Shown piece by piece: positions 1 to 64,000 of a stretch of DNA of 64,000 nucleotides. The number at the start of each line of letters is the position of its first letter. Positions within the stretch are counted from its first letter, which is position 1. The notes beneath the pieces are model-generated. The model was not told the DNA's origin. It worked only from the letters and a program-made list of their open reading frames with translations, and made no database searches. The position numbers and the translations under genes were made by a program. Origin of the DNA: Phycisphaerae bacterium. GTDB lineage: Bacteria > Planctomycetota > Phycisphaerae > UBA1845 > Fen-1342. The stretch is from positions 608,001-672,000 of the forward strand of contig CAXXWX010000026.1 of the NCBI GenBank assembly GCA_963675745.2. The letters run 5' to 3'.

Positions 1-5
1 CGTCC

Positions 6-1154
6 ATGGTGAACACGGTCACCGACCCGTATTCACTTGATGGTGTTCTATTCGCATTCGCGGGCTCGAACTTCGTTCTCGGCGCGGGCCGCGACCTCCC
101 GACCGGCGCAGACACGATACATCCCGCCCGGACGCTCGTCGGCGTCGGTGACCGGGATACTCCCGGGGACAACGGGCTGCTGTACTTCATTACGATTGAC
201 GCCGGTCTTTCCGGCGTGAGCGACGGGGCCACGAGGCGGGAATCGGCGGAGTGGCTCTTTCGGATTGGGGCGCATACCGGCATCAATCTCGATGGCGGAG
301 GTTCGACGACGATGGTTTGGCAAACGCCCACCGGGGCAATCGAGCGTCTGAACATGCTGGGTGGAGGTACGCAGCGCTCCAACGGCAACAACTTCGGTGT
401 GTTCGCAGCGCCCGCCGAAGGTGAGCCCCAGCCGCACTTCATGCCGCTTTGGTTCGCGGGGTTGCCAGACGATTCGGTGGCCGACTTCTCGCCCGAGAAC
501 GGAGCGTCCAACCCGCCGCCAGGCAGTCCGGATGCCCTCGACGACGACTACTACTTCGCGGGCGTATATCCGGACCCGATTGGCGTCGTGCCGGAGGACG
601 AGCCGCTTGCCAACGTGGAACGGGCCGTGATCTACTTCGACCCGCCAAACGACGAAACGCTTCGTTTCCACTTCAATCTGTCGGCGGATGAAGCGCGGGG
701 CACGTCGCAGTTCCGCTACTCGACCGGCATATTCCAACAAGATGGGGCAGGCACGCGCAGCGTGCAAATCGAGGTGCTGTGCAACGACGTGGCGGCCGAT
801 GTCGTCTCATTGACGGAAGGCGAGCTATACACGTCACCGCCGTTCGACGCTGATGTGGTTGGAGTGGTGGAGGGCGCGAATGTCTTGACCGTCCGACAGG
901 TTGGCGGGGACGCGCAGTGGACGAATTTCGATTTCCATCGACTTGAAGTCAAGGTGGCTCTGCCGTTACCAGGGGATTGGGATGACGACGGTGACTTGGA
1001 CATTGCCGACGCCATCGCTCTGCTCGATTGCCTGACTGGTCCGGGGGAAACGCCCACCGATCCGAATTGCCTGACGGTCTTCGACTTTGAACCCGACGAC
1101 GATGTGGACCTGCGGGACCTCTTTGAGTCTCAGCCGGATTTCGCCACGCCGTGA
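6..1154 (+). CDS. Phosphodiester glycosidase (NAGPA-like) domain protein with a beta-sandwich domain and C-terminal dockerin-like domain; probably 5'-truncated by the window edge
   Basis: NLDGGGSTTM motif of the phosphodiester glycosidase family; C-terminal GDWDDDGDLDIAD...FDFEPDDDVDLRD duplicated Ca-binding loops. Confidence 0.7.
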   Translation: MVNTVTDPYSLDGVLFAFAGSNFVLGAGRDLPTGADTIHPARTLVGVGDRDTPGDNGLLYFITIDAGLSGVSDGATRRESAEWLFRIGAHTGINLDGGGSTTMVWQTPTGAIERLNMLGGGTQRSNGNNFGVFAAPAEGEPQPHFMPLWFAGLPDDSVADFSPENGASNPPPGSPDALDDDYYFAGVYPDPIGVVPEDEPLANVERAVIYFDPPNDETLRFHFNLSADEARGTSQFRYSTGIFQQDGAGTRSVQIEVLCNDVAADVVSLTEGELYTSPPFDADVVGVVEGANVLTVRQVGGDAQWTNFDFHRLEVKVALPLPGDWDDDGDLDIADAIALLDCLTGPGETPTDPNCLTVFDFEPDDDVDLRDLFESQPDFATP

Positions 1155-1222
1155 ATCCGACGGCGGCCGCGCTCGCGAATCTCGCGGTTCGGACGCAACG
1201 AAACGGGCCTTGCGGGATAGGC

Positions 1223-1269
1223 GCAGAACAAGACCCTGCCATGAGCCCTGGCAGGGTCGCCGCTTCTGC
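1223..1269. terminator. Stem-loop between convergent genes, possible terminator
   Basis: GACCCTGCCA-7nt-TGGCAGGGTC (1232-1258) with outer GCAGAA/TTCTGC pairing. Confidence 0.4.
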
Positions 1270-1529
1270 ACTCCCCGTTCAAAATGGTTTCAAACGCTGG
1301 GAAACCTGCGAGGGTGGTTGGACGGTGCGAACTCGCTTAACAGCCCTCGAAGGCGGTCGGAGCCTCGGATTGCAGCATGGCCGGAGGGAACGCCAAAAGG
1401 TAGCTCACCTGTTATTACCGCACTTGCGTTCGTCGCAATCCGGCGTCTCGTCGTCACGTGGCGCTGGCGCCAGCCCGCATCACTATCAGCTGACATTTCG
1501 ATCATGGCGCACGAGATCACCGAAGAAGG

Positions 1530-2897
1530 CTAGTCGCTTCGCAGCTCATAGGCGATTCTGGAAGCTTCGGCCCACGACACCGGCGTTCCCTCGTGCAACC
1601 CGCGGCTATCATATCTGACCGCCAGCATCACGTCCGTGTCATCAATCCGGATCGCCAGCGGGCGGTAACCCGACAGAAGTTCCACGGGCGCGATCCCGGG
1701 AATCTCCGTGACCAGATCAGGGCCGTGCACCGACAGCGTGTAACTGGGATCAAACTTATTGTGACCCGGCTCCGAGACCTCCGGGCGCACGGGCAGTCGA
1801 GCGATGTACGGGTCGCACTTGCCCAGCAGGTCAAAACACTGCCGCTGCGAGAAGTAAGAAAACGCTCCTGCCCACATCACGGCCGCGGTCGCATCGGAGC
1901 GCGCGATTCGATCCGCCGCGATGACATGCAGCATCGAACTGCGGTTGCCACGTGTGCCGTCCGGCGCGCGCAGCAACAGCCACTCCGGTAAGCGCACCTG
2001 ATTTATGGCGATGGCTGTCACAATGCACAGGCCATAACGCGCAAATGCTCGCCTCCTGGGCAGACTCAGGATCCGGCTGATCCGGCAGATCCCGTCGCCG
2101 GCCAACACCATCAATCCCAGCGTGGTGGGCAACTCGAAGCGATAACCGTTGACCCATGCATCGCCGCCGATCCATACATTGTACGCATAACTGACCAGGA
2201 ACGTCCCGGCCAAGAGCACGCGCCACGATCGTAAACGCAGGAACGATGCGGCAGCCAGCATCACCGGTGGCCACAACGCCACCATGGTCCACAGACCCGC
2301 GCGAATACCGACCGGAAGCCGGTCGGAAAGCGGCCAGCCCGTCGCCTTCAGGTAATACGTATTCGGCAGCCATTCGCCGTAGTAGCCGTGCCGCCAAAGC
2401 ACGTGCACCCCGATCGCCATCAGCGCCAGAGCGAGACCCGCCACGGTCAGCCGGCACGCCCGGGCCAGCAGCACGGTCGCCACCAGGCAACCCCACAGAA
2501 TCGGGTCGCCAAGTACTTGCACCAGAAGAACGGTATGGTGTGGCGACCACCTCAACAGGTGACACGCGCCCATCACGACAGTCCAGCCGAAGTTACTGTA
2601 GCCCTCGATGCGCTCGCCGGGATTCCACACCAGGCCATCGCCCTCCGCCCAGTTGGCGGCATAACGCATGGAGACCATCGCGTCATCGAACAGGCAAAAG
2701 TATCGCTGGCCTTCGATGACGAAACTCGAATGGTAAATGAAGACGCCGGCGTAGCACGCCTGGATTACCGCCGCCAGCAGGGCGAACCGCCAGACACAGG
2801 AATATTGGCTGGCGCCAACGCCCGGGGCATGTCGCACATTTCGAGGTGACATGTCCACGCATACGCTCCATTTCTGCGTGGTCAACGACCTCAGCAT
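1530..2897 (-). CDS. Polytopic membrane glycosyltransferase (GT-C, AftB/arabinofuranosyltransferase-like); start uncertain; possibly internally deleted
   Basis: FDDAMVSMRYA, GERIEGYSN, YYGEWLPNTYYLK, GGDAW, DLLGKCD, PGHNK motifs; many TM segments. Confidence 0.65.
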   Translation of the reverse strand: MLRSLTTQKWSVCVDMSPRNVRHAPGVGASQYSCVWRFALLAAVIQACYAGVFIYHSSFVIEGQRYFCLFDDAMVSMRYAANWAEGDGLVWNPGERIEGYSNFGWTVVMGACHLLRWSPHHTVLLVQVLGDPILWGCLVATVLLARACRLTVAGLALALMAIGVHVLWRHGYYGEWLPNTYYLKATGWPLSDRLPVGIRAGLWTMVALWPPVMLAAASFLRLRSWRVLLAGTFLVSYAYNVWIGGDAWVNGYRFELPTTLGLMVLAGDGICRISRILSLPRRRAFARYGLCIVTAIAINQVRLPEWLLLRAPDGTRGNRSSMLHVIAADRIARSDATAAVMWAGAFSYFSQRQCFDLLGKCDPYIARLPVRPEVSEPGHNKFDPSYTLSVHGPDLVTEIPGIAPVELLSGYRPLAIRIDDTDVMLAVRYDSRGLHEGTPVSWAEASRIAYELRSD

Positions 2898-3191
2898 AGC
2901 GAATCCCCGGCTGCAACGGAAAGGTTACAGTCCAGGGCGACGGGGTATCTGCACGCAAACTGGATGGTGCGGGCGGCCAGCGGGCAGGCCTTTGGCGCGT
3001 TCGTCGAACTCAACGAGCGCCCGGCCGCTGGCCTTATGGTGTCTCAGCTTTGGTGTGCGGGATGTTCTCTGGGGCATCGGAACGGCCTCCTGAGTCTGGG
3101 GCGCGGGTAGTACTATCCGCCTTCAACCTCGGTTATAACCGCTCCGCCGCTTGCGGCGGATACCATCCAGACGGACCTGCTGGGATTGGCG

Positions 3192-5078
3192 ATCGGGTAG
3201 CCGGGGAGGTTGCCCTGCCCCGGCTCCCACACCACCGTACGTACGGTTCCGTATACGGCGGTTCACGAGCAACCCGCGAGTCGCCGATGCTCGTCCATCA
3301 GGCTGATCAGCCCGAGTCCGCGCAGTTCGGAGGTCGGGACGGCGTGGTTCATGTGACGGGCCCCGGCGTTCCACCAGGGACCACGCCCATTCCACGCCGA
3401 CTGCCGGGCCCGCTCATGATCCAGGCCCCGCCGGCACAGCTCCCTGAACTGGGTCCGGTGTCGCTTCCACTGTCGCCACAGGATGCAGCGCAGTTTTCGT
3501 CGTAACCACTGGTCCAGTTGCTCGAAGCTCGCCTTGACCTCCGCGAGCTTGTAGTACGCCACCCAGCCCCGCAGTACGCGGGTCAGGGATTCGGCGACGC
3601 GGGCGAGGTTGCAACCCCGTCCGCGACGCAGCATGGGGCGGAGCTTGGCCTTCAATCGGTGCACCGATTGCGGGGCCACCTTCAGCTTCGGCTGCCGGTG
3701 CATGGTCACGGTGTAGCCCAGGAACTTGCGGGTCCAGGGCCGATCCACCGCGCTCTTCTCACGGTTCACGTGGAGACGCAGTCGCTCCGTCACGAACCGC
3801 TCCACCGAATCGAGCACCCGTTCGCCCGCACGCCTGGACCGCACGTAGATGTTGCAGTCGTCAGCATAGCGAACGAATCGATGGCCGCGCCGTTCCAGCT
3901 CCTTGTCCAGCTCATCGAGCAGGACGTTGCTCAACAGCGGCGATAGCGGCCCACCCTGCGGTGTGCCCTCGGCCCGGGGCGAGACCAGCCCGCCCTCCAT
4001 CATCCCCGCCTGTAGATAGCGGCGGAGGAGGAGTAACACCTTCTTGTCCTTGACCCGGCGCGCCACGCGTGACATGAGCACGTCGTGGTTCACCCGGTCG
4101 AAGAACTTCTCCAGATCCATGTCCACCGTCCAGCGATAACCGGCCGCGATATGCTCGCGGGCACGTTGCACCGCTTGGTGCGTGCTTCGTTCCGGACGGA
4201 AGCCGAAGCTCGCATCCGAGAACGTCGGGTCGAAGATCGGCTGGAGGACCTGGAGTAAGGCTTGCTGGATCAGACGATCCAGCACGGTCGGGATGCCCAG
4301 CGTTCGCATCCCCTTCCCGCCCGGCTTGGGGATTTCCACCTTCCGGACCGGCTGGGGTTGATACGTGCCGTTGAGCAGCGCCTCCCGGATGCGGGACCAG
4401 TGTTCCCGGCAGTACGGCATCAGGTCGTCGACGGCCATGCCATCCACGCCTGCCGCCCCTTTGTTGCGCACTACCCGTTCGTGTGCGCGGATCAGGTTCT
4501 CACGTGACACGACCTGATCGATGAGCATCGGAGCCTCGGCCCCGGTCTGTCCGTGCTGTGCCGTGCGCGCTTGACGCGCGGTTCCGGTACCCTCGGCGAT
4601 GCCGTCGCCTACTCTTCCGGTCCGCTCGGGCTTCCCAGCCCTCTGGCCTGCGTCTCCTTCACGCATCGAACCTCACGACTCCGGTTCGGCTCCTCGTGTT
4701 CGGCCCTTCGCCGCCGTGTCCTGCGGCTACTATGGCCTCGGCTGACTTCTGCCCGTCCCTCACCACGCCTCGCAGCGCTGGTTAGCCTCAACGGCAGACG
4801 GGCAGACCTCCCAGGGTAAGGCGTTTGCCTTTCGCTCCATACACCCGCCGCATCTACGCCGGTTCGGTTCCGGATGGCATTGGGCTTTGCGTCTTTTGGC
4901 CCGCTCGCCCACCGACCGACGCCTCGTATGCGGTTCGTGTTCCTCAGGCCAGAGCTTTGCGTACAGCTTCCTTCAGACCCCGCCTCGCGGCGACGCCCTT
5001 GCTGTTCGGCTAGGGGTTCCTGCCATCAAGGCCCCCAGAGGACTTACACCTCCTAGTCAAACGCCATGCCTAGCACAC
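3192..5078 (-). mobile_element. Group II intron, bacterial class C (IIC), ~1887 nt
   Basis: 5' end GTGTG at 5078 directly after a terminator stem-loop; short domain V GAACCGCCGTATACGGAACCGTACGTACGGTGGTGTG and domain VI ending ...CTACCCGAT at 3192; internal RT ORF lacking an endonuclease domain. Confidence 0.93.
3263..4528 (-). CDS. ltrA: Group II intron reverse transcriptase/maturase (ATG at 4528 preferred; ORF open to 4666)
   Basis: NKGAAGVDG, RTLGIPTVLDR, GTPQGGPLSPLLSN, RYADD and maturase X domain; no HNH domain. Confidence 0.95.
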   Translation of the reverse strand: MLIDQVVSRENLIRAHERVVRNKGAAGVDGMAVDDLMPYCREHWSRIREALLNGTYQPQPVRKVEIPKPGGKGMRTLGIPTVLDRLIQQALLQVLQPIFDPTFSDASFGFRPERSTHQAVQRAREHIAAGYRWTVDMDLEKFFDRVNHDVLMSRVARRVKDKKVLLLLRRYLQAGMMEGGLVSPRAEGTPQGGPLSPLLSNVLLDELDKELERRGHRFVRYADDCNIYVRSRRAGERVLDSVERFVTERLRLHVNREKSAVDRPWTRKFLGYTVTMHRQPKLKVAPQSVHRLKAKLRPMLRRGRGCNLARVAESLTRVLRGWVAYYKLAEVKASFEQLDQWLRRKLRCILWRQWKRHRTQFRELCRRGLDHERARQSAWNGRGPWWNAGARHMNHAVPTSELRGLGLISLMDEHRRLAGCS

Positions 5079-5080
5079 CA

Positions 5081-5116
5081 AAAGCAAACCCCGCCAGGAG
5101 TTCCGGCGGGGTTGCT
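5081..5116 (-). terminator. Intrinsic terminator downstream of tRNA-Asn; target structure of the IIC intron
   Basis: Minus strand AGCAACCCCGCCGG-AACT-CCTGGCGGGGTTTGCTTTT. Confidence 0.8.
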
Positions 5117-5186
5117 GAATCTGTCACTCCCCGACCCCGAAGCGCACTCGATTGCGTCACCTGAGGACGGGTTGTTGAATCGTCAA

Positions 5187-5258
5187 CTCCCCGAGTAGGA
5201 CTCGAACCTACAACCTAGCGGTTAACAGCCGCTCGCTCTACCATTGAGCTATCGGGGA
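5187..5258 (-). tRNA. tRNA-Asn(GTT), CCA not encoded
   Basis: TCCCCGATAGCTCAATGGTAGAGCGAGCGGCTGTTAACCGCTAGGTTGTAGGTTCGAGTCCTACTCGGGGAG folds as a cloverleaf with anticodon GTT. Confidence 0.96.
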
Positions 5259-5368
5259 TTCGGTTGTCTGATGCCGCCCGCGACGATTGGTGTGCTGTCG
5301 CGAGTAGCCACGTAGTTTACGCCAGCCCGCCGGCGAGATCAAGCTCAGCTTTGGCCACGATCAGCGAC

Positions 5369-5433
5369 TCAGTGCCCGGCGCCAAGTGCCTCAGTGCCCG
5401 GTGCTCAGTGCCTCCGGTGCCCGGTGCCGTGCC
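5369..5433. repeat. Degenerate short tandem repeat (CAGTGCC/CGGTGCC-like units)
   Basis: tcagtgcccggcgccaagtgcctcagtgcccggtgctcagtgcctccggtgcccggtgccgtgcc. Confidence 0.55.
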
Positions 5434-5467
5434 ATGGGCTGTCGCGGCGTACGGCCGCCGAGGCACG

Positions 5468-7327
5468 CTACGGCACGCGAAAATCCAGATCACGCAACGC
5501 CCCACCCTGGGTCTCGATCGACACGATACGCGTCCCCGACGGCACCTGGAACAGCAGTCCCACTACCGCGTCCGCACTCGAACTCGTCAACTCCGGCCCG
5601 CGAATCTCCTTCCAATCGAGAGCGCCACGAAACGCCGTGTATTCCGGCGTGCCCGGCAGCCCGGAGTAATAGAGCTCGATGAACTCCTCGCCGGAACGCT
5701 TCACGATCCCGTAATAGCCGATCAGCCGATATCGCTGGCTGTTATTCTCGGCCACGGCCTCATAGCTGTTCAAGGTGCGGCCGGCGAAGTTGAATACCTG
5801 GCCGAGCGTTGATCGCGCCTGATAGGGCTTGAAACGGATTTGCAGCAGCTTGAGATCGTCCGGGACTTCGAAGGAATCGATGGAAGCGGTGCCGGCGGCG
5901 GCCCGCAGGTCGGACACGCGGCCGCTGATGCGCCCATAGGCCAGGCTGCGTCCACTTGTGTCAAAGTCGCCGCGCGCGGCCGCCTGCGCCACGTGAAACG
6001 GCAGCTCGTCCGAGACGCCGGTGCCTTCCTCCTGCGCATGGTCCATGAACGAAGACGCGCCCTGCCTGTGCCCGCGGGTGAAATCGGGGCGTGGGCCACC
6101 GCCGCCGGGCGGGCGCGGTCGCGCCGGAGCGGCGGTATCTTCGGTGGCGTCCGCGGCGATCTCGGCGGGCGTCTCGGCCTTCTTGGAGGCGGTCAATTCG
6201 GCCCGTGCATGACGACGATACTCAATGAACCACGGCTTGAAGCCGTTGGGCACCTCAAAATACACGGTCAGCTTGCTGTTTGAGCTTTTCAAAAAGCTGT
6301 TATCAAGGTCCACGGCGCGGAGCGGGCTCGTGAGGTTTTCGCTCTCGATCTGGCCAAGTATGCGTGGTGTGTAGTGGGCCGGATCGCCGTTGGCCTTGGT
6401 GCCGACCAGCCGGATCATCGATGGGCGGAAACGGTGGTCCGCGGCGCGTTCTTCCATCCGATCAGCCGACTTGTTGTTCAAGCCCAACTCGGCCCCAAGC
6501 CAGTTCATGCCCGCGGATGGCGGAAACGCCTTTTCCGGGTCATAGCCCAGCCGCGCGTGTGTCTCAAAGGTCGGCACCGTCGTTCGATACTGCGCACGCA
6601 GCGGACCGCTGACCTCCCACCAGCTCTCAATAACCAGCCCGCTTTCGAAACCATCACCGCTCTCATCTCGGTAAGGTGATGTTGTTGACTCGGGCTGCAC
6701 CGTGTTTCCCGACCAGGAGACCCACTCCGTGAAATCAGGGTAAACACTGGCAAATGTGCGGTCCGGATGCGCCTCATCGGCGACATTGCCGCCTTTCAAA
6801 CTGCCGGCGCTGAGAATCTTGAACAACCCTGCGGCGAAGTCGTCCGGCCTCAGGAAGAAACCCACGTTGTTGCGGTGGAACTGGACGAATCCCTCGCGAT
6901 CCACTTTGCCACGGCTATCGCGCTCAAAGCGTGAGAACATCATGACGCTGCCGCCAAACGGCAGCATCTGAAAGCCGATCATCAGCACGCCGACGGCGAT
7001 CTGCGCGTTGATGAAGCCCAGCAGGCCCCCGCCGACCCAATCCGCATACATTGGCAGGCGCACGTTCCCGCGGATAAACGTGTCGGCCGCGTAACGCATC
7101 ACACCCAGCGAAACGACAAAGAGCCCGACAAAACAACACGGCTCCGAGTACGCCGGGTGGATCCCCTGGCCGGTCACAAAGTCGTTAAGTACCGCGAAGA
7201 AGCCAAACGTGACCGCCACAGCCATGATGCTGCAGAACGTGTTGATGATAGCGCTGAACAAGCCGAACATCGACTGGTAGAACGTAATCGCCAGTACGAG
7301 GCACAGCGCTAGAATGCTCAAGACCAT
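5468..7327 (-). CDS. CvpA-family membrane protein with a large soluble C-terminal extension
   Basis: N-terminal 4-TM region with G-LFSAII and D-x-GGGLLGF pattern of the CvpA family; ~480 aa soluble tail of unknown function. Confidence 0.6.
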   Translation of the reverse strand: MVLSILALCLVLAITFYQSMFGLFSAIINTFCSIMAVAVTFGFFAVLNDFVTGQGIHPAYSEPCCFVGLFVVSLGVMRYAADTFIRGNVRLPMYADWVGGGLLGFINAQIAVGVLMIGFQMLPFGGSVMMFSRFERDSRGKVDREGFVQFHRNNVGFFLRPDDFAAGLFKILSAGSLKGGNVADEAHPDRTFASVYPDFTEWVSWSGNTVQPESTTSPYRDESGDGFESGLVIESWWEVSGPLRAQYRTTVPTFETHARLGYDPEKAFPPSAGMNWLGAELGLNNKSADRMEERAADHRFRPSMIRLVGTKANGDPAHYTPRILGQIESENLTSPLRAVDLDNSFLKSSNSKLTVYFEVPNGFKPWFIEYRRHARAELTASKKAETPAEIAADATEDTAAPARPRPPGGGGPRPDFTRGHRQGASSFMDHAQEEGTGVSDELPFHVAQAAARGDFDTSGRSLAYGRISGRVSDLRAAAGTASIDSFEVPDDLKLLQIRFKPYQARSTLGQVFNFAGRTLNSYEAVAENNSQRYRLIGYYGIVKRSGEEFIELYYSGLPGTPEYTAFRGALDWKEIRGPELTSSSADAVVGLLFQVPSGTRIVSIETQGGALRDLDFRVP

Positions 7328-7354
7328 GATTACTACCTCGCGACACGCGACGGA

Positions 7355-9088
7355 TCAGGGGCCGGCGGGTGATTGCTTTGGCTTCGGCTTCGGCTTCGGC
7401 GTTGGCTTTGGCCTGTCCTTGGCGCCGGACTTATCGCCGCTGGTGCCACTCTTCTGCCCCCCACGCAATACACGTGTGACTTCCTGAATACTGGTGGTCC
7501 CGTCCCGCACCTTCTGCATCGCGTGCTTTTGGAAACCCAGCCCGCCGCGCTTGACGGCATACGCCTGGATCTCGCTGATGGACTGGGCCTTGCCGATCAC
7601 CTTGCGCAACTCATCATCGACGATCAGCACATCGAATACGGCGGTCCGCCCCACATAGCCGGTACCCTGGCAATGCTGGCATATAAGCGGATTGCCCTTC
7701 TTGTCGTACTCCGGCTCCGGCTCTCGATAAAAGACGGCGTCGGCCGGCAGGTTGAGCTTCTTCAGCACGGCCGGGTCAGGTTTGTAGGGCTGCTTGCACG
7801 AGGGACACAGCTTGCGGATCAAGCGCTGATTGGTGATGGCCAGCAGGCACTTGGCCACCTTGTCGTTCTTGCCGACCTGCTCCATCCACTTGCGCAGCGC
7901 GCTGAATACGTCGCTGGCATTGATCGCGCAATAGACGAGCTGCTTCTGCACGGCACCCTCGGTGGCGATAACCGAGGCGGCCTGCTCACGCATCTCCGGG
8001 AGGATCACGATGTCCGGGTCGGTGCGGAACAGCTTCTGCAAATCGCCGGCGAAGGTCTTGTCGCCCACGGCCTTGTGCAGCGTCTGCGTCACGTTGTCGA
8101 TCATCAACTCGTGCTGATACTCGAGAAGCTGAATATTACAGAGGAAGGCGTCGTGACTACGCGTGAAGCTGTATACGGTGGTGGTGAGCCCCGCGCCGGG
8201 GGGCGCGCTCAGCAGCACCAGGCCCCGCGTCGACTCCATCATGGTCCGGATCTGCTCGAGCTGCGCCTTCGTGAAGCCGATGTCCTTGACCTTGTAGCGC
8301 GTCTCTTCGCCGATCACACGAAGCGTGAGCTTCTCACCCGCTACCGATCCGTCGGTGCGCACCTCGATGTCCAGCTTGTTGTCGCCGATTTCGGCCGCAA
8401 TCTTCCCGAACTGCGGCTTGCGCAACTCTTCGAGGTTTAGTCCGGCGATCGTCTTCAGGTAGTGAACGACAGCGTCGGCCTCGGGGCGCGGGAAGCCCTC
8501 GCGGTCGCTTCTGATGCCATCGACCTGATACGTGACCTTCGAAATCTCCTTGCCGGGCGCCACTTCAATCCGTTCGGCGCGATTCCAGAGAGCCGCCCAG
8601 AGCAGATCCTGTGTCAACCGGTAGCGTTCGCGCTCTTCTTCTTCGCCTGGAATCTCGCAGCGCTTACCGTCAGCCCCGCGCAGCCGTACACGCTCCTTGA
8701 CCTCCTTGGGCTTCTTCTTGCCGCGTAAGCCCTGGGTGAGCACGCGTTTGATGTGAGCCGGCGTGAGGATCTTGTCTTCGTTGTGTACCAGACCGTTGCG
8801 GTGCACGACGTAGAAGGCAGCCAGCGTGATCAGCGCAACCGCGAAAATCGAGAACCCGGCCGCGAACACCGGCACGAACAGCATTACCACGGTCAGCGCC
8901 ACACCTGTGGCGGTGACGATGATGTTCCAGAAGACACGATAGGTGTTTACAGCGATCGTGTCCTTATCCACCCATTGGGCCAACAGCGCCCAGCATGCGA
9001 AGCCCACAATCACGGCGACGAGCTTCCACGGGCTGATGAACACGTAGCCGTTGAGGGCCAGAAGGTCCATATACGCCGCGAGTATCAT
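7355..9088 (-). CDS. PilB/GspE-like secretion ATPase homologue with N-terminal TM helices and degenerate catalytic motifs
   Basis: RKPQFG, Walker A GAGLTTT, RTDPDIVILPEMRE, QRLIRKLCPSC...CQHCQGTGYVGRT, GTTSIQEV. Confidence 0.85.
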   Translation of the reverse strand: MILAAYMDLLALNGYVFISPWKLVAVIVGFACWALLAQWVDKDTIAVNTYRVFWNIIVTATGVALTVVMLFVPVFAAGFSIFAVALITLAAFYVVHRNGLVHNEDKILTPAHIKRVLTQGLRGKKKPKEVKERVRLRGADGKRCEIPGEEEERERYRLTQDLLWAALWNRAERIEVAPGKEISKVTYQVDGIRSDREGFPRPEADAVVHYLKTIAGLNLEELRKPQFGKIAAEIGDNKLDIEVRTDGSVAGEKLTLRVIGEETRYKVKDIGFTKAQLEQIRTMMESTRGLVLLSAPPGAGLTTTVYSFTRSHDAFLCNIQLLEYQHELMIDNVTQTLHKAVGDKTFAGDLQKLFRTDPDIVILPEMREQAASVIATEGAVQKQLVYCAINASDVFSALRKWMEQVGKNDKVAKCLLAITNQRLIRKLCPSCKQPYKPDPAVLKKLNLPADAVFYREPEPEYDKKGNPLICQHCQGTGYVGRTAVFDVLIVDDELRKVIGKAQSISEIQAYAVKRGGLGFQKHAMQKVRDGTTSIQEVTRVLRGGQKSGTSGDKSGAKDRPKPTPKPKPKPKQSPAGP

Positions 9089-9127
9089 GGCACCTCCGCG
9101 TGAATCGTGCCTGTGCGGGCCATCGAG

Positions 9128-10282
9128 TTAACCGAGAATGCCGGCCGACGCCGAGCGAATGCCCTTCAGCGCCATGCGCAGCTCGTCGGGGTTCGGAGCC
9201 ATTTCATACGCCGTCGGGTGATCGATATATCCGGTTTCCACCAGCCGGCGCAGGTGCTCGGTGAAATCGACCATGCCATCGTCATAGCAGGCCCGGATCA
9301 CGTCAATGATCTCGTTGTCACGTTCCTCGCGGATCAGCTTGCGGATCGAGGCGTTGGTGATCATGATCTCGACGGCCGGGACCAGTGGCACGCCTTCCAT
9401 AATGCTGGGGACGAGCTTCTGGCAGATGATCGACTTGAGGTTGAACTCCAGCGCCTGACGAACCTGTCGTCTCTCCGCCTCCGGGAACAGATCCAGCAAG
9501 CGCGTGATTGTCTGCGCCGAACTCGAGGCGTGAATCGTGCCCAGGCACAGGTGGCCCGTCTCGGCGGCGTGAATCGCGGCGCTGAACGTCTCCACATCGC
9601 GCATCTCGCCGATCAGCACGATATCCGGGTCCTCGCGCATCAGGTACTTCAGCGAGGCATGGAAGTCGAGCACGTCAATCCCGATTTCGCGCTGGTTGAT
9701 CAAGGCCTTCTTGTCCGTGAACAGGTACTCGATCGGATCCTCGACCGTGACAATGTGCACCGGATAGCGCTCGTTGATGTAGTCGATCATCGCGGCGATC
9801 GTCGTGCTCTTGCCCGAGCCGGTGATGCCGGCCAGCAACACCATGCCCTGGTTGAACTCCGCGATTCCGGCCATCGTGGCCGGCAAGTGCAACTGCTCGA
9901 AACTGAGGATGGTCCGGCTGACGCGCCGCGCCGCCACCGACATCTGCCCGCGCTGCTGGAACGCGTTGACCCTGAACCGGTCGGCGTCACCGGGCGGTCC
10001 GACGTCGTAGGCGAAGTCAACCGCCCCGTTGACTTTGTAATACTCTTTCTGGGCATCGCTCAGCAGCTCAAAAATCCCGTCCCGAATCTCCTCGCCGCTC
10101 AGCACCCCCCCGGTCAGCGCCTTCAGATCCCCCTTGCGACGCACCGTCGGGGGCTTGCCGGCCTTCAGGTGCAGGTCCGATACCTTGAGCTTGATCGTGG
10201 CCTTGAAAAACTTATTGAGCTTCGGTTCCGTCTTGGACGTCGAAACATGGACGTCAATTGGTTGATCACGCTCTTCTGACAT
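9128..10282 (-). CDS. pilT: Type IV pilus retraction ATPase PilT/PilU family
   Basis: SDLHLKAG, RFRVNAFQQRG, GITGSGKSTT, TVEDPIE, REDPDIVLIGEMRD, AETGHL, TIH. Confidence 0.92.
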   Translation of the reverse strand: MSEERDQPIDVHVSTSKTEPKLNKFFKATIKLKVSDLHLKAGKPPTVRRKGDLKALTGGVLSGEEIRDGIFELLSDAQKEYYKVNGAVDFAYDVGPPGDADRFRVNAFQQRGQMSVAARRVSRTILSFEQLHLPATMAGIAEFNQGMVLLAGITGSGKSTTIAAMIDYINERYPVHIVTVEDPIEYLFTDKKALINQREIGIDVLDFHASLKYLMREDPDIVLIGEMRDVETFSAAIHAAETGHLCLGTIHASSSAQTITRLLDLFPEAERRQVRQALEFNLKSIICQKLVPSIMEGVPLVPAVEIMITNASIRKLIREERDNEIIDVIRACYDDGMVDFTEHLRRLVETGYIDHPTAYEMAPNPDELRMALKGIRSASAGILG

Positions 10283-10579
10283 TCGGATGCCCTTACAAAC
10301 TCAAACTCCGCAGCATCACCGACCGGCGGTTCCACACACGCCGTAGACGCTGAGCCGCATAATATACCAGACGAATCGGCGACCATCCACCGCGGCCGCT
10401 CGAACCGCCACGCGACATCTTGGTCAGGATGATTCCCCCCCTCCGCCCTCAGGCGCCCGGCAGTCTGACGCGGGAGCCTGGTCGGGCGGTTGCGAGCACA
10501 TCCGGGCCCGCAACCGCCCGGGCGGAACCGGCCTGCGGCCGGTCGCTATTGCGGCGTCATCGACCCACCGAATCAGCCG

Positions 10580-12962
10580 CTACCCGGTCAGCAACGCGAC
10601 AAACGCATCAATGTCCGCATTGTTGATCAGGCTGTCGCCGTTGCAATCGGCCAGAGCGCGGTTGCAATCAGGGTAGGTCGCATCATACGTTGATGGATCC
10701 GTCAGCGCCATCACAAACGGGTCGATATCGGCGTTGTTGAGCAGGCCGTCGCAGTTCAGGTCGCCAAGCTGCCCTTCGCACGCATCGATTATGCCGTTGC
10801 CGTTCACGTCAAGGCCCGGATCGGCTGCGATGTCGCACTCATCGGGAATATCGTTGCCGTTGCAGTCGATCGACTCCCCGCATCCGGCCACGAAGCACCC
10901 GGGCGCGCCGCAATCCAGGTCGCACTCATCCGGTATGCCATTGTTGTTGCAGTCTTCCCCGTAGCCGAGCACGGCGATGTATGTGCCCCAGATGTTCGTG
11001 CCGTGGCCGTATTCCTGAATCGTCCAGAACGTGTTCATGTCGACCGGGTCAAGCGTCGTATAGCTGTAATCACCCCAGCGGTTGCGGCCGTAGCCATCGA
11101 TGTTGTTCTGCGGCCCGGTGCCGGCCTTGTACATCACCGGATCGGCCATCTCGCCCGCCAGATCGCTGGACAAACGTCCGGTGTAATAGCAGGCGGCATA
11201 CTGGCCAGAGTTTGAGCCGGTGAAGCCCATGACGACGTTGCCGTGCTGGTTAACCATGATCGACGGGAAGAAGTAGTACAGCGAGGCATCAGCAACCGTC
11301 CCCGACTGCGCGATCGTCTGCGTCGCGACATCGATCTCGTACCAGCGGCACGCGGCCCGGCCGCTGTAGCTGACCGTGTGGGCCGTCCACAGCGAACCAT
11401 CGCGATAGACCGACATCATCAGCCGTTCGTCGACGGTATTCAGCGGCGTGGAACTGCCTAGAGCCGGCGCGTTGGGCGGCGAGCTGATTGTCGCAACCGT
11501 AACTGTCCCGAGCTCATTCAAGGTCGGGGAGGTCAACGGCCCGGTCAGGTAGCGTAACCGCAGTTTGTTGCTGCTGTAGGCGTCGAGCGAGACGAAGTAC
11601 TCGCCGCCGGGCGTGCCATAGGTGTGAGCGGGCTGGATGGCGCCCTCCCAGGGGAGCCCGCGAAACGCCGTGATCGTTCCGAGACTCGGGCTGGCGGCGA
11701 CGAGCGGTGCCTTGTCAATCGCGAAGATCGTCATGCCGCCGCCGACCATGTACGACGCTGTGTAGATTCCGTTGGCATCCACGCCCAGCGTGGGATAGTC
11801 GGGCCAGTTGCCGACGTCCGAGCCCTGCGCGGTGACAAAGCTGGTCTTGAACCACCCGCCGGTGGGGTCGTCGGTCAGGGACACCGCCAGGAAATCGGTG
11901 GCCGTCGCCGAGAAGTCGGTGACGAGCACAATCCAGCGTTGGCTGTGGTGATCGAACAAGACGCGTGGATCGCCGTTCGAGCCCGGCAGAAAGGCACCCA
12001 GCAGAATATTGGTGATTTCCGCCCCGGTTACCTTGTCATATACGGCGAAGTTGCGGTTGACCGTCTCGACATAGTGATTCGGGCCGATCGCGCCGTCGGT
12101 GTCGGGCGGATAGCTCATGGAGCCCGCGTCGCCGCGAATCACGCCCTGAAATGACTGGCTCAACTCCGGGGCGGTGCCGAGCCCGCGCGAGGCAGTCTGC
12201 ACGTCACCGATATCGAGCGGCTCGGGCACCGGGCCACCCGGGCGGGATACAGGCGCCGGCACACCGTCGCTTTCGAGGAAATCGCCTGTACCGGTCTCCC
12301 AGGTCAGGCCGGCGTACTCGGTGCCGCTGAGCTGGGTCTTGTAGTTGAGGTCGTCAAAGGTCACGACGACGCTCTCGGCCTCTTCGTCGCCGCTGACGAC
12401 ATAGGTCAGATCGTCCATCGCATACCACCCACCGCCGCCGACAACCGGGATCGATTCGATCGCGATGCGATCAACGGCGGGGAGATCCATGGCGAAACCA
12501 GCGGGGTTTCTCACCGATGTCGGTGAACCACTCGGTTTGGGCCACGACTTGCCCGGCGCGATAGCCGGTGGCGCGCACCGCGGATGTCCAGACACCCTCA
12601 CCGCCCTGTCCCGCGAAGAAGGCGCCGCGCACATCGACGGGCGTGGGAAACCCGATGCCCATGTCCGTGTCGCCCCACTTGTTGACGACATAGTGCGTGC
12701 CCGAGTGGGCGGCCGTCGAAGCTCCGCGCGTCGGCACGACCCAGACGCCGTGACGTCCCATGCGGGCCTTGCCCTCCACCGGCGGCGGCGCCAGCCGGTC
12801 GCGGTCGATCGCGGCCTGGAGCGACTCGATGTACGAATCGCCGTACGTCGCCGGATCGAGCTTCTCACCTTCATGAACGACATCGGCCTGTAAGACCGCG
12901 ACGCCACCCCACGCCAGGACCGACAGGGCCATAACTACCACGGCAGATCGACTCGCGCGCAT
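10580..12962 (-). CDS. Secreted multidomain protein (PPDT-x-GAIGPNH / RWGDYS domain, Cys-rich repeats, dockerin-like C-terminus); frameshift at ~12496
   Basis: Signal peptide MRASRSAVVVMALSVLAWGGVAVLQA in ORF 12471..12995 joins ORF 10580..12907 at PRWF/AMDL if one T is removed; paralogue reads PRWFQMDL. Confidence 0.75.
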
Positions 12963-13005
12963 CTTTTCCCTCGCATTCTTATCGGAAGCGAACAAAAGCA
13001 GGTAT

Positions 13006-13172
13006 CGGGGAACAGGGAACGGGGCGTGCGGAACAGCATGTCACGGTCGTTCACCTCCTCACCGTCGGCAAGACTCCATACTAGTCGGCACGCATACCAG
13101 AAACAACCGCGATCTGGCTGCCCGACAGCGCCGAGTCTGTTCCCCGTTCCCCGTTCCCCGTTCCCTGTTCCC
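13006..13172. repeat. Inverted heptamer tandem-repeat element (RGGGAAC)n...(GTTCCCY)n in a divergent intergenic region
   Basis: ggggaacagggaacgggg at ~13007-13024 and ctgttccccgttccccgttccccgttccctgttccc at ~13137-13172. Confidence 0.75.
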
Positions 13173-13216
13173 TTTTTCCCTATTCCTCCCGATTTTCTGT
13201 AAGCGATTGACGCCCT

Positions 13217-13834
13217 GTGACTCTAACCTATGCGCTCATGACAGGAGCATCACGGACACAGTCGGCCCTGGAGCCAGCCGCATCGGTTGGCGCGACCATG
13301 CCCGGAGGCGTGGCGCAGCCACCCACCGTCTCGGCGGATTTTGTCAGCCTGGTGGCCGAACACCGTGAGCGTATTGCCGGCCTGGTATACCGCCTGCTCG
13401 GCTGGTCGGAGGACGTTGAGGATGTTGTGCAAGAGGTCTTCGTTGCGGCCCTTGGAGCACTTCCCCGCTTCCGCGGTGAGTGTCGCATGGAGACGTGGTT
13501 GTTTCGCATTGCGGTCAATCAATGTCGCCGGCATCAGCGCCGGCGTTTGTGGTGGTGGCAATGGTGGCGCCGGGAGGCTGAGCGCGAGACACATGAGCGA
13601 ACCGGCCGGCCGCGTGACGCGCTGCTCGATGCGGAGACGTTTGACCAGGTGCGGCGTGCCGTTCGGCTCCTGCCGGCGCGTTATCGCGAAGTTGTCGTTT
13701 TGCGGTACTTCGAGTCGCTGCCGAGCGCCGAGATCGGCGCGATTCTCGGGCAGTCGCCCAATGCCGTCGAGGTCCGGCTCAGCCGGGCGCGCCAGCATCT
13801 GCGCGCGTCCCTGGCCGGCCTGCTGGAGCGTTGA
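13217..13834 (+). CDS. ECF (sigma-70 family) RNA polymerase sigma factor; start may be 13238 or 13298
   Basis: DVEDVVQEVF, FRGECRMETWLFRIAVN (region 2); LPARYREVVVLRYFE..SAEIG..VEVRLSRAR (region 4). Confidence 0.92.
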   Translation: MTLTYALMTGASRTQSALEPAASVGATMPGGVAQPPTVSADFVSLVAEHRERIAGLVYRLLGWSEDVEDVVQEVFVAALGALPRFRGECRMETWLFRIAVNQCRRHQRRRLWWWQWWRREAERETHERTGRPRDALLDAETFDQVRRAVRLLPARYREVVVLRYFESLPSAEIGAILGQSPNAVEVRLSRARQHLRASLAGLLER

Positions 13835-13837
13835 ATC

Positions 13838-14442
13838 ATGACTACCGACCCGCTCGAAACACTGCTGCTCAGCGCGGATGCCAGCGCCGGCGCGCCGGCG
13901 CCCGTGCGAGACGATCTCGCGGCCCGGGTTGTGCGCGTGGTTCGATGGCGCCCGGCGGCGTAACCGCGTGACCATCGTCGCCGCATCCGCGGCCGTGCTC
14001 CTGGCGGCGGGCCTGTCGTGGTTGGCGTTTCCGCAAGGCGACGAATCGGCGCGCGAAGGGCGGCCGATAGCCGCGAATGCCCCCGACGGCATGACAAATG
14101 AAGGGCTGCGCGCGGAGCTGGCGGCATTGCAGGCCGGGGCGCGCGATCATCTGGCCGTGGCCCGACGGACCGCCGCGCTGCTGGATCGTGGGGCCAGGTT
14201 GGCGGCAATCAAGGGCCCGCGCGCAGGGGACTGACCCACTGGTGGACACCCGACGGGGGCTCGACGCGGCGGCGGCGGTGTTGGTCTGTCAGGCCGATCG
14301 CCTGGAGCACGAATTCAACGAGCCGGCCGACGCGGCCCGGAGTTACCGCGAGGCCATTCGCCTGTTTCCACAAACACCTTGGGCCATGGTCGCGCGCGAG
14401 CGACTCGCGGCCATGATCAACACGGAAGGAGAGATCCTATGA
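13838..14442 (+). CDS. Putative membrane anti-sigma factor with C-terminal TPR-like helix pair; frameshifts at ~13951 and ~14215
   Basis: ATG 4 nt after the sigma stop; MTTDPLETLL..., TM VTIVAASAAVLLAAGLSWLAF and AARSYREAIRLFPQTPWA segments lie in three successive frames. Confidence 0.6.
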
Positions 14443-15786
14443 CCACATCACGTTCCGCCTTGTCGATCGCCGTTACGGTCCTCGTGGCGTTGTGCGCTAC
14501 GGGAGCGGCTTCGGGCGGCCAGGCCAGTTGTCTGTTGCGCATCACCTACGAGCCCGATGATCTGCCGCTCAATTACGCGACCGTAGAGGCCCTGCTGGGT
14601 AGCAATGGCGTGCTTGGACAGCTCGCGCGTAGCGAAGAGTCCATCATGGACGTCGTGCGCGAGGACTACGGCTCGCTCGACGCCGTCGTCACGGTGTCTT
14701 TCGTTCCGGCCCGACAACTCGCCGGCGCGGCGGCACCGCCATCACCGGGAGGTTTCGGTCCAGGTGGCGCAGCGATGGGCGGCGGCGGGCCGCGCGGCGC
14801 GCGCCCCCAGCTCCGGCACGGCGTTATACGTCCCCGCGCCAACACAGATGCCCGACAACCCGCTCTTCGGACAGCTTGTCATTGACATTGTGGAAGTTGT
14901 CCCTGAATCGGACAGTGTCGCGGCCCGCATGCTCCCCGAGCTATGTGAGCGGCTGCGCGCGGTGCTTGTCGAGACAAGCAAGGCCGACGAGCAGCGCTTG
15001 CGCGCGCAACTTGAGCGTATGCGCGGGGAACACGATCTGGCCCTCAAACGTCTGGCCGAACTGCACGCCTTGCAAAACGAGCTCGCCGACGAAACCAGTG
15101 AGTTCCCACTCGACCGCGATGCAATCCTCGACCACCTGCGCATCTGGCACGAGGAGGAACGCAAGCTCGAGATGAACCTGGCCGCGCTCCGCGCCCGCCA
15201 GGCGGCGCTCTCGCAGGAGATCGCGACGATTGGCGAGTCGGTGGAGACTCGTCTCGCCCAGGATCCGGTTATCGCCGAGCTAACCCGCGTCGTGGAGCTG
15301 CGCAACGAGGCGCTCAAGCGCGCCCAGATGCTGGTCGAACGCGGGGCGGCCAACCAGGAGGAGCTGCACGAGGTTCAGGAGCAGCTTGCCTTTGCACGGG
15401 CCGAGGCGGCGGAACGCCGCATGGCCGCGGCCGACTCCGCGGGCGGCGGGATCGTCAGCGCCCTTAATGGTGATCTGCGGCGTTTGGATGTCGACCTGGC
15501 CGAAACCGAGTCAAGGCTGCACTCGATCCAACAGAGGCTGGCCGACGTCCGCGAGCGCGACCTGCTCGGGCGCGCCGACCGCCTCGAACGTGATGTGCGT
15601 TTGCACTTGCCGATGACGCGTGAAGCCGTCGAGATGGCCACGCACGAAATCATGGCGCTCGAACGCCGACTGCGCGCCTTCGAGCCGCCGGTGATTACCG
15701 TGCTGGGCGCCGGAGCTGAGCCTGAGGGTGGTACGCCGCTAATCCCCGCCAGCCACATTGTCAGAGCAGAAACAATCCAACCGTAG
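14439..15786 (+). CDS. Secreted coiled-coil protein; frameshift at ~14787-14808
   Basis: ATGA overlap with the upstream gene; signal peptide MTTSRSALSIAVTVLVALCATGAASG; long heptad-rich region in ORF 14605..15786. Confidence 0.6.
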
Positions 15787-15851
15787 CAGCCGGCCTCCGT
15801 GCCTGACGCTACGGTTGGATTGCGTATACACAGAACTCGCTTGTCGCAGTG

Positions 15852-18800
15852 CTAGTTCGACAGCAGTTGCACAAATGCGTCTATGTCGCCGTTGTTGACC
15901 AGGCTGTCCTGGTTGACGTCGGCAAGCAAGCGGCTGCACTGCGGATAGTCGATGGCGTACTGCGCCGGATCGGTCAGAGCCAGCACAAACGGATCGATAT
16001 CGCCGTTGTTGATCAGGCCGTCGCAGTTCAGGTCGCCGAGCAAGCCTTCACATTCGTCGGGGATTCCGTTCACATTGGCGTCGAGGCTGGTGCCATCGGT
16101 GATGTCGCAATCGTCGGCACGCCCGTTGAGGTTGCAATCAACCTCACAGTCGTCAGGGGTGCCGTTGCCGTTGCAATCTCCCAGGTTTCGACTCTCGGGC
16201 CCGGTAAGTGTCATAGTAAACGTCCCCGTAGCGCCTGCGCCGCCGGCGATGCGGATCAGATAGCTGGTTCCCCCGGTGACGTCCATCGTGATCAGCGACT
16301 GCGTACCACAAATGTCGTCGTTGCACGCCAACTGGTTGATGGGGGTTCCGGGACAGCCGCCATGCACTGACAGCACGGTGTCATATCCAATCGTGGCACA
16401 CAGCGAGATCGTGAGGCTGCCATCGACGGCCGGCGTGTAGCGATACCAGACGTCCGCTGCATCGGTGGTCGCGTCGCAACCGACATAGCCGTCGTTGGTC
16501 GCGCCCACGGTGGTATCGACGTAGGTGATGCCGGTGGTCAACGGCTTGGCGGTCGCGCACGTATCACTGGCGGTGGAAACCGCGGGGTCGAGTATTTCAC
16601 ACTCGTCCGGCACGCCGTTGGGCTGGCAGTCGTCGCTGGTCTCGCTCGAGATGTCGCAATCGTCCGGCACACCGTTGCCGTTGCAGTCGGGGGTTCCGCC
16701 GAAGGTGATATCGCACTCGTCGGGCACACCATTGCCGTTGCAATCGGGCTCGCACTCGTCCGGGATCCCGTTAGCGTTGCAGTCCTGGCTGTAGCCGCCG
16801 GCGATGTCGCAGATGTCCTGGATGCTGTTGTTATTACAGTCTGCCTGCGACTCACACCGGTCGAGAATGCCGTTGCCGTTGCAGTCGTTGGCCGTGCCGC
16901 AACCGGGCACGTCGCAGGCCCCCCCCGCCGGGCCGCAGTCGAGGTCGCAGCGATCGGGAATGCCGTTTTCATCGCAGTCGGTGCCGTCGAAGAGCAGGGC
17001 CGCCACGTACGTGCCCCACACATCGGTCGAGTGTCCATACTCCTGCATCGTGTAGAAGGTCCATTCGTCGACCGGGTCGAGGGTTGTGTAGCTGTAATCG
17101 CCCCACCGGTTGCGCCCGTAGCCATCGATGATGTTGTGCGGCCCGGTGCCCGCCTTATACATCACCGGATCGGCCATCTCCCCCGGCGGGTCACCGGCTA
17201 ACCTGCCGGCGTAGTAGCAGGCGGCATACTGGCTCGAATTCGAGCCGGTGAAGCCCATCGCCACATCGCCTTCAGCGTTGACCATTATGGACGGGAAGAA
17301 GAAGTACAGAGAGCTGTCCAAAACGGTCCCGGACTGGATGTTCGACTTTGTCACCGGGTCAATCTCGTACCAGCGGGCCGCCGCCCCGGCTCCACCGGCG
17401 ATGGTGTGCGAGGTCCATATCGACCCATCGCGATAGACAGCCATCATCAGGCGCGTACCGACCGTGTCCAGGGGCGTCGAGCTGCCCAGCGCCGGCGCGT
17501 CGGGCGGCCCGGCATAGCCGGGAACCGAGACTGTGCCCAGACTCGTGATTGTCGGGCTGGTGAGCGGTGGATTGACGCGCCACAGCCGCAGTGTGGTACT
17601 GCCACTGGTGCTGATGATGTATTCGCCGGCCGGGTTGCCGTATGTATGCGCCGGTTGCATCGCCCCGTAGAAGCTGTAGCCACGAAAAGCGGTGACCGTG
17701 CCGAGGCTGGGCGAAGCTGCAATCAACGGCGCCTTGTCCACCGCGAATACGCTCATGCCCGTGTTGACCATGTACGCGCTGGTATAGATGCCGTTGGCGT
17801 CCACGCCCAGCGTGGGGTAGTCGGGCCATGAGCCGGTATCACTGCCCTGCGACACATTGAAATTGGTCTTGAACCAGCTCCCCGTCGGGTCGTCGGTCGT
17901 GGAGACCGCCAAGTAGATGCGGTTGCTGAAGTTCGTCGAGAGCACGATCCAGCGACCGCTGTGTTGGTCAAACAGCACGCGCGAGTCGCCACTCGTGCCC
18001 GGCATGAACGAGCTGAGTGCAACGCTCGAAAGCTGTGCGCCGGTGGCCTTGCTGTAGATCGCGAAAGTCGTGTTAACCGCCACGACGAAGTGGTTCGGGC
18101 CGATCGCGCCAATCGTATCGGGCGGAGCGCTCCATTGCCCCGCGTCGCCGCGCTTGACGGTCTGGAACGTCGTCACCAGGTCCGGCAGTGTGCCCAGACC
18201 GCGCGTCGGCATGCCCGCGCCGCCCGGAGCGCCGGAGGGCTCCTGGTAGCCGGGCGGAACCTGCGGACCGTGGACGATACCGCTCGGCTCGAAGTCGCCG
18301 CGGCCCATCTCCCACACCAGGTCAGCGTAACCCGACCCGGTGATCTTGGCGCCGTAATCCTGGTCGTCGAATCCGACGACGATCTCCTCGGACTCGTTGT
18401 CAACCAGCGTGTAGGTCAGGTCATCAATGCCGTACCAACCTCCGCCGTTAACCACCGGCACCGAGTTGATCTCGATGCGGTCAACGTGCCTGAGGTCCAT
18501 CTGAAACCAGCGCGGCTCAGCACCGACCTCCTGAAACCAGTCCGTCTCGGCGACAAGTTCGCCATTCCGGTAGCCCTTGACCTGCACGGCGGGAGCCCAG
18601 ACGCCCTCGCCCGCCTGGCCCACGAAGTATGCCCCGGCCACATTGACGATCTCGGGGAAGCCAATCCCCATGCGCGTGTCGCCGAATTCGTTGACGGCGT
18701 AGTGCTCCCCGGAGTGCGCCGTGCCGGTGGCGCCGCGAGACGGGATAACCCAGCGACCGTTGCGATCGCCACGTTCCTTGCCGCTTTCGCGTGGCGGCGC

Positions 18801-18978
18801 GAGGCGATCACGATCGATCACGGCCTGCATCGTCTCCACGTACGACTCACCGAATGCCCGATGGATCGATCTTCTCGCCGGCGACGGTCTTGCCGTCAGC
18901 CGGCTCCGCCGCCCCACACAGCCCTGTTCCCAACAGCACTACCAGCCCAATCGCGATGGCTAACCCGTTTCGCCGCAT
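15852..18978 (-). CDS. Secreted multidomain protein, paralogue of 10580..12962, with extra Cys-rich repeats, a PPC-like domain and dockerin-like C-terminus; frameshift at ~18857
   Basis: Signal peptide MRRNGLAIAIGLVVLLGTGLCGA joins ORF 15852..18917 at EKIDPS/AFGESY if one G is removed; GDLNCDGLINNGDIDPFV. Confidence 0.78.
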
Positions 18979-19247
18979 GCCGCCCTCACTTGAATAGTGG
19001 TATAGAAAAAAAACGGAGCCCGTCGCTGCGCGCGGACTTCTTCTGACTTCATAATAGTCGGCCGAACGTGTCAAAGCAGTCAGAAACGCGTGGGCGATCG
19101 AAATAAGCGCGCCGGGCTGGACGGTTATAGGACGTCAGCGACTCGCGCTGCCCCTGCGGAAACACCGTGCCCGTTGCTCACGTGTGCTGACTGGGCCCCG
19201 TGCCGCTCTCAACGCTGATTCGCGGCGCTGGCCCGTGGATCGCCGCA

Positions 19248-21243
19248 TCATATGGATTCGCGTCTCCAGCCGATCCCCGCCGGCGGCACATGCGTGTAGG
19301 AGTATGGCGCGCGCTTGGATTGGCCGCCATGCACTACCAGCCCGGTCAGGATCATCGGCATCAGCCATACCCAGTTCGTGGCGGCCCCGTACCAGCTCGT
19401 GAGCAAGACCGCGCTCCCCACCAGCATCAGCCCGCCGACCAGGTTCCAGCGCCGACGCTTTCCGGCGAACAGAGTCAGCGCAATCGCCAGCAGCGTCAGC
19501 GCAACGACAGCAAGCTTCGCGCCGCGCCGGACCCAGGTCCAGAACTCACTCGTGGCCTCGCCGTCCGCGCTCCACAGACTCCACGAACCGAGGACTCGCT
19601 GCGGGGGCTCGGCGCTTGGAAGCCAGGTTGCTTCGGCAACGGTCCGCAGGTGCGACCAGAAGCGCATGGTCGGGCTGCACTGTGCGATGGCGGATTGGTA
19701 CACCTGTGTGAGGCGCGTGCGCGCCTCACCCTCGGCGACGATCTGGCACCATGTAACCGAGTTGAGGTCTGTGCCGTTGGGCACGATGCTCTCATGGGCC
19801 ACGTCACCCCAGCGACGTGCCGTCACGATTGAGCAGAAAACGCCACAGCAGCCGCTTGGGCGCGAAGCCACCCTCGGCGGTATCGCCAGCCGCCTCGGTG
19901 TGCTCAAACAGCATCCCACCATCGGCGGTGAGCTGGACCTTGTGAGCCGGCGTCAACCCCGCGGCGCCAATCGAGCCGTCCACGCGTGGCAAGGCCGGTG
20001 AAACCAGGGCGATTACGCCGGCCACACACGCCGCCGCGCCGACGGTTGTGCCAACGACAGCACCCAGCGCCTGCCAGCCACGCCGTAACAGGTAGGCCAG
20101 CATGACCGCGGCGAGCAGCCATGCCCATGGCCACGCCACCCCCGCCAGCACGATGCAGACCATTGCCAGCAGTCCACCCAAGCCGCTGAGCAGTGCGAAC
20201 GCCAGGCTCCAGGCCACGAGTACGGCGGGCAACATGATCTCCGGTTGGCCAAAGCACTCGCCGGCCCCGGGGAACACGCACAGCAGCGCCACGAGCCCGG
20301 CGCCGGCCCCGGAAGAATGCGCCCGCGCGCCGATCAGCCACACCGCCACCAAGAGCGCCACCAGCAGCGTTCCGTTGACGGTCAGCGCCACCCACCGTCC
20401 CACATTCTCATTCTCGTCGAGAAACCCATCTGCCAGTTGGTCCGGGTCCACATCCAGGATCGACCGACCTGAGAGCGACACAAACTCAATAGCGCGAATC
20501 GCCCCGCCATGGACGAGGTAGAGCAACGGCGACTGTGAGCCGGCGCCGGGGACGACGCCATGCGGGAGCTTTCCAGTCCGCGCCAGATGTGCGCCGCCGA
20601 CAATGCCATCACGTGACGCGACGCTGACAGGGGTGCGCAGCAAGTCGTCGGCGGCCACAAATACGCCGGCGATCATCAGGACGACAAAGGCCGACCCCGC
20701 CAGGTTCACCGGCCGCCTGGGTACGGAGTTGATGACCAGCAGCACCAGGCCGCGGAACAGCCAGTACACCGCCACCACAGCCAGTCCCAGGTGAATCCAG
20801 GACAACACGGGCGCGGCGGCCTGTGAACGCCAGAACAGAAGTACACAGGTTGTCGCCAATATCACGCCATCGAGATTCCGCACAGACCCTAGCGGGCGGA
20901 GCCGCAACGTCAGCAACAGGATCACGACGACGGCGAACCAGGTCTTCACACCCGGCGCCATGTGCGGCACCAGATCCAGCAGGATCTCACCGACCGGCGT
21001 GAGCGGACAGCGCCCATCCGGGCACTCCGCCCCCGCGGCCAGCTTTTCGTCTATCAGCTCGGCGGGCATCCAACGCGTGTCGCGCCCGGTAAGCTCGTCC
21101 AACGTTGGCGCGGCGCCGGTGGCCCCGGCCGGTTGCTCGGCTATGCGCCCCGTATCAGTGGCTTGCATCGATGCCGAGACGTCCGCGACGGGCAGCAATC
21201 CGGCCACCAGCAGCAAGACACGCATCAAACTCATCGGCGTCAT
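19248..21243 (-). CDS. Polytopic membrane protein, GT-C-like; frameshift at ~19808
   Basis: ORF 19804..21243 continues into 19248..19922 at TSLG/DVAHES (GGGG run); RNLD, G..L..TGKLP.G, PLLYLVH motifs; many TMs. Confidence 0.55.
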
Positions 21244-21640
21244 CCAGATTCTCTCGGAAACGGCTTACTCACATCAGGCGGCGCGATATCGAAGTCATCA
21301 TCGTATCGCCTGGGCCGCGCTTGTCACGCGCCGCTTAGACACGGGCTCCGCATTGGGTTTATATGCGCCGGGTGCCCGCGTAGATGCACCAGCACTCTAT
21401 CGGCACATCAGACCCGCGAGCAACCCGAGCACCGGACGTATTCGGATATGACGCGTGATTGTTTGCCGCAAAGGAGTCCGGCAGCGCGAAATCAGACCCG
21501 CCCCATCTACGAACGAGCGCAGCCCCACGGCCAACGAGCACCGGCGGGCTCGTGGCGATGAGGCCTTTCTCGGCGTTGGATCGCATTAGTCACATCTTGT
21601 CGGTTCGGTATGGCGGCCCCAGACTCGATGGATCACTCCG

Positions 21641-21800
21641 CGCCGACGGCCTGCGAGGCGCAGGCCGCTACACACGCGCAGGCCGCTACACGCGCAGGCC
21701 GCTGCGCGCGGGTGCCCCACCTCTTGAGGTGGGGATCCCGACTGATCGGAACGCGCGTATGACCCGCGACTCCACGGCCAACGAGGGCGTTGGCCGCTAC
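21641..21800. repeat. Cluster of REP-like palindromes (GTAG-type and GGGTGCCCCA-type)
   Basis: cgccgacggcctgcgaggcgcaggccgctaca plus two half copies; gggtgccccacctcttgaggtgggg; acggccaacgagggcgttggccgctac. Confidence 0.75.
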
Positions 21801-21807
21801 TTGGCAG

Positions 21808-23495
21808 TTACGCTTTTGTGACGCGCAACACCTCTTCCACAGTGGTAACGCCCTGCCGCGCCAGCAGCCAGCCTTCAGTTCACGCAACAGGCGCATACCG
21901 TCGCGCCGAGCGATCGGCTGGAGCTGCGATGCGGACTGCCGTTGCACGACGCGTTCGCGCAGCTCGTCGCTCATCAGGAACAGCTCGAACATCGCCTGCC
22001 GGCCGCTGTAGCCCGTTTCGCGACAACCCTTGCAGCCCGCCACGTGCACCAGTTTCTCGCCGCGCTTGTAACCCATATCCTCGGGCAGCGCATTCGGGTG
22101 GTCCGGCACGCGCTGCTCGGCGCAGAACTTGCACGCCCGCCGTACCAGCCGCTGGGCCAGCACACACTCGATCGAGCTGGCCACCAGGAACGGCTCGACC
22201 CCCATGTCCAGCAGGCGGGTTGTCGCCGAGACGGCGTCATTGGTGTGCAGGGTGCTGAATACCAGGTGACCGGTCAATGACGCGTTGATGGCCACCTGTG
22301 CCGTCTCGAGGTCGCGAATTTCGCCGACGAGGATCACGTCGGGGTCATGCCGCAGGAAGGAGCGTAGCGCCGAGGCGAAGGTTAGTCCGATCCGCGGCGC
22401 GACTTGTACCTGGTTAATGCCCTCGAAGTTGTACTCGACCGGGTCTTCGACGGTCAGGATTTTGAGCGTTTCACTGACGATTGTGTTGAGGGCCGCGTAT
22501 AGCGTCGTGGTCTTGCCGGACCCAGTCGGTCCGGTGACGAGGACAATGCCGTTCGGTTGCCGGATGACCCGATCGAAGTCCTTGAATGTGTCCGCCTGCA
22601 TCCCCAGGCTTTCCAGCGTCATGCGGATGGCGGTCTTGTCCAGAATTCGCAATACCGCACCTTCGCCGAACGTCATCGGCAGGATGCTCACACGCAGGTC
22701 GATCTCGCGGCCCTTGGCCTTGATCTTGAACCCGCCGTCCTGGGGCAGGCGTTTTTCGGCGATGTTCAGGCCGGAGAGGATCTTCACGCGGCTGATGACG
22801 GCGTTCTGGAAGCGACGGATTCCGGGCGGCACGTTGGCGTTGCAGAGCATGCCGTCAACGCGATAGCGGACGCAGAAGTCGGTCTCGAACGGCTCAAAGT
22901 GAATATCGCTGGCCCGCTCGTTGAGCGCCTCCATGAGAATCTCGTTGACCAGCTTGATAACCGAGGCTTCCTGGGCGAGCTGGACGTCAAGATCGGTCGA
23001 GTCGACGTGCTCTTCGTCGATGACCTCGAGCCCGTCATCGGCCGTGTCCAGCACCATCTCGTTGATTACGTCGCCACCGACGCCGTAGAACGCCTTGATC
23101 AGCGCGTTTATCTCGGTGCTGGTCGCAAGAACCGGCTCGACGGGGATGTCGATGACGGTCTGGACGTCGTCGAGCGCGTACATGTTGTACGGGTCGGACG
23201 TGGCCACGCGTATCCCGCGGCCGTTGCGCGCCACCGGCATCAGCCCATACTTGTGAACGAGCCGGCTGGGCACTACGCCGAGCAGGTCGCGGTCGATATC
23301 GTCCTCGTTCAACGCGATCAGCGGGATGGCGAATTGCTCGCTGAGCACTTTGAGCACATCGTGCTCGCTGACGAGCCCCTTGCGGATCAGCACATGGTCG
23401 ATCCGTTCGGCCGCTGAGCTGCGCGCGGCGACGGCCTCATCGAGCTGCTCCTGCGAGATGAGGCCCTTGGCGATAAGTGCTTTTCCGACAGGCAT
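21808..23495 (-). CDS. pilB: Type IV pilus / T2SS assembly ATPase PilB/GspE; frameshift at ~21878, true stop probably 21808
   Basis: ASDIHFEP, RLPQDG, GPTGSGKTTTLY, TVEDPVE, LRHDPDVILVGEIRD, TLHTN; the shifted frame gives EGWLLARQGVTTVEEVLRVTKA*. Confidence 0.88.
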
Positions 23496-23692
23496 TTGTA
23501 TCGCGTCCTCTTCGTGCCGCCCTCTTGGGCCGGGCCATCAAACGGCGCACGTTCCCCCAGCCGGCTTATACACACCGGCTGAGCCCCGGTTGCAGCCCAA
23601 CATTGTAAGCCGAAGCGCCCCAGACGCCAGACCACCCCCAGCCAACACAGCGGCCAAAGCCCCCTCACCCCTATGGCTGTTTCTGTGCCGTT

Positions 23693-23805
23693 GTTGCTTG
23701 GTTGCCTTGTTGCCTGGTTGCCTCGTTGCCTTGTTGCCTCTGTTGCCTCTGCCCCCTCGTGGCCTAAGGCCTATGGCCTCGTGGCCTCTTTCCCCTCGTG
23801 GCCTT
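23693..23805. repeat. Octamer tandem repeat GTTGCCTN (~7 units) followed by TGGCCT-type units
   Basis: gttgcttggttgccttgttgcctggttgcctcgttgccttgttgcctctgttgcctc. Confidence 0.7.
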
Positions 23806-23927
23806 TTTCCCCCTCCCCCCCGTTAACCCGCGCGCCAAACGACGTTCGCCAACAGTGTGCAAGACAACAGGCACGAGGAAGCTGGCACAGCGAACGGTTC
23901 GGGACAGTCTGACAGGAGAGATATGAC

Positions 23928-25487
23928 ATGTATCGAAGGAAGCGGACAGTTGCGGTGATTCTCAGTCTGGCAATGGGCTCCGTGCTCGCGCTGGCTCAGC
24001 CAGTGGATCTGCTGGAGACGATCACGCTGCCGGCGGATGATGCTGACGGCGTCTGGACCACGACCGTGCTGGACACGGGCGTAAGGTACTGGATTCGGGC
24101 AGAGGGTGTGTACACACACGCTCTGGCCGGACAGATGGCGGATGCGGAGTGGGATCAGTACGCGCCGGGCGGGGCCTGGACCGAGGCTTCGTACTCCCCT
24201 GTCGAGCATGATTTGATGCTGGATGGTGTCGAGGGAGATTGGTGGGGCTCAGCCGCAACGGGTGATCCAGCGGCGGAAATCCGCACGTACGACCCGCATT
24301 ACTTCAGCGCGGCTGCACACTCGTACTGGCGTGCGTATATCGGCGTGGGCGGTCCTATGCACCTGCAAATCCAGGACGTGGACCATTCCGACAACAGCGG
24401 CGCGCTCACCATCGAGATCTGGTCGGGGGGGCCAGGGCCAATCTACTATCCGGATGAGATTCTCGTCGCGTCCGTCGCGGAGGATGCGGTAGTCGTCGTA
24501 GAACCCGCCTCTGGCGCTCAACGTGTTCTCGCAGAGTTGACGGGCGTAGCGCCGGATTTCACGCCCACCGATGTTAGTATCGCTCGCAACAAGGACATAC
24601 TGGTTGTGGCTTTCGATCCCCACATTCCAGGCGAAAGCGACGGTGCGGTGTTTCGCGTCGACTACCTCACCGGAGCGATCACAACGGTTGTACCCCCCGG
24701 TACGGTGCTGGTGAAGCCGTTCGGGATTACGCGTGACATTGATGGGACGTTTCTCGTTACGGACCAGAATTTCTCGGTCGACTGGGGCGCGATCTATCGT
24801 GTGGATGCGGAAACTTGCAATGTCTGGGCTTACTACGCCGGACCGCCGCTGGACGATCCCGGCGGCATCACGGTGTACGCAAACGGCGATGTTTTTACGT
24901 CAGACGTCACGGCCGGGCTGGTCTGCAAATGGCCACCGTTCCCGGCGGAAGAGTGCAGCGCCCCTGATGGCGGAACGCCCTACGCCATCGATCTGCTGTC
25001 CAGCGGGGACGCCGCGGTGGCGCATTCCAGCTACGCGGGTGGATCAGTCTGCATCATACCACGCCAATCCTGGGACGGTGACAGCGGGACATGTGCAGCC
25101 GTCGTACACTCCTCGGGTGGTCTGCTCAGCTATCCCACCGGCATCGCCGTAGACCGTGCCGGCGACATGATTGTCTCGTGTTACCACAGCGCGTCGCTGG
25201 TGCGCGTCGATGCGGAGACCGGCACCCAGGAAACAATTGCCACAGGTGACCTTCTCGGCAACCCACGCGGGCTGGAAGTTGCCTACCGACGGTTCTTCGC
25301 CGGTGACTTGAATTGCGACGGACTGATCAACAACGCCGACATCGATCCTTTCGTTCTCGCGCTCACGGGGTTGCCGCAATACGCGCTGTCTTGGCCTAAC
25401 TGCAACCATGACTTGGCCGACCTAAACGGCGATGGGCTGATCAACAATGGCGATATCGATGCCTTCATAGGCGTCCTCGCGCAGTGA
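23928..25487 (+). CDS. Secreted NHL/SMP-30-like beta-propeller protein with dockerin-like C-terminus
   Basis: SD AGGAG, signal peptide, repeats PFGITRDIDG / PGGITVYANG / PTGIAVDRAG; GDLNCDGLINNADIDPFV. Confidence 0.75.
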   Translation: MYRRKRTVAVILSLAMGSVLALAQPVDLLETITLPADDADGVWTTTVLDTGVRYWIRAEGVYTHALAGQMADAEWDQYAPGGAWTEASYSPVEHDLMLDGVEGDWWGSAATGDPAAEIRTYDPHYFSAAAHSYWRAYIGVGGPMHLQIQDVDHSDNSGALTIEIWSGGPGPIYYPDEILVASVAEDAVVVVEPASGAQRVLAELTGVAPDFTPTDVSIARNKDILVVAFDPHIPGESDGAVFRVDYLTGAITTVVPPGTVLVKPFGITRDIDGTFLVTDQNFSVDWGAIYRVDAETCNVWAYYAGPPLDDPGGITVYANGDVFTSDVTAGLVCKWPPFPAEECSAPDGGTPYAIDLLSSGDAAVAHSSYAGGSVCIIPRQSWDGDSGTCAAVVHSSGGLLSYPTGIAVDRAGDMIVSCYHSASLVRVDAETGTQETIATGDLLGNPRGLEVAYRRFFAGDLNCDGLINNADIDPFVLALTGLPQYALSWPNCNHDLADLNGDGLINNGDIDAFIGVLAQ

Positions 25488-25771
25488 GCCGCCGTGCGTG
25501 GCTGGTCGGCGGGCGTGTAGCTGGCCAGTCACTGCGATACGTACTCGCCGCGCGCGGCGCGTTGTATAGTCTTGCGTATTAGGCACGTGCGGATACCGGC
25601 CACTCGCGACGTCCCTTTCTCTCGGGTTTCGCATTCGCCCTGATTGGCGGCCCAACAAAGGTCAGAAGCATGAGTGTCGCACTTGCACAAGTGACAAGGT
25701 AGTCAATGGTGGCGAGCCTGATCGCGCTTGCCCGGTCCGAACAACGCGCGCTCGGGCCGCGTAACGTTGAG

Positions 25772-28102
25772 CTATGAGCCGCCTGTGCTCGGGATCACTC
25801 GCCGCCACCAACGTCGCCATTGTTCAGAGTCTGCGTACTCACTTGCGACATTGTGGGCCGGCGCCAGGCGACACAGGTTGAGATCCCTGTCGACAATCAC
25901 CGCGGGAACGGGAAACACGGTGCGTTCACCGTTGGCACTCTGGTCGCTCGTCACGAGGAAGCTCACTTGGATCAGCAAATCCGAATCAGATTCGGAATGT
26001 CGCGGCGTGAGTCTTATGTGGTCAATCTTCCACTTGCAGGTTGACCGTGCGATCACTTGGCCATCACCGTCTGAGGGTCGTAACCCAACGGAGCGCACAC
26101 CGTAGCCGCCAGGCTGATCCAGGAATGCGTATGCCTTGGGCGCGGCACCGGTTTGTTCTGAGAGCGTCCCCATAGCGGGGGGCGCGACGCCAGCAAGCTG
26201 GCGTGGATCGAGCACCATCAACGCCGGTACCCAGTCCCAGTGCGCCTCGGTCGCCTCGTCGAGCAACGACTGCTCAGTGGCTTTGTCCAGCAGGTTATTC
26301 CAGCCCCAGGCCAGGACACCAGGCTGTCCATCGCCTAGCAGATTGGGCAGGATACGCAAGCCTGTGATGTGGCCGGGATGCCAGAACGTCTGCTGGACTC
26401 GTCCGGTCAGAGGATCGATCAGCGATATGCGAGCCGGGTAGTAATCAGCATCCTGAGCCACCACGAGCAGTTCATCGCCGGGTGCATCGTCGAGATTACC
26501 GGCGACCACCTGCCTCACGTGCCACCAGCGCGCACGCGAGTCGCAACCCGGCCAATCCCATTCGGGATGCAGCGCTGTTCGCCAGAGCTCCCTTGCGTCT
26601 TGGCTGAATCCGAGGAGCACGGCGCCAGCATCATTCACAGGTGCGCGCAGTCCGACGACTACCACGCCGCGCGACGCTGCATGCACCGCTTCGGCGCAAA
26701 CCAGCGGCTGGTCGCCGAACTCATCGAAAGAACGGAAGGTGTGCCACTCCGTTTCGTTAGCCTTCCGAATCTGCACTACATTCCCCAACTCAGCGTCGAT
26801 TCGGGCTGCTGTAATGTCAAACGCCGTTGTCCAGACGGATGACCAAATGAACATCACAACGCCAACGGCGGCCAGCGCAACGACCGCCGCCGCGCCGTAC
26901 GACCGCTTGCGTCGAATGGTGAGACGGCAGATCGGGTTCGCAGATTGCATCAGGTGGAGCACGGCGTTGCAGTTTGGTGGACGGTCCCGGCGACCTTTCG
27001 CCATAAGTCGGCCGGCAATGATCGCCAACCGTGGATCAACACGACTCTGGAAACTACGCGGATCCTTCGGCTCCTCGTGCAGTATCCGATGTATCACCGC
27101 ACTCGGCGTTTCCGCTCGGAACGGCGTGTGCCCCGTCAGCATTTCGTACAGCACCACGCCCGCCGAATAGAGGTCGGTGCGGTGATCGATGTCCTCGTCG
27201 CCGCGGGCCTGCTCGGGTGACATGTATTCCGGCGTGCCCATGATGCCGTCGCCGGTGGTCAGCCGGGTCTGCGCGGTCAGCATGCGTGCCAGGCCGAAGT
27301 CGGCGAGTTTTATCAGAGGCAGGGAACGGGGAACGGGGAACGGGGAACGGGTTGCGCCGTCACTGGACGCCTTTTCCGATCGCGCAGCCTCTGTTCCCTG
27401 TTCCCCGTTCCCCGTTCCCTGATCCCTGCTTTCCACCAACACATTCGCCGATTTCACGTCCCGGTGAATCAGCCCCGCCGCGTGGGCCGCGGCCAGCGCT
27501 TCCAGCAGTTGGCGAAATACGGCGCGCGTCGCGTCGGCGTCGAGCGGGCCGTGTTCGCGAATCAGGTCGGCGAGTGTGCCACCGGTCACGTACTCCATCG
27601 CTATGTAGTGCGTGTCACGCTCGCGCCCGATCGCGTGGACCGTGACGATGTTCGGATGGTGCAGAGCCGCCGCCGCTTTGGCCTCGCGTTCAAACCGCTG
27701 GACGGCGGCCGAATCATCAGCGAGATCGGGGCGCAGCAGCTTGAGCGCGACGGTGCGGTTCAGGCTCTCCTCATACGCCTTGAGCACGATGCCCATGCCG
27801 CCGCGCCCGAGCGTACCGGTGATCTTGTAGGCTCCGAATTCGGCCAGATAACGCCCATCGGCGCACGGCGACAGGACGCGCTGCCGCAACAGCGACTCGA
27901 TCCGCCCGTCATCCGGTTCCAGCTCGACAAGCAGCGCCAGATGTTCGCGCAGTTCGTCGGCAATGTCGGCGTGTTCGGCAAGCAGGGCCTGTTCCGACAC
28001 ATCCTCGCCGCGCGCACGGCGGTCGAGATATGCGTTCAGTACCTGTCCGACGCGCGCGTCGCGAGCGTCGGCGGTAAGTTGCGTTTCGCTTGAGCCGGCC
28101 AC
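25772..28102 (-). CDS. Hanks-type Ser/Thr protein kinase with one TM helix and an extracytoplasmic FG-GAP-like domain
   Basis: LGRGGMGIV, VALK, HRDVKSANV, DFGLA, GTPEYMSPEQ, DLYSAG; TM AAAVVALAAVGVVMFIW. Confidence 0.93.
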   Translation of the reverse strand: MAGSSETQLTADARDARVGQVLNAYLDRRARGEDVSEQALLAEHADIADELREHLALLVELEPDDGRIESLLRQRVLSPCADGRYLAEFGAYKITGTLGRGGMGIVLKAYEESLNRTVALKLLRPDLADDSAAVQRFEREAKAAAALHHPNIVTVHAIGRERDTHYIAMEYVTGGTLADLIREHGPLDADATRAVFRQLLEALAAAHAAGLIHRDVKSANVLVESRDQGTGNGEQGTEAARSEKASSDGATRSPFPVPRSLPLIKLADFGLARMLTAQTRLTTGDGIMGTPEYMSPEQARGDEDIDHRTDLYSAGVVLYEMLTGHTPFRAETPSAVIHRILHEEPKDPRSFQSRVDPRLAIIAGRLMAKGRRDRPPNCNAVLHLMQSANPICRLTIRRKRSYGAAAVVALAAVGVVMFIWSSVWTTAFDITAARIDAELGNVVQIRKANETEWHTFRSFDEFGDQPLVCAEAVHAASRGVVVVGLRAPVNDAGAVLLGFSQDARELWRTALHPEWDWPGCDSRARWWHVRQVVAGNLDDAPGDELLVVAQDADYYPARISLIDPLTGRVQQTFWHPGHITGLRILPNLLGDGQPGVLAWGWNNLLDKATEQSLLDEATEAHWDWVPALMVLDPRQLAGVAPPAMGTLSEQTGAAPKAYAFLDQPGGYGVRSVGLRPSDGDGQVIARSTCKWKIDHIRLTPRHSESDSDLLIQVSFLVTSDQSANGERTVFPVPAVIVDRDLNLCRLAPAHNVASEYADSEQWRRWWRRVIPSTGGS
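27318..27429. repeat. Inverted heptamer repeat element inserted in frame within the kinase gene
   Basis: agggaacggggaacggggaacggggaacgg (27321-27350) ... ctgttccctgttccccgttccccgttccctgatccctg (27391-27428). Confidence 0.8.
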
Positions 28103-28296
28103 CCATACCCCAATACGATTGGCGCCCGATCAGACTCGTCAGTCCCTGAACCACCAGCCTAGCCTCGTCTGCCCGGTGATCCAAGCGCGAATCCGCTATT
28201 ACGCCAAGCGCCGGTGCGCGGTTGGCGAGCGCAAGCGGCCGGCGTGGCATTGAGGCCCGCGTCGGGACGTTGCCCGCTCGGATATATCTCGACGGC

Positions 28297-30177
28297 TCAG
28301 TCCGCCGGCGGCTTTTCCTCGAGCACGATGTTGTTGTATTCGAGCAGCGTGCCCTTGGCGCGCTCCAGGTCGATGATGCCGGTGTTGTAGGAGATCAGTA
28401 CCTGGAGCAGTCTGGTGCGGCTGCTGGAAAGCTGCTCGACGGCGCTCAACTCGGTTTCGAGGAAGCTGGGATTGATCGACGTCGCGCGTGCCTGGAGCGA
28501 GCGCAGATTGCGTTCGCTGGACTGGACGGCGCCGAGCTGCTCGGGCAGCTGGGCATAGCGCACGATGATCGAGCGCACGCTCGAATTAACCTCCTGCACC
28601 ACGCCGTCCATGATCTGCTCGAGCTGCACGGTCGCCTGAGATTCCTGCAAACGCTGGCTGCGCAGCGCGGCTTGCCGCGCACGGTTCCCGAACGGGTACG
28701 AGAACTGCACACCAACACCATATGAGATGAAATCGTTCTGGGACATGCGATCCCAGGCGTTGTCGGCGCTGGCCGCCGCGCCGTGCACGTCATAGCTGAA
28801 CGTCAGGTCCAGTTGCGGTAGCGTCTGGTTTTTGGCGGCCGCGGTCGAGATGCGCAGGGCCTCGATGCCCAGACGGGCCTGTCTGATTTCGCTGCGTTTC
28901 TCCAGAGCCGTCCGCACCTCGGCAAACTGGTCGAGCGTCAGGGGCGTCGCGAGGGGGATATCAGTCGGGATGATTTCGATGTCTTCCGAGAGCTTCAGCT
29001 CGGGATCGTTGATGAGGTTCTTAAGGGCTTCCTCGGCATCCTTCAGTATCCGCACAGACTCGAGAAACTCAACATAGCGAATCTGGTAGCGCGCCTCGGA
29101 GTTGGCGATCTCAACCGGCGTGACGTCGTGCTCGCGGCGCTCGTATATGTCTTCCTTCGTGACCCAGTTCTGCGCGACGGACTCGGCCAGGATCGCCAGA
29201 TTGCGCCGCGCCTGCACCAGGCTCCAGTAGGCCGTTTCCAGGGCCTGCAACTGGTCGCGTACCTCGGCGACGAATTGCCAATACGAGACCTTGCGGTTGG
29301 TACGCGCGATCTCGATCTGCGATCGGTTCACCTGCAGCCCGAAGCCGCGCAGCAATGGCTGTCGCAGCTCGGCCGTGAAGTGCACGCCATAGGACGGGTT
29401 GGTGCCCTTGGGCAAGTCGGGTGAATCGATGCCGGTGCGTGAGTAGTTCATGCCGACCTGGGCGGACATACCGGTCGCCAGCAGCTTGCGAATCCCGCCG
29501 CCAAGCGTGCGCGAATCGACCTGCTCGGTCCCGGAGCGCACAATCGCGTCGGCGTCCTGCTGCTGATAGCCGGCATCGAGGAAGAACTCGGCGTCAAATG
29601 CGGCTTCAGCCTCGACAAGTTGCGCGGCACGGATCGCCGGGTTATAGCCGTGAATGCGGATTGTGTAATTGTGGCGCATGGCCCGCTCGACGCAGTCCGC
29701 GAGACTGAGCCTGATCTGCCGCGGCCGCCGGCAGCTTTCGAGATACTGCTCGGCCCTGGCGATAACCTTCTTGTAGCTCTCGACAACGCGTGACTCGGCG
29801 GTCAACACGCCCAGGGCGTCCAGACGCCTGTTAAACGTACTCGCGGCTTCAGTCGGATCGGGGATGGCGGCGAGAAGCTCTTCGGCGGTGGGCTGCTGGC
29901 CGGCGGTCGCGCCGACAGGTAGCGCCAGGCGCGGCTGCAAACCGGCACTATCATCGGCCGGCTGCACCAGCGGCTCGCCCTGCTGCATCTGGTGAATCCG
30001 CCGCGCCACCTGCGCGGATGTTGCGCCCGGCGCGTTGTCGGCTTCGTCGGAGTGCCGGGCAAGCATGCGCTCGCGGTACGCGCTGATTGGACCGTCGGTA
30101 TCGGCCTGGTCTCCGTAGCAACCGTTGAGCACGACGAGGCCAAAGGCGATCGCGCCGTATGCGAGGATTCTCCCCAT
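28297..30177 (-). CDS. TolC-family outer membrane efflux protein with lipoprotein signal
   Basis: MGRILAYGAIAFGLVVLNGC lipobox; LSLADCVERAMRHN, QPLLRGFG, AYWSL, LPQLDL, YPFGNR motifs. Confidence 0.85.
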   Translation of the reverse strand: MGRILAYGAIAFGLVVLNGCYGDQADTDGPISAYRERMLARHSDEADNAPGATSAQVARRIHQMQQGEPLVQPADDSAGLQPRLALPVGATAGQQPTAEELLAAIPDPTEAASTFNRRLDALGVLTAESRVVESYKKVIARAEQYLESCRRPRQIRLSLADCVERAMRHNYTIRIHGYNPAIRAAQLVEAEAAFDAEFFLDAGYQQQDADAIVRSGTEQVDSRTLGGGIRKLLATGMSAQVGMNYSRTGIDSPDLPKGTNPSYGVHFTAELRQPLLRGFGLQVNRSQIEIARTNRKVSYWQFVAEVRDQLQALETAYWSLVQARRNLAILAESVAQNWVTKEDIYERREHDVTPVEIANSEARYQIRYVEFLESVRILKDAEEALKNLINDPELKLSEDIEIIPTDIPLATPLTLDQFAEVRTALEKRSEIRQARLGIEALRISTAAAKNQTLPQLDLTFSYDVHGAAASADNAWDRMSQNDFISYGVGVQFSYPFGNRARQAALRSQRLQESQATVQLEQIMDGVVQEVNSSVRSIIVRYAQLPEQLGAVQSSERNLRSLQARATSINPSFLETELSAVEQLSSSRTRLLQVLISYNTGIIDLERAKGTLLEYNNIVLEEKPPAD

Positions 30178-30857
30178 GATCGTGTACCTGCCTTGGAAGT
30201 CTGATTGAAGGGACACTCTTGAACGGGACGTCGCGGCGCGCGACGGCGTGACAGCAAAGCTACGCTCGCGATCACATTGGCGCCACGGCTCGACCTGTGC
30301 GCCGGCGCAGCAAAATCGCGCGCCCAAAACCGATGCACTCCTGAACAGCATGCGCGGCATAGTAGGTGGCGCAAAAACGAGTGTCAAACCGCGGAGGGCC
30401 TTTGCGCCGGCGTCGCGCGTCAGGCAAGGCGCAAGATCAGCGCAAAAAAGTGGGCCGGCGGTCGGGACGTGTGGGGGGGGACACGTGCACCAACACAGAC
30501 CGGCCCGGGGCTCGGTTGCAGAATATCGTACACCTGGAAATGTACGATGACATGCTCCGATACGCAAGCCCGCAGCGCCGAATTTTACGTATTCTAGATT
30601 CTTCAAAGACTGCAATTGTCGGCATTGGCGATGGCTGCACCCAGAGGCTCACGGACGCAGCAACACTACGGATCGTCCAGCATTTGCACGCCGCCCCATC
30701 CGTTGATTATGGGGCTTTCAGCTTGCTCGTGAGTGGGCGGCGTCCCCGCTCACGCCGCCTAATTCACCACTCACCTCCGCCTGGTCGATGAGCGGCACGG
30801 AACCGATTTGCGCCCGGCGCGGCCAACGCGCCGAACCAGGAATGGCATTGAGATGCT

Positions 30858-32411
30858 ATGACCGCCGCTAAACATCAACGTACATGGCTCAGCCTTGTCT
30901 GTGACGACGCCGGAGCGACGCTGTGTGCCGTACAAGGCAACACGCGCGACGCCGTGTTGCGCGCGCGTACCTGCATTGAATGGGACCGCGAGACGCTGCA
31001 CAAGCGCGGCGTGTCGAGCGAGCTGGAGGCCTTTGTCGCTGAGCAACAACTCCGCGGCGCTGATGCCTTTGTGGCTTTCGCCGGCGCGGGGAGCATCGCG
31101 CAGAGGCTGACCATGCCTCCGCTCAGCGCCAAGAACCGCGAACGTGCCGTGCGAACGCGACTGTCGAGCTATGCGGGCGGGCGCGATCTGGTAACAGACA
31201 TCCAGGTGCTGAAGAACCGGCCACAACGTGACAACAAAAGCACGGATGTTCTGGCCTGCGGCGTAGACAGTCGCCTGGCGCGTGGCCTGCTTCGTGCCGG
31301 CCGCAAGGCGGGCTTGCGCATGCGCCGCATGACCGCACTTGCGTCCGCGATTGGGCCGCCCGACGGCGCGAAGGTCTCCATCCAACTCCTGCTAGGTCAA
31401 CGCACCAGCACGGTACAGCTCTTTGATGAATACGGTCTGATGGACTGCCGCGACGTGCTGCTCGGCCGGCAGGATTTCGTGGCCGCGTATCAGCGGCCAA
31501 TCCTGACCAGCGATGGGCCGCTGACGCTGGATCAGGCACAGGCGGAAGCGTTGCTCACCGAGGTGGGCATCCCGGTCGGACGTGAAGACGAGGTTCGTCC
31601 CGGCATCGCCGCCGCGCAGTTGTGGCCGACACTCAACCCACCGCTCCAGAAGCTACAGCGCGAACTCGAACAGAGCCTGTCGCAACATGAGACGCTCGCC
31701 GGTGAAGAGATCATAGTCCAGGTTTTGGCGGCGCCCGCCATCCCCGGCCTGTCCGAGTTTCTTGCCGAGCAACTGGAGCTTCGAGCGCCATCGACACCGG
31801 ACAACCAGATCGAGAGTCGCTTCCTTGAGGCACTTGGCGAATCGAACGTCGATTCGGCGGGCATCGACCTGCGACCGCCGGAGGAACGCCTTGGCGCCAA
31901 GCTGACGCGACCGGCAATGGCGGTCGGGCTGTGCGCATTGGTGGTCATATTCGGAAACGCGAGTGTCCCCCGACAGGCGCACGCCGCAGTCAGCGTGCTG
32001 AGGCCGACAGTCCAGCGTCTCGAATTGCAGCTCGAGCACGCGAATCTGCACCGCTCGTTCGCCGAGGAGAAGTGGGCCGAGTCCGCGCTCGAGATGGGGC
32101 GGCGTGCCAAGCTGCGATCAGTGTGCCCGGCTCCCACCCCCGCTGTCGGGCTGATGAAGCTCGTGCTCGAGGCGGTTCCCGAGAACGTCCAGCTTGAAGA
32201 TGTGTCGATGCGCGTGAGTGTGGAGAGGGTGATATTCGATGTGCGCGGGACCTACCAGGGCCGCGTACCTGCCAGCGTTGTCGCTGATCAGTGGGCTCGG
32301 GAGCTGTCGGCCGGCCCCGTGTGTGCGGATGCCAAGGTGACTTCGGTGAACGGCAGCGGCCGCCTGGCGCCGGCCAGTATGCAACTCACTATCCGATACA
32401 CGGGAGGCTGA
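30858..32411 (+). CDS. Divergent PilM-like protein, apparently fused to a PilN-like TM/periplasmic domain
   Basis: RLTMPPLS..., AGRKAGLR, LQRELEQSL, IPGLSEFLAEQL (PilM-like), then IDLRPPEE + TM + VPENVQLEDVS (PilN-like); first gene of an operon ending in a pilin. Confidence 0.6.
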   Translation: MTAAKHQRTWLSLVCDDAGATLCAVQGNTRDAVLRARTCIEWDRETLHKRGVSSELEAFVAEQQLRGADAFVAFAGAGSIAQRLTMPPLSAKNRERAVRTRLSSYAGGRDLVTDIQVLKNRPQRDNKSTDVLACGVDSRLARGLLRAGRKAGLRMRRMTALASAIGPPDGAKVSIQLLLGQRTSTVQLFDEYGLMDCRDVLLGRQDFVAAYQRPILTSDGPLTLDQAQAEALLTEVGIPVGREDEVRPGIAAAQLWPTLNPPLQKLQRELEQSLSQHETLAGEEIIVQVLAAPAIPGLSEFLAEQLELRAPSTPDNQIESRFLEALGESNVDSAGIDLRPPEERLGAKLTRPAMAVGLCALVVIFGNASVPRQAHAAVSVLRPTVQRLELQLEHANLHRSFAEEKWAESALEMGRRAKLRSVCPAPTPAVGLMKLVLEAVPENVQLEDVSMRVSVERVIFDVRGTYQGRVPASVVADQWARELSAGPVCADAKVTSVNGSGRLAPASMQLTIRYTGG

Positions 32412-32415
32412 CGCG

Positions 32416-33030
32416 GTGCGAAACTGGCTCACTCCGCGCTGTATCGTGGTTGCGCTGATGCTGGTGGCGGCGCCCGTCGCGGCCCTGGCGCACATCCTGA
32501 TCGCGCTGGTGCCCGGGAAGATCACCGAGCAGCGTCTGGCGAGCAACGTGGTCCAGTCCACGGCGGCGCTGGAGACAACCTGGCAGGAGACATCCGACTA
32601 TACGGCGCGCGCCGTGCAACTTGAGCAGGCGCTGGCCGACGAGAATGAGGACGCCGCCGCCGCGCGCTGGATGTCGCAGCGCGCGTCGACGATGGTCTTT
32701 GACGCCATGGCCGAGGTGTTTGACGACCCGGGTGTCTCGATCGACCAGTTGACGTTCGAGGAACCCGCCCTGTTCGGGGCGGCCGACCGCCAGAACCTGC
32801 TGGCATGTGAGCGTTGCCACATTGTGTGCATGGGCTCATACGCGTCGCTGACGGAGTGCCTCGACCGATTGAACCAGCTTACCTTCCCTCTACACATTAC
32901 CGACATGTTATGGGCGCGCAGCGGCGAATTCTTGCGCCTCGAACTGCTGATCGAGATTCCGTTTGTTCCGGATGAAGGGCTGCGAGAAGCGCTGGCCGAC
33001 CAGGCCGGACTAGAGGAAGACGATGAATAG
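32416..33030 (+). CDS. PilO/GspM-like protein
   Basis: N-terminal TM, coiled segment, GSYASLTECLDRL motif similar to PilO G-Y-x-x-L; operon position. Confidence 0.55.
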   Translation: MRNWLTPRCIVVALMLVAAPVAALAHILIALVPGKITEQRLASNVVQSTAALETTWQETSDYTARAVQLEQALADENEDAAAARWMSQRASTMVFDAMAEVFDDPGVSIDQLTFEEPALFGAADRQNLLACERCHIVCMGSYASLTECLDRLNQLTFPLHITDMLWARSGEFLRLELLIEIPFVPDEGLREALADQAGLEEDDE

Positions 33031-33511
33031 CGGGCGACGCAGAAAGCAAATCCTCGCCGGCGTGACGGCCCTGGCCGCGATCTGGTTCGTCGCGACACGG
33101 CTGGGCATCGGCAACAGCCCCGCGGAAGCCCACGCCGAACCGCGGGCAGCGACCGCGGAGCTGGACACGGCGTCCGTCATTACCGGTCCGGACGCTACCG
33201 CCACGCCGGCCGCGCAGGACCTGCGCGCGGCGTTGGACGCGGCAACATGGCCGACAGATCCGTTCCACAACTCATGCGACACGGATTCTGAGCCGAATCA
33301 AGCGGATGCAGGCGATGGTGAAGTTGTGGGTGAACCGCGCTTTGTATTCAGCGCTGTAATCAGCGGTACGCCTCCGCTGGCGTTGATAAACGAGCGTATC
33401 GTACGGCCGGGCGACAGATTGAGTGACGGTTCTGTTGTCGGGGCGATCGATGCAGAAACCGTGACGTTGCAGACCCCGGAGGGAACCAGGGTATTGCACT
33501 TGTCAAAGTGA
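33023..33511 (+). CDS. PilP/GspB/MshK-like protein
   Basis: TM, WPTDPF, SAVISG..LALINERIVRPGD..V..I..ETVTL. Confidence 0.55.
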   Translation: MNSGRRRKQILAGVTALAAIWFVATRLGIGNSPAEAHAEPRAATAELDTASVITGPDATATPAAQDLRAALDAATWPTDPFHNSCDTDSEPNQADAGDGEVVGEPRFVFSAVISGTPPLALINERIVRPGDRLSDGSVVGAIDAETVTLQTPEGTRVLHLSK

Positions 33512-33536
33512 CACCCGTAGTAGCGAGGAAGCGCAG

Positions 33537-33932
33537 ATGAATCCGAAACGCACAGCTTTTACCCTGGTCGAGTTGGTTATGGTGATCGTGATCATCGGGC
33601 TGCTCGCCGCCGTCGTGGTCCCGAAATTCGCCGACGTCAACACGGAAGCGAAGGCGGCCGCGGAAGAGGGCACCGTTGCCGCGATTCAAAGCGGCATCAG
33701 CCTGGCACACATGGCCGAGCTGATCAAGGGAAATGACACTTACCCGTCCAAGTTGGATGACGCCAAGGTTGGAGATGCCAGCGCGACAAACGCGCTCTTC
33801 ACCGACGTGATTGATGGCGGCATTACCGATGCCAACTGGTCAAAGGTCGACGCGACGACCTACAAGTACAAGCCGACGGGTAACAGCTTCAAGTACGACT
33901 CGGGCACTGGTAAGTTCACCGCGACCAAGTAG
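33537..33932 (+). CDS. Type IV pilin / pseudopilin (MshA-like)
   Basis: Class III signal MNPKRTA|FTLVELVMVIVIIGLLAAVVVPKF. Confidence 0.9.
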   Translation: MNPKRTAFTLVELVMVIVIIGLLAAVVVPKFADVNTEAKAAAEEGTVAAIQSGISLAHMAELIKGNDTYPSKLDDAKVGDASATNALFTDVIDGGITDANWSKVDATTYKYKPTGNSFKYDSGTGKFTATK

Positions 33933-34252
33933 TGGCAGCGGAGAGTACGGCGGTGGCGTGGGACCGCGTGCCCCAGCAGTGTGGGCGCGCCGGCCGACGC
34001 CGTGCCGCCGACGTGCCTGCAATCTTGCCGCGCCGTGATCGCGTACCCGGTGTCCTCGCTCCCCAGCGGGCGCGGCTGGATCAGAGACCGCGGGATTTGA
34101 AGACGGAGAGGTCGCCGACCACCGCGCCCTCGAATCTTCGGATCCCCCGGTTGTAATATCTGCCACAGGCGCCACGCAACGTGCTAAAATCCGAATAGCA
34201 GGCGCCGGTCTCCGTGAACGGTCGCACGCGCTCGGATTGCAGGTGGTCACAC

Positions 34253-34555
34253 ATGCCGCGTTACGAATACGAAATCATCCGGCCCGGCGACGAGCCTGGC
34301 GAGCGGTTCGAGGTCTGGCAGAAGATGAGTGACAAGCCGCTCACGCGCCACCCCGAGACCGGCCAGCCGGTCCGCCGCGTGATTTCCGCCCCGATCATCC
34401 CCGGTCAACACTCCGACCACGCGCTCAACCGCACGCTGCGTGACGACAAGAAGCTCGGCGAAATGGGCTTTACCAAGTACGTCAAGACCGGCGACGGCAC
34501 CTACGAAAAACGCGCCGGCGAAGGCCCGCCAAACATCTCACGCCAGAAACCCTAG
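34253..34555 (+). CDS. FmdB-family putative regulatory protein, cysteine-less variant
   Basis: MPRYEYE...FEVWQKMSDKPLTRHPETGQPVRRVISAP. Confidence 0.75.
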   Translation: MPRYEYEIIRPGDEPGERFEVWQKMSDKPLTRHPETGQPVRRVISAPIIPGQHSDHALNRTLRDDKKLGEMGFTKYVKTGDGTYEKRAGEGPPNISRQKP

Positions 34556-34815
34556 AGCAAGTCACGATGGCCGGTAGCGTTCGACCCCGAGTCGGACGTC
34601 TTAGCGAGAGGGCTGTTCCCGCCGGCTGCGCGCTGGAAGCCGTTGAGTCACCGCATCCCGATCTGTATAGTGGAAGGTCGCGGGGGCAGCATCGCCGGGG
34701 CGCTGGGTCGCCTCACGGCGTGTTGGGCCGTTCATGTCGCACATTCGGCCGGGGCGTGTTCGCTGGAGCCTCGGCGCTGAGCCGCACGGCTACTTGCGGC
34801 GGAAGGGGTAGGAAG

Positions 34816-37800
34816 ATGCGAGTCAATATTCAATCGCTGTGTACTGTCGTATTTGTGGGCGCAGTGTGCTTGGTTGGCGCGAACATCACTCAGGCGCAGT
34901 GTACGCCTGACGAATGGGCGACACTCGAACCGTCTGACGGTGCGAGCGGAGACAAGTTCGGTAGCTCGGCGGCGGTTGACGGTGATGTCTACGTCGTCGG
35001 CGCGCCAGAACGCGACGAGTATGGGCAATGGTCCGGGGCAGCGTACGTGTACCGGTTTGATGGTGAGACGTGGATCGAGGAAGCCAAGCTCGTGGCGCCG
35101 GATGGCGCGGCGTACGACCGGTTCGGGCACTCCGTAGCTATCTCCGGAGACACGATTCTCGTCGGGGCCAAAACCCATGACGCGCTTGGCGCCAGCTCCG
35201 GTGCGGCGTACGTGTTCCATTACGATGGCACGAGCTGGGTCGAAGACGCCAAGCTCCTGGCGTCCGACGGCGAGGCGTACGCGCATTTTGGTGCGTCGGT
35301 GGCCCTGAGCGGTGATACCGTGTTAATAGGCGCCGATTACCCGTACGTGGATGTCGATCAGCCCGGCGCAGCATACGTGTTTCGTTATGACGGCGCATGG
35401 GTGGAAGAAGCCAAGCTGATGGCTTCCGATCCGTCCCCGCTCAACCACTTTGGCTACTCTGTATCCCTCGATGGTGACGCCGCTCTGATCGGCGCGCATG
35501 GCGACGACGACATGGGCAACGGTGCCGGTGCGGCATATGTGTTTCGTTTCGATGGATCGACATGGGCCGAAGAAGCCAAGCTGCTTGCGTCCGACGGGGC
35601 AGCGTCGGACATCTTCGGGACCGCTGTTTCCGTGTCCGGCGACACCGCTCTGATTGGCGCACGTTCCGACGACGACTCGGGCACATCCTCCGGCTCGGCC
35701 TATGTGTTCCGCTTCGACGGCACGAGCTGGCTGGAAGAAGCCAAGCTGCTGGCCTATGACGGCGCCGAGGGCGATCGCTTCGGAGAGTCTGTCGCCGTCT
35801 CCGGCAACATCGCCTTGGTTGGCGCTCCGTATGACAACTCGAGTTCCGAATACGGCTCGGCGTATGTGTTCCAGTTTGACGGCGCAGCCTGGAACGCTGA
35901 AGCCAAGCTCTGGGACTACTGGTCGGACAGCAATACCGGCTACTCGGTCGCGATCGCCTCCGACTTCGCCGTCGTCGGGGCACCCTATCTCACGGGCGAC
36001 AGTCCCGGGAAGGTCTTCGTGTTCCGCGGACTGGGCGACTGCAACGGCAATGGCGTGCTCGACATGTGTGACGTCGATGATCAAACGAGCGAGGACTGTA
36101 ACGGCAACCTGGCGCCCGACGAGTGCGATGTCGTCGACGGCACCAGCGAAGACTGCACTGGCAACAGCATTCCGGATGAGTGTGAGCCCGATTGCAATCT
36201 GAACGGCGTCGCCGACAGCTGCGATATTCTGGACGGCACCAGTGAGGATTGCACGGATAACGGTATTCCGGATGAGTGCGAGCCCGACTGTAACCAGAAC
36301 GGTATCGCCGACGTCTGCGATATTGCCGACGGCACGAGCGAAGACTGCGCCGGCGAGGGTGTGCCTGATGAGTGTGAGCCCGACTGCAATGGTAACGGCG
36401 TCGCCGACAGTTGTGACATCCTGGACGGCACAAGCGAAGACTGCGCCGGCGAGGGTGTGCCCGACGAGTGCGAGCCGGACTGCAACGGCAACGGCGTCGC
36501 GGACAGTTGTGACGTACTCAATGGCACCAGCGTGGATCGCGACGAGGACGGGATTCCCGATGAGTGCGAGATCAACTGCTACGCCGACCAGTTTCGGAAG
36601 GTGTACGCCTCGGATGGCGGTGAAATGCACCGATTCGGCAGCGCGGTGGCAATTGACGGTGACGTAGCACTGATTGGTGCCAGCGGCGCCGATGGGCTGG
36701 TCGATCGCTGCGGTGCGGCTTACGTGCTTCGATGGGACGGCATGGAGTGGCTCGAAGAGGCCAAGCTGATGGCATCTGATGATGACGAGTTCGATGAGTT
36801 CGGGTACGCAGTGGCTCTCGATGGCAACGTGGCCATCATCGGTGCCCTGGACGACGACGATCTCATTGCAAATGGCGGGGCGGCATACATCTTCCGTTAC
36901 GCCGAAGGACAATGGACCGAAGAGGCCAAGCTCACCGCTTCCGATGGCAGCGCGAGTGACTATTTTGGGTATGCGGTCTCGATCTCAGGAAACGTGGCGG
37001 CCATTGGAACGGACTACGTAAACGCAGCGTACGTGTTCCGCTACGACGGAGCAACGTGGCAGGAAGAGGTACGTCTCACCGATCCAAACGGCGTGGGGCC
37101 ATACTTCGGTCGCTCGGTATGCGTGCAAGGCGACACGCTGCTGGTCGGCGATAGCTGTGATGACGAGATGGCAGTCAACGCCGGCGCCGCGCACGCTTAT
37201 CGCTTTGACGGCGTGACATGGATCCATGAGGCCAAGCTAATAGCATCCGACGGCCAGCAAGAAGATTACTTTGGCTGTTCCGTATCACTCTCGGGAGATA
37301 CGGCGCTCATAGGCGCCTTCTCCGTGGATGACCAGTGGTCGCACCAAGGCGCTGCGTACGTTTTTCGCTTCGACGGGGCAGCCTGGGTTGAGGAGGCCAA
37401 ACTCATGGCTTCCGATGGTCGATCACCAGATGAGTTCGGGTACTCCGTGGCGCTGTCAAACGACACGGCACTGATCGGTGCGCCGGTGAGCATACTCGAT
37501 GGCCAGGGACTAGCCGGCGCGGCGTATGTGTATCACTACGACGGCGCCGCGTGGACCGAGGCGGGCAAGCTGATCTCGTCCATCCCGCGCGTCGGACCGG
37601 AGGCGCTCGGCTGGTCGGTCGCACTGTCCGGCGACACGGCAGTCGCCGGCGCGTGGTTCGACTTCTCGCATGGGCAGGCGGCCGGATCCGCTTACATCTT
37701 CCGCGGTCTGGGCGATTGTAATGCCGACGGTGCGCTCGATGTGTGCGAGCCCGACTGCAACGGCAATGGGATTGCTGATGAGTGCGACATTACTGCAGGT

Positions 37801-39678
37801 GCCAGCGAGGATTGCACGGGCAATGGCATTCCCGACGAGTGTGAGCCCGACTGTAACGGCAACGGCGTCGCTGATAGCTGCGATATTGATGATCTAACCA
37901 GTGAAGACTGCACAGGCAACGGCGTCCCGGATGAGTGCGAGCCGGACTGCAACGGCAACGGCGTCGCCGATAGCTGCGATATCGACGGTTCAACCAGCGA
38001 AGACTGCACCGGCAACGGCGTCCCCGACGAGTGCGAACCCGACTGCAACGGCAACGGCGTCGCCGATAGCTGCGATATCGACGATTCAACCAGCGAAGAT
38101 TGCACTGGCAATGGCGTCCCCGACGAGTGTGAGCCCGACTGCAACGGCAACGGCGTCGCCGACAGTTGCGATATCGCGGCCGGCATGAGCGAAGACCGCA
38201 ACCGGAACGGCGTGCCCGACGAATGCGATGCGTGGTGTGTCGCCGGCGAGCACCGCAAGCTCACAGCGGTCGACGGCGAGAGCTTTGACTACTTCGGCGG
38301 TGCGGTGGCAATTGACGGCAACACCGCAGTCGTCGGGGCATACGGTGACGACGACATGGCCAGCAGCGCCGGGGCGGCGTACGTCTACTACCACGATGGC
38401 GTGCATTGGGTTCTGGGGGACAAACTGACGCCCGCCGACCTCGCCGCCAGCGACGTCTTTGGCACGGCTGTTTCGCTCGCCGGTGATGTGTTGCTGGTGG
38501 GAGCACCAGGGAGCACCAGCGCCGACGTGCCCGGCGCGGCGTACGTCTTCCGCCATGACGGCACGGCGTGGATCGAGGAAGCCCGCCTCACCGCGGCGGA
38601 TGGCGAGGTGGGTGATGAGTTTGGCTGCGCCGTTTCGCTTTCCGGCGATATCGCGCTGATCGGGGCGCGCTACGATGACGATCTTGGTGGCCAAGCCGGC
38701 GCGGCGTATGTGTTCCGCTACGATGGCTCCACCTGGGTCGAGGAGGCCAAGCTCTTGGCCCTGGATGGCGACGCGTCAGACAGTTTCGGCTCCACGGTCT
38801 CCATTTCCGGAGACGTGGCCCTCATCGGCGTGTCAAGCGACGATGACTACGGGCACCTGGCCGGCGCGGCATACGTGTTCCGCTACGACGGCGGCACGTG
38901 GAATCAGGACCCGAAGCTGTACGCAGCCGATGCAGGGCCTTGGGGTTCCTTCGGCAGCGCCGTGTGCCTGGCTGGCGACACCGCGCTGATCGGGGCGCCT
39001 GCCATTTCGTTTTGGGCACCGACCGCGGCGGCGTATGTGTTTCGTTACGACGGTGTGCAATGGGGCGAACAGGCCAAGTTCACGGCTTCCGACGGCGAAT
39101 CGGCTGATCAGAGCTACTTCGGCAGCGCCGTGTCGCTCTCCGGCGACTTCGCTCTGATCGGGGCATACGGGGACGACGACATAAGCAACTACGCCGGCGC
39201 GGCGTACATCTTCCACTTCGACGGCGCCGAGTGGGTCGAACTGGCCAAGCTGACCGCCATGGATGGTGCGGAGTCCGACAACTTCGGCGGGGCGGTCTCG
39301 CTGTCGGGTGACATGGGCTTAATCGGTGCCTGGTATGATGACGACCTGGGCAGCTCGTCAGGCTCGGCTTACATTTTCCGCGGCATCGGCGACTGCAACA
39401 TCAGCGGCGCCCTCGACGTGTGCGACATCACCGCCGGCGCGTCCGAGGACGTCAACGCCAACGGTACGCCCGATGAGTGCGAACCGCTGGGCGACCTGAA
39501 CTGCGATGGCTGGACAAATCACGGCGATATCGACGCGTTTGTCTATGCGCTGTCCTATCCCGATCAGTACCCAGCCGAGTACCCGGACTGCGACATCATG
39601 AACGGCGATATAAACGGCGACGGCTGGATGAACAACGGCGATATAGACGCTTTTATAAACCTGCTGGACCAGCCATAG
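34816..39678 (+). CDS. Large secreted FG-GAP repeat protein (three predicted propeller blocks, Cys-rich tandem repeats, dockerin-like C-terminus)
   Basis: Repeated FG.SVA.SGD..LIGA....GAAYVFR.DG..W.EEAKL units; 32-aa EPDCNGNGVADSCDI..EDC.GNGVPDEC repeats; GDLNCDGWTNHGDIDAFV. Confidence 0.9.
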   Translation: MRVNIQSLCTVVFVGAVCLVGANITQAQCTPDEWATLEPSDGASGDKFGSSAAVDGDVYVVGAPERDEYGQWSGAAYVYRFDGETWIEEAKLVAPDGAAYDRFGHSVAISGDTILVGAKTHDALGASSGAAYVFHYDGTSWVEDAKLLASDGEAYAHFGASVALSGDTVLIGADYPYVDVDQPGAAYVFRYDGAWVEEAKLMASDPSPLNHFGYSVSLDGDAALIGAHGDDDMGNGAGAAYVFRFDGSTWAEEAKLLASDGAASDIFGTAVSVSGDTALIGARSDDDSGTSSGSAYVFRFDGTSWLEEAKLLAYDGAEGDRFGESVAVSGNIALVGAPYDNSSSEYGSAYVFQFDGAAWNAEAKLWDYWSDSNTGYSVAIASDFAVVGAPYLTGDSPGKVFVFRGLGDCNGNGVLDMCDVDDQTSEDCNGNLAPDECDVVDGTSEDCTGNSIPDECEPDCNLNGVADSCDILDGTSEDCTDNGIPDECEPDCNQNGIADVCDIADGTSEDCAGEGVPDECEPDCNGNGVADSCDILDGTSEDCAGEGVPDECEPDCNGNGVADSCDVLNGTSVDRDEDGIPDECEINCYADQFRKVYASDGGEMHRFGSAVAIDGDVALIGASGADGLVDRCGAAYVLRWDGMEWLEEAKLMASDDDEFDEFGYAVALDGNVAIIGALDDDDLIANGGAAYIFRYAEGQWTEEAKLTASDGSASDYFGYAVSISGNVAAIGTDYVNAAYVFRYDGATWQEEVRLTDPNGVGPYFGRSVCVQGDTLLVGDSCDDEMAVNAGAAHAYRFDGVTWIHEAKLIASDGQQEDYFGCSVSLSGDTALIGAFSVDDQWSHQGAAYVFRFDGAAWVEEAKLMASDGRSPDEFGYSVALSNDTALIGAPVSILDGQGLAGAAYVYHYDGAAWTEAGKLISSIPRVGPEALGWSVALSGDTAVAGAWFDFSHGQAAGSAYIFRGLGDCNADGALDVCEPDCNGNGIADECDITAGASEDCTGNGIPDECEPDCNGNGVADSCDIDDLTSEDCTGNGVPDECEPDCNGNGVADSCDIDGSTSEDCTGNGVPDECEPDCNGNGVADSCDIDDSTSEDCTGNGVPDECEPDCNGNGVADSCDIAAGMSEDRNRNGVPDECDAWCVAGEHRKLTAVDGESFDYFGGAVAIDGNTAVVGAYGDDDMASSAGAAYVYYHDGVHWVLGDKLTPADLAASDVFGTAVSLAGDVLLVGAPGSTSADVPGAAYVFRHDGTAWIEEARLTAADGEVGDEFGCAVSLSGDIALIGARYDDDLGGQAGAAYVFRYDGSTWVEEAKLLALDGDASDSFGSTVSISGDVALIGVSSDDDYGHLAGAAYVFRYDGGTWNQDPKLYAADAGPWGSFGSAVCLAGDTALIGAPAISFWAPTAAAYVFRYDGVQWGEQAKFTASDGESADQSYFGSAVSLSGDFALIGAYGDDDISNYAGAAYIFHFDGAEWVELAKLTAMDGAESDNFGGAVSLSGDMGLIGAWYDDDLGSSSGSAYIFRGIGDCNISGALDVCDITAGASEDVNANGTPDECEPLGDLNCDGWTNHGDIDAFVYALSYPDQYPAEYPDCDIMNGDINGDGWMNNGDIDAFINLLDQP

Positions 39679-39730
39679 GGCGAGGCTTGCGACGCCACTC
39701 GGCCAACGGGAACGCCGGCGGCGTACGCGT

Positions 39731-41656
39731 CTAATCTGCGACGCCGTCGCCGTTGATGTCCACCGTCTCGTTTTGGATCGGCACGGGGCGAAAATCTACA
39801 TATGCGCAGTTTTTGCCGGCGTTGTCACCGACGCCGATGCGGACCCGGAAGCGTTCGTTCAGCGTGAGGCCGTCGAGGTTCGCGGTACACTCGTAAACCG
39901 AAGCGTCGGCCTCTGTTGCGGTCATATCCTGCCCCCAGCGCTCGCTGAAGAACGGATCCTCAGCTTGTGGGAGCTGGTAAATCGACTCGAAGTTGTCATA
40001 AAACGCGAATAGCTGCACGGAGGTTGCATCTCCGCTGACCGTAGCGCGCACCGTAAGTGTGCCGGCGGTGGTGTCGAGATCGTATTGGACTCCGGTGATG
40101 CTGGGCCCCCCGCGATAGGATGCAACGTTCGGGAACCACACGTACAGCCGATGCGGGTCGCCGAATTCGCCGTTGTCCCACAGACCGGCCAACACACCCG
40201 CTCCCGCACTCATGGAAGTCATATTGACCGGCGTGGCATAGTGGTTCAGCCAGGCCTCGTGGCTTTCGAGGGCCATCGATCCGTCAAGCGTGCCCAGGCC
40301 GGGCAATTGATCGACGTTGCCGCTCGGCTCATCCGGCCGATAGCCCGTGAAGATCGCCGTTCCGGCGCTGTCCAGGAAGGTGGAGTGCCCGGCGAGGCCC
40401 TGAGCGATTACCGTGGTGGTTCCAGCCGTGCGATCAACGATTTCCACCTGGTACTGCGAGAGGTCGTTTGTGTTGCGCGTGTACGCGACATAACGGGCGT
40501 CATCGCTGACGCCGAGGTCGTTGTGGTAGCCACTGGCGTAAGCGTCGCCACTGCTGGTCAGCGTGGTGATGCCGGCGGATGTCTGGAGATAAACGTCCCG
40601 AGGAAAGGTGTTGTTGGGGCCCTCGAACCGGACAACCGCCACGAGGGCCGACGCGTCGCCGTTAATGCGGAACTTCGAGGGCCCGCGAGCCACCGAACCG
40701 CTGCGCACAAACTGATTCGGTGCCAGGTATGCCACTGGCTGGCCGCCGGCGGCGCTGAGTCCGTAAATGATGCCTGAATCATAGCCCATGAAGAGCAGGG
40801 CCGTACCGTCGTCGGTGATCTGGAGGTTGTTGAAATCCTCCTCACCCTCTTCGAAATTGCGACCGTCGAGCAACGTGGCGAGTGTCCCGCTCGCCCAGTC
40901 CGCCAGCAGAATGACTGACGACGTGAACATGTAGCCACTGCACGCTTCATCGCCGCAGGCGTCGATGATCAGTGCGCAGACGTCGCCGTCGGCGGATGGT
41001 CGGATTTCGGCGGGTAGCTTGACCAAGCCGCTGGGTAACGTGAATTCCACCAGGCCGCTGCCGTCGCTGTTGATGCAGAACAACTGTGCCTGGGGAGTGG
41101 CAGCAGCATTGCTGGTCGTGAACCAGATGCGGCCGCCATCCTTGGAGACGATAGCGTCGCGGATGCTGCTCTTGATACTGCCGCCTTCGGCGTAGTTGGC
41201 TCCACTGGGTATGCCGTACTTGGGGTCGGCGACGAATCCACCGGCCCCGCGGTGAATGATCGAAGCGGCGACGAAATTGCCGTCGTCGGTGTCGGAGCCG
41301 CCATCGTCATCGCCATCATCACCGTCGCCACCATCGCCGCCGTCCGCGTCACCATCATCACCGTCGCCGCCATCGCCACCGTCGGCATCGCCGTCGCCGC
41401 CGTCATCATCGCCATCACCATCGTCGCCACCGTCGGCATCACCATCGCCGCCATCGCCGCCGTCGACATCACCATCACCACCATCGCCGCCGTCGCCGCC
41501 ATCGGTAGCGCCATCAACGCCATCACCACCATCGGGTGTTGGAGAAATCAAGTCATCAGGGCTGAAGTTGCAGCCGCCGCCCATTACGCAGGGCAGCAGC
41601 GCGATCGCGAGGGAGGTGGAGAGTATCACAATCATCAGACGTGCACGTCCGTTCAT
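39731..41656 (-). CDS. Hypothetical lipoprotein with Asp/Gly-rich linker and beta-propeller-like region
   Basis: Signal ending MGGGC; ~90 aa GD repeat; TolB-like SxDG repeats. Confidence 0.65.
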   Translation of the reverse strand: MNGRARLMIVILSTSLAIALLPCVMGGGCNFSPDDLISPTPDGGDGVDGATDGGDGGDGGDGDVDGGDGGDGDADGGDDGDGDDDGGDGDADGGDGGDGDDGDADGGDGGDGDDGDDDGGSDTDDGNFVAASIIHRGAGGFVADPKYGIPSGANYAEGGSIKSSIRDAIVSKDGGRIWFTTSNAAATPQAQLFCINSDGSGLVEFTLPSGLVKLPAEIRPSADGDVCALIIDACGDEACSGYMFTSSVILLADWASGTLATLLDGRNFEEGEEDFNNLQITDDGTALLFMGYDSGIIYGLSAAGGQPVAYLAPNQFVRSGSVARGPSKFRINGDASALVAVVRFEGPNNTFPRDVYLQTSAGITTLTSSGDAYASGYHNDLGVSDDARYVAYTRNTNDLSQYQVEIVDRTAGTTTVIAQGLAGHSTFLDSAGTAIFTGYRPDEPSGNVDQLPGLGTLDGSMALESHEAWLNHYATPVNMTSMSAGAGVLAGLWDNGEFGDPHRLYVWFPNVASYRGGPSITGVQYDLDTTAGTLTVRATVSGDATSVQLFAFYDNFESIYQLPQAEDPFFSERWGQDMTATEADASVYECTANLDGLTLNERFRVRIGVGDNAGKNCAYVDFRPVPIQNETVDINGDGVAD

Positions 41657-41891
41657 GCCGCGCTCCTTGATACATGATTCTCACCCCCCGACTGGCATAC
41701 TTTCGTCGCCAAGGTCCGCGTAACTTGATCGAGCAACGGGTTGGATTTACCAAGTGGCCGCGGCCTCAGGCGGCCATCAGGTAGATTGGCGATTATTCGG
41801 AGTGCGAATGTCGCTAACGGCTGGCGGCCCGGCGGGCATAAGGCGTGCGGTACACTCACTCGCACGGCCACGCACGGCCCGGGCGCGGAGA

Positions 41892-42476
41892 TCAGTCACA
41901 TCGGGGGCTCAGGCACAATACGCGATTGCGGCCCCACTCGTGGGTCTCGCCACAAGTCAACAGTCGCAGATCGCTGGTTGGAAAACGCGTCCGCGCGTCC
42001 AGGCGGAACACGACGAGCGCGTCATCAGCAAGCCGCATTGCAACGCGTTCGAGCAGGTCGATTACACGCTGCGGGTTGTCGACGTCTCGGAACGGCGGAT
42101 CGACGAACACCAGGCCGTATCCGCCGCCGGCGGGTGCTTCCGGCAGGCGCAGTGTCCAGGCGTTTTCGGGGGCAACCCGGCACGCGTCGCCGGCGCGCAC
42201 CGTCGCGATGTTGGCACGGAGCACGCGCAACGCCGCCCGGCCGCGCTCGACAAACAGGCACGAGCGTGCCCCGCGCGAGAGGGCTTCAATTCCGAGGCCG
42301 CCGCTGCCGGCGAACAGATCAAGCACATCGACGGCGGGCAGCGTGCCCGGGGTGGCCAGGCGCGCCCCGAGCACATTGAAGAGCGTTTCCTTGATGCGAT
42401 CCGTGATGGGGCGGGTGGCGTCACCAGGCGGAGCCGCCAATCTCAAGCCTCGGTATTGTCCGGCGATAACACGCAT
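41892..42476 (-). CDS. rsmD: 16S rRNA m2G966 methyltransferase
   Basis: MRVIAGQYRG, TRPITDRIKETLFN, LDLFAGSGGLGIEALSRGA, VFVDPPF. Confidence 0.9.
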   Translation of the reverse strand: MRVIAGQYRGLRLAAPPGDATRPITDRIKETLFNVLGARLATPGTLPAVDVLDLFAGSGGLGIEALSRGARSCLFVERGRAALRVLRANIATVRAGDACRVAPENAWTLRLPEAPAGGGYGLVFVDPPFRDVDNPQRVIDLLERVAMRLADDALVVFRLDARTRFPTSDLRLLTCGETHEWGRNRVLCLSPRCD

Positions 42477-42562
42477 TCTCGGACCGTCGATCTGGCCGGC
42501 ATGCCGCGGTGACCGGCACGTGCTATTGATCGTCACCGCGTCGGAATCCGATTAAAAGAGGC

Positions 42563-43369
42563 ATGATAAGTGACCTGCGTGTCATTCTGGAAGACTGGGA
42601 ATACGAACCCGGGAAAATCTCGGTCCGCAAGATCGTGGGCCGTGACGGGCAGGAGAAGATTCAGACGCGGGTGGATCTGGGCCTTTTGCAGCTTGAGCCC
42701 GAAGGTCGCCCGGACGGCCAGCGGCCGCACGGTTTCACGTCACTGCTCGATTATCACGAGCACCAGTTGCTCGAGCATCAACGACGCCGTGGCGACGACG
42801 CCCGGTTCGCGCTGATGCCCGAAGAGTGTCGCCAACTGCGTCACGAAGGCTATCTGTACTACCAGCGCTATCTGTCGCTGTTCGTGCTCGAAGAGTACGG
42901 CGCGGTGGTACGTGACACGACGCGCAACCTGCACCTGATGGACTTCTGCGGCCGCTATGCCAAGGAGCCGCACGATCGCCAGGCGCTCGAGGCGCAACGC
43001 CCGTATGTAATGATGATGCAATGCCGGGCGGAAGCGTACCAGGCCCGCGAGTCGGGCAACATGGAGGCGGCCTTCGCCATTGTTGAAGCCGGGTTGCAGC
43101 GCGTGGAGGCCCTGCTCGAAGATTGGCGGGACGAGCCACCCACGTCGACCCGTTCGGAGATACGACTGCTGTGCGAGCTGCGCGACAAGCTCCTCGATGA
43201 GATGCCGGACAGTGCCGAAGCGAAGTTGCAGATGCAGCTTGAGACGGCGTTGGCGGCGGAGGACTACGAGCTTGCCGCCAGGTTGCGCGATACGCTCGGC
43301 GGCGACCACCGGCGCTATGCACCGCCGGGGCACACGGGTGCTGGCTCACCGGAACACGGAGGGGGCTGA
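42563..43369 (+). CDS. UvrB/UvrC-motif-containing protein
   Basis: IQTRVDLGLLQLEPEGRPDG; C-terminal ALAAEDYELAARLRD UVR motif. Confidence 0.75.
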   Translation: MISDLRVILEDWEYEPGKISVRKIVGRDGQEKIQTRVDLGLLQLEPEGRPDGQRPHGFTSLLDYHEHQLLEHQRRRGDDARFALMPEECRQLRHEGYLYYQRYLSLFVLEEYGAVVRDTTRNLHLMDFCGRYAKEPHDRQALEAQRPYVMMMQCRAEAYQARESGNMEAAFAIVEAGLQRVEALLEDWRDEPPTSTRSEIRLLCELRDKLLDEMPDSAEAKLQMQLETALAAEDYELAARLRDTLGGDHRRYAPPGHTGAGSPEHGGG

Positions 43370-43612
43370 CACGGGACGGGACCGGTGGTGCGCGCATCAC
43401 CGGCCCCCCGACTCCCGGGCCGTAATCACCCGATGGCGGTCAACCGGGTCTTCAGCACCGGCCGAATGGCTGTCACAACCAACTTACCATTGACGCCCGC
43501 CGCCACGCCCATTACCGTTCCCATAGAGACCCGGCCGTTTCAGCTAGGCGTGGCGTGGTGTGTTCGCGCCGACTTTCCGGCGGAGTCAGGTCACCCTGTT
43601 GTGAGTAATGTT

Positions 43613-44713
43613 ATGTCGATGTCACGCGCGACGATCACTATTGGCTTGTGCGCTGGTTTGCTGCTGGTTCTGGGATGCGGGAACGGCGATGAGCCACCTC
43701 CGCGGCTGAATCGTGTGTTGGGCGACGGCCCGGCGGGCGCACCACTCAGCAGCGTAGCGCCGGATGAGGGTATTCTGGCCAACCCGGCCACATATACGCC
43801 GACCGCGGGTGGACCGGGCGGGATGGCGTCGGCTGACGCCGAGACCGCCGCTCGCGATCTGATGCAACGCACGGTAGAGGCGTTTTACGGGTTCGACGCG
43901 CTCCCGATCGTCGAGGCGTTGGACCCAAACCGCGCCGGCCCGTTCGCCGACGAGGATGTGAAGGATGCGTTATTCGCCACACTGACCAAGCTCGAGCTGC
44001 TGCTCGACGTCTGGAACGAGCGCCTCGCGGAGCCGGAGCTGGCGCAGATGAGCGAGTTGTGGAACGCGCTCAAGACGAGGCTGACGCAGCAAGACGTGCT
44101 GAATCTGCTTACCTATGAAGTGCTGGACGCGGAACACGTTGCCGTCAACGTTGACCAGACGCGGATCGAGGCGCTGCTGAGCGACATCGGACAGATCGTC
44201 GCCGAGCATCAGGGAGAGGGTGGCGAAGGTGGCATGTCGCCACTGGGGATGCTGCCGATCGGCGGACTCTCCGGCGGTGACACCGAGGACGAGACCGGCA
44301 CCGACGAGGGATTGGCCAACGCGGGTTATGAGGAGCCGCCGGCGCTGATTATCGCTAATATCGGGGGGCAGTGGCTGCTTCAGCCGCCACAGATGCCCGG
44401 TGAGACTGATCCGGCGGAAGTGCTCGCGAGCATGGAGCAGACCCAGGCAATGCTCGACAAGCTCATTGAGCTGATCGAAGAAGCCGACGCCCAGACGCTC
44501 AGTAACCCGATGGCGTTGATGATGGGCGCTATGATGTCAATGGGCGACATGGGCACTGGAACGGATGATGAGGACGACTGGGACGATGAATGGGGGGAGA
44601 CCGACGATGCCTCTGACACCGAGGGCGACGAGTGGGACGACGAATGGGACGAAGAAGGCGGGGAAGATGACGAGTGGGATGACGAAGAGGAGGATGACTC
44701 GAACCAGCCATAG
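43613..44713 (+). CDS. Hypothetical lipoprotein with highly acidic C-terminal tail
   Basis: MSRATITIGLCAGLLLVLGC lipobox; tail of WDDE repeats. Confidence 0.65.
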   Translation: MSMSRATITIGLCAGLLLVLGCGNGDEPPPRLNRVLGDGPAGAPLSSVAPDEGILANPATYTPTAGGPGGMASADAETAARDLMQRTVEAFYGFDALPIVEALDPNRAGPFADEDVKDALFATLTKLELLLDVWNERLAEPELAQMSELWNALKTRLTQQDVLNLLTYEVLDAEHVAVNVDQTRIEALLSDIGQIVAEHQGEGGEGGMSPLGMLPIGGLSGGDTEDETGTDEGLANAGYEEPPALIIANIGGQWLLQPPQMPGETDPAEVLASMEQTQAMLDKLIELIEEADAQTLSNPMALMMGAMMSMGDMGTGTDDEDDWDDEWGETDDASDTEGDEWDDEWDEEGGEDDEWDDEEEDDSNQP

Positions 44714-44869
44714 CGGGGCTGTTCCAGCAGCCCGTAGTGACTTGCGCCTCGCGGGCCGCGGGCGCGAGATCGCGCTTCGAGTGTCCTGCGACGCCGACTG
44801 ATTGTCATACTGACCCGCGACCGACCGGGCCGCCACGGCTCGGCCATGTGAACGGAGGATAACCTGGCT

Positions 44870-45292
44870 GTGATCTCGCAAGAGCAAATCGAGAGGCTTG
44901 CGCGCGCGACTCAGACGCAGGACTACCTGCGCGACGCGCGCCGCGAGATCGCGCAGCTCCAGCGCATCGTGTTCCACAATCTAGAGGGGGCGGACTGGAG
45001 CCTGAGTGACCGCGTAGCTGAGCAGATCCTGCTCGCTGACATCGTCACACGTCACCGGGGCGACCTGGAGCACGTGCGCGAAGACTTGCGCGCCCGCGAA
45101 GAGCGAACCGGATCATGGCAGAAGGCCGTACACGAATTCGCATCCTACATTCACTCCTATTTCACGACACCGCTGGGAATCATGATGCGGCGAGAGTTGT
45201 TTGGTAACGCGGCGGTGTTTCTGTCACCCGAGGCGGTCGAGTGGATCGAGGGGCGCGAGACGCCGGACACGCCGAGGGAGAACGTGGATTGA
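44870..45292 (+). CDS. Hypothetical protein
   Basis: 140-aa ORF with GGAGG SD; stop overlaps the ATG of the next gene. Confidence 0.6.
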   Translation: MISQEQIERLARATQTQDYLRDARREIAQLQRIVFHNLEGADWSLSDRVAEQILLADIVTRHRGDLEHVREDLRAREERTGSWQKAVHEFASYIHSYFTTPLGIMMRRELFGNAAVFLSPEAVEWIEGRETPDTPRENVD

Positions 45293-46293
45293 TGAGCAAA
45301 ACCCAAGCCGCCGGCCAGCGCACTGCAATTGTGGATCTGGAGGCGGGCCAGCGTGTCGACGATCAGGTGTTCCTGATTCATCAGAAAGACCTGCGGACGA
45401 CGGCTAACGGCAGCATGTACATACACGCCGTGCTCGCGGACGGTACGGGCCAGCTCGTCGCGCGGATGTGGGATGCTTCGCAGGCTTTGTTCGATTCGAT
45501 GACGACCGGCGGGTTTATGCACCTGCGCGGGCGCGTCGAGAGCTATAAAGGGCGGCCGCAGTTCATCATCGATGGCATGCGCGCCGTCGAGCCGGGCGAG
45601 TTCAACCCGGCGGATTTCCTCCCACACACCACGCAGGATCCCGAGGCCATGTGGTCGCGTACCAAGGAGATTCTGCGCCAGATCAAGCATCCGGCCCTGC
45701 TGAAGCTGATCGGCTGCTTCGTCAATGACGAGCAGTTCGCCGCCGAGTTCAAGCGCGCGCCGGCGGCCACGGCCCTGCACCACGCATACCTGGGCGGCTT
45801 GCTGGAGCACACGCTCAGTCTGCTCGAACTGGCCTTGCTGGTCATGCCGCGCTATCCCGATGTGAGCCAGGATCTCGTGCTGGCCGGCATTTTCCTTCAC
45901 GACGCGGGCAAGACGCGTGAGCTCTCCTATGAAAGCAGCTTCGGCTATTCAACCGAGGGGCAGTTGATCGGGCACATCGTCATGTGCGTGGGGTGGATAG
46001 ATCAGCGGGCCCGCGATGTGGAAGCCGAAACAGGCGAGCCCATACCGGCGGATGTGCTGAACGTGCTCAAGCACATCGTCGTGGCGCACCACGGCGTGTA
46101 TGAGTTCGGCAGCCCGAAGTTGCCGGCCTTGCCCGAGGCGATCGTGGTGCATTATCTCGATAATCTTGACGCCAAGCTGGCCATGATGCGCCACCACATC
46201 GACGCCGACCGAGACACTTCCAGCGACTGGACCGGCTTTATCCACGCCCTGCAAACGAAGCTGTTCAAGCCCAACGTCATGAAGCCACAATGA
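45292..46293 (+). CDS. yhaM: 3'-5' exoribonuclease YhaM/Cbf1 family (OB fold + HD domain)
   Basis: LADGTG..ARMW, PAA..LHHAYLGGLLEHT, LHDAGK, LIGHI, AHHG..EFGSP, DNLDAK. Confidence 0.85.
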   Translation: MSKTQAAGQRTAIVDLEAGQRVDDQVFLIHQKDLRTTANGSMYIHAVLADGTGQLVARMWDASQALFDSMTTGGFMHLRGRVESYKGRPQFIIDGMRAVEPGEFNPADFLPHTTQDPEAMWSRTKEILRQIKHPALLKLIGCFVNDEQFAAEFKRAPAATALHHAYLGGLLEHTLSLLELALLVMPRYPDVSQDLVLAGIFLHDAGKTRELSYESSFGYSTEGQLIGHIVMCVGWIDQRARDVEAETGEPIPADVLNVLKHIVVAHHGVYEFGSPKLPALPEAIVVHYLDNLDAKLAMMRHHIDADRDTSSDWTGFIHALQTKLFKPNVMKPQ

Positions 46294-46358
46294 GCCGGAT
46301 TATCGAACGGCCGGTCTGATGGCTGCCAACGACGCGTTTCGCAAGCTATGATTCGGTC

Positions 46359-48008
46359 ATGTCCGAACCCCGCCCCGTTGTCAGGTCCGCGCTGCTGATC
46401 GGATTATGTACGCTCGCATCGCGAGTCACGGGCCTGGCGCGCGATGTCCTGCTCTTTCAGACGTTCGGTCTGGGCTGGGTGGCCGATGCGTGGAATTTCG
46501 CGTTCCAGATTCCAAACCTGTTCAGGCGGCTGTTCGGCGAAGGCGCCCTGGCCGCGGCATTCGTCCCCACGTTCACCCGCGCGCTGGAACGCGACGGTCA
46601 GCCGCGCGCATGGCAGGTGCTGGGCGGCACGTTCTCACTGCTGACCGTCGTGCTCACCGGGCTGATAGTGCTGATCGAGGTCGGCCTGCTCATCGGCTGG
46701 CAGACATCCACGGGGATCGACGCTCAGGCCGCCGAGGCACGCCGTCTCCTGCTGGCACTGACGGCCCTGATGCTCCCGTTCATGCTCTCGATTTGCATCT
46801 TGGCGCTGTTTTGCAGCGTGCTGAATTGCCTGCACAGCTTCGTTCCCGCCGCCCTGACGCCCATCATCCTCAACTTGTTCATGATCGCCGGCATTCTATG
46901 GGTCGGCCCGCAGTTTGGCGGTGACGCGAAGGAGCACCAGATATACGCGGTGGCCGCGTGCGTGCTGGCCGCGGGCTGCGTTCAACTGCTGTTCATATAC
47001 CCGTTTCTGCGCCGCCATGGCGTGAAGTTGAGCTGGCGCTGGGCTCCCCGCGACCCGGTCGTTATGAAGGTCATCACCTTGATGGGGCCCGTTATTCTCG
47101 GGCAAGGCGTGCTCGCGCTGGGCGTGTTTCTCGACGCCGGCGTGTGCTGGCTGTTCACCCACCGCGGCGTCGCGCCGACCACGGCCCACTGGCTGGGGAT
47201 CGCGTTTGATTACCCGCTCAGGGAGGGCGCTCTTTCCGCCATCACCTGTGCCGCGCGGCTATACCAGTTTCCGCTGGGCGTGTTGGCGGTGTCACTGGGC
47301 ACCGCGGCCCTGCCCGCGTTCAGTCGGTTCGCCGCCCGCGAGGACTGGTCTGCCTGGGCCAACGAGGTCCGCAGCGCGCTGCGCCTGGCCGTGTTTGTCG
47401 GGCTACTCGCGGGGATCATGATGATCCTGATACCGGAATCGCTGGTGCGCCTGCTGTTTGAGTACCGCGAGTTTGGGCCGGCCGACACGCGGCGCGCGGC
47501 GCGCGTGTTGACGTTTTACGGATTCGGCATGTGGGCCTATTTCGTCCAGCACTTGATCCTGCGCGCGTTTTTCAGCATTCGCGACGTCAAGACGCCGCTG
47601 AAAATCAGTTGCCTGTTCCTGCCGATCAATCTCGCCATCAGCGTGTTGCTTATCTGGCACGCGCAGATTCGCGAGGCGGCGTTCGCGATCAGTTCGGCGC
47701 TGACCACGACGGCCGCGGTTGTGGTTGGACTGGTCCTGCTGAGCCGCCGCACACGCGCCCCGCTGCTGGGGCCTTCCGCCTGGTCGGCCCTGGCGCGCAT
47801 GCTGGCGGCTGCCGCGGCAACGGTCGTGGTGACACATATCTTCTACAACGCCTGGTCACCGTGGTTATCCGCCAACATCGCCGCGGTCGTGCTGCGGCGC
47901 GCCGCGGATGCGTTCGGTCCGCTGGCGGTCGGCGGGGTCACCTACCTGGCGACTAGCTGGGTGCTGCGACTTGATGAACCCCGGTTGCTGCTGAGACGCC
48001 GGCGCTAG
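46359..48008 (+). CDS. murJ: Lipid II flippase MurJ (MviN)
   Basis: SRVTGLARD, AFQIPNLFRRLFGEGALAAAFVP, RLYQFPLGV. Confidence 0.92.
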   Translation: MSEPRPVVRSALLIGLCTLASRVTGLARDVLLFQTFGLGWVADAWNFAFQIPNLFRRLFGEGALAAAFVPTFTRALERDGQPRAWQVLGGTFSLLTVVLTGLIVLIEVGLLIGWQTSTGIDAQAAEARRLLLALTALMLPFMLSICILALFCSVLNCLHSFVPAALTPIILNLFMIAGILWVGPQFGGDAKEHQIYAVAACVLAAGCVQLLFIYPFLRRHGVKLSWRWAPRDPVVMKVITLMGPVILGQGVLALGVFLDAGVCWLFTHRGVAPTTAHWLGIAFDYPLREGALSAITCAARLYQFPLGVLAVSLGTAALPAFSRFAAREDWSAWANEVRSALRLAVFVGLLAGIMMILIPESLVRLLFEYREFGPADTRRAARVLTFYGFGMWAYFVQHLILRAFFSIRDVKTPLKISCLFLPINLAISVLLIWHAQIREAAFAISSALTTTAAVVVGLVLLSRRTRAPLLGPSAWSALARMLAAAAATVVVTHIFYNAWSPWLSANIAAVVLRRAADAFGPLAVGGVTYLATSWVLRLDEPRLLLRRRR

Positions 48009-48088
48009 TGCCGCTTCCGGTGAAGGTGTTTCGCGTGTAGCGCTACCGCCCGACGTAACAGGTAGCGGCCGGTCAACACAGCGCGTAA

Positions 48089-48165
48089 CGGCCTGCGCCT
48101 CGCAGGCCGCCGAATGTTGGAGACGCTTTCTCGCGCCGACGGCCTGCGGGGCGCAGGCCGCTACA
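48089..48165. repeat. Pair of REP-like palindromes (GTAG-type), same family as 21641-21672
   Basis: cggcctgcgcctcgcaggccg and cgccgacggcctgcggggcgcaggccgctaca (31/32 identical to 21641-21672). Confidence 0.75.
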
Positions 48166-48254
48166 TAGGCGTGCGCGTGAAACAAGCATGTGCCAGACGT
48201 CTGAGACGGTCGGACTGGGTATGGCCCCCTGGTTTCGCACGGTGGGCGTGACGG

Positions 48255-48686
48255 CTACGGGGTTCCCATGGATTCGATGCGTTCACGCCGCGTGCCGATC
48301 TCTGTCACGCGCAGGCCGAACTGCTCGCCGACTTTCACAGCGCGGCCCCGGCCGATACGCCGGTTGCGGATGAACAGCTCCAGGTCATCGTCAACGCTCT
48401 TATCGAATTCGATGATCGCACCGTTGGACAGCATGCGGATTTTGGCGATCGGCATGCGGCGGCCGGCGAGTTGAACGATGGCCGGAACGCGGACGCGCAG
48501 TGCCCGCCTGACTTCCGCCGACGTGCCGCGGTACAGATCGGCGGACGCGTCAACGCCGGAGGTGGCCGGCTTTTCCGTCTGGCCCGGATCGTCTTCTTTC
48601 ACACCATCGACCTGCTTCTCGGTCTCTGTGCGCAGCCCATCAGCCTCTGAAAGCAGATCGTCGATTTCCTGCTGGTCCACGACCAT
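48255..48686 (-). CDS. FliM/FliN C-terminal (SpoA) domain protein
   Basis: VDQQEIDDLL; GAIIEFDKSVDDDLELFIRN..IGRGRAVKVGEQFGLRVTEI. Confidence 0.8.
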   Translation of the reverse strand: MVVDQQEIDDLLSEADGLRTETEKQVDGVKEDDPGQTEKPATSGVDASADLYRGTSAEVRRALRVRVPAIVQLAGRRMPIAKIRMLSNGAIIEFDKSVDDDLELFIRNRRIGRGRAVKVGEQFGLRVTEIGTRRERIESMGTP

Positions 48687-48786
48687 ATACCGAGACCCTC
48701 GCTGATAGCGTTCGCAGCGTCTGCCACGCACATACAGCATCGGCAGATTGGTCCGGTGGGTTGCAGGGCGTGCGCCGCCGCGCAGG

Positions 48787-50685
48787 CTACCAGACGGTGG
48801 GCTGCCAGCGCCCGTGCCACAGCTCCAGCATAAGCAGGGCCCACAACGGGTGCTCGTGATTGTGGCGGCCCGATAAGTGTTGATCGACAAAGGTGCGCAG
48901 CCACTTCGGCCTGAATATTCGGGCGCACAGCGCGTCGGGGGCAAAAAGCCGCTGCTCCAGCAGCCCGCGCAGGTCGCCGCGAAACCACTCGCCGACCGGC
49001 ACACCAAAGCCCATCTTGGGTCGCCGGAGCACCGCGGCAGGCAGCAGCGGGGCAGCCCAGTCCCTGAGAATCCGCTTGTTCATGCGCCATGAGAGCGGCA
49101 GCGAAAGCGCAAATTCGACCAGCTCGTGGTCGAGGAACGGGGACCGGCACTCGAGGCCCCACGCCATCGAGGCAATGTCAAGCTTGGTCAGGAGATCGAA
49201 GGGCAGATAGCTGGCGAAGTCGGTGTGGATCGCGCGATTCGCCGCCCGGCCCGGGGCGAATTCGTACAGGTGATCGAACCACGCCAGTGGCTCTTGAAAG
49301 CCGATCCGCTCGGCGAAGTCGGAGCAATAGCCGGCGCCGAGCATCTCGGGCGTAAAGACGTTGACCCACGACAAGTAGCGGCGCGCCGGAGTCTTGCCGA
49401 CGGCGCTCAGGAAGCGATACAGTCGGCGGGTGAACGACTTCGCGCGCCCACGCGGCAACAGTCCTCCCAGCCGCGCGATGGTCGCGCGGCCGACGATCGG
49501 CAACACGTCACCCCACGCCGCCCACGCCGCGGCCCGGTAGCGATCATAGCCGGCCAGGCACTCATCCCCACCGTCGCCCGTGAGCGCCACGGTCACCGAC
49601 TCGCGCGTGTGGCGCGAAACGTAGTACGTCGGGATCGCCGACGAGTCGGCGAAGGGCTCATCGTAGTGCCAGGCCAGCGAATCGAGAACGTCCGTGGCTT
49701 CGGGCGTCACAGACGCTTCATGGTGCTCCGTGTCGAAGTGGCCGGCGACCATGCGCGCATAGGCCGTTTCGTCATAGCGCTTGTCCGGGAAGCCGATCGA
49801 GAATGTTCGCAGCGGCGACACGCCAAGTTTGCGCATCAGGCCGACGACGATCGAGGAGTCGAGACCACCCGAGAGAAACGCGCCCAGCGGCACATCGGAA
49901 ACCAGGCGCCTCTCCACGGCGCGCGTCAGCAGTCCGCCGAGGCGGTCACGGGCGGCGGCGTAGCTGCCGGTAAAGGGCTTACCGCGCTGGAACGGGCTGG
50001 GCGGCATTTGCCAGAACGGGTGCGCGGTATCAGCCTCGCCATCCCGAACGTGCAGGAAACAACCGGGCAGCAGCTTGCGGACACTCTTGTAAACCGCATG
50101 TGGCGCGGGGATGTATTGAAACAGCAGGTAGCTGTGCAGCGCCTGTGGATCGATTTCGCGCCGCACACATTTGACCGCCATCAGCGCCTTCAATTCGCTG
50201 GCAAAATAGAGCCGGCCGTCGGCGAACGCGTAGTACAACGGCTTTTTTCCGAAGCGGTCGCGCGCCAGCAGCAGGTCGTTGCGTTCCGCGTCCCACAGCG
50301 CAACGGCAAACATGCCGCTGAGACGTTCGAAGCAATCCTCACCCCACTCGCAATACGCGTGAACGATGACCTCGGCGTCACCGCGCGTGCGGAACAGGTG
50401 CCCCGCCGCCCTCAACTCATCACGCAACTCGCGAAAGTTGTAGATCTCGCCATTGAAGACGACGTGAACGTTGCCGGCCTGGTTGGTGATGGGTTGCTGC
50501 CCGGTCTCAAGATCGATGATGGCCAGCCGGCGGAACCCGAGCGCGCAGCGGCCACTGGGGTCGGCGTAATAGCCTTCGTCGTCGGGCCCGCGGTGGACAA
50601 GCTGCGCCGTCATGGCGCGCACCTCGTCAGCATCCACGCAGGGCGTATCGGGTGCGAGGCCAACGATTCCGGCGATGCCACACAT
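48787..50685 (-). CDS. asnB: Asparagine synthase (glutamine-hydrolysing) family amidotransferase
   Basis: MCGIAG, HRGPD, RRLAIID, FNGEIYN, LSGGLDSS, TGDGGDE, RSPFLD. Confidence 0.93.
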   Translation of the reverse strand: MCGIAGIVGLAPDTPCVDADEVRAMTAQLVHRGPDDEGYYADPSGRCALGFRRLAIIDLETGQQPITNQAGNVHVVFNGEIYNFRELRDELRAAGHLFRTRGDAEVIVHAYCEWGEDCFERLSGMFAVALWDAERNDLLLARDRFGKKPLYYAFADGRLYFASELKALMAVKCVRREIDPQALHSYLLFQYIPAPHAVYKSVRKLLPGCFLHVRDGEADTAHPFWQMPPSPFQRGKPFTGSYAAARDRLGGLLTRAVERRLVSDVPLGAFLSGGLDSSIVVGLMRKLGVSPLRTFSIGFPDKRYDETAYARMVAGHFDTEHHEASVTPEATDVLDSLAWHYDEPFADSSAIPTYYVSRHTRESVTVALTGDGGDECLAGYDRYRAAAWAAWGDVLPIVGRATIARLGGLLPRGRAKSFTRRLYRFLSAVGKTPARRYLSWVNVFTPEMLGAGYCSDFAERIGFQEPLAWFDHLYEFAPGRAANRAIHTDFASYLPFDLLTKLDIASMAWGLECRSPFLDHELVEFALSLPLSWRMNKRILRDWAAPLLPAAVLRRPKMGFGVPVGEWFRGDLRGLLEQRLFAPDALCARIFRPKWLRTFVDQHLSGRHNHEHPLWALLMLELWHGRWQPTVW

Positions 50686-50807
50686 TAGAAGGGCAAGTCC
50701 TGAGAACCAAGTTCATCACGCCCGACCCCCGAGTCGAATGGCGCTTGCACGTCGGCGTTATCTCCGCGACACGGCCGACTCGGGGATCGGCCGCCGCGCT
50801 TCCGCGA

Positions 50808-51608
50808 TCAGGCCTTCTGGCAATCCGGGCACATGTGCGTGCCGCGCTGGGCCACGACAATACGTTCGATCGGTGTCTGGCAGACAGGGCAGGGCTGGCC
50901 TGTGCGGCCGTAGACGTTTAAGTAATCCTGCATGCGCCCTCCGAGATACGCCCAGTCGAAGGACGTTCCACAATGACGGATGGCCTTGCGCAATACGAAC
51001 CTGATCGCCTCGTGCAGGCGCTGTATCCGGCGGAGCGATAGCTTGTCGGCGCGCGTCAAGGGGTGCAGCCCCGCGCGAAAAAGAGACTCATCCGCATATA
51101 TGTTGCCCAGCCCAGCGATCACATTCTGATCCAGCAATAACGGCTTAAGCGGCCGCGCGCGTCTCTGGAGGATGGCCGCCAGCACATTCACGGTGAAACC
51201 ACGGTCGAGGGGTTCGGGGCCCAGATCGGCCGTGGTCGCGCCCAAGTCAGGTGTATATACGATGCGGCCGAACTTGCGTGCGTCACAAAACAGAAGTCGC
51301 TCACCGCCGTCGAGTTCCCAGTACGCCCGGATGTGTTTGGGTGTCGAGTCGCAGTCGGGCCCCCACTCCAGCCGACCACTCATGCGCAGATGGACCAGCA
51401 GGAAACCGCTGTCGCCAAGCTCCGCCACGATGTTCTTTCCCCGGCGTGTGAGTCGGCGGATGGTCGAGCCTTGCAGCTTCCGCCGCACCAAGGCGAAACT
51501 GGGTGAGGCGTGCTTCTTCCAATGCGACACAAAGCGCGTGATCCGCCGCCCTTCCAGGCGCCTGCGAAAGGTACGTACGATCGTCTCAACTTCGGGCAGT
51601 TCCGGCAT
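50808..51608 (-). CDS. mutM: Formamidopyrimidine-DNA glycosylase
   Basis: MPELPEVE, HLRMSG, DARKFG, LLLDQ..AGLGNIYADE, C-terminal zinc finger. Confidence 0.93.
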   Translation of the reverse strand: MPELPEVETIVRTFRRRLEGRRITRFVSHWKKHASPSFALVRRKLQGSTIRRLTRRGKNIVAELGDSGFLLVHLRMSGRLEWGPDCDSTPKHIRAYWELDGGERLLFCDARKFGRIVYTPDLGATTADLGPEPLDRGFTVNVLAAILQRRARPLKPLLLDQNVIAGLGNIYADESLFRAGLHPLTRADKLSLRRIQRLHEAIRFVLRKAIRHCGTSFDWAYLGGRMQDYLNVYGRTGQPCPVCQTPIERIVVAQRGTHMCPDCQKA

Positions 51609-51798
51609 GCCGGGATTGTACGGCACGCAACGGCGATGCCGCCAATGGTCAGCGCGAAGCCGCACCGTGCCGCGGGCAGGTGTGGCACATCGCACGCCGC
51701 GGCATTTGATGCTCGGCCGGCCTATGGCAAGGGGCGGTGCGCGCGAACATCCCGGCCCGGCTATGTCGCCGGGTGCCGTGGTCCAGCGTTACGCACGG

Positions 51799-52794
51799 CT
51801 ACCGCGCTTTGTGGTCGAATACCGCCTCGATGAGACCGTCGCCGCGACCGGTGCCGAAATAGCCCTCAGGCCGGCGGAACTTGGTCGGCCCCGTGGTACC
51901 GGTGATCGGCTGGGCCAGGTTATTGCCGAACCCGCCGTTGACCGCCGCGAGCGACCGATTGGAAGTGTTGGAGAACACAGCGCCACCCTGGCCCGGCCCG
52001 GTTACACCCAGACCCGAATTGCGCCCGCGATCAACGGCGACGAAGAGATCATCCTGCCCGAGCAAGTCGGGGATCGCCACGTTGCGGCGGATATTGGCCT
52101 CGAGGGCCCAGGTGCGCATCGCCTGCGTGACCGCCTCGCGCGGCCGCAACAGCCGGCGCTGATTGGTGGCGTTGTTGATCGCCTCGACGAGCCCGCGTTC
52201 GAGGAGAAAGACCTCGAACTCACCGGTGCCGCGCGTATACGAGAGCCCGAAATTCCAGGTGCCGCGTTTTGACAACGAGGCGACGGGGCTGTCGACGGTA
52301 AAATCTGACTTAAGTCCCCCTTCGGCGACGCCGGCCCTGATTTTTCCATATCCGACGCCGATGCGCACGCGTTTGGTGTCGGCGGTCTTGTGCGCTTCGC
52401 TGAGGATGACCTTGCCGACCGAGTCGATGACGAGGGCCGTATAGGGCTCTTCGTCTCCGATCTGGAAGAGCACGGAAGCTCCGATTCCGGTCCAGATCTG
52501 GGCATCCTTGCCGAGTTCGCCGCCGACTTCGAGCTTTTGGCGCTCCGGATTGTCGGGCGTCGAGAAGCGCACGTCGCCGTGGACGTCGATAGCCTTCGCG
52601 AAGATAGCCTGAGTGCCGTTATTATCGGCGGGTGGGGCTTCCCTGACCGACGTGGGCGGCGCAGCCGCCGGCTGCGGCACCGATGCCGTGTCTTGTGCGA
52701 CAACGTGATGCCCGAGCGTGAGTATACAGACTATCGCACAGCACGCCGCCGCGTGTCGGCTTCTGACCCCAAGTCGCATCGCACGTAGCATCAT
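51799..52794 (-). CDS. Secreted FecR-like domain protein
   Basis: Signal peptide; V.GDV.., I.TG, G.I.A, FTVDSPVASLSKRGT.F. Confidence 0.6.
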   Translation of the reverse strand: MMLRAMRLGVRSRHAAACCAIVCILTLGHHVVAQDTASVPQPAAAPPTSVREAPPADNNGTQAIFAKAIDVHGDVRFSTPDNPERQKLEVGGELGKDAQIWTGIGASVLFQIGDEEPYTALVIDSVGKVILSEAHKTADTKRVRIGVGYGKIRAGVAEGGLKSDFTVDSPVASLSKRGTWNFGLSYTRGTGEFEVFLLERGLVEAINNATNQRRLLRPREAVTQAMRTWALEANIRRNVAIPDLLGQDDLFVAVDRGRNSGLGVTGPGQGGAVFSNTSNRSLAAVNGGFGNNLAQPITGTTGPTKFRRPEGYFGTGRGDGLIEAVFDHKAR

Positions 52795-52950
52795 CAGACT
52801 CCTCGTAGCGGCGTTGGACGCCGATTGTAAGACAGCCCGGTCACCAACATACTAATGATTCCCCGCTTTCCGCGCCACGTCAACCTCGGCGGCGGTTCGG
52901 TATTTCGTGCGCGCACCGGCAGGCTGCTCTTGTTGTGCCCGAGTGTCGCG

Positions 52951-53829
52951 TTAATCGCCGATCGTAAAGCCCTGGTCACGCCAGAATTCGCGGTTTACGC
53001 GGGCTGACTCACGTGGCGATTCGAGGGCGGTTTCGTCGATTTCTGTCGTGATCCAGCCGTCATAACCGCTCTCGCGCAGCAGTGACACGATATTCGGCAG
53101 GTCTATCTGGCCCTCGGCCAGTTCGCAGAACAGCGGGACCCGCTGCGTTGCGGCAGTTGCACCGGCGGCGCGCTCGCGCTGCCATTCGATTTCGCGGCGC
53201 CAATTCTCTGCAGTGTAGCACGCCGGCACGTTCTTGAGGTGCATGTACGCTATGCGCTCGATGTAGCGGCGGAAGAAATCAAGTGCGTCGTAGCCGCCGA
53301 GCACGAGGTGGGCGGGATCAGGTCCGGCGAACAGTAATTGAGGATCGGTGAGCTCGAAAATGCGATCAACGTTGGCTTTCTCCTCTCCGATGGTGCCGAT
53401 GTGCGGGTGGTAGCAGGCCTGCACGCCGACCTCCAGTGCCGCCGCCCCGATCTGGTTCATCGTCTCGCAGAGGTCCTTGACGTCGTCGTCGGTGAAGTGG
53501 TCCTGGCCGTAGGCGTCGCGGCGCCGATGTCCGCCGCCGAGCATCATGCGTTGCCCGCCGACCTCCGCGATGAAACCCGCCACGCGCCGGTTGTACTCAA
53601 CATCCCGGGCGCGCGTCTCGCGCAACATGTCGCCCCCGCCGTATAAGGCGATCAGCTTCAGCCCGTGGTCATGCAACACGCGCCGAAACAGCTTGGGATT
53701 GTCGGCGTACTGGTCGGCGACGCACGTAAAACACTCGATTCCTTCGTAGCCCAGATCCGAAATGTCCTTGATCGCGCCGAGCGTATCGGGGCCCCAGGTG
53801 ATAGCGTGGTAGCCCAGTCTGATTCCCAT
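52951..53829 (-). CDS. Sugar phosphate isomerase/epimerase (IolE-like TIM barrel)
   Basis: ITWG, LGYEGIE, YHPHIGT, DPAH, YMHLK, GYDGWITTEID. Confidence 0.85.
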   Translation of the reverse strand: MGIRLGYHAITWGPDTLGAIKDISDLGYEGIECFTCVADQYADNPKLFRRVLHDHGLKLIALYGGGDMLRETRARDVEYNRRVAGFIAEVGGQRMMLGGGHRRRDAYGQDHFTDDDVKDLCETMNQIGAAALEVGVQACYHPHIGTIGEEKANVDRIFELTDPQLLFAGPDPAHLVLGGYDALDFFRRYIERIAYMHLKNVPACYTAENWRREIEWQRERAAGATAATQRVPLFCELAEGQIDLPNIVSLLRESGYDGWITTEIDETALESPRESARVNREFWRDQGFTIGD

Positions 53830-53838
53830 TGGTCGCCC

Positions 53839-55272
53839 TCAATCGTGTGTCGCTTCTGACCGCACGAGTAACATCCCCGGCACGAGCCGTCGCGTCAACG
53901 CCACGCGCGGGGCAAAACCCAGAACGACGTCGGCCCGCGCACAGAGGATCACGCCGACGGCGACGGGCTGCTGGTCTTCCCAAATGCTGACGACAGCGCC
54001 GGCGGCCGGGGCATCAACTTCGCATACCGCCGAAAATAGCGCCCCGTCGGCCACGTCGGTGATTTGTCCCAGCACTGCCGGGGGCGAAACGGGTGGGGCG
54101 AAACGCACCTCGTCCCCGGCTCGGAGCGTCGCGCCGCTCTCGGCTGCCACGCGGGCATAGACGCGCTGCACGCGCAGCACGGCTGCGCCGCCAATGTGTT
54201 CGCCGCCGCGCGAGACCGTGCCGACTTCGCCGACACGCAAGCCTTCGCGCTGGCCGGCGTTTACCAGGAACTCACCCGCGGCTGACTCGAATATCCGTGT
54301 CTCAAACCGGCCGGCCGCAATGTCCGCCATTGTGCGAATCACCGCAGTATCGCCGACCTGTGGCAACGCGCTTCTGACGCCGGCGTCGTCCGGTTGCGTG
54401 CTGGGAGCCGTTGTCGGCACGGTGGTTGGCTGCGTCGCCGGAGGATGTCCTTCGGTGCTGGGAGCGAAGACCCGCACGTACCAGAAGCGAGTGTCACTGT
54501 GGCTGACCAGACCGTGGGCTACGTAGCGCCCGTCGTGCCGGAAATCCACGTTGATGTCCGTCGCGGCCTCGATACCGGGCGGGGCGGCGATCCAGGCGGT
54601 CACACTCGAATCGGTTTCATCAACGAACGACACGTGCGAGCTGGCGCGACCGGCGCGCCGCTCCCCGGGCGCGGGCCACATCGTGACCGATTGGCCCGGG
54701 AAAATCCGCGGGGCGCGCGTGAGCGGGACGGCATTGCAAAACGCGCCCGGCCCCGTGGTGACCAGCACGTGCAGGCGGGCCACCGGCTGACCGCCGAGCA
54801 ACGCGATCCACGTGTCGCCGACCACAACGCCGGCGTCACTGCCCGCATCAAGCCACGCCGTGCGTAATCCCGGTCCCAGGCCGGCAATCCGCGCGGTCAA
54901 CTGCCCGTCGGCCGGCCAACGGTCAATCAGGGATGCGACGAGGCGCGGCGATACAAGCCAGGCCCCGCTGATCGCCGTCCCTTCCTCCGGCGTGGCCGCA
55001 TGCGTGCGCGCGAAGACCGCGGCGTCTTCGCTGTTGGAGTGCCAATCGAACCACCCGCGCGGGCGCTCATCGGCGAACAGGGCCAGCCGCCAGCCGGCCT
55101 CCGGGATGAGCTGTCCCGAGTTCCGTAGCCGGACGATCACCAATTGCCCGTCTACCGAGAAGTCGCCTTCGTCAACTCTGACAATCTCCGCGGCGAGAGC
55201 CCAGTCAACGGGCAGCAGACCGCAGACGAGCGTGACACAGATGATGTACCGGCACCGGCCCATGTCGGGCAT
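53839..55272 (-). CDS. Secreted hypothetical protein with FlgT C-terminal-like beta repeats
   Basis: Signal peptide; LDAGSDAGVVVGD and VNAGQREGLRVGE motifs. Confidence 0.5.
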   Translation of the reverse strand: MPDMGRCRYIICVTLVCGLLPVDWALAAEIVRVDEGDFSVDGQLVIVRLRNSGQLIPEAGWRLALFADERPRGWFDWHSNSEDAAVFARTHAATPEEGTAISGAWLVSPRLVASLIDRWPADGQLTARIAGLGPGLRTAWLDAGSDAGVVVGDTWIALLGGQPVARLHVLVTTGPGAFCNAVPLTRAPRIFPGQSVTMWPAPGERRAGRASSHVSFVDETDSSVTAWIAAPPGIEAATDINVDFRHDGRYVAHGLVSHSDTRFWYVRVFAPSTEGHPPATQPTTVPTTAPSTQPDDAGVRSALPQVGDTAVIRTMADIAAGRFETRIFESAAGEFLVNAGQREGLRVGEVGTVSRGGEHIGGAAVLRVQRVYARVAAESGATLRAGDEVRFAPPVSPPAVLGQITDVADGALFSAVCEVDAPAAGAVVSIWEDQQPVAVGVILCARADVVLGFAPRVALTRRLVPGMLLVRSEATHD

Positions 55273-55327
55273 TCTACTGCCGATTCACGAATAGTCGCAC
55301 GGAACCGGCGGGTGCCCAAGGGCACGC

Positions 55328-55425
55328 GGGTGCCCCATGGCTTGCCGTGGGGGACTGACTCCGAACGACGAATGAACTCGCGGTGCCGATACAGTCAGTC
55401 CCCCACGCCAAGGCGTGGGGCACCC
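55328..55425. repeat. Inverted REP doublet (REPIN-like)
   Basis: gggtgccccatggcttgccgtgggggactgact ... agtcagtcccccacgccaaggcgtggggcaccc. Confidence 0.75.
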
Positions 55426-55545
55426 ATGCGCCTCAAGCCATTCTGTGCGGCAGCGAGAGACACGGCTCACAGAGCCGTGGCACACGTCGGGTCTCTGATA
55501 GCCGGGCCGGCGTGTCTCGTTGCTCGACATACCGTACGCCTACCC

Positions 55546-56232
55546 CTACCGGGCTTGGAACATGCCGCCGTGACGTTGCACGAGTCGCTCTCGTGTCTTG
55601 CGGCGAGCAATCTCCACCGCGACGTCGCGCTGAAGCGGCTCGAGGATCGCCTTGAGCCAGCGGTACAGGCCGCAGAACAGAAGCAGGGCACCGGCCGCGG
55701 CCGCCAGGCCCACGATGCAGGTGATGATTCCAATCAACAATCCGCCGCGCTCGAACGCCTGAAACGCCAGGTACAGGACAGCCCCCATCGAGCCGATGGT
55801 GGTTGGTATCCCGATCAGCCCGACCAGGTGATACAACACCAACGCATTGCCCCAACCCGGACGTCGCATGCACGAGCTGCGGAAGCGAAACAGGCCGGCA
55901 ATCCACAAGGCGACGGCACCGAACGCCAAGATACCGAGGGCGGTCCAGAGCTCCACCGGACCATTCTGGTTGCTGAAGCTCCCGAGCACTAGCGCCCAGA
56001 AGCCCACCTGCGCCGGTAAGCCAAAGAGGATCGACGCCACACAGTACGCCGGCGCGGATTCCAGGCGTTCGAGTTGCTCCTTGATATACTTCGCCGGTAT
56101 CTCAACGTCGCCGATCGGGTTCAGGTTACCGCATTCCGGGCAGCGCACAGGATCGCCGCTCAGCCCGCGCAGGTTGTAGCCGCAGGACAGGCAGTACAGG
56201 TCAATCCGAATGGTGCCGGCCGGTTCGGTCAT
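55546..56232 (-). CDS. Zn-ribbon (CxxCGYNLRGL...CPECG) membrane protein
   Basis: CLSCGYNLRGLSGDPVRCPECG followed by 4 TM helices. Confidence 0.7.
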   Translation of the reverse strand: MTEPAGTIRIDLYCLSCGYNLRGLSGDPVRCPECGNLNPIGDVEIPAKYIKEQLERLESAPAYCVASILFGLPAQVGFWALVLGSFSNQNGPVELWTALGILAFGAVALWIAGLFRFRSSCMRRPGWGNALVLYHLVGLIGIPTTIGSMGAVLYLAFQAFERGGLLIGIITCIVGLAAAAGALLLFCGLYRWLKAILEPLQRDVAVEIARRKTRERLVQRHGGMFQAR

Positions 56233-56274
56233 GCGCCCCACACCTGGTTACGCGTTCACGTGGCACCGCCGGAC

Positions 56275-56304
56275 GGGTGCCCCATGGCTTGCCATGGGGG
56301 ACTG
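56275..56304. repeat. Single REP-like palindrome, same family as 55328
   Basis: gggtgccccatggcttgccatgggggactg. Confidence 0.7.
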
Positions 56305-56307
56305 GCC

Positions 56308-57933
56308 CTACGGCGTCGCCTCGTCCCACACAGGCAGCCGAAACTGGTCCGGCCGCTCCTTTATCACGCGGCGCTGCCAACTCTCGGAATAGCCGCCCTC
56401 TTGCGGACGACCCTCATCATCCTTGACATAGCCATCGTTGTATTTGCACACCAGGTGTTCGCCAAGCTCGCGCCAGCGCTTCGTCACCAGCTCGGCTTGC
56501 GAAACGCAGTAGCCGGTCAGATATCGCCGCATCAGCTCGACGTCGGCCCCGTGAAGTTCGAGCGCGGCTTTCTCAATGACTGGCTGAAGCCTGAGGAATT
56601 GCCCCTCCAGCTCCCGCTGCACCGCCTGGATATCCTCGATCATTAGCGCGTACTTGATGTTGGCGAAGTTGGCGACGAAGTTGAACGTCCACCACGCGCT
56701 GTCCCACGAGAACTTGCCCAGTTCGCCAACCGTGTACGACTCGGGCAATTCGTCAATGCAGCAATAAAGGGGGAAGTAGCAGGTCGTATACGTGTCGTCG
56801 ACGCCATACCACAACACGCCGCCGATCGAATCGGGCAGCCAGTCGCGTGATTGTGAAACGGTTGAATAGCCGGTCTGTTGCGTCGAGATCGGGCGTTCCC
56901 AGGCATACTCGACACCGTCGACCTTCCAGTGCATCGGCCGCCAGCGATTGGGGGTGCCATACGGGCCGGCGTCGACACCCTTGGTCATGTCGAAGTCCGT
57001 GCCCTCGTAGTGGTCGCGCATCAGGGCGAACACGTCGGCAACACTCAACTTCTTGTCCGGCTTGATCGACAGCGGATAGGCGGGGGCGTTCTTGACGCCG
57101 CGGTGGTGGTCGGGTGACAGCTTCAGTGACGGCGCCGCTCGGTTGAAGATGCTCCAGACGCGCGCTTCGGCGTAGCGGACATTCTTGGGCGTGGGTGGGC
57201 AGTACACGTCTCGGAAGCTGAACGCGACTCCTGGCATCGGGTCGAACAGGCCCTTGTCTATCGCAAACGAGATGACGTTCTCCGAATAAACGCAGTTTTC
57301 CGGATCGTCCAGCGGAAACTCGCCGATCCGCAGCTTGTTCGCATGCGCCGAGATGTGTCCGTCAGGAACGCGCACGGCGACCCAGATCGCGCCTTCACCG
57401 CCCGGGCCGGGGCCGATCATCTCCAGTATCCAGGCTTCCTGCGTGTCGGCGATCGAGAATGACTCGGCGGTCGAGCGATAGCCGTACTCGGCCGCCAGGT
57501 CCGTCATGACCTTGATCGCCTCGCGCGCTGTCTTGGCGCGCTGCAAGGCGTACGTCATCAGGTCCCAATAGTGCAGCATGCCCTCGGGGTTCTGTAGCTC
57601 CTCGCGACCGGTGGCCGTCGTTTCACTGATGGCCAGTTGATGCTCGTTGATCAGCCCGACGACGGCGTACGTGTGAGGAACCTGCTCGATCGTGCCGTGC
57701 AGCTTGCCCGACCAGTCCTTGACCTCGATCGTGGCGCCCGGCTCGTGGTCGGCGGCCGGTGTGCGACGCAGGTGCGGGTGAAACTCGCCATCACACGTGT
57801 AGGTGATCATGACCGAACCATCCGCCGACGCCCCCTTGGTAACCAGCAGGTTGGTGCAGGCACGGGTTGATGGGACGTGCCAGAGAATCAGAACCGACAG
57901 GCACACAAGCGACGTCAGCACACGTGAAATCAT
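56308..57933 (-). CDS. Secreted peptidase family C69 (dipeptidase)
   Basis: Signal peptide then CTNLLVTKGASADGS (N-terminal nucleophile Cys); NEHQLAISETT, RAKTAREAI, MRDHYEGT, ERPIS. Confidence 0.88.
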   Translation of the reverse strand: MISRVLTSLVCLSVLILWHVPSTRACTNLLVTKGASADGSVMITYTCDGEFHPHLRRTPAADHEPGATIEVKDWSGKLHGTIEQVPHTYAVVGLINEHQLAISETTATGREELQNPEGMLHYWDLMTYALQRAKTAREAIKVMTDLAAEYGYRSTAESFSIADTQEAWILEMIGPGPGGEGAIWVAVRVPDGHISAHANKLRIGEFPLDDPENCVYSENVISFAIDKGLFDPMPGVAFSFRDVYCPPTPKNVRYAEARVWSIFNRAAPSLKLSPDHHRGVKNAPAYPLSIKPDKKLSVADVFALMRDHYEGTDFDMTKGVDAGPYGTPNRWRPMHWKVDGVEYAWERPISTQQTGYSTVSQSRDWLPDSIGGVLWYGVDDTYTTCYFPLYCCIDELPESYTVGELGKFSWDSAWWTFNFVANFANIKYALMIEDIQAVQRELEGQFLRLQPVIEKAALELHGADVELMRRYLTGYCVSQAELVTKRWRELGEHLVCKYNDGYVKDDEGRPQEGGYSESWQRRVIKERPDQFRLPVWDEATP

Positions 57934-58215
57934 GATCGAGCCCTCTGGTCTGCTGAATTCGACTGCCCCGCGCGATACGAGGTCGGCGGGCATTGTACGC
58001 TGCGGTGGTCGAATACGCGCGGGCGTGGGCAGCGCCAGTCTCTGGCGTGAACACCCCCACCTGCCCCTTATCGGGCAGGTTCGCTAACCAGTGCGATCGG
58101 CGAAAGCCGCGATCAAGCGGCGTGACTGGATGCTGTTGGAACTTCTTGCTGGAGGGAGTACCCGACTGTCTGCGCGAGCCGTCGAGGCGCCGCCGTGAGC
58201 CCGTTCTGAGAGACG

Positions 58216-59148
58216 CTATTCTCCTGCGCCCCCGCCCCGCCGGAATCGCACGCGGTGGTTTTTCTGATCCAAGGTGACGGCGAAGTCCTTGAGTAAGCGT
58301 GAGCCGATGTTCCCAGCATCATAGGTCAACATCGGACCGAGATCCGCGAAGTTGATGCGGGGCTTATCCCATTCGTGCTTGCCGAGTTTGAGGGTTCCGT
58401 CGAGCATGGCAGAGCGGACTACGGCCTCGCCCTGAGGCGTTCGAGCCTTGCCCACCACCCGTGGCTTGCCCTTCAGGGGCAGCTCTTTCTGAAGCTTGTT
58501 CAACACGGTGACGAGAGCGGGCGAGCCGGTGTCGAGGTGAGCCTTGACGGGCACGCCGGCGGCCGAGAGCGTCACTGTCACACCATAGTCGTGCTTCTCT
58601 TCGCCCGAGTACTCGATCGTCTCGCCATCAGGCGGCGGCAGCGTGCCCGACTCGAGCCGCACGCGCCGCTTGGGGAAATCGAGCGTAAGCAGGCAGTCTT
58701 GGAACAACGGCAACCCCAGAATCCCGACAATCCCGTGGCTGTCCGCCGGCATACACCCGCCGACGTCCGAGCAAATCGCCGGGAACGACGAGAATTTCGC
58801 CTCACCGATCGCCAGCGTGCCAATCTCGACGGTCTCCAGCGTCTCGTCTTCGGTCTGCAACTTGCGCGTGCCGCTTTCGGCGAGCTTCAGGTTTTTGACC
58901 AGTGCGTTATTCAGCACCGCCGGAAAGGTGGTGCCGGTGTCGATGAGCAGCTTGAACGGCCCCTGACCGTTGACCCTGGCCTCGACCACCGGTCGGCCTC
59001 CCCAATCATCCATCGACACGGATACCGTCGGCTTGTGCAGCTCGGTGCGCTGCGGACCGGGCGCGCGCTCCGGCGTCGTCTGCGCCTGCCCGAGCTGTTG
59101 TGAAAACAAGGCCACCAGCAGCGCCACGCACACCTCTCGGATTGACAT
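58216..59148 (-). CDS. Secreted two-domain retropepsin-like aspartyl protease
   Basis: LLIDTGT and AHLDTGS motifs; GILG; GNIG. Confidence 0.8.
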   Translation of the reverse strand: MSIREVCVALLVALFSQQLGQAQTTPERAPGPQRTELHKPTVSVSMDDWGGRPVVEARVNGQGPFKLLIDTGTTFPAVLNNALVKNLKLAESGTRKLQTEDETLETVEIGTLAIGEAKFSSFPAICSDVGGCMPADSHGIVGILGLPLFQDCLLTLDFPKRRVRLESGTLPPPDGETIEYSGEEKHDYGVTVTLSAAGVPVKAHLDTGSPALVTVLNKLQKELPLKGKPRVVGKARTPQGEAVVRSAMLDGTLKLGKHEWDKPRINFADLGPMLTYDAGNIGSRLLKDFAVTLDQKNHRVRFRRGGGAGE

Positions 59149-59207
59149 TACGAACTCCCTCGTCATCAGACGCCAGATGCGCGACGCGTCGTGTCCCCAA
59201 ACCGGCG

Positions 59208-59240
59208 TTCATCACCCGGCGATTCATCACCCGGCGATTC
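59208..59240. repeat. 15-bp tandem repeat upstream of the protease gene
   Basis: ttcatcacccggcga x2 plus ttc. Confidence 0.7.
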
Positions 59241-59440
59241 GACACGACCTGTACTGACACTAGACGAGTCGAAAGCCGGCTGCCTGTCACGATTCGCGCC
59301 ACAAGATCGGTGGCGGACGGCCGCGTCAATATCGGATCGGCGAACCAGATGCCCGGGACACCGACATTCCGCTGCAAAAACAGCCCTCGCCAACGCCGGC
59401 GCATGAGAAAGGCCTTGATGTGCAGGGGATCGTGATGAAT

Positions 59441-59507
59441 TCGGGCGACTGAGTTTGAGCCTGCAACCTCTGTGTCCAGAATCTCGCGCACGTTGCGTCA
59501 CACCGCG
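59441..59507 (-). pseudogene. Degenerate tRNA-Pro-like pseudogene
   Basis: Minus strand CGCGGTGTGACGCAACGTGCGCGAGATTCTGGACACAGAGGTTGCAGGCTCAAACTCAGTCGCCCGA resembles the tRNA-Pro consensus, but the stems no longer pair. Confidence 0.55.
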
Positions 59508-59694
59508 ATGCTGACCGCGCCAGTCGCGGCTTTGTGCTGCAAGCCAACCGACCATTCCGCCGCACAACGCTCAGTTTTGCGCCTCGCCGCCAAGCCCGTC
59601 CTGGAGTGCATGTTCAAACCGGCCTGGCGCGCAAGCCGCCGCGGCGCGCACGACTCAGCAGAGGCGCCAGATGCTGCAAAAAGCCATATCCACC

Positions 59695-59813
59695 CTGAAA
59701 GGCCTCAGAAAATCTTCCTGACACCTTTTCCTGACACTGAAAGGCCTCAGAAAATCTTCCTGACACCTTTTCCTGACACCTTTTCCTTTTCTGTGTTGAC
59801 ACCTTTTCTGTGT
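59695..59813. repeat. Nested tandem duplications (42-bp, 13-bp, 17-bp) built on TGACACCTTTT; left boundary of the cassette
   Basis: ctgaaaggcctcagaaaatcttcctgacaccttttcctgaca x2; four full TGACACCTTTT copies. Confidence 0.85.
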
Positions 59814-59920
59814 CCCGACCGAGCAGTGGTTTGGCCAGTGCCACCCTCCCCCCTTTGTCTCGTGCTCCTCACAACGAGCCCGCAGCCGTCTATTTACTGA
59901 CAGCTCTGCAGCAACCCACT

Positions 59921-60598
59921 TTACGGCCAAAAGTCACTGCCGTGGTCCGCACGAAAGCTGCTCGCTGCCTCGCCAAAACTGGTGCGTCTACTGCCGAGCC
60001 TGTTGAAGTGTGAATTCGCAGTATCAAACACGCTGAGTAGTTCCGCGCAGGTGTCGCCGGCAAGTTGGACGGCACCGCTCTTGATGACTTGATACCTATC
60101 ATCAAGTAGGTGGAGGTTAAAGGCCCGCTGTTCTCCCACAGCAAGGGCGAACTCCTGAAGATCGCCATCGGAAAAATCGGCAATCGAGCACAGTGTTTCG
60201 TCCTGCTCGCCTGAAACGGGAATTCCCATCACAAAGTACAAGATCGGGTACTGTGGATATGAAAAGCACTTGAATTTGAAATGAACCTCGTGGTGGGATC
60301 TGATATAGTCCTTTTCGCCATCTGATACATTCCCCAACGCGCCGGCCACGTATGCTCCGTGTTTGTCTGCCCAAAAACTGGCGACGGAGAGGCCGAATGA
60401 TCGCACCTGGTCTTGGACGTTGAAGTACACAATGTGATCACCAGGTATTGTCTTATTTAGCGCGTCTAGCGACTTAACACCTCGCCCGGTTACTGCCTTT
60501 TGCCAGATGAGTGGAACTGTGCTTCGATGCCACCTGGCGCCCCGGGATACTATCGGGATGGCGATTTCAGCTTTGAGCCAGTATTCCGTTGACGGCAT
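59921..60598 (-). CDS. Hypothetical protein, visibly lower GC than the flanks (probably horizontally acquired)
   Basis: 225-aa ORF with strong SD GAAGGAGG; many AT-ending codons. Confidence 0.75.
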   Translation of the reverse strand: MPSTEYWLKAEIAIPIVSRGARWHRSTVPLIWQKAVTGRGVKSLDALNKTIPGDHIVYFNVQDQVRSFGLSVASFWADKHGAYVAGALGNVSDGEKDYIRSHHEVHFKFKCFSYPQYPILYFVMGIPVSGEQDETLCSIADFSDGDLQEFALAVGEQRAFNLHLLDDRYQVIKSGAVQLAGDTCAELLSVFDTANSHFNRLGSRRTSFGEAASSFRADHGSDFWP

Positions 60599-60631
60599 GT
60601 CACAAACCTCCTTCTCTCAACGTGGTACGAA

Positions 60632-60659
60632 ACACAGAAAAGCTGTCAGGAAGATTTTT
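60632..60659. repeat. Right inverted site of the cassette
   Basis: acacagaaaagctgtcaggaagattttt; reverse complement matches 59709-59730 at 21/22. Confidence 0.8.
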
Positions 60660-60706
60660 GTGCATGCTCCATCGCCGAAGCACGGCTCACGCAGCCGTGG
60701 CACACT

Positions 60707-60762
60707 GCACACTCCGCGCCGCCGCACGGGCGCACCACCGCACACTCCGCGCCGCCGCACGG
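60707..60762. repeat. 23-bp direct repeat with 33-bp period
   Basis: gcacactccgcgccgccgcacgg at 60707 and 60740. Confidence 0.7.
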
Positions 60763-60994
60763 CTATTGTAACCAGACGCCGGGTCATGCACGATGGTGGC
60801 ATGGCGGCGGCTGGCCGCGGAGGTAGGCCTGGGCGGTGTGTGTTTTGGGCAGACCGGGAATCGTGGTTTTCGGGTGTGGACAGCGTCGCTGGAGCTGGGG
60901 TGGGTCATGGTCCGCGCGGAATCAGGCGATTTGCCGCACTGCCCGGCGTCGGGCAGGTTCGCTAATCCGTGCGATCGGCAGGATTTACAACAAG

Positions 60995-61067
<73 letters not shown>

Positions 61068-61315
61068 TTTGACTGCTCTATTATAGATTCGCACAGCCCG
61101 CACGCAACCGCGATGCTCCAGGGCATTCTGCGGCAGAGCGCTGCGTCCAACCCCCGGCTCGGATGTGTTTGGCGGGAGAAACCGCTCAGAGCGACGGCCT
61201 ACTCTGGGGCGACCGCCACATGCAGGCTGCGCACAAATGCGGTGCTCTCGCCCAGAAGCGCGGCGTTAAGCGGAACGCCGGCCGTGGCGCCCGCCGCGGA
61301 TAGCACAAGTTTGCG

Positions 61316-61723
61316 CTACGCGTCGTCTATACGGCGTGCCAGCTCGGCCAGCGTTTCCGGCGGCACGGACTGTGGTTTCCAGCGATAGCCGAGGCCGTCA
61401 CCAGCCCGCCGCGGGATGATGTGGAAGTGTACGTGCTTGACTTCCTGGCCCGCCACGGGTCCGTTGTTCTGCAAGACGTTGTATCCCTCGGCCCCCGTGA
61501 CCGCCATGATCCGCCGGGCGATCTCGCCGAGACAACGTGCGATCTCGGCGGCCTGCTCGGGGGGCAGGTCCTCAAGGCGTTCGGCGGCGCGCTTGGGGAT
61601 CACGAGCGTGTGTCCCTCGGCCAGCGGATTCACGTCCAGAAACGCCAGCACGGACTCGTTCTCAAAGACGCGCTGACAGGGAATCTCGCCGGCAACAATC
61701 CTGCTGAAGATCGTCTCGGGCAT
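61316..61723 (-). CDS. HIT family hydrolase
   Basis: IFSRIVAGEIP, GHTLVIPK, AGQEVKHVHFHIIPR. Confidence 0.92.
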   Translation of the reverse strand: MPETIFSRIVAGEIPCQRVFENESVLAFLDVNPLAEGHTLVIPKRAAERLEDLPPEQAAEIARCLGEIARRIMAVTGAEGYNVLQNNGPVAGQEVKHVHFHIIPRRAGDGLGYRWKPQSVPPETLAELARRIDDA

Positions 61724-61798
61724 GGCGATCGCCTTCCTTCCGCCGGCCGTTGCCCGCCGGATGCCTGGCAATGCCGCAAGCGGGCGTCGCGATCGGGC

Positions 61799-62488
61799 CT
61801 AATCTTCGGTGGCGGTCTGCGTTTCGGTTTGTTTCGTGCGTCGCGCCTTACGCCGCTGCGTGGACTTTCCGGCATAGGCGGTGTACTTGACCTTGGCGCG
61901 CCGTTTGCGCTCGGTTTTGGCGGTGTTCTGCGGGCGGGCCTTGTCGGACTCACCAACCAATTGCAGGATGGCGAGCTGTCCACCGTCACCCAAGCGCCGT
62001 TCGGCCAGCTTGATGACTCGCGTGTAACCGCCGCTGCCGCGCTGTTCCGTGCGCCGCATCATCTTCGGGCCGATGTCGGTGAAAAGCCGGTTGATCACGG
62101 ACTCGGAGGTGAATTTTACGCCGGGCTTCGTGGTGCTGGCGCGGTACCGGCGGCCGGAGCGCGAACGAAGCACTTTTTCGCGCTTGGCGTCGCTGAGCTT
62201 GTCGTATTCTTCGCGCTGCTCGGCGGGGATTATCTGCCGGTCATTCAGGGCGGCGGTGGCGCGCTGCCGCAAAGCCAGGCATCGCAGCCGATCACCGTCC
62301 CGCAACGCCTTGGCTCCGTCGACGGCCATCTGAACGAGCCGTTCGGCCATGCGGCGGATTTCCTTGGCTTTGACGACGGTTGTCCGGATCTCGCCGTGCT
62401 CGATCAGGCTCTGGCACATATTGCGTCGCAACGCCAGTCGATGTGACGTCGAGCGACTGAGTCTTCTACCAAACACCGCGTGTCGCAT
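61799..62488 (-). CDS. rplQ: 50S ribosomal protein bL17 with internal insertions and C-terminal extension
   Basis: MRH...RRLSR...HRLAL, I.TT..KAKE, GGYTRVIKL..RLGD; follows rpoA. Confidence 0.92.
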   Translation of the reverse strand: MRHAVFGRRLSRSTSHRLALRRNMCQSLIEHGEIRTTVVKAKEIRRMAERLVQMAVDGAKALRDGDRLRCLALRQRATAALNDRQIIPAEQREEYDKLSDAKREKVLRSRSGRRYRASTTKPGVKFTSESVINRLFTDIGPKMMRRTEQRGSGGYTRVIKLAERRLGDGGQLAILQLVGESDKARPQNTAKTERKRRAKVKYTAYAGKSTQRRKARRTKQTETQTATED

Positions 62489-62501
62489 AATTCACCTCAG
62501 G

Positions 62502-63572
62502 TCAGTTTACTTCGCCGCCGGAATCGTTGGCCGGTCCAGTGGGCATGAGCGGCTGGCCGCCGTCGTCATCGCCCTCGTCATCCCCGCCTTCCAGCGGATC
62601 ACCGGAGAGCCCCAGCCCCAATCCGGCGAGTTTGCGCTTGACTTCGATCAGCGAGGTGCGTCCGAAACTGCGCAGTTGCATGAGCTCGGACTCGCTCATA
62701 CTGACCAGGTCACCTACGGTGCCGATCTGCGCGGTTTCCAGGCAATTGCTGGCACGCACGGACAGGTCCAGATTGGCGACCGACATGTCGAGTTTCCGCC
62801 GCAATTCGTCGTCAACTTCCGATGTGACCGCCTCGACCTCGCTCTCCGCAGCCGCGGTGGCGGCACCGAGCTCGTGATACATCACGAACGGATTCAAGTG
62901 CTTGCGAAGTATCTTGGCGGCCTCGGTCAAGGCGTCCTCGGGCTTTACAGTGCCCTTGGTCCACACCTCAATGATCAGCCGATCGTAATTGACGCTCTGC
63001 CCGACGCGCGTGTCCTCGGTGCGATAGCGCACCCGCGTAACAGGCGAATAAAGCGAGTCAATTGCGATGATGCCGGCTTCAGCGTTCTCGTCGACGTTTT
63101 CAGCGGCGGGCACATATCCACGTCCGCGTTTGGCTGAGAGTTCCAATGAGAACGTCACGTCGTCAGTCAGCGTGGCGATCAGGTGATTCTCGTCGAGCAC
63201 GCTCACGCCCGTGTCGCAAGCCAGATCGCCGGCCCGCACCTCGCCGCGCTCGCGCCGTTCGACGCGCATTTTCCTGGGCGTGTAGTCCTCCACATCCACG
63301 ACCATCGACTTGATGTTCAGGATGATGTCGGTCACGTCTTCGATCACGCCATCGAGGGAACAGAACTCGTGATCAGCCCCAGCGATGCGCACGTGAGTGA
63401 TCGCGGAGCCCTCGAGGCTCGATAACAGAATGCGCCGCAGGCTGTTTCCGACCGTTGTCCCAAAGCCGCGCTCAAAGGGCTCGATTATGAAACGGCCGTA
63501 CTTGTCCGTGCTCGTATTCTGATCCAGGATGACACGGGTCGGCAGTTCCAGACCACGCCATTGAATCCGCAT
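62502..63572 (-). CDS. rpoA: RNA polymerase subunit alpha
   Basis: EPFERGFGTTVGNSLRRILLSSLEG; LSVRASNCL; FGRTSL. Confidence 0.97.
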   Translation of the reverse strand: MRIQWRGLELPTRVILDQNTSTDKYGRFIIEPFERGFGTTVGNSLRRILLSSLEGSAITHVRIAGADHEFCSLDGVIEDVTDIILNIKSMVVDVEDYTPRKMRVERRERGEVRAGDLACDTGVSVLDENHLIATLTDDVTFSLELSAKRGRGYVPAAENVDENAEAGIIAIDSLYSPVTRVRYRTEDTRVGQSVNYDRLIIEVWTKGTVKPEDALTEAAKILRKHLNPFVMYHELGAATAAAESEVEAVTSEVDDELRRKLDMSVANLDLSVRASNCLETAQIGTVGDLVSMSESELMQLRSFGRTSLIEVKRKLAGLGLGLSGDPLEGGDDEGDDDGGQPLMPTGPANDSGGEVN

Positions 63573-63630
63573 TTCGTGTTCGCCTCCCGCGATTACACGC
63601 CCGTTCAGCCACTCGCGCTACGCCGCGCGC

Positions 63631-64000
63631 CTATCGTGAGCAAAACTCGACGATGAGCTGCTCTTCGATCGGAATGATCACGTCTTCCCGCGTTGGCAAC
63701 GCCGCGACCTGAGCCTCGAGTTTCTCCTCATCCACTTGCAGCCAGTCCTGCCGGGGCGGGATGGCCACACCCTCGAGCAGCGTCATCTGCGCCCGAGCGT
63801 GTTTCTGCGATTTCTCGCGTTTGTGGATTGAGATTTTGTCACCGGCAGAAATCAGGTAACCCGGTCGATCCACCTTGCGTCCATTGACACAGATGTGCCC
63901 GTGTACGACAGCCTGGCGCGCGCCCCGCCGACCGGCGATCCACCGCGTCTTGTAAACAACATTGTCCAGCCGCCGCTCCAGGATTTGCAGCAGCGCCAAA
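63631..64000 (-). CDS. rpsD: 30S ribosomal protein uS4 (5' part outside window)
   Basis: LERRLDNVVY, ARQAVVHGH..VNG.KVD.P, EQLIVEFCSR. Confidence 0.95.
   Translation of the reverse strand, partial: LALLQILERRLDNVVYKTRWIAGRRGARQAVVHGHICVNGRKVDRPGYLISAGDKISIHKREKSQKHARAQMTLLEGVAIPPRQDWLQVDEEKLEAQVAALPTREDVIIPIEEQLIVEFCSR

Follow-up and report, generated by a model that had tools for sequence, protein, structure and literature searches.

TIRtron-type ends facing inward around a foreign-looking gene in a Phycisphaerae genome, and their possible part in gene exchange

The closest described relatives of the DNA ends considered here are the TIRtron/TIRYT elements of Di Nocera, De Gregorio and Rocco (2013, PMC3733652), the TnpA-Y1 subclass 2.1 enzymes (Quentin et al. 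2018, PMC6006769) and group 1 of the RAYTs (10.1101/119735); here and below, what we say of these sources refers to the sections consulted. A TIRtron holds a Y1/HUH gene of about 230 aa between TIRs, one of which overlaps the 3' end of the gene, and its TIRs also occur as dispersed singles, dimers and groups; all of this is found here too, with a TIR motif one mismatch from GGGGWSAS. In the sections consulted, the TIRtron paper only proposes testing of TIRYT (PMC3733652). Among the true RAYTs, group 1 is described as most closely resembling an IS (10.1101/119735), and subclass 2.1 is given as the largest group of RAYT-like enzymes, found in 14.9% of species and without known function (PMC6006769); RAYT function in general is likewise stated as unknown in the portion consulted of 10.1101/2024.07.17.603846. 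HUH chemistry involves single-strand cleavage via a phosphotyrosine, followed by strand transfer (PMC6006769). REPINs, as far as the relevant sections go, are replicating doublets (Bertels and Rainey 2011, PMC3116915). The nearest functional precedent comes from picocyanobacteria, where TnpA-REP enzymes of subclass 2.1 face prochlorosin genes; that study describes no inverted repeats and one gene family, and later states no strong evidence for or against causality (10.1101/2020.03.09.984088).

Here we analyse the window, a stretch of 64,000 nucleotides from a Phycisphaerae genome (G000), in which a low-GC gene near a tRNA-Ala gene lies between two TIR ends that face it (Table 1). An initial annotation had described the locus as a foreign single-gene cassette between inverted sites. 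The inverted 22-nt sites are present (left copies at 59709-59730 and 59751-59772, right copy at 60637-60658) and are 95% complementary, and the likeness it saw between the right site and the last left core does run into the tail, since 59797-59813 is complementary to 60632-60648 along 17 nt. The sequence TCCTGACASCTTTT has 4 matches in the window and none in 100 shuffles. The tRNA-Ala that it placed beside the cassette and the gene's own Shine-Dalgarno sequence were both found. As it had also read, no transposase or integrase was recognised: Y1_Tnp and Phage_integrase, the two families searched, gave no match inside the window. The REP hairpin, the REP remnant and the degenerate core of Table 1 were absent from that annotation.

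Table 1. Features of the locus, in window coordinates.
Feature	Position	Strand	Basis or remark
Left neighbour, aspartyl-protease-domain gene, outside the ends	58216..59166	-	context
Tandem duplication, 42 bp, with two full left TIRs	59692..59775	+	repeat comparison
Tandem repeats of the outer TIR part, short, at periods 13 and 23	59770..59813	+	last 17-nt unit matches right end
Remnant of REP hairpin family, just inside left end	59821..59844	.	REP family search
Degenerate inward core with rare G variant as in right site	59897..59905	+	core comparison
Cargo ORF, 225 aa	59921..60598	-	ORF call, AT-rich, small family
Shine-Dalgarno AGGAGG	60607..60612	-	sequence
Right TIR with 6-nt tail, directed into gene	60632..60658	-	repeat comparison
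Spacer and REP hairpin (60681-60705), forming REP-TIR hybrid doublet	60659..60705	-	REP family search
Non-coding stretch reaching into tRNA 3' end	60827..61024	.	sequence comparison
tRNA-Ala(CGC)	60994..61067	-	ends 336 bp from right site

Judged by sequence, the window sites are almost certainly outer TIRs of a TIRtron/TIRYT element, whose enzyme would be an HUH/Y1 protein like those of TnpA-Y1 subclass 2.1. The same genome carries an intact gene for a 229-aa Y1 transposase (G000:C24:43676-44365) with outward copies of the window site on both sides, and its stop codon falls within a TIR. A profile of 82 sites from other genomes gave 27 matches in G000 (3 in a reversed control), which group as 13 single-orientation clusters, a collapsed doublet on contig C4 and the outward pair on C24. 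A GTDB scan returned at least 125 TIR loci, and all but one of the 80 with titles were from Planctomycetota. Among these loci were at least 6 distinct full-length Y1 homologs (66-77% identity) with outward TIRs, including some from other Phycisphaerae; others among the matches listed had lost internal parts or were short doublets, facing outward, whose spacers vary. Across 40 relatives, which are kin and hence non-independent, a Y1 homolog was present in 6/6 with at least 5 sites, 3/8 with 1-4 and 3/26 with none. The expectation that the sites lie beside one transposase family was thus borne out. That they serve a trans-acting enzyme, either Xer-like or Y1/HUH, held for the second option, given the C24 gene and the same sites flanking it, and found no support for the first, given the dyad test and the Y1 linkage.

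The C24 protein scored above the Pfam cut-off for Y1_Tnp; NF047646 gave an E-value of 4e-17 but stayed below its cut-off. It has the HUH motif and the class-2 context of the catalytic Tyr (Y---NP), with H61/H63, Y123 and N127 invariant across 17 Y1 homologs and the residue after N127 either P or A; it was placed in subclass 2.1 by comparing its motifs and its length with Table 1 of PMC6006769. The best fold match of its structural model was TnpA-REP (4ER8, E 1.4e-6), and no match to TIRYT was found among PDB sequences. The C-terminus has about 85 extra residues, modelled as short helices with low confidence past residue 207, and no Pfam HTH domain matched at E 0.01.

The TIR consensus GGGG[AT][CG]A[CG] (GGGGWSAS) is matched at 7/8 positions by the window's GGTGTCAG, with one mismatch, and its exact variant GGGGTCAG is present in doublets of genome G015. 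The initial annotation had suggested a system undescribed as a whole; the TIR matches a described class, an outcome that it had itself listed as counting against its proposal, and Figure 9 or the supplements of PMC3733652, where TIR sequences are listed, may already give the exact TIR. Singles, dimers and groups are dispersed within the same genome, and a single TIR is not self-complementary, i.e. it is no palindromic REP hairpin arm. In G015, near-identical 71-bp TIR doublets are dispersed, and recurring spacers are seen in other genomes. We also observed that in one genome the doublet length is nearly fixed (113-115 bp) and the spacers are very diverse (L065, L102, L109, L112, L118-L120 and others). 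At L437:2657-4050 an outward TIR pair surrounds a gene for a 449-aa non-transposase protein, i.e. cargo in the ordinary transposon geometry, and the TIR core occurs at 15 loci on viral contigs (L421-L435), several of them from related contigs. A further Y1 gene of similar type is present in G000 in two nearly identical copies (G000:C28:1757-2095, L005; C15:67159-67497, L006), with remnants near C4:110788-111134 and C5:1397-1617 and related repeats scattered.

A separate repeat family, REP, has 82 oriented hits at dozens of loci in G000. It is REPIN-like, with hairpin doublets and variable spacers of about 20 bp; its window copies lie at 55461-55479 and 60681-60705. REP half-copies are fused to TIRs at C5, C6, C17, C19 and in the window. 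Outside G000, this hybrid pattern matched 35 loci, of which one had a TIR-like profile match and none was a true hybrid.

The left end of the window locus is a collapsed TIR doublet: each TIR copy is preceded by a decayed opposite arm, giving an imperfect hairpin (dyad 8/11) with a weak fold of -4.2 kcal/mol. The degenerate core further in is possibly an older left end; it would be expected 3e-4 times in 110 bp, a figure calculated for a match noticed after the fact. At the right end, the REP hairpin lies 22 bp outside the site and belongs to a different repeat family from the TIR. A Xer/pdif site (28 bp, two 11-bp arms, 6-bp spacer) was tried as a description of the sites and rejected on the dyad test. 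A 31-bp direct repeat (58071-58101 and 60949-60979, 94%) of the sequence beside the tRNA-Ala 3' end may be an older island boundary that takes in the aspartyl-protease gene. A contig from a public run, which may be the source sample, spans 59750-60978 with zero differences; the 42-bp left duplication is unbridged in the contigs listed. The empty or inverted alleles that the initial annotation had led one to look for did not appear in contigs of 3 runs from one study, nor did a joint skipping the cassette in three contig sets, a negative result that does not establish absence.

The cargo gene has a GC of 0.53, as the initial annotation had indicated in calling it low, and a GC3 of 0.58 (0.77±0.06 in 2170 long ORFs). 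The DNA between the ends has a GC of 0.538, and just 0.03% of 6507 genome windows of 800 bp are at or below 0.54. Only 33 bp separate the ATG from the TIR tail and a search of 59300-61200 gave no promoter of the sigma-70 consensus type, so expression probably relies on read-through from the tRNA side. The product is a real protein and not strictly the orphan it was taken for: there are 8 usable homologs with 19-64% identity and a common C-terminal motif, some with N-terminal zinc ribbons (P0005, a repeat-driven match, was left out of the family alignment). No homolog was found in 60 relatives, in 400 genomes of the phylum searched with a profile, or in pattern scans of metagenome and genome contigs. 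The predicted alpha/beta structure is confident (pLDDT 89, pTM 0.87). Foldseek, which had been recommended for it, gave no match at E 0.001, and from the best VIA-align result (Z 4.0, rmsd 4.9, 99 aligned) neither kinship nor a new fold follows. Pfam, NCBIfam and PADLOC gave no match and the Atlas no usable one. By analogy with genes enclosed by other pairs, an accessory role in conflict or immunity may be put forward as a rather doubtful candidate.

The T-run tips of the TIRs point away from the transposase in the C24 TIRtron and into the gene in the window. As this polarity is opposite, the window locus is not a transposon in which cargo replaced the transposase. It is also not alone: 8 of the 13 lone ends in G000 make 4 inward pairs (on C6, C15, C17 and in the window), 0.7-2.0 kb apart, while 5 are unpaired. 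Uniform random placement, with hot spots not modelled, predicts 0.016 such pairs and never gave 4 in 200,000 trials; the recurrence of the sites as inverted pairs, anticipated from the single locus, was thus confirmed. GC outliers are enclosed by two of the four pairs and native-GC DNA by the other two. Inside the C17 pair is a lipoprotein-like gene that is rare and whose GC of 0.57 falls in the lowest 1.1% of windows, and inside the C15 pair a split member of a gene family whose other copies cluster on C26. The C6 pair holds a native-GC rhomboid gene and a 291-bp duplicate (97%) of the 3' end of its left neighbour, which adjoins the right TIR tip (G000:C6:169119-169409 / 171167-171457, L224). 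This duplicate is the end of a PEP-CTERM gene, broken inside a terminator-like arm exactly at the TIR tip. Homologs of the C6 and C17 cargo genes had no TIR within about 1.5 kb at 28/28 loci. Matching tails were found in the window pair only; those of C6, C15 and C17 differ. The TIR-less homolog loci, the two native-GC contents and the differing tails count against exchange at the ends.

The window and C17 share a right end, a REP and about 200 bp of tRNA-linked flank (about 400 bp in total). The hybrid doublets are 90% identical across 68 bp, and the non-coding stretch next to the tRNA is 68% identical to the C17 flank and shares 76% identity across 153 bp with a copy on C10 that lacks a TIR. 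Similarity between the two loci ends at the TIR tip, and the genes beyond differ. Beside the C17 pair lies a tRNA 3'-end remnant (G000:C17:101892-101946, L226) resembling the tRNA-Val(CAC) of C15; the remnant, next to a NucS/YhcG-like nuclease gene, is likely an att site.

Inward pairs occur well beyond this genome. A scan for tandem-duplicated ends returned at least 121 loci, mostly from Planctomycetota, with Alphaproteobacteria, Nitrospirota and others also represented, and an inward partner lay within 3.4 kb in 17 of the 77 loci analysed (among the matches listed). We compared GC inside and outside 54 inward pairs, excluding pairs with less than 1.5 kb of flank and cutting 60 bp from each end; four of these pairs are from G000 and some others share a genome. 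GC was lower than in the flanks for 38, by at least 5 points for 18, and higher by 5 for one (random segments, 9% and 6%). Among 25 pairs from blind scans, 20 were lower, 10 of them by at least 5 points, and one higher by 5. The link of site pairs with low-GC DNA therefore extends to many genomes. Without trimming, the effect was present in 18/41 pairs with at least one end other than a short doublet and in 2/13 between two doublets, the latter mostly enclosing genes of native GC. Eight of 16 enclosed proteins scanned had a Pfam match, including Imm11, SUKH-3, DUF6978/DUF1828 (PDC-M24-like), FkbM and acyltransferase 3, and eight had none. Some brackets are tight, with the start codon tens of bases from a tip or the reading frame entering the TIR. 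For the L322 cargo, 400 genomes yielded a single homolog (25% identity), which lacked a convincing TIR. At L451, a 759-bp tandem duplication (1895-2652 / 4777-5535, 98%) covers a gene plus pieces of transposase and lies beside TIRs.

One region is present twice in G210, and its two copies contain unrelated DNA between the same two inward ends; both are close to the ends of contigs in a MAG and perhaps represent strain alleles. Their flanks are 98.6% (1749 bp) and 99.3% (151 bp) identical, and they diverge 13 and 16 nt from TGAC. The swapped contents begin mid-gene, in apparent IS remnants, which indicates that joining is not gene-aware. G210 and its congener G258 also have inward TIRs at the same site (flank 89% identical) after a polymerase gene, which we take to be dnaE2, and enclose different AT-rich genes: a PDC-M24-like gene pair in one case versus an orphan of GC 0.46 in the other. 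Their common right segment starts at a tip, and the left ends may have arisen independently. In 4 other congeners the site has other genes and no TIR directly there, with one TIR-like copy about 3.8 kb on. With a divergence of 10-28% among congeners, one event is indistinguishable from several in series. For the Rhodopirellula pair L436, a search for an empty site found only distant left flanks. What changes in these comparisons is the content between ends that stay; they do not show the proposed transport of a cassette with its ends to a new site. No cargo with its ends was found at two different sites when 24 segments were compared against the collected loci.

The repeats themselves carry a putative footprint of the reaction. 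Among 352 full sites there were 76 downstream core copies (a few double-counted or spurious), 33 of them with a period of 16-19, and these copies mostly begin 0-2 nt before TGAC. In 105 doublets the two arms agree past the core for 3.36 nt, compared to 1.81±0.11 nt in shuffled pairs, up to position 8 past CCTTT; for G015 alone the values are 5.29 and 3.00±0.28. Core-copy periods and doublet-arm agreement define the same unit of 17-18 nt, and the G210 swap breakpoints fall inside it. From the tandem duplications of 16-19 nt near TGAC, cut sites can be predicted. Direct target-site duplication at doublets was weak at best (3.29 versus 3.14±0.08), and tail matching of inward pairs (2.06 versus 1.09±0.26) is not relied on because the shuffle mixes genomes.

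These observations suggest a model, in which cuts at the unit edges and the joining of tips to new DNA are inferred from established HUH chemistry. The C24 TIRtron enzyme would be supplied in trans to the window ends, recognise the TIR, and cut and rejoin single-stranded DNA at the edges of the 17-18 nt unit, which would start at TGAC or 1-3 nt before it and end 7-8 nt beyond CCTTT. Rejoining and repair synthesis would produce tandem unit copies and two doublet arms matching along the same length. Ends would normally move as outward doublets, in a REPIN-like manner; if two ends are directed at one another, new DNA could be joined to the outer tip of each, leaving the ends in place and the intervening DNA gained or replaced. 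The window would then be a landing pad, with an AT-rich, apparently promoterless gene joined at two ends beside tRNA-Ala. On balance, the evidence leans towards the window ends being the junctions by which the cargo gene entered. We suggest more tentatively that TIRYT and inward ends may together form an HUH-based system for capturing and exchanging genes that is widespread in Planctomycetota and in environmental bacteria of other groups. On this wider reading, which we regard as possible rather than probable, fixed chromosomal end pairs would take up or replace foreign genes as a functional counterpart of integrons. Their cargo would comprise immunity proteins, defence candidates and orphans, and the cuts would bound the 17-18 nt unit; both points we hold just as tentatively.

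Because many pairs bracket native genes, a different history has to be weighed seriously, in which the foreign gene reached the tRNA-Ala hot spot by other means and miniature TIR or REP-TIR elements inserted later on each side. Such DNA would tolerate or attract elements, and pairs would mark foreign DNA without moving it. We consider this conceivable, with some doubt. Ends are mobile by themselves: REP-TIR hybrids of one subtype, 88-89% alike, occur in unrelated places, which implies that single ends move on their own, and in the first locus set doublets outnumbered single ends by 98 to 52. Native genes lie between the doublet pairs of G015 and G211, and by eye the two arms of each G015 doublet seem to correspond with one another and not with those on the far side of the gene. 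The 5 unpaired lone ends of G000 are also as expected from this history, as is variation among relatives without TIRs. On the 3' side of tRNA-Ala, G001, G003 and G006 have other genes and no TIR, and at the G209 site 8 congeners have varied genes, again with no TIR, so that hot spots exist without TIR ends. This second hot spot (L503-L510) follows what is presumably an ABC-transporter-like gene and has contents that we take to be toxin-antitoxin-like. Later insertion does not, however, predict that all four close pairs in G000 face inward, nor the tight brackets, nor the breaks of homology at TIR tips on both sides of the swapped DNA in G210.

It is improbable, to our mind, that element, gene and element instead move together as a composite transposon by their outermost ends, whether TIR arms or REP arms (the latter served by another Y1 enzyme), the outer arms in the window having decayed. 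Several loci have the appropriate form. In G211 a whole doublet-gene-doublet unit, preceded by a gene that we take to be mutS-like, is replaced by 100-163 bp without TIR in 3/3 congeners (72-86% identity), so that an empty site exists for this unit; this absence also speaks for gene entry at the ends. REP arms lie outside the two TIRs of the C17 pair, the elements at the two ends of L306 and of L308 are near-identical, and the left end of the window keeps a decayed outer arm. However, no unit was seen at two sites, none of the 6 Y1 genes in G000 is REP-flanked (one has a REP copy about 1.1 kb off), the G210 swaps leave the outer flanks fixed, and the window ends have a polarity opposite to that of the C24 ends. 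That a tyrosine recombinase, of Xer type or from an integron, uses the sites as dif- or att-like targets is very improbable: the genome does have 12 tyrosine-recombinase matches and single, apparently promoterless genes resemble integron cassettes, but the right site lacks an 11-bp dyad around a 6-8 bp spacer (best 7/11), the 8/11 dyad of the left site is a decayed TIR arm, attC (RYYYAAC...GTTRRRY, as a simple pattern) is absent from 59691-60660, and the motif flanks Y1 genes in many genomes.

These loci bring together the cognate enzyme, a short substrate with predictions of where it is cut, and comparisons in nature of states before and after, which makes the question directly testable. If these ends do take up foreign genes, they represent a route of horizontal acquisition with chemistry unlike that of integrons, and inward pairs would offer an easy way of finding new genes for immunity and defence as well as new orphans. 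If they do not, the window contains decayed ends of a known repeat class beside a foreign gene.

The repeat class is thus already known, and it is the inside-out use of its ends around genes that seems undescribed; we found no account of TIR-bounded gene exchange in the literature searched, which was mostly outside subscription journals. Compared to the accounts of TIRtrons, subclass 2.1 and group 1 RAYTs in the sections consulted, the loci here differ in having ends paired inward about foreign genes, contents swapped at these ends, end duplications of 16-19 nt and REP-TIR hybrids, and, in comparison with the TIRtron enzymes as described there, in having no Pfam HTH domain detected. With the REPIN-RAYT system (PMC3116915; E. 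coli TnpA-REP, PDB 4ER8), again from partial sources, they share a Y1 enzyme that acts in trans, small inverted doublets whose spacers are variable yet constant in length, clusters in tandem with flanking DNA included, and doublets as the replicating unit. The arm here is a non-palindromic TIR, whereas the REPIN arm is a hairpin with a GTAG foot, and the sections of PMC3116915 consulted give no account of REPINs that bracket exchanged genes, as the ends here may do. The prochlorosin case shares the enzyme subclass, proposed there to mobilise or diversify host genes, and has full and truncated transposases beside variable genes; in contrast to it, recognition ends, breakpoints and diverse cargo are visible here. 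In integron cassettes and Xer/pdif modules, an enzyme acting in trans exchanges genes one by one at short sites, and many of these genes seem to have no promoter. The loci described here would resemble them in this outcome, but the chemistry predicted from the enzyme sequence is of the HUH type, there is no attC or dif anatomy, no ordered arrays are seen, and the joins are not gene-precise.
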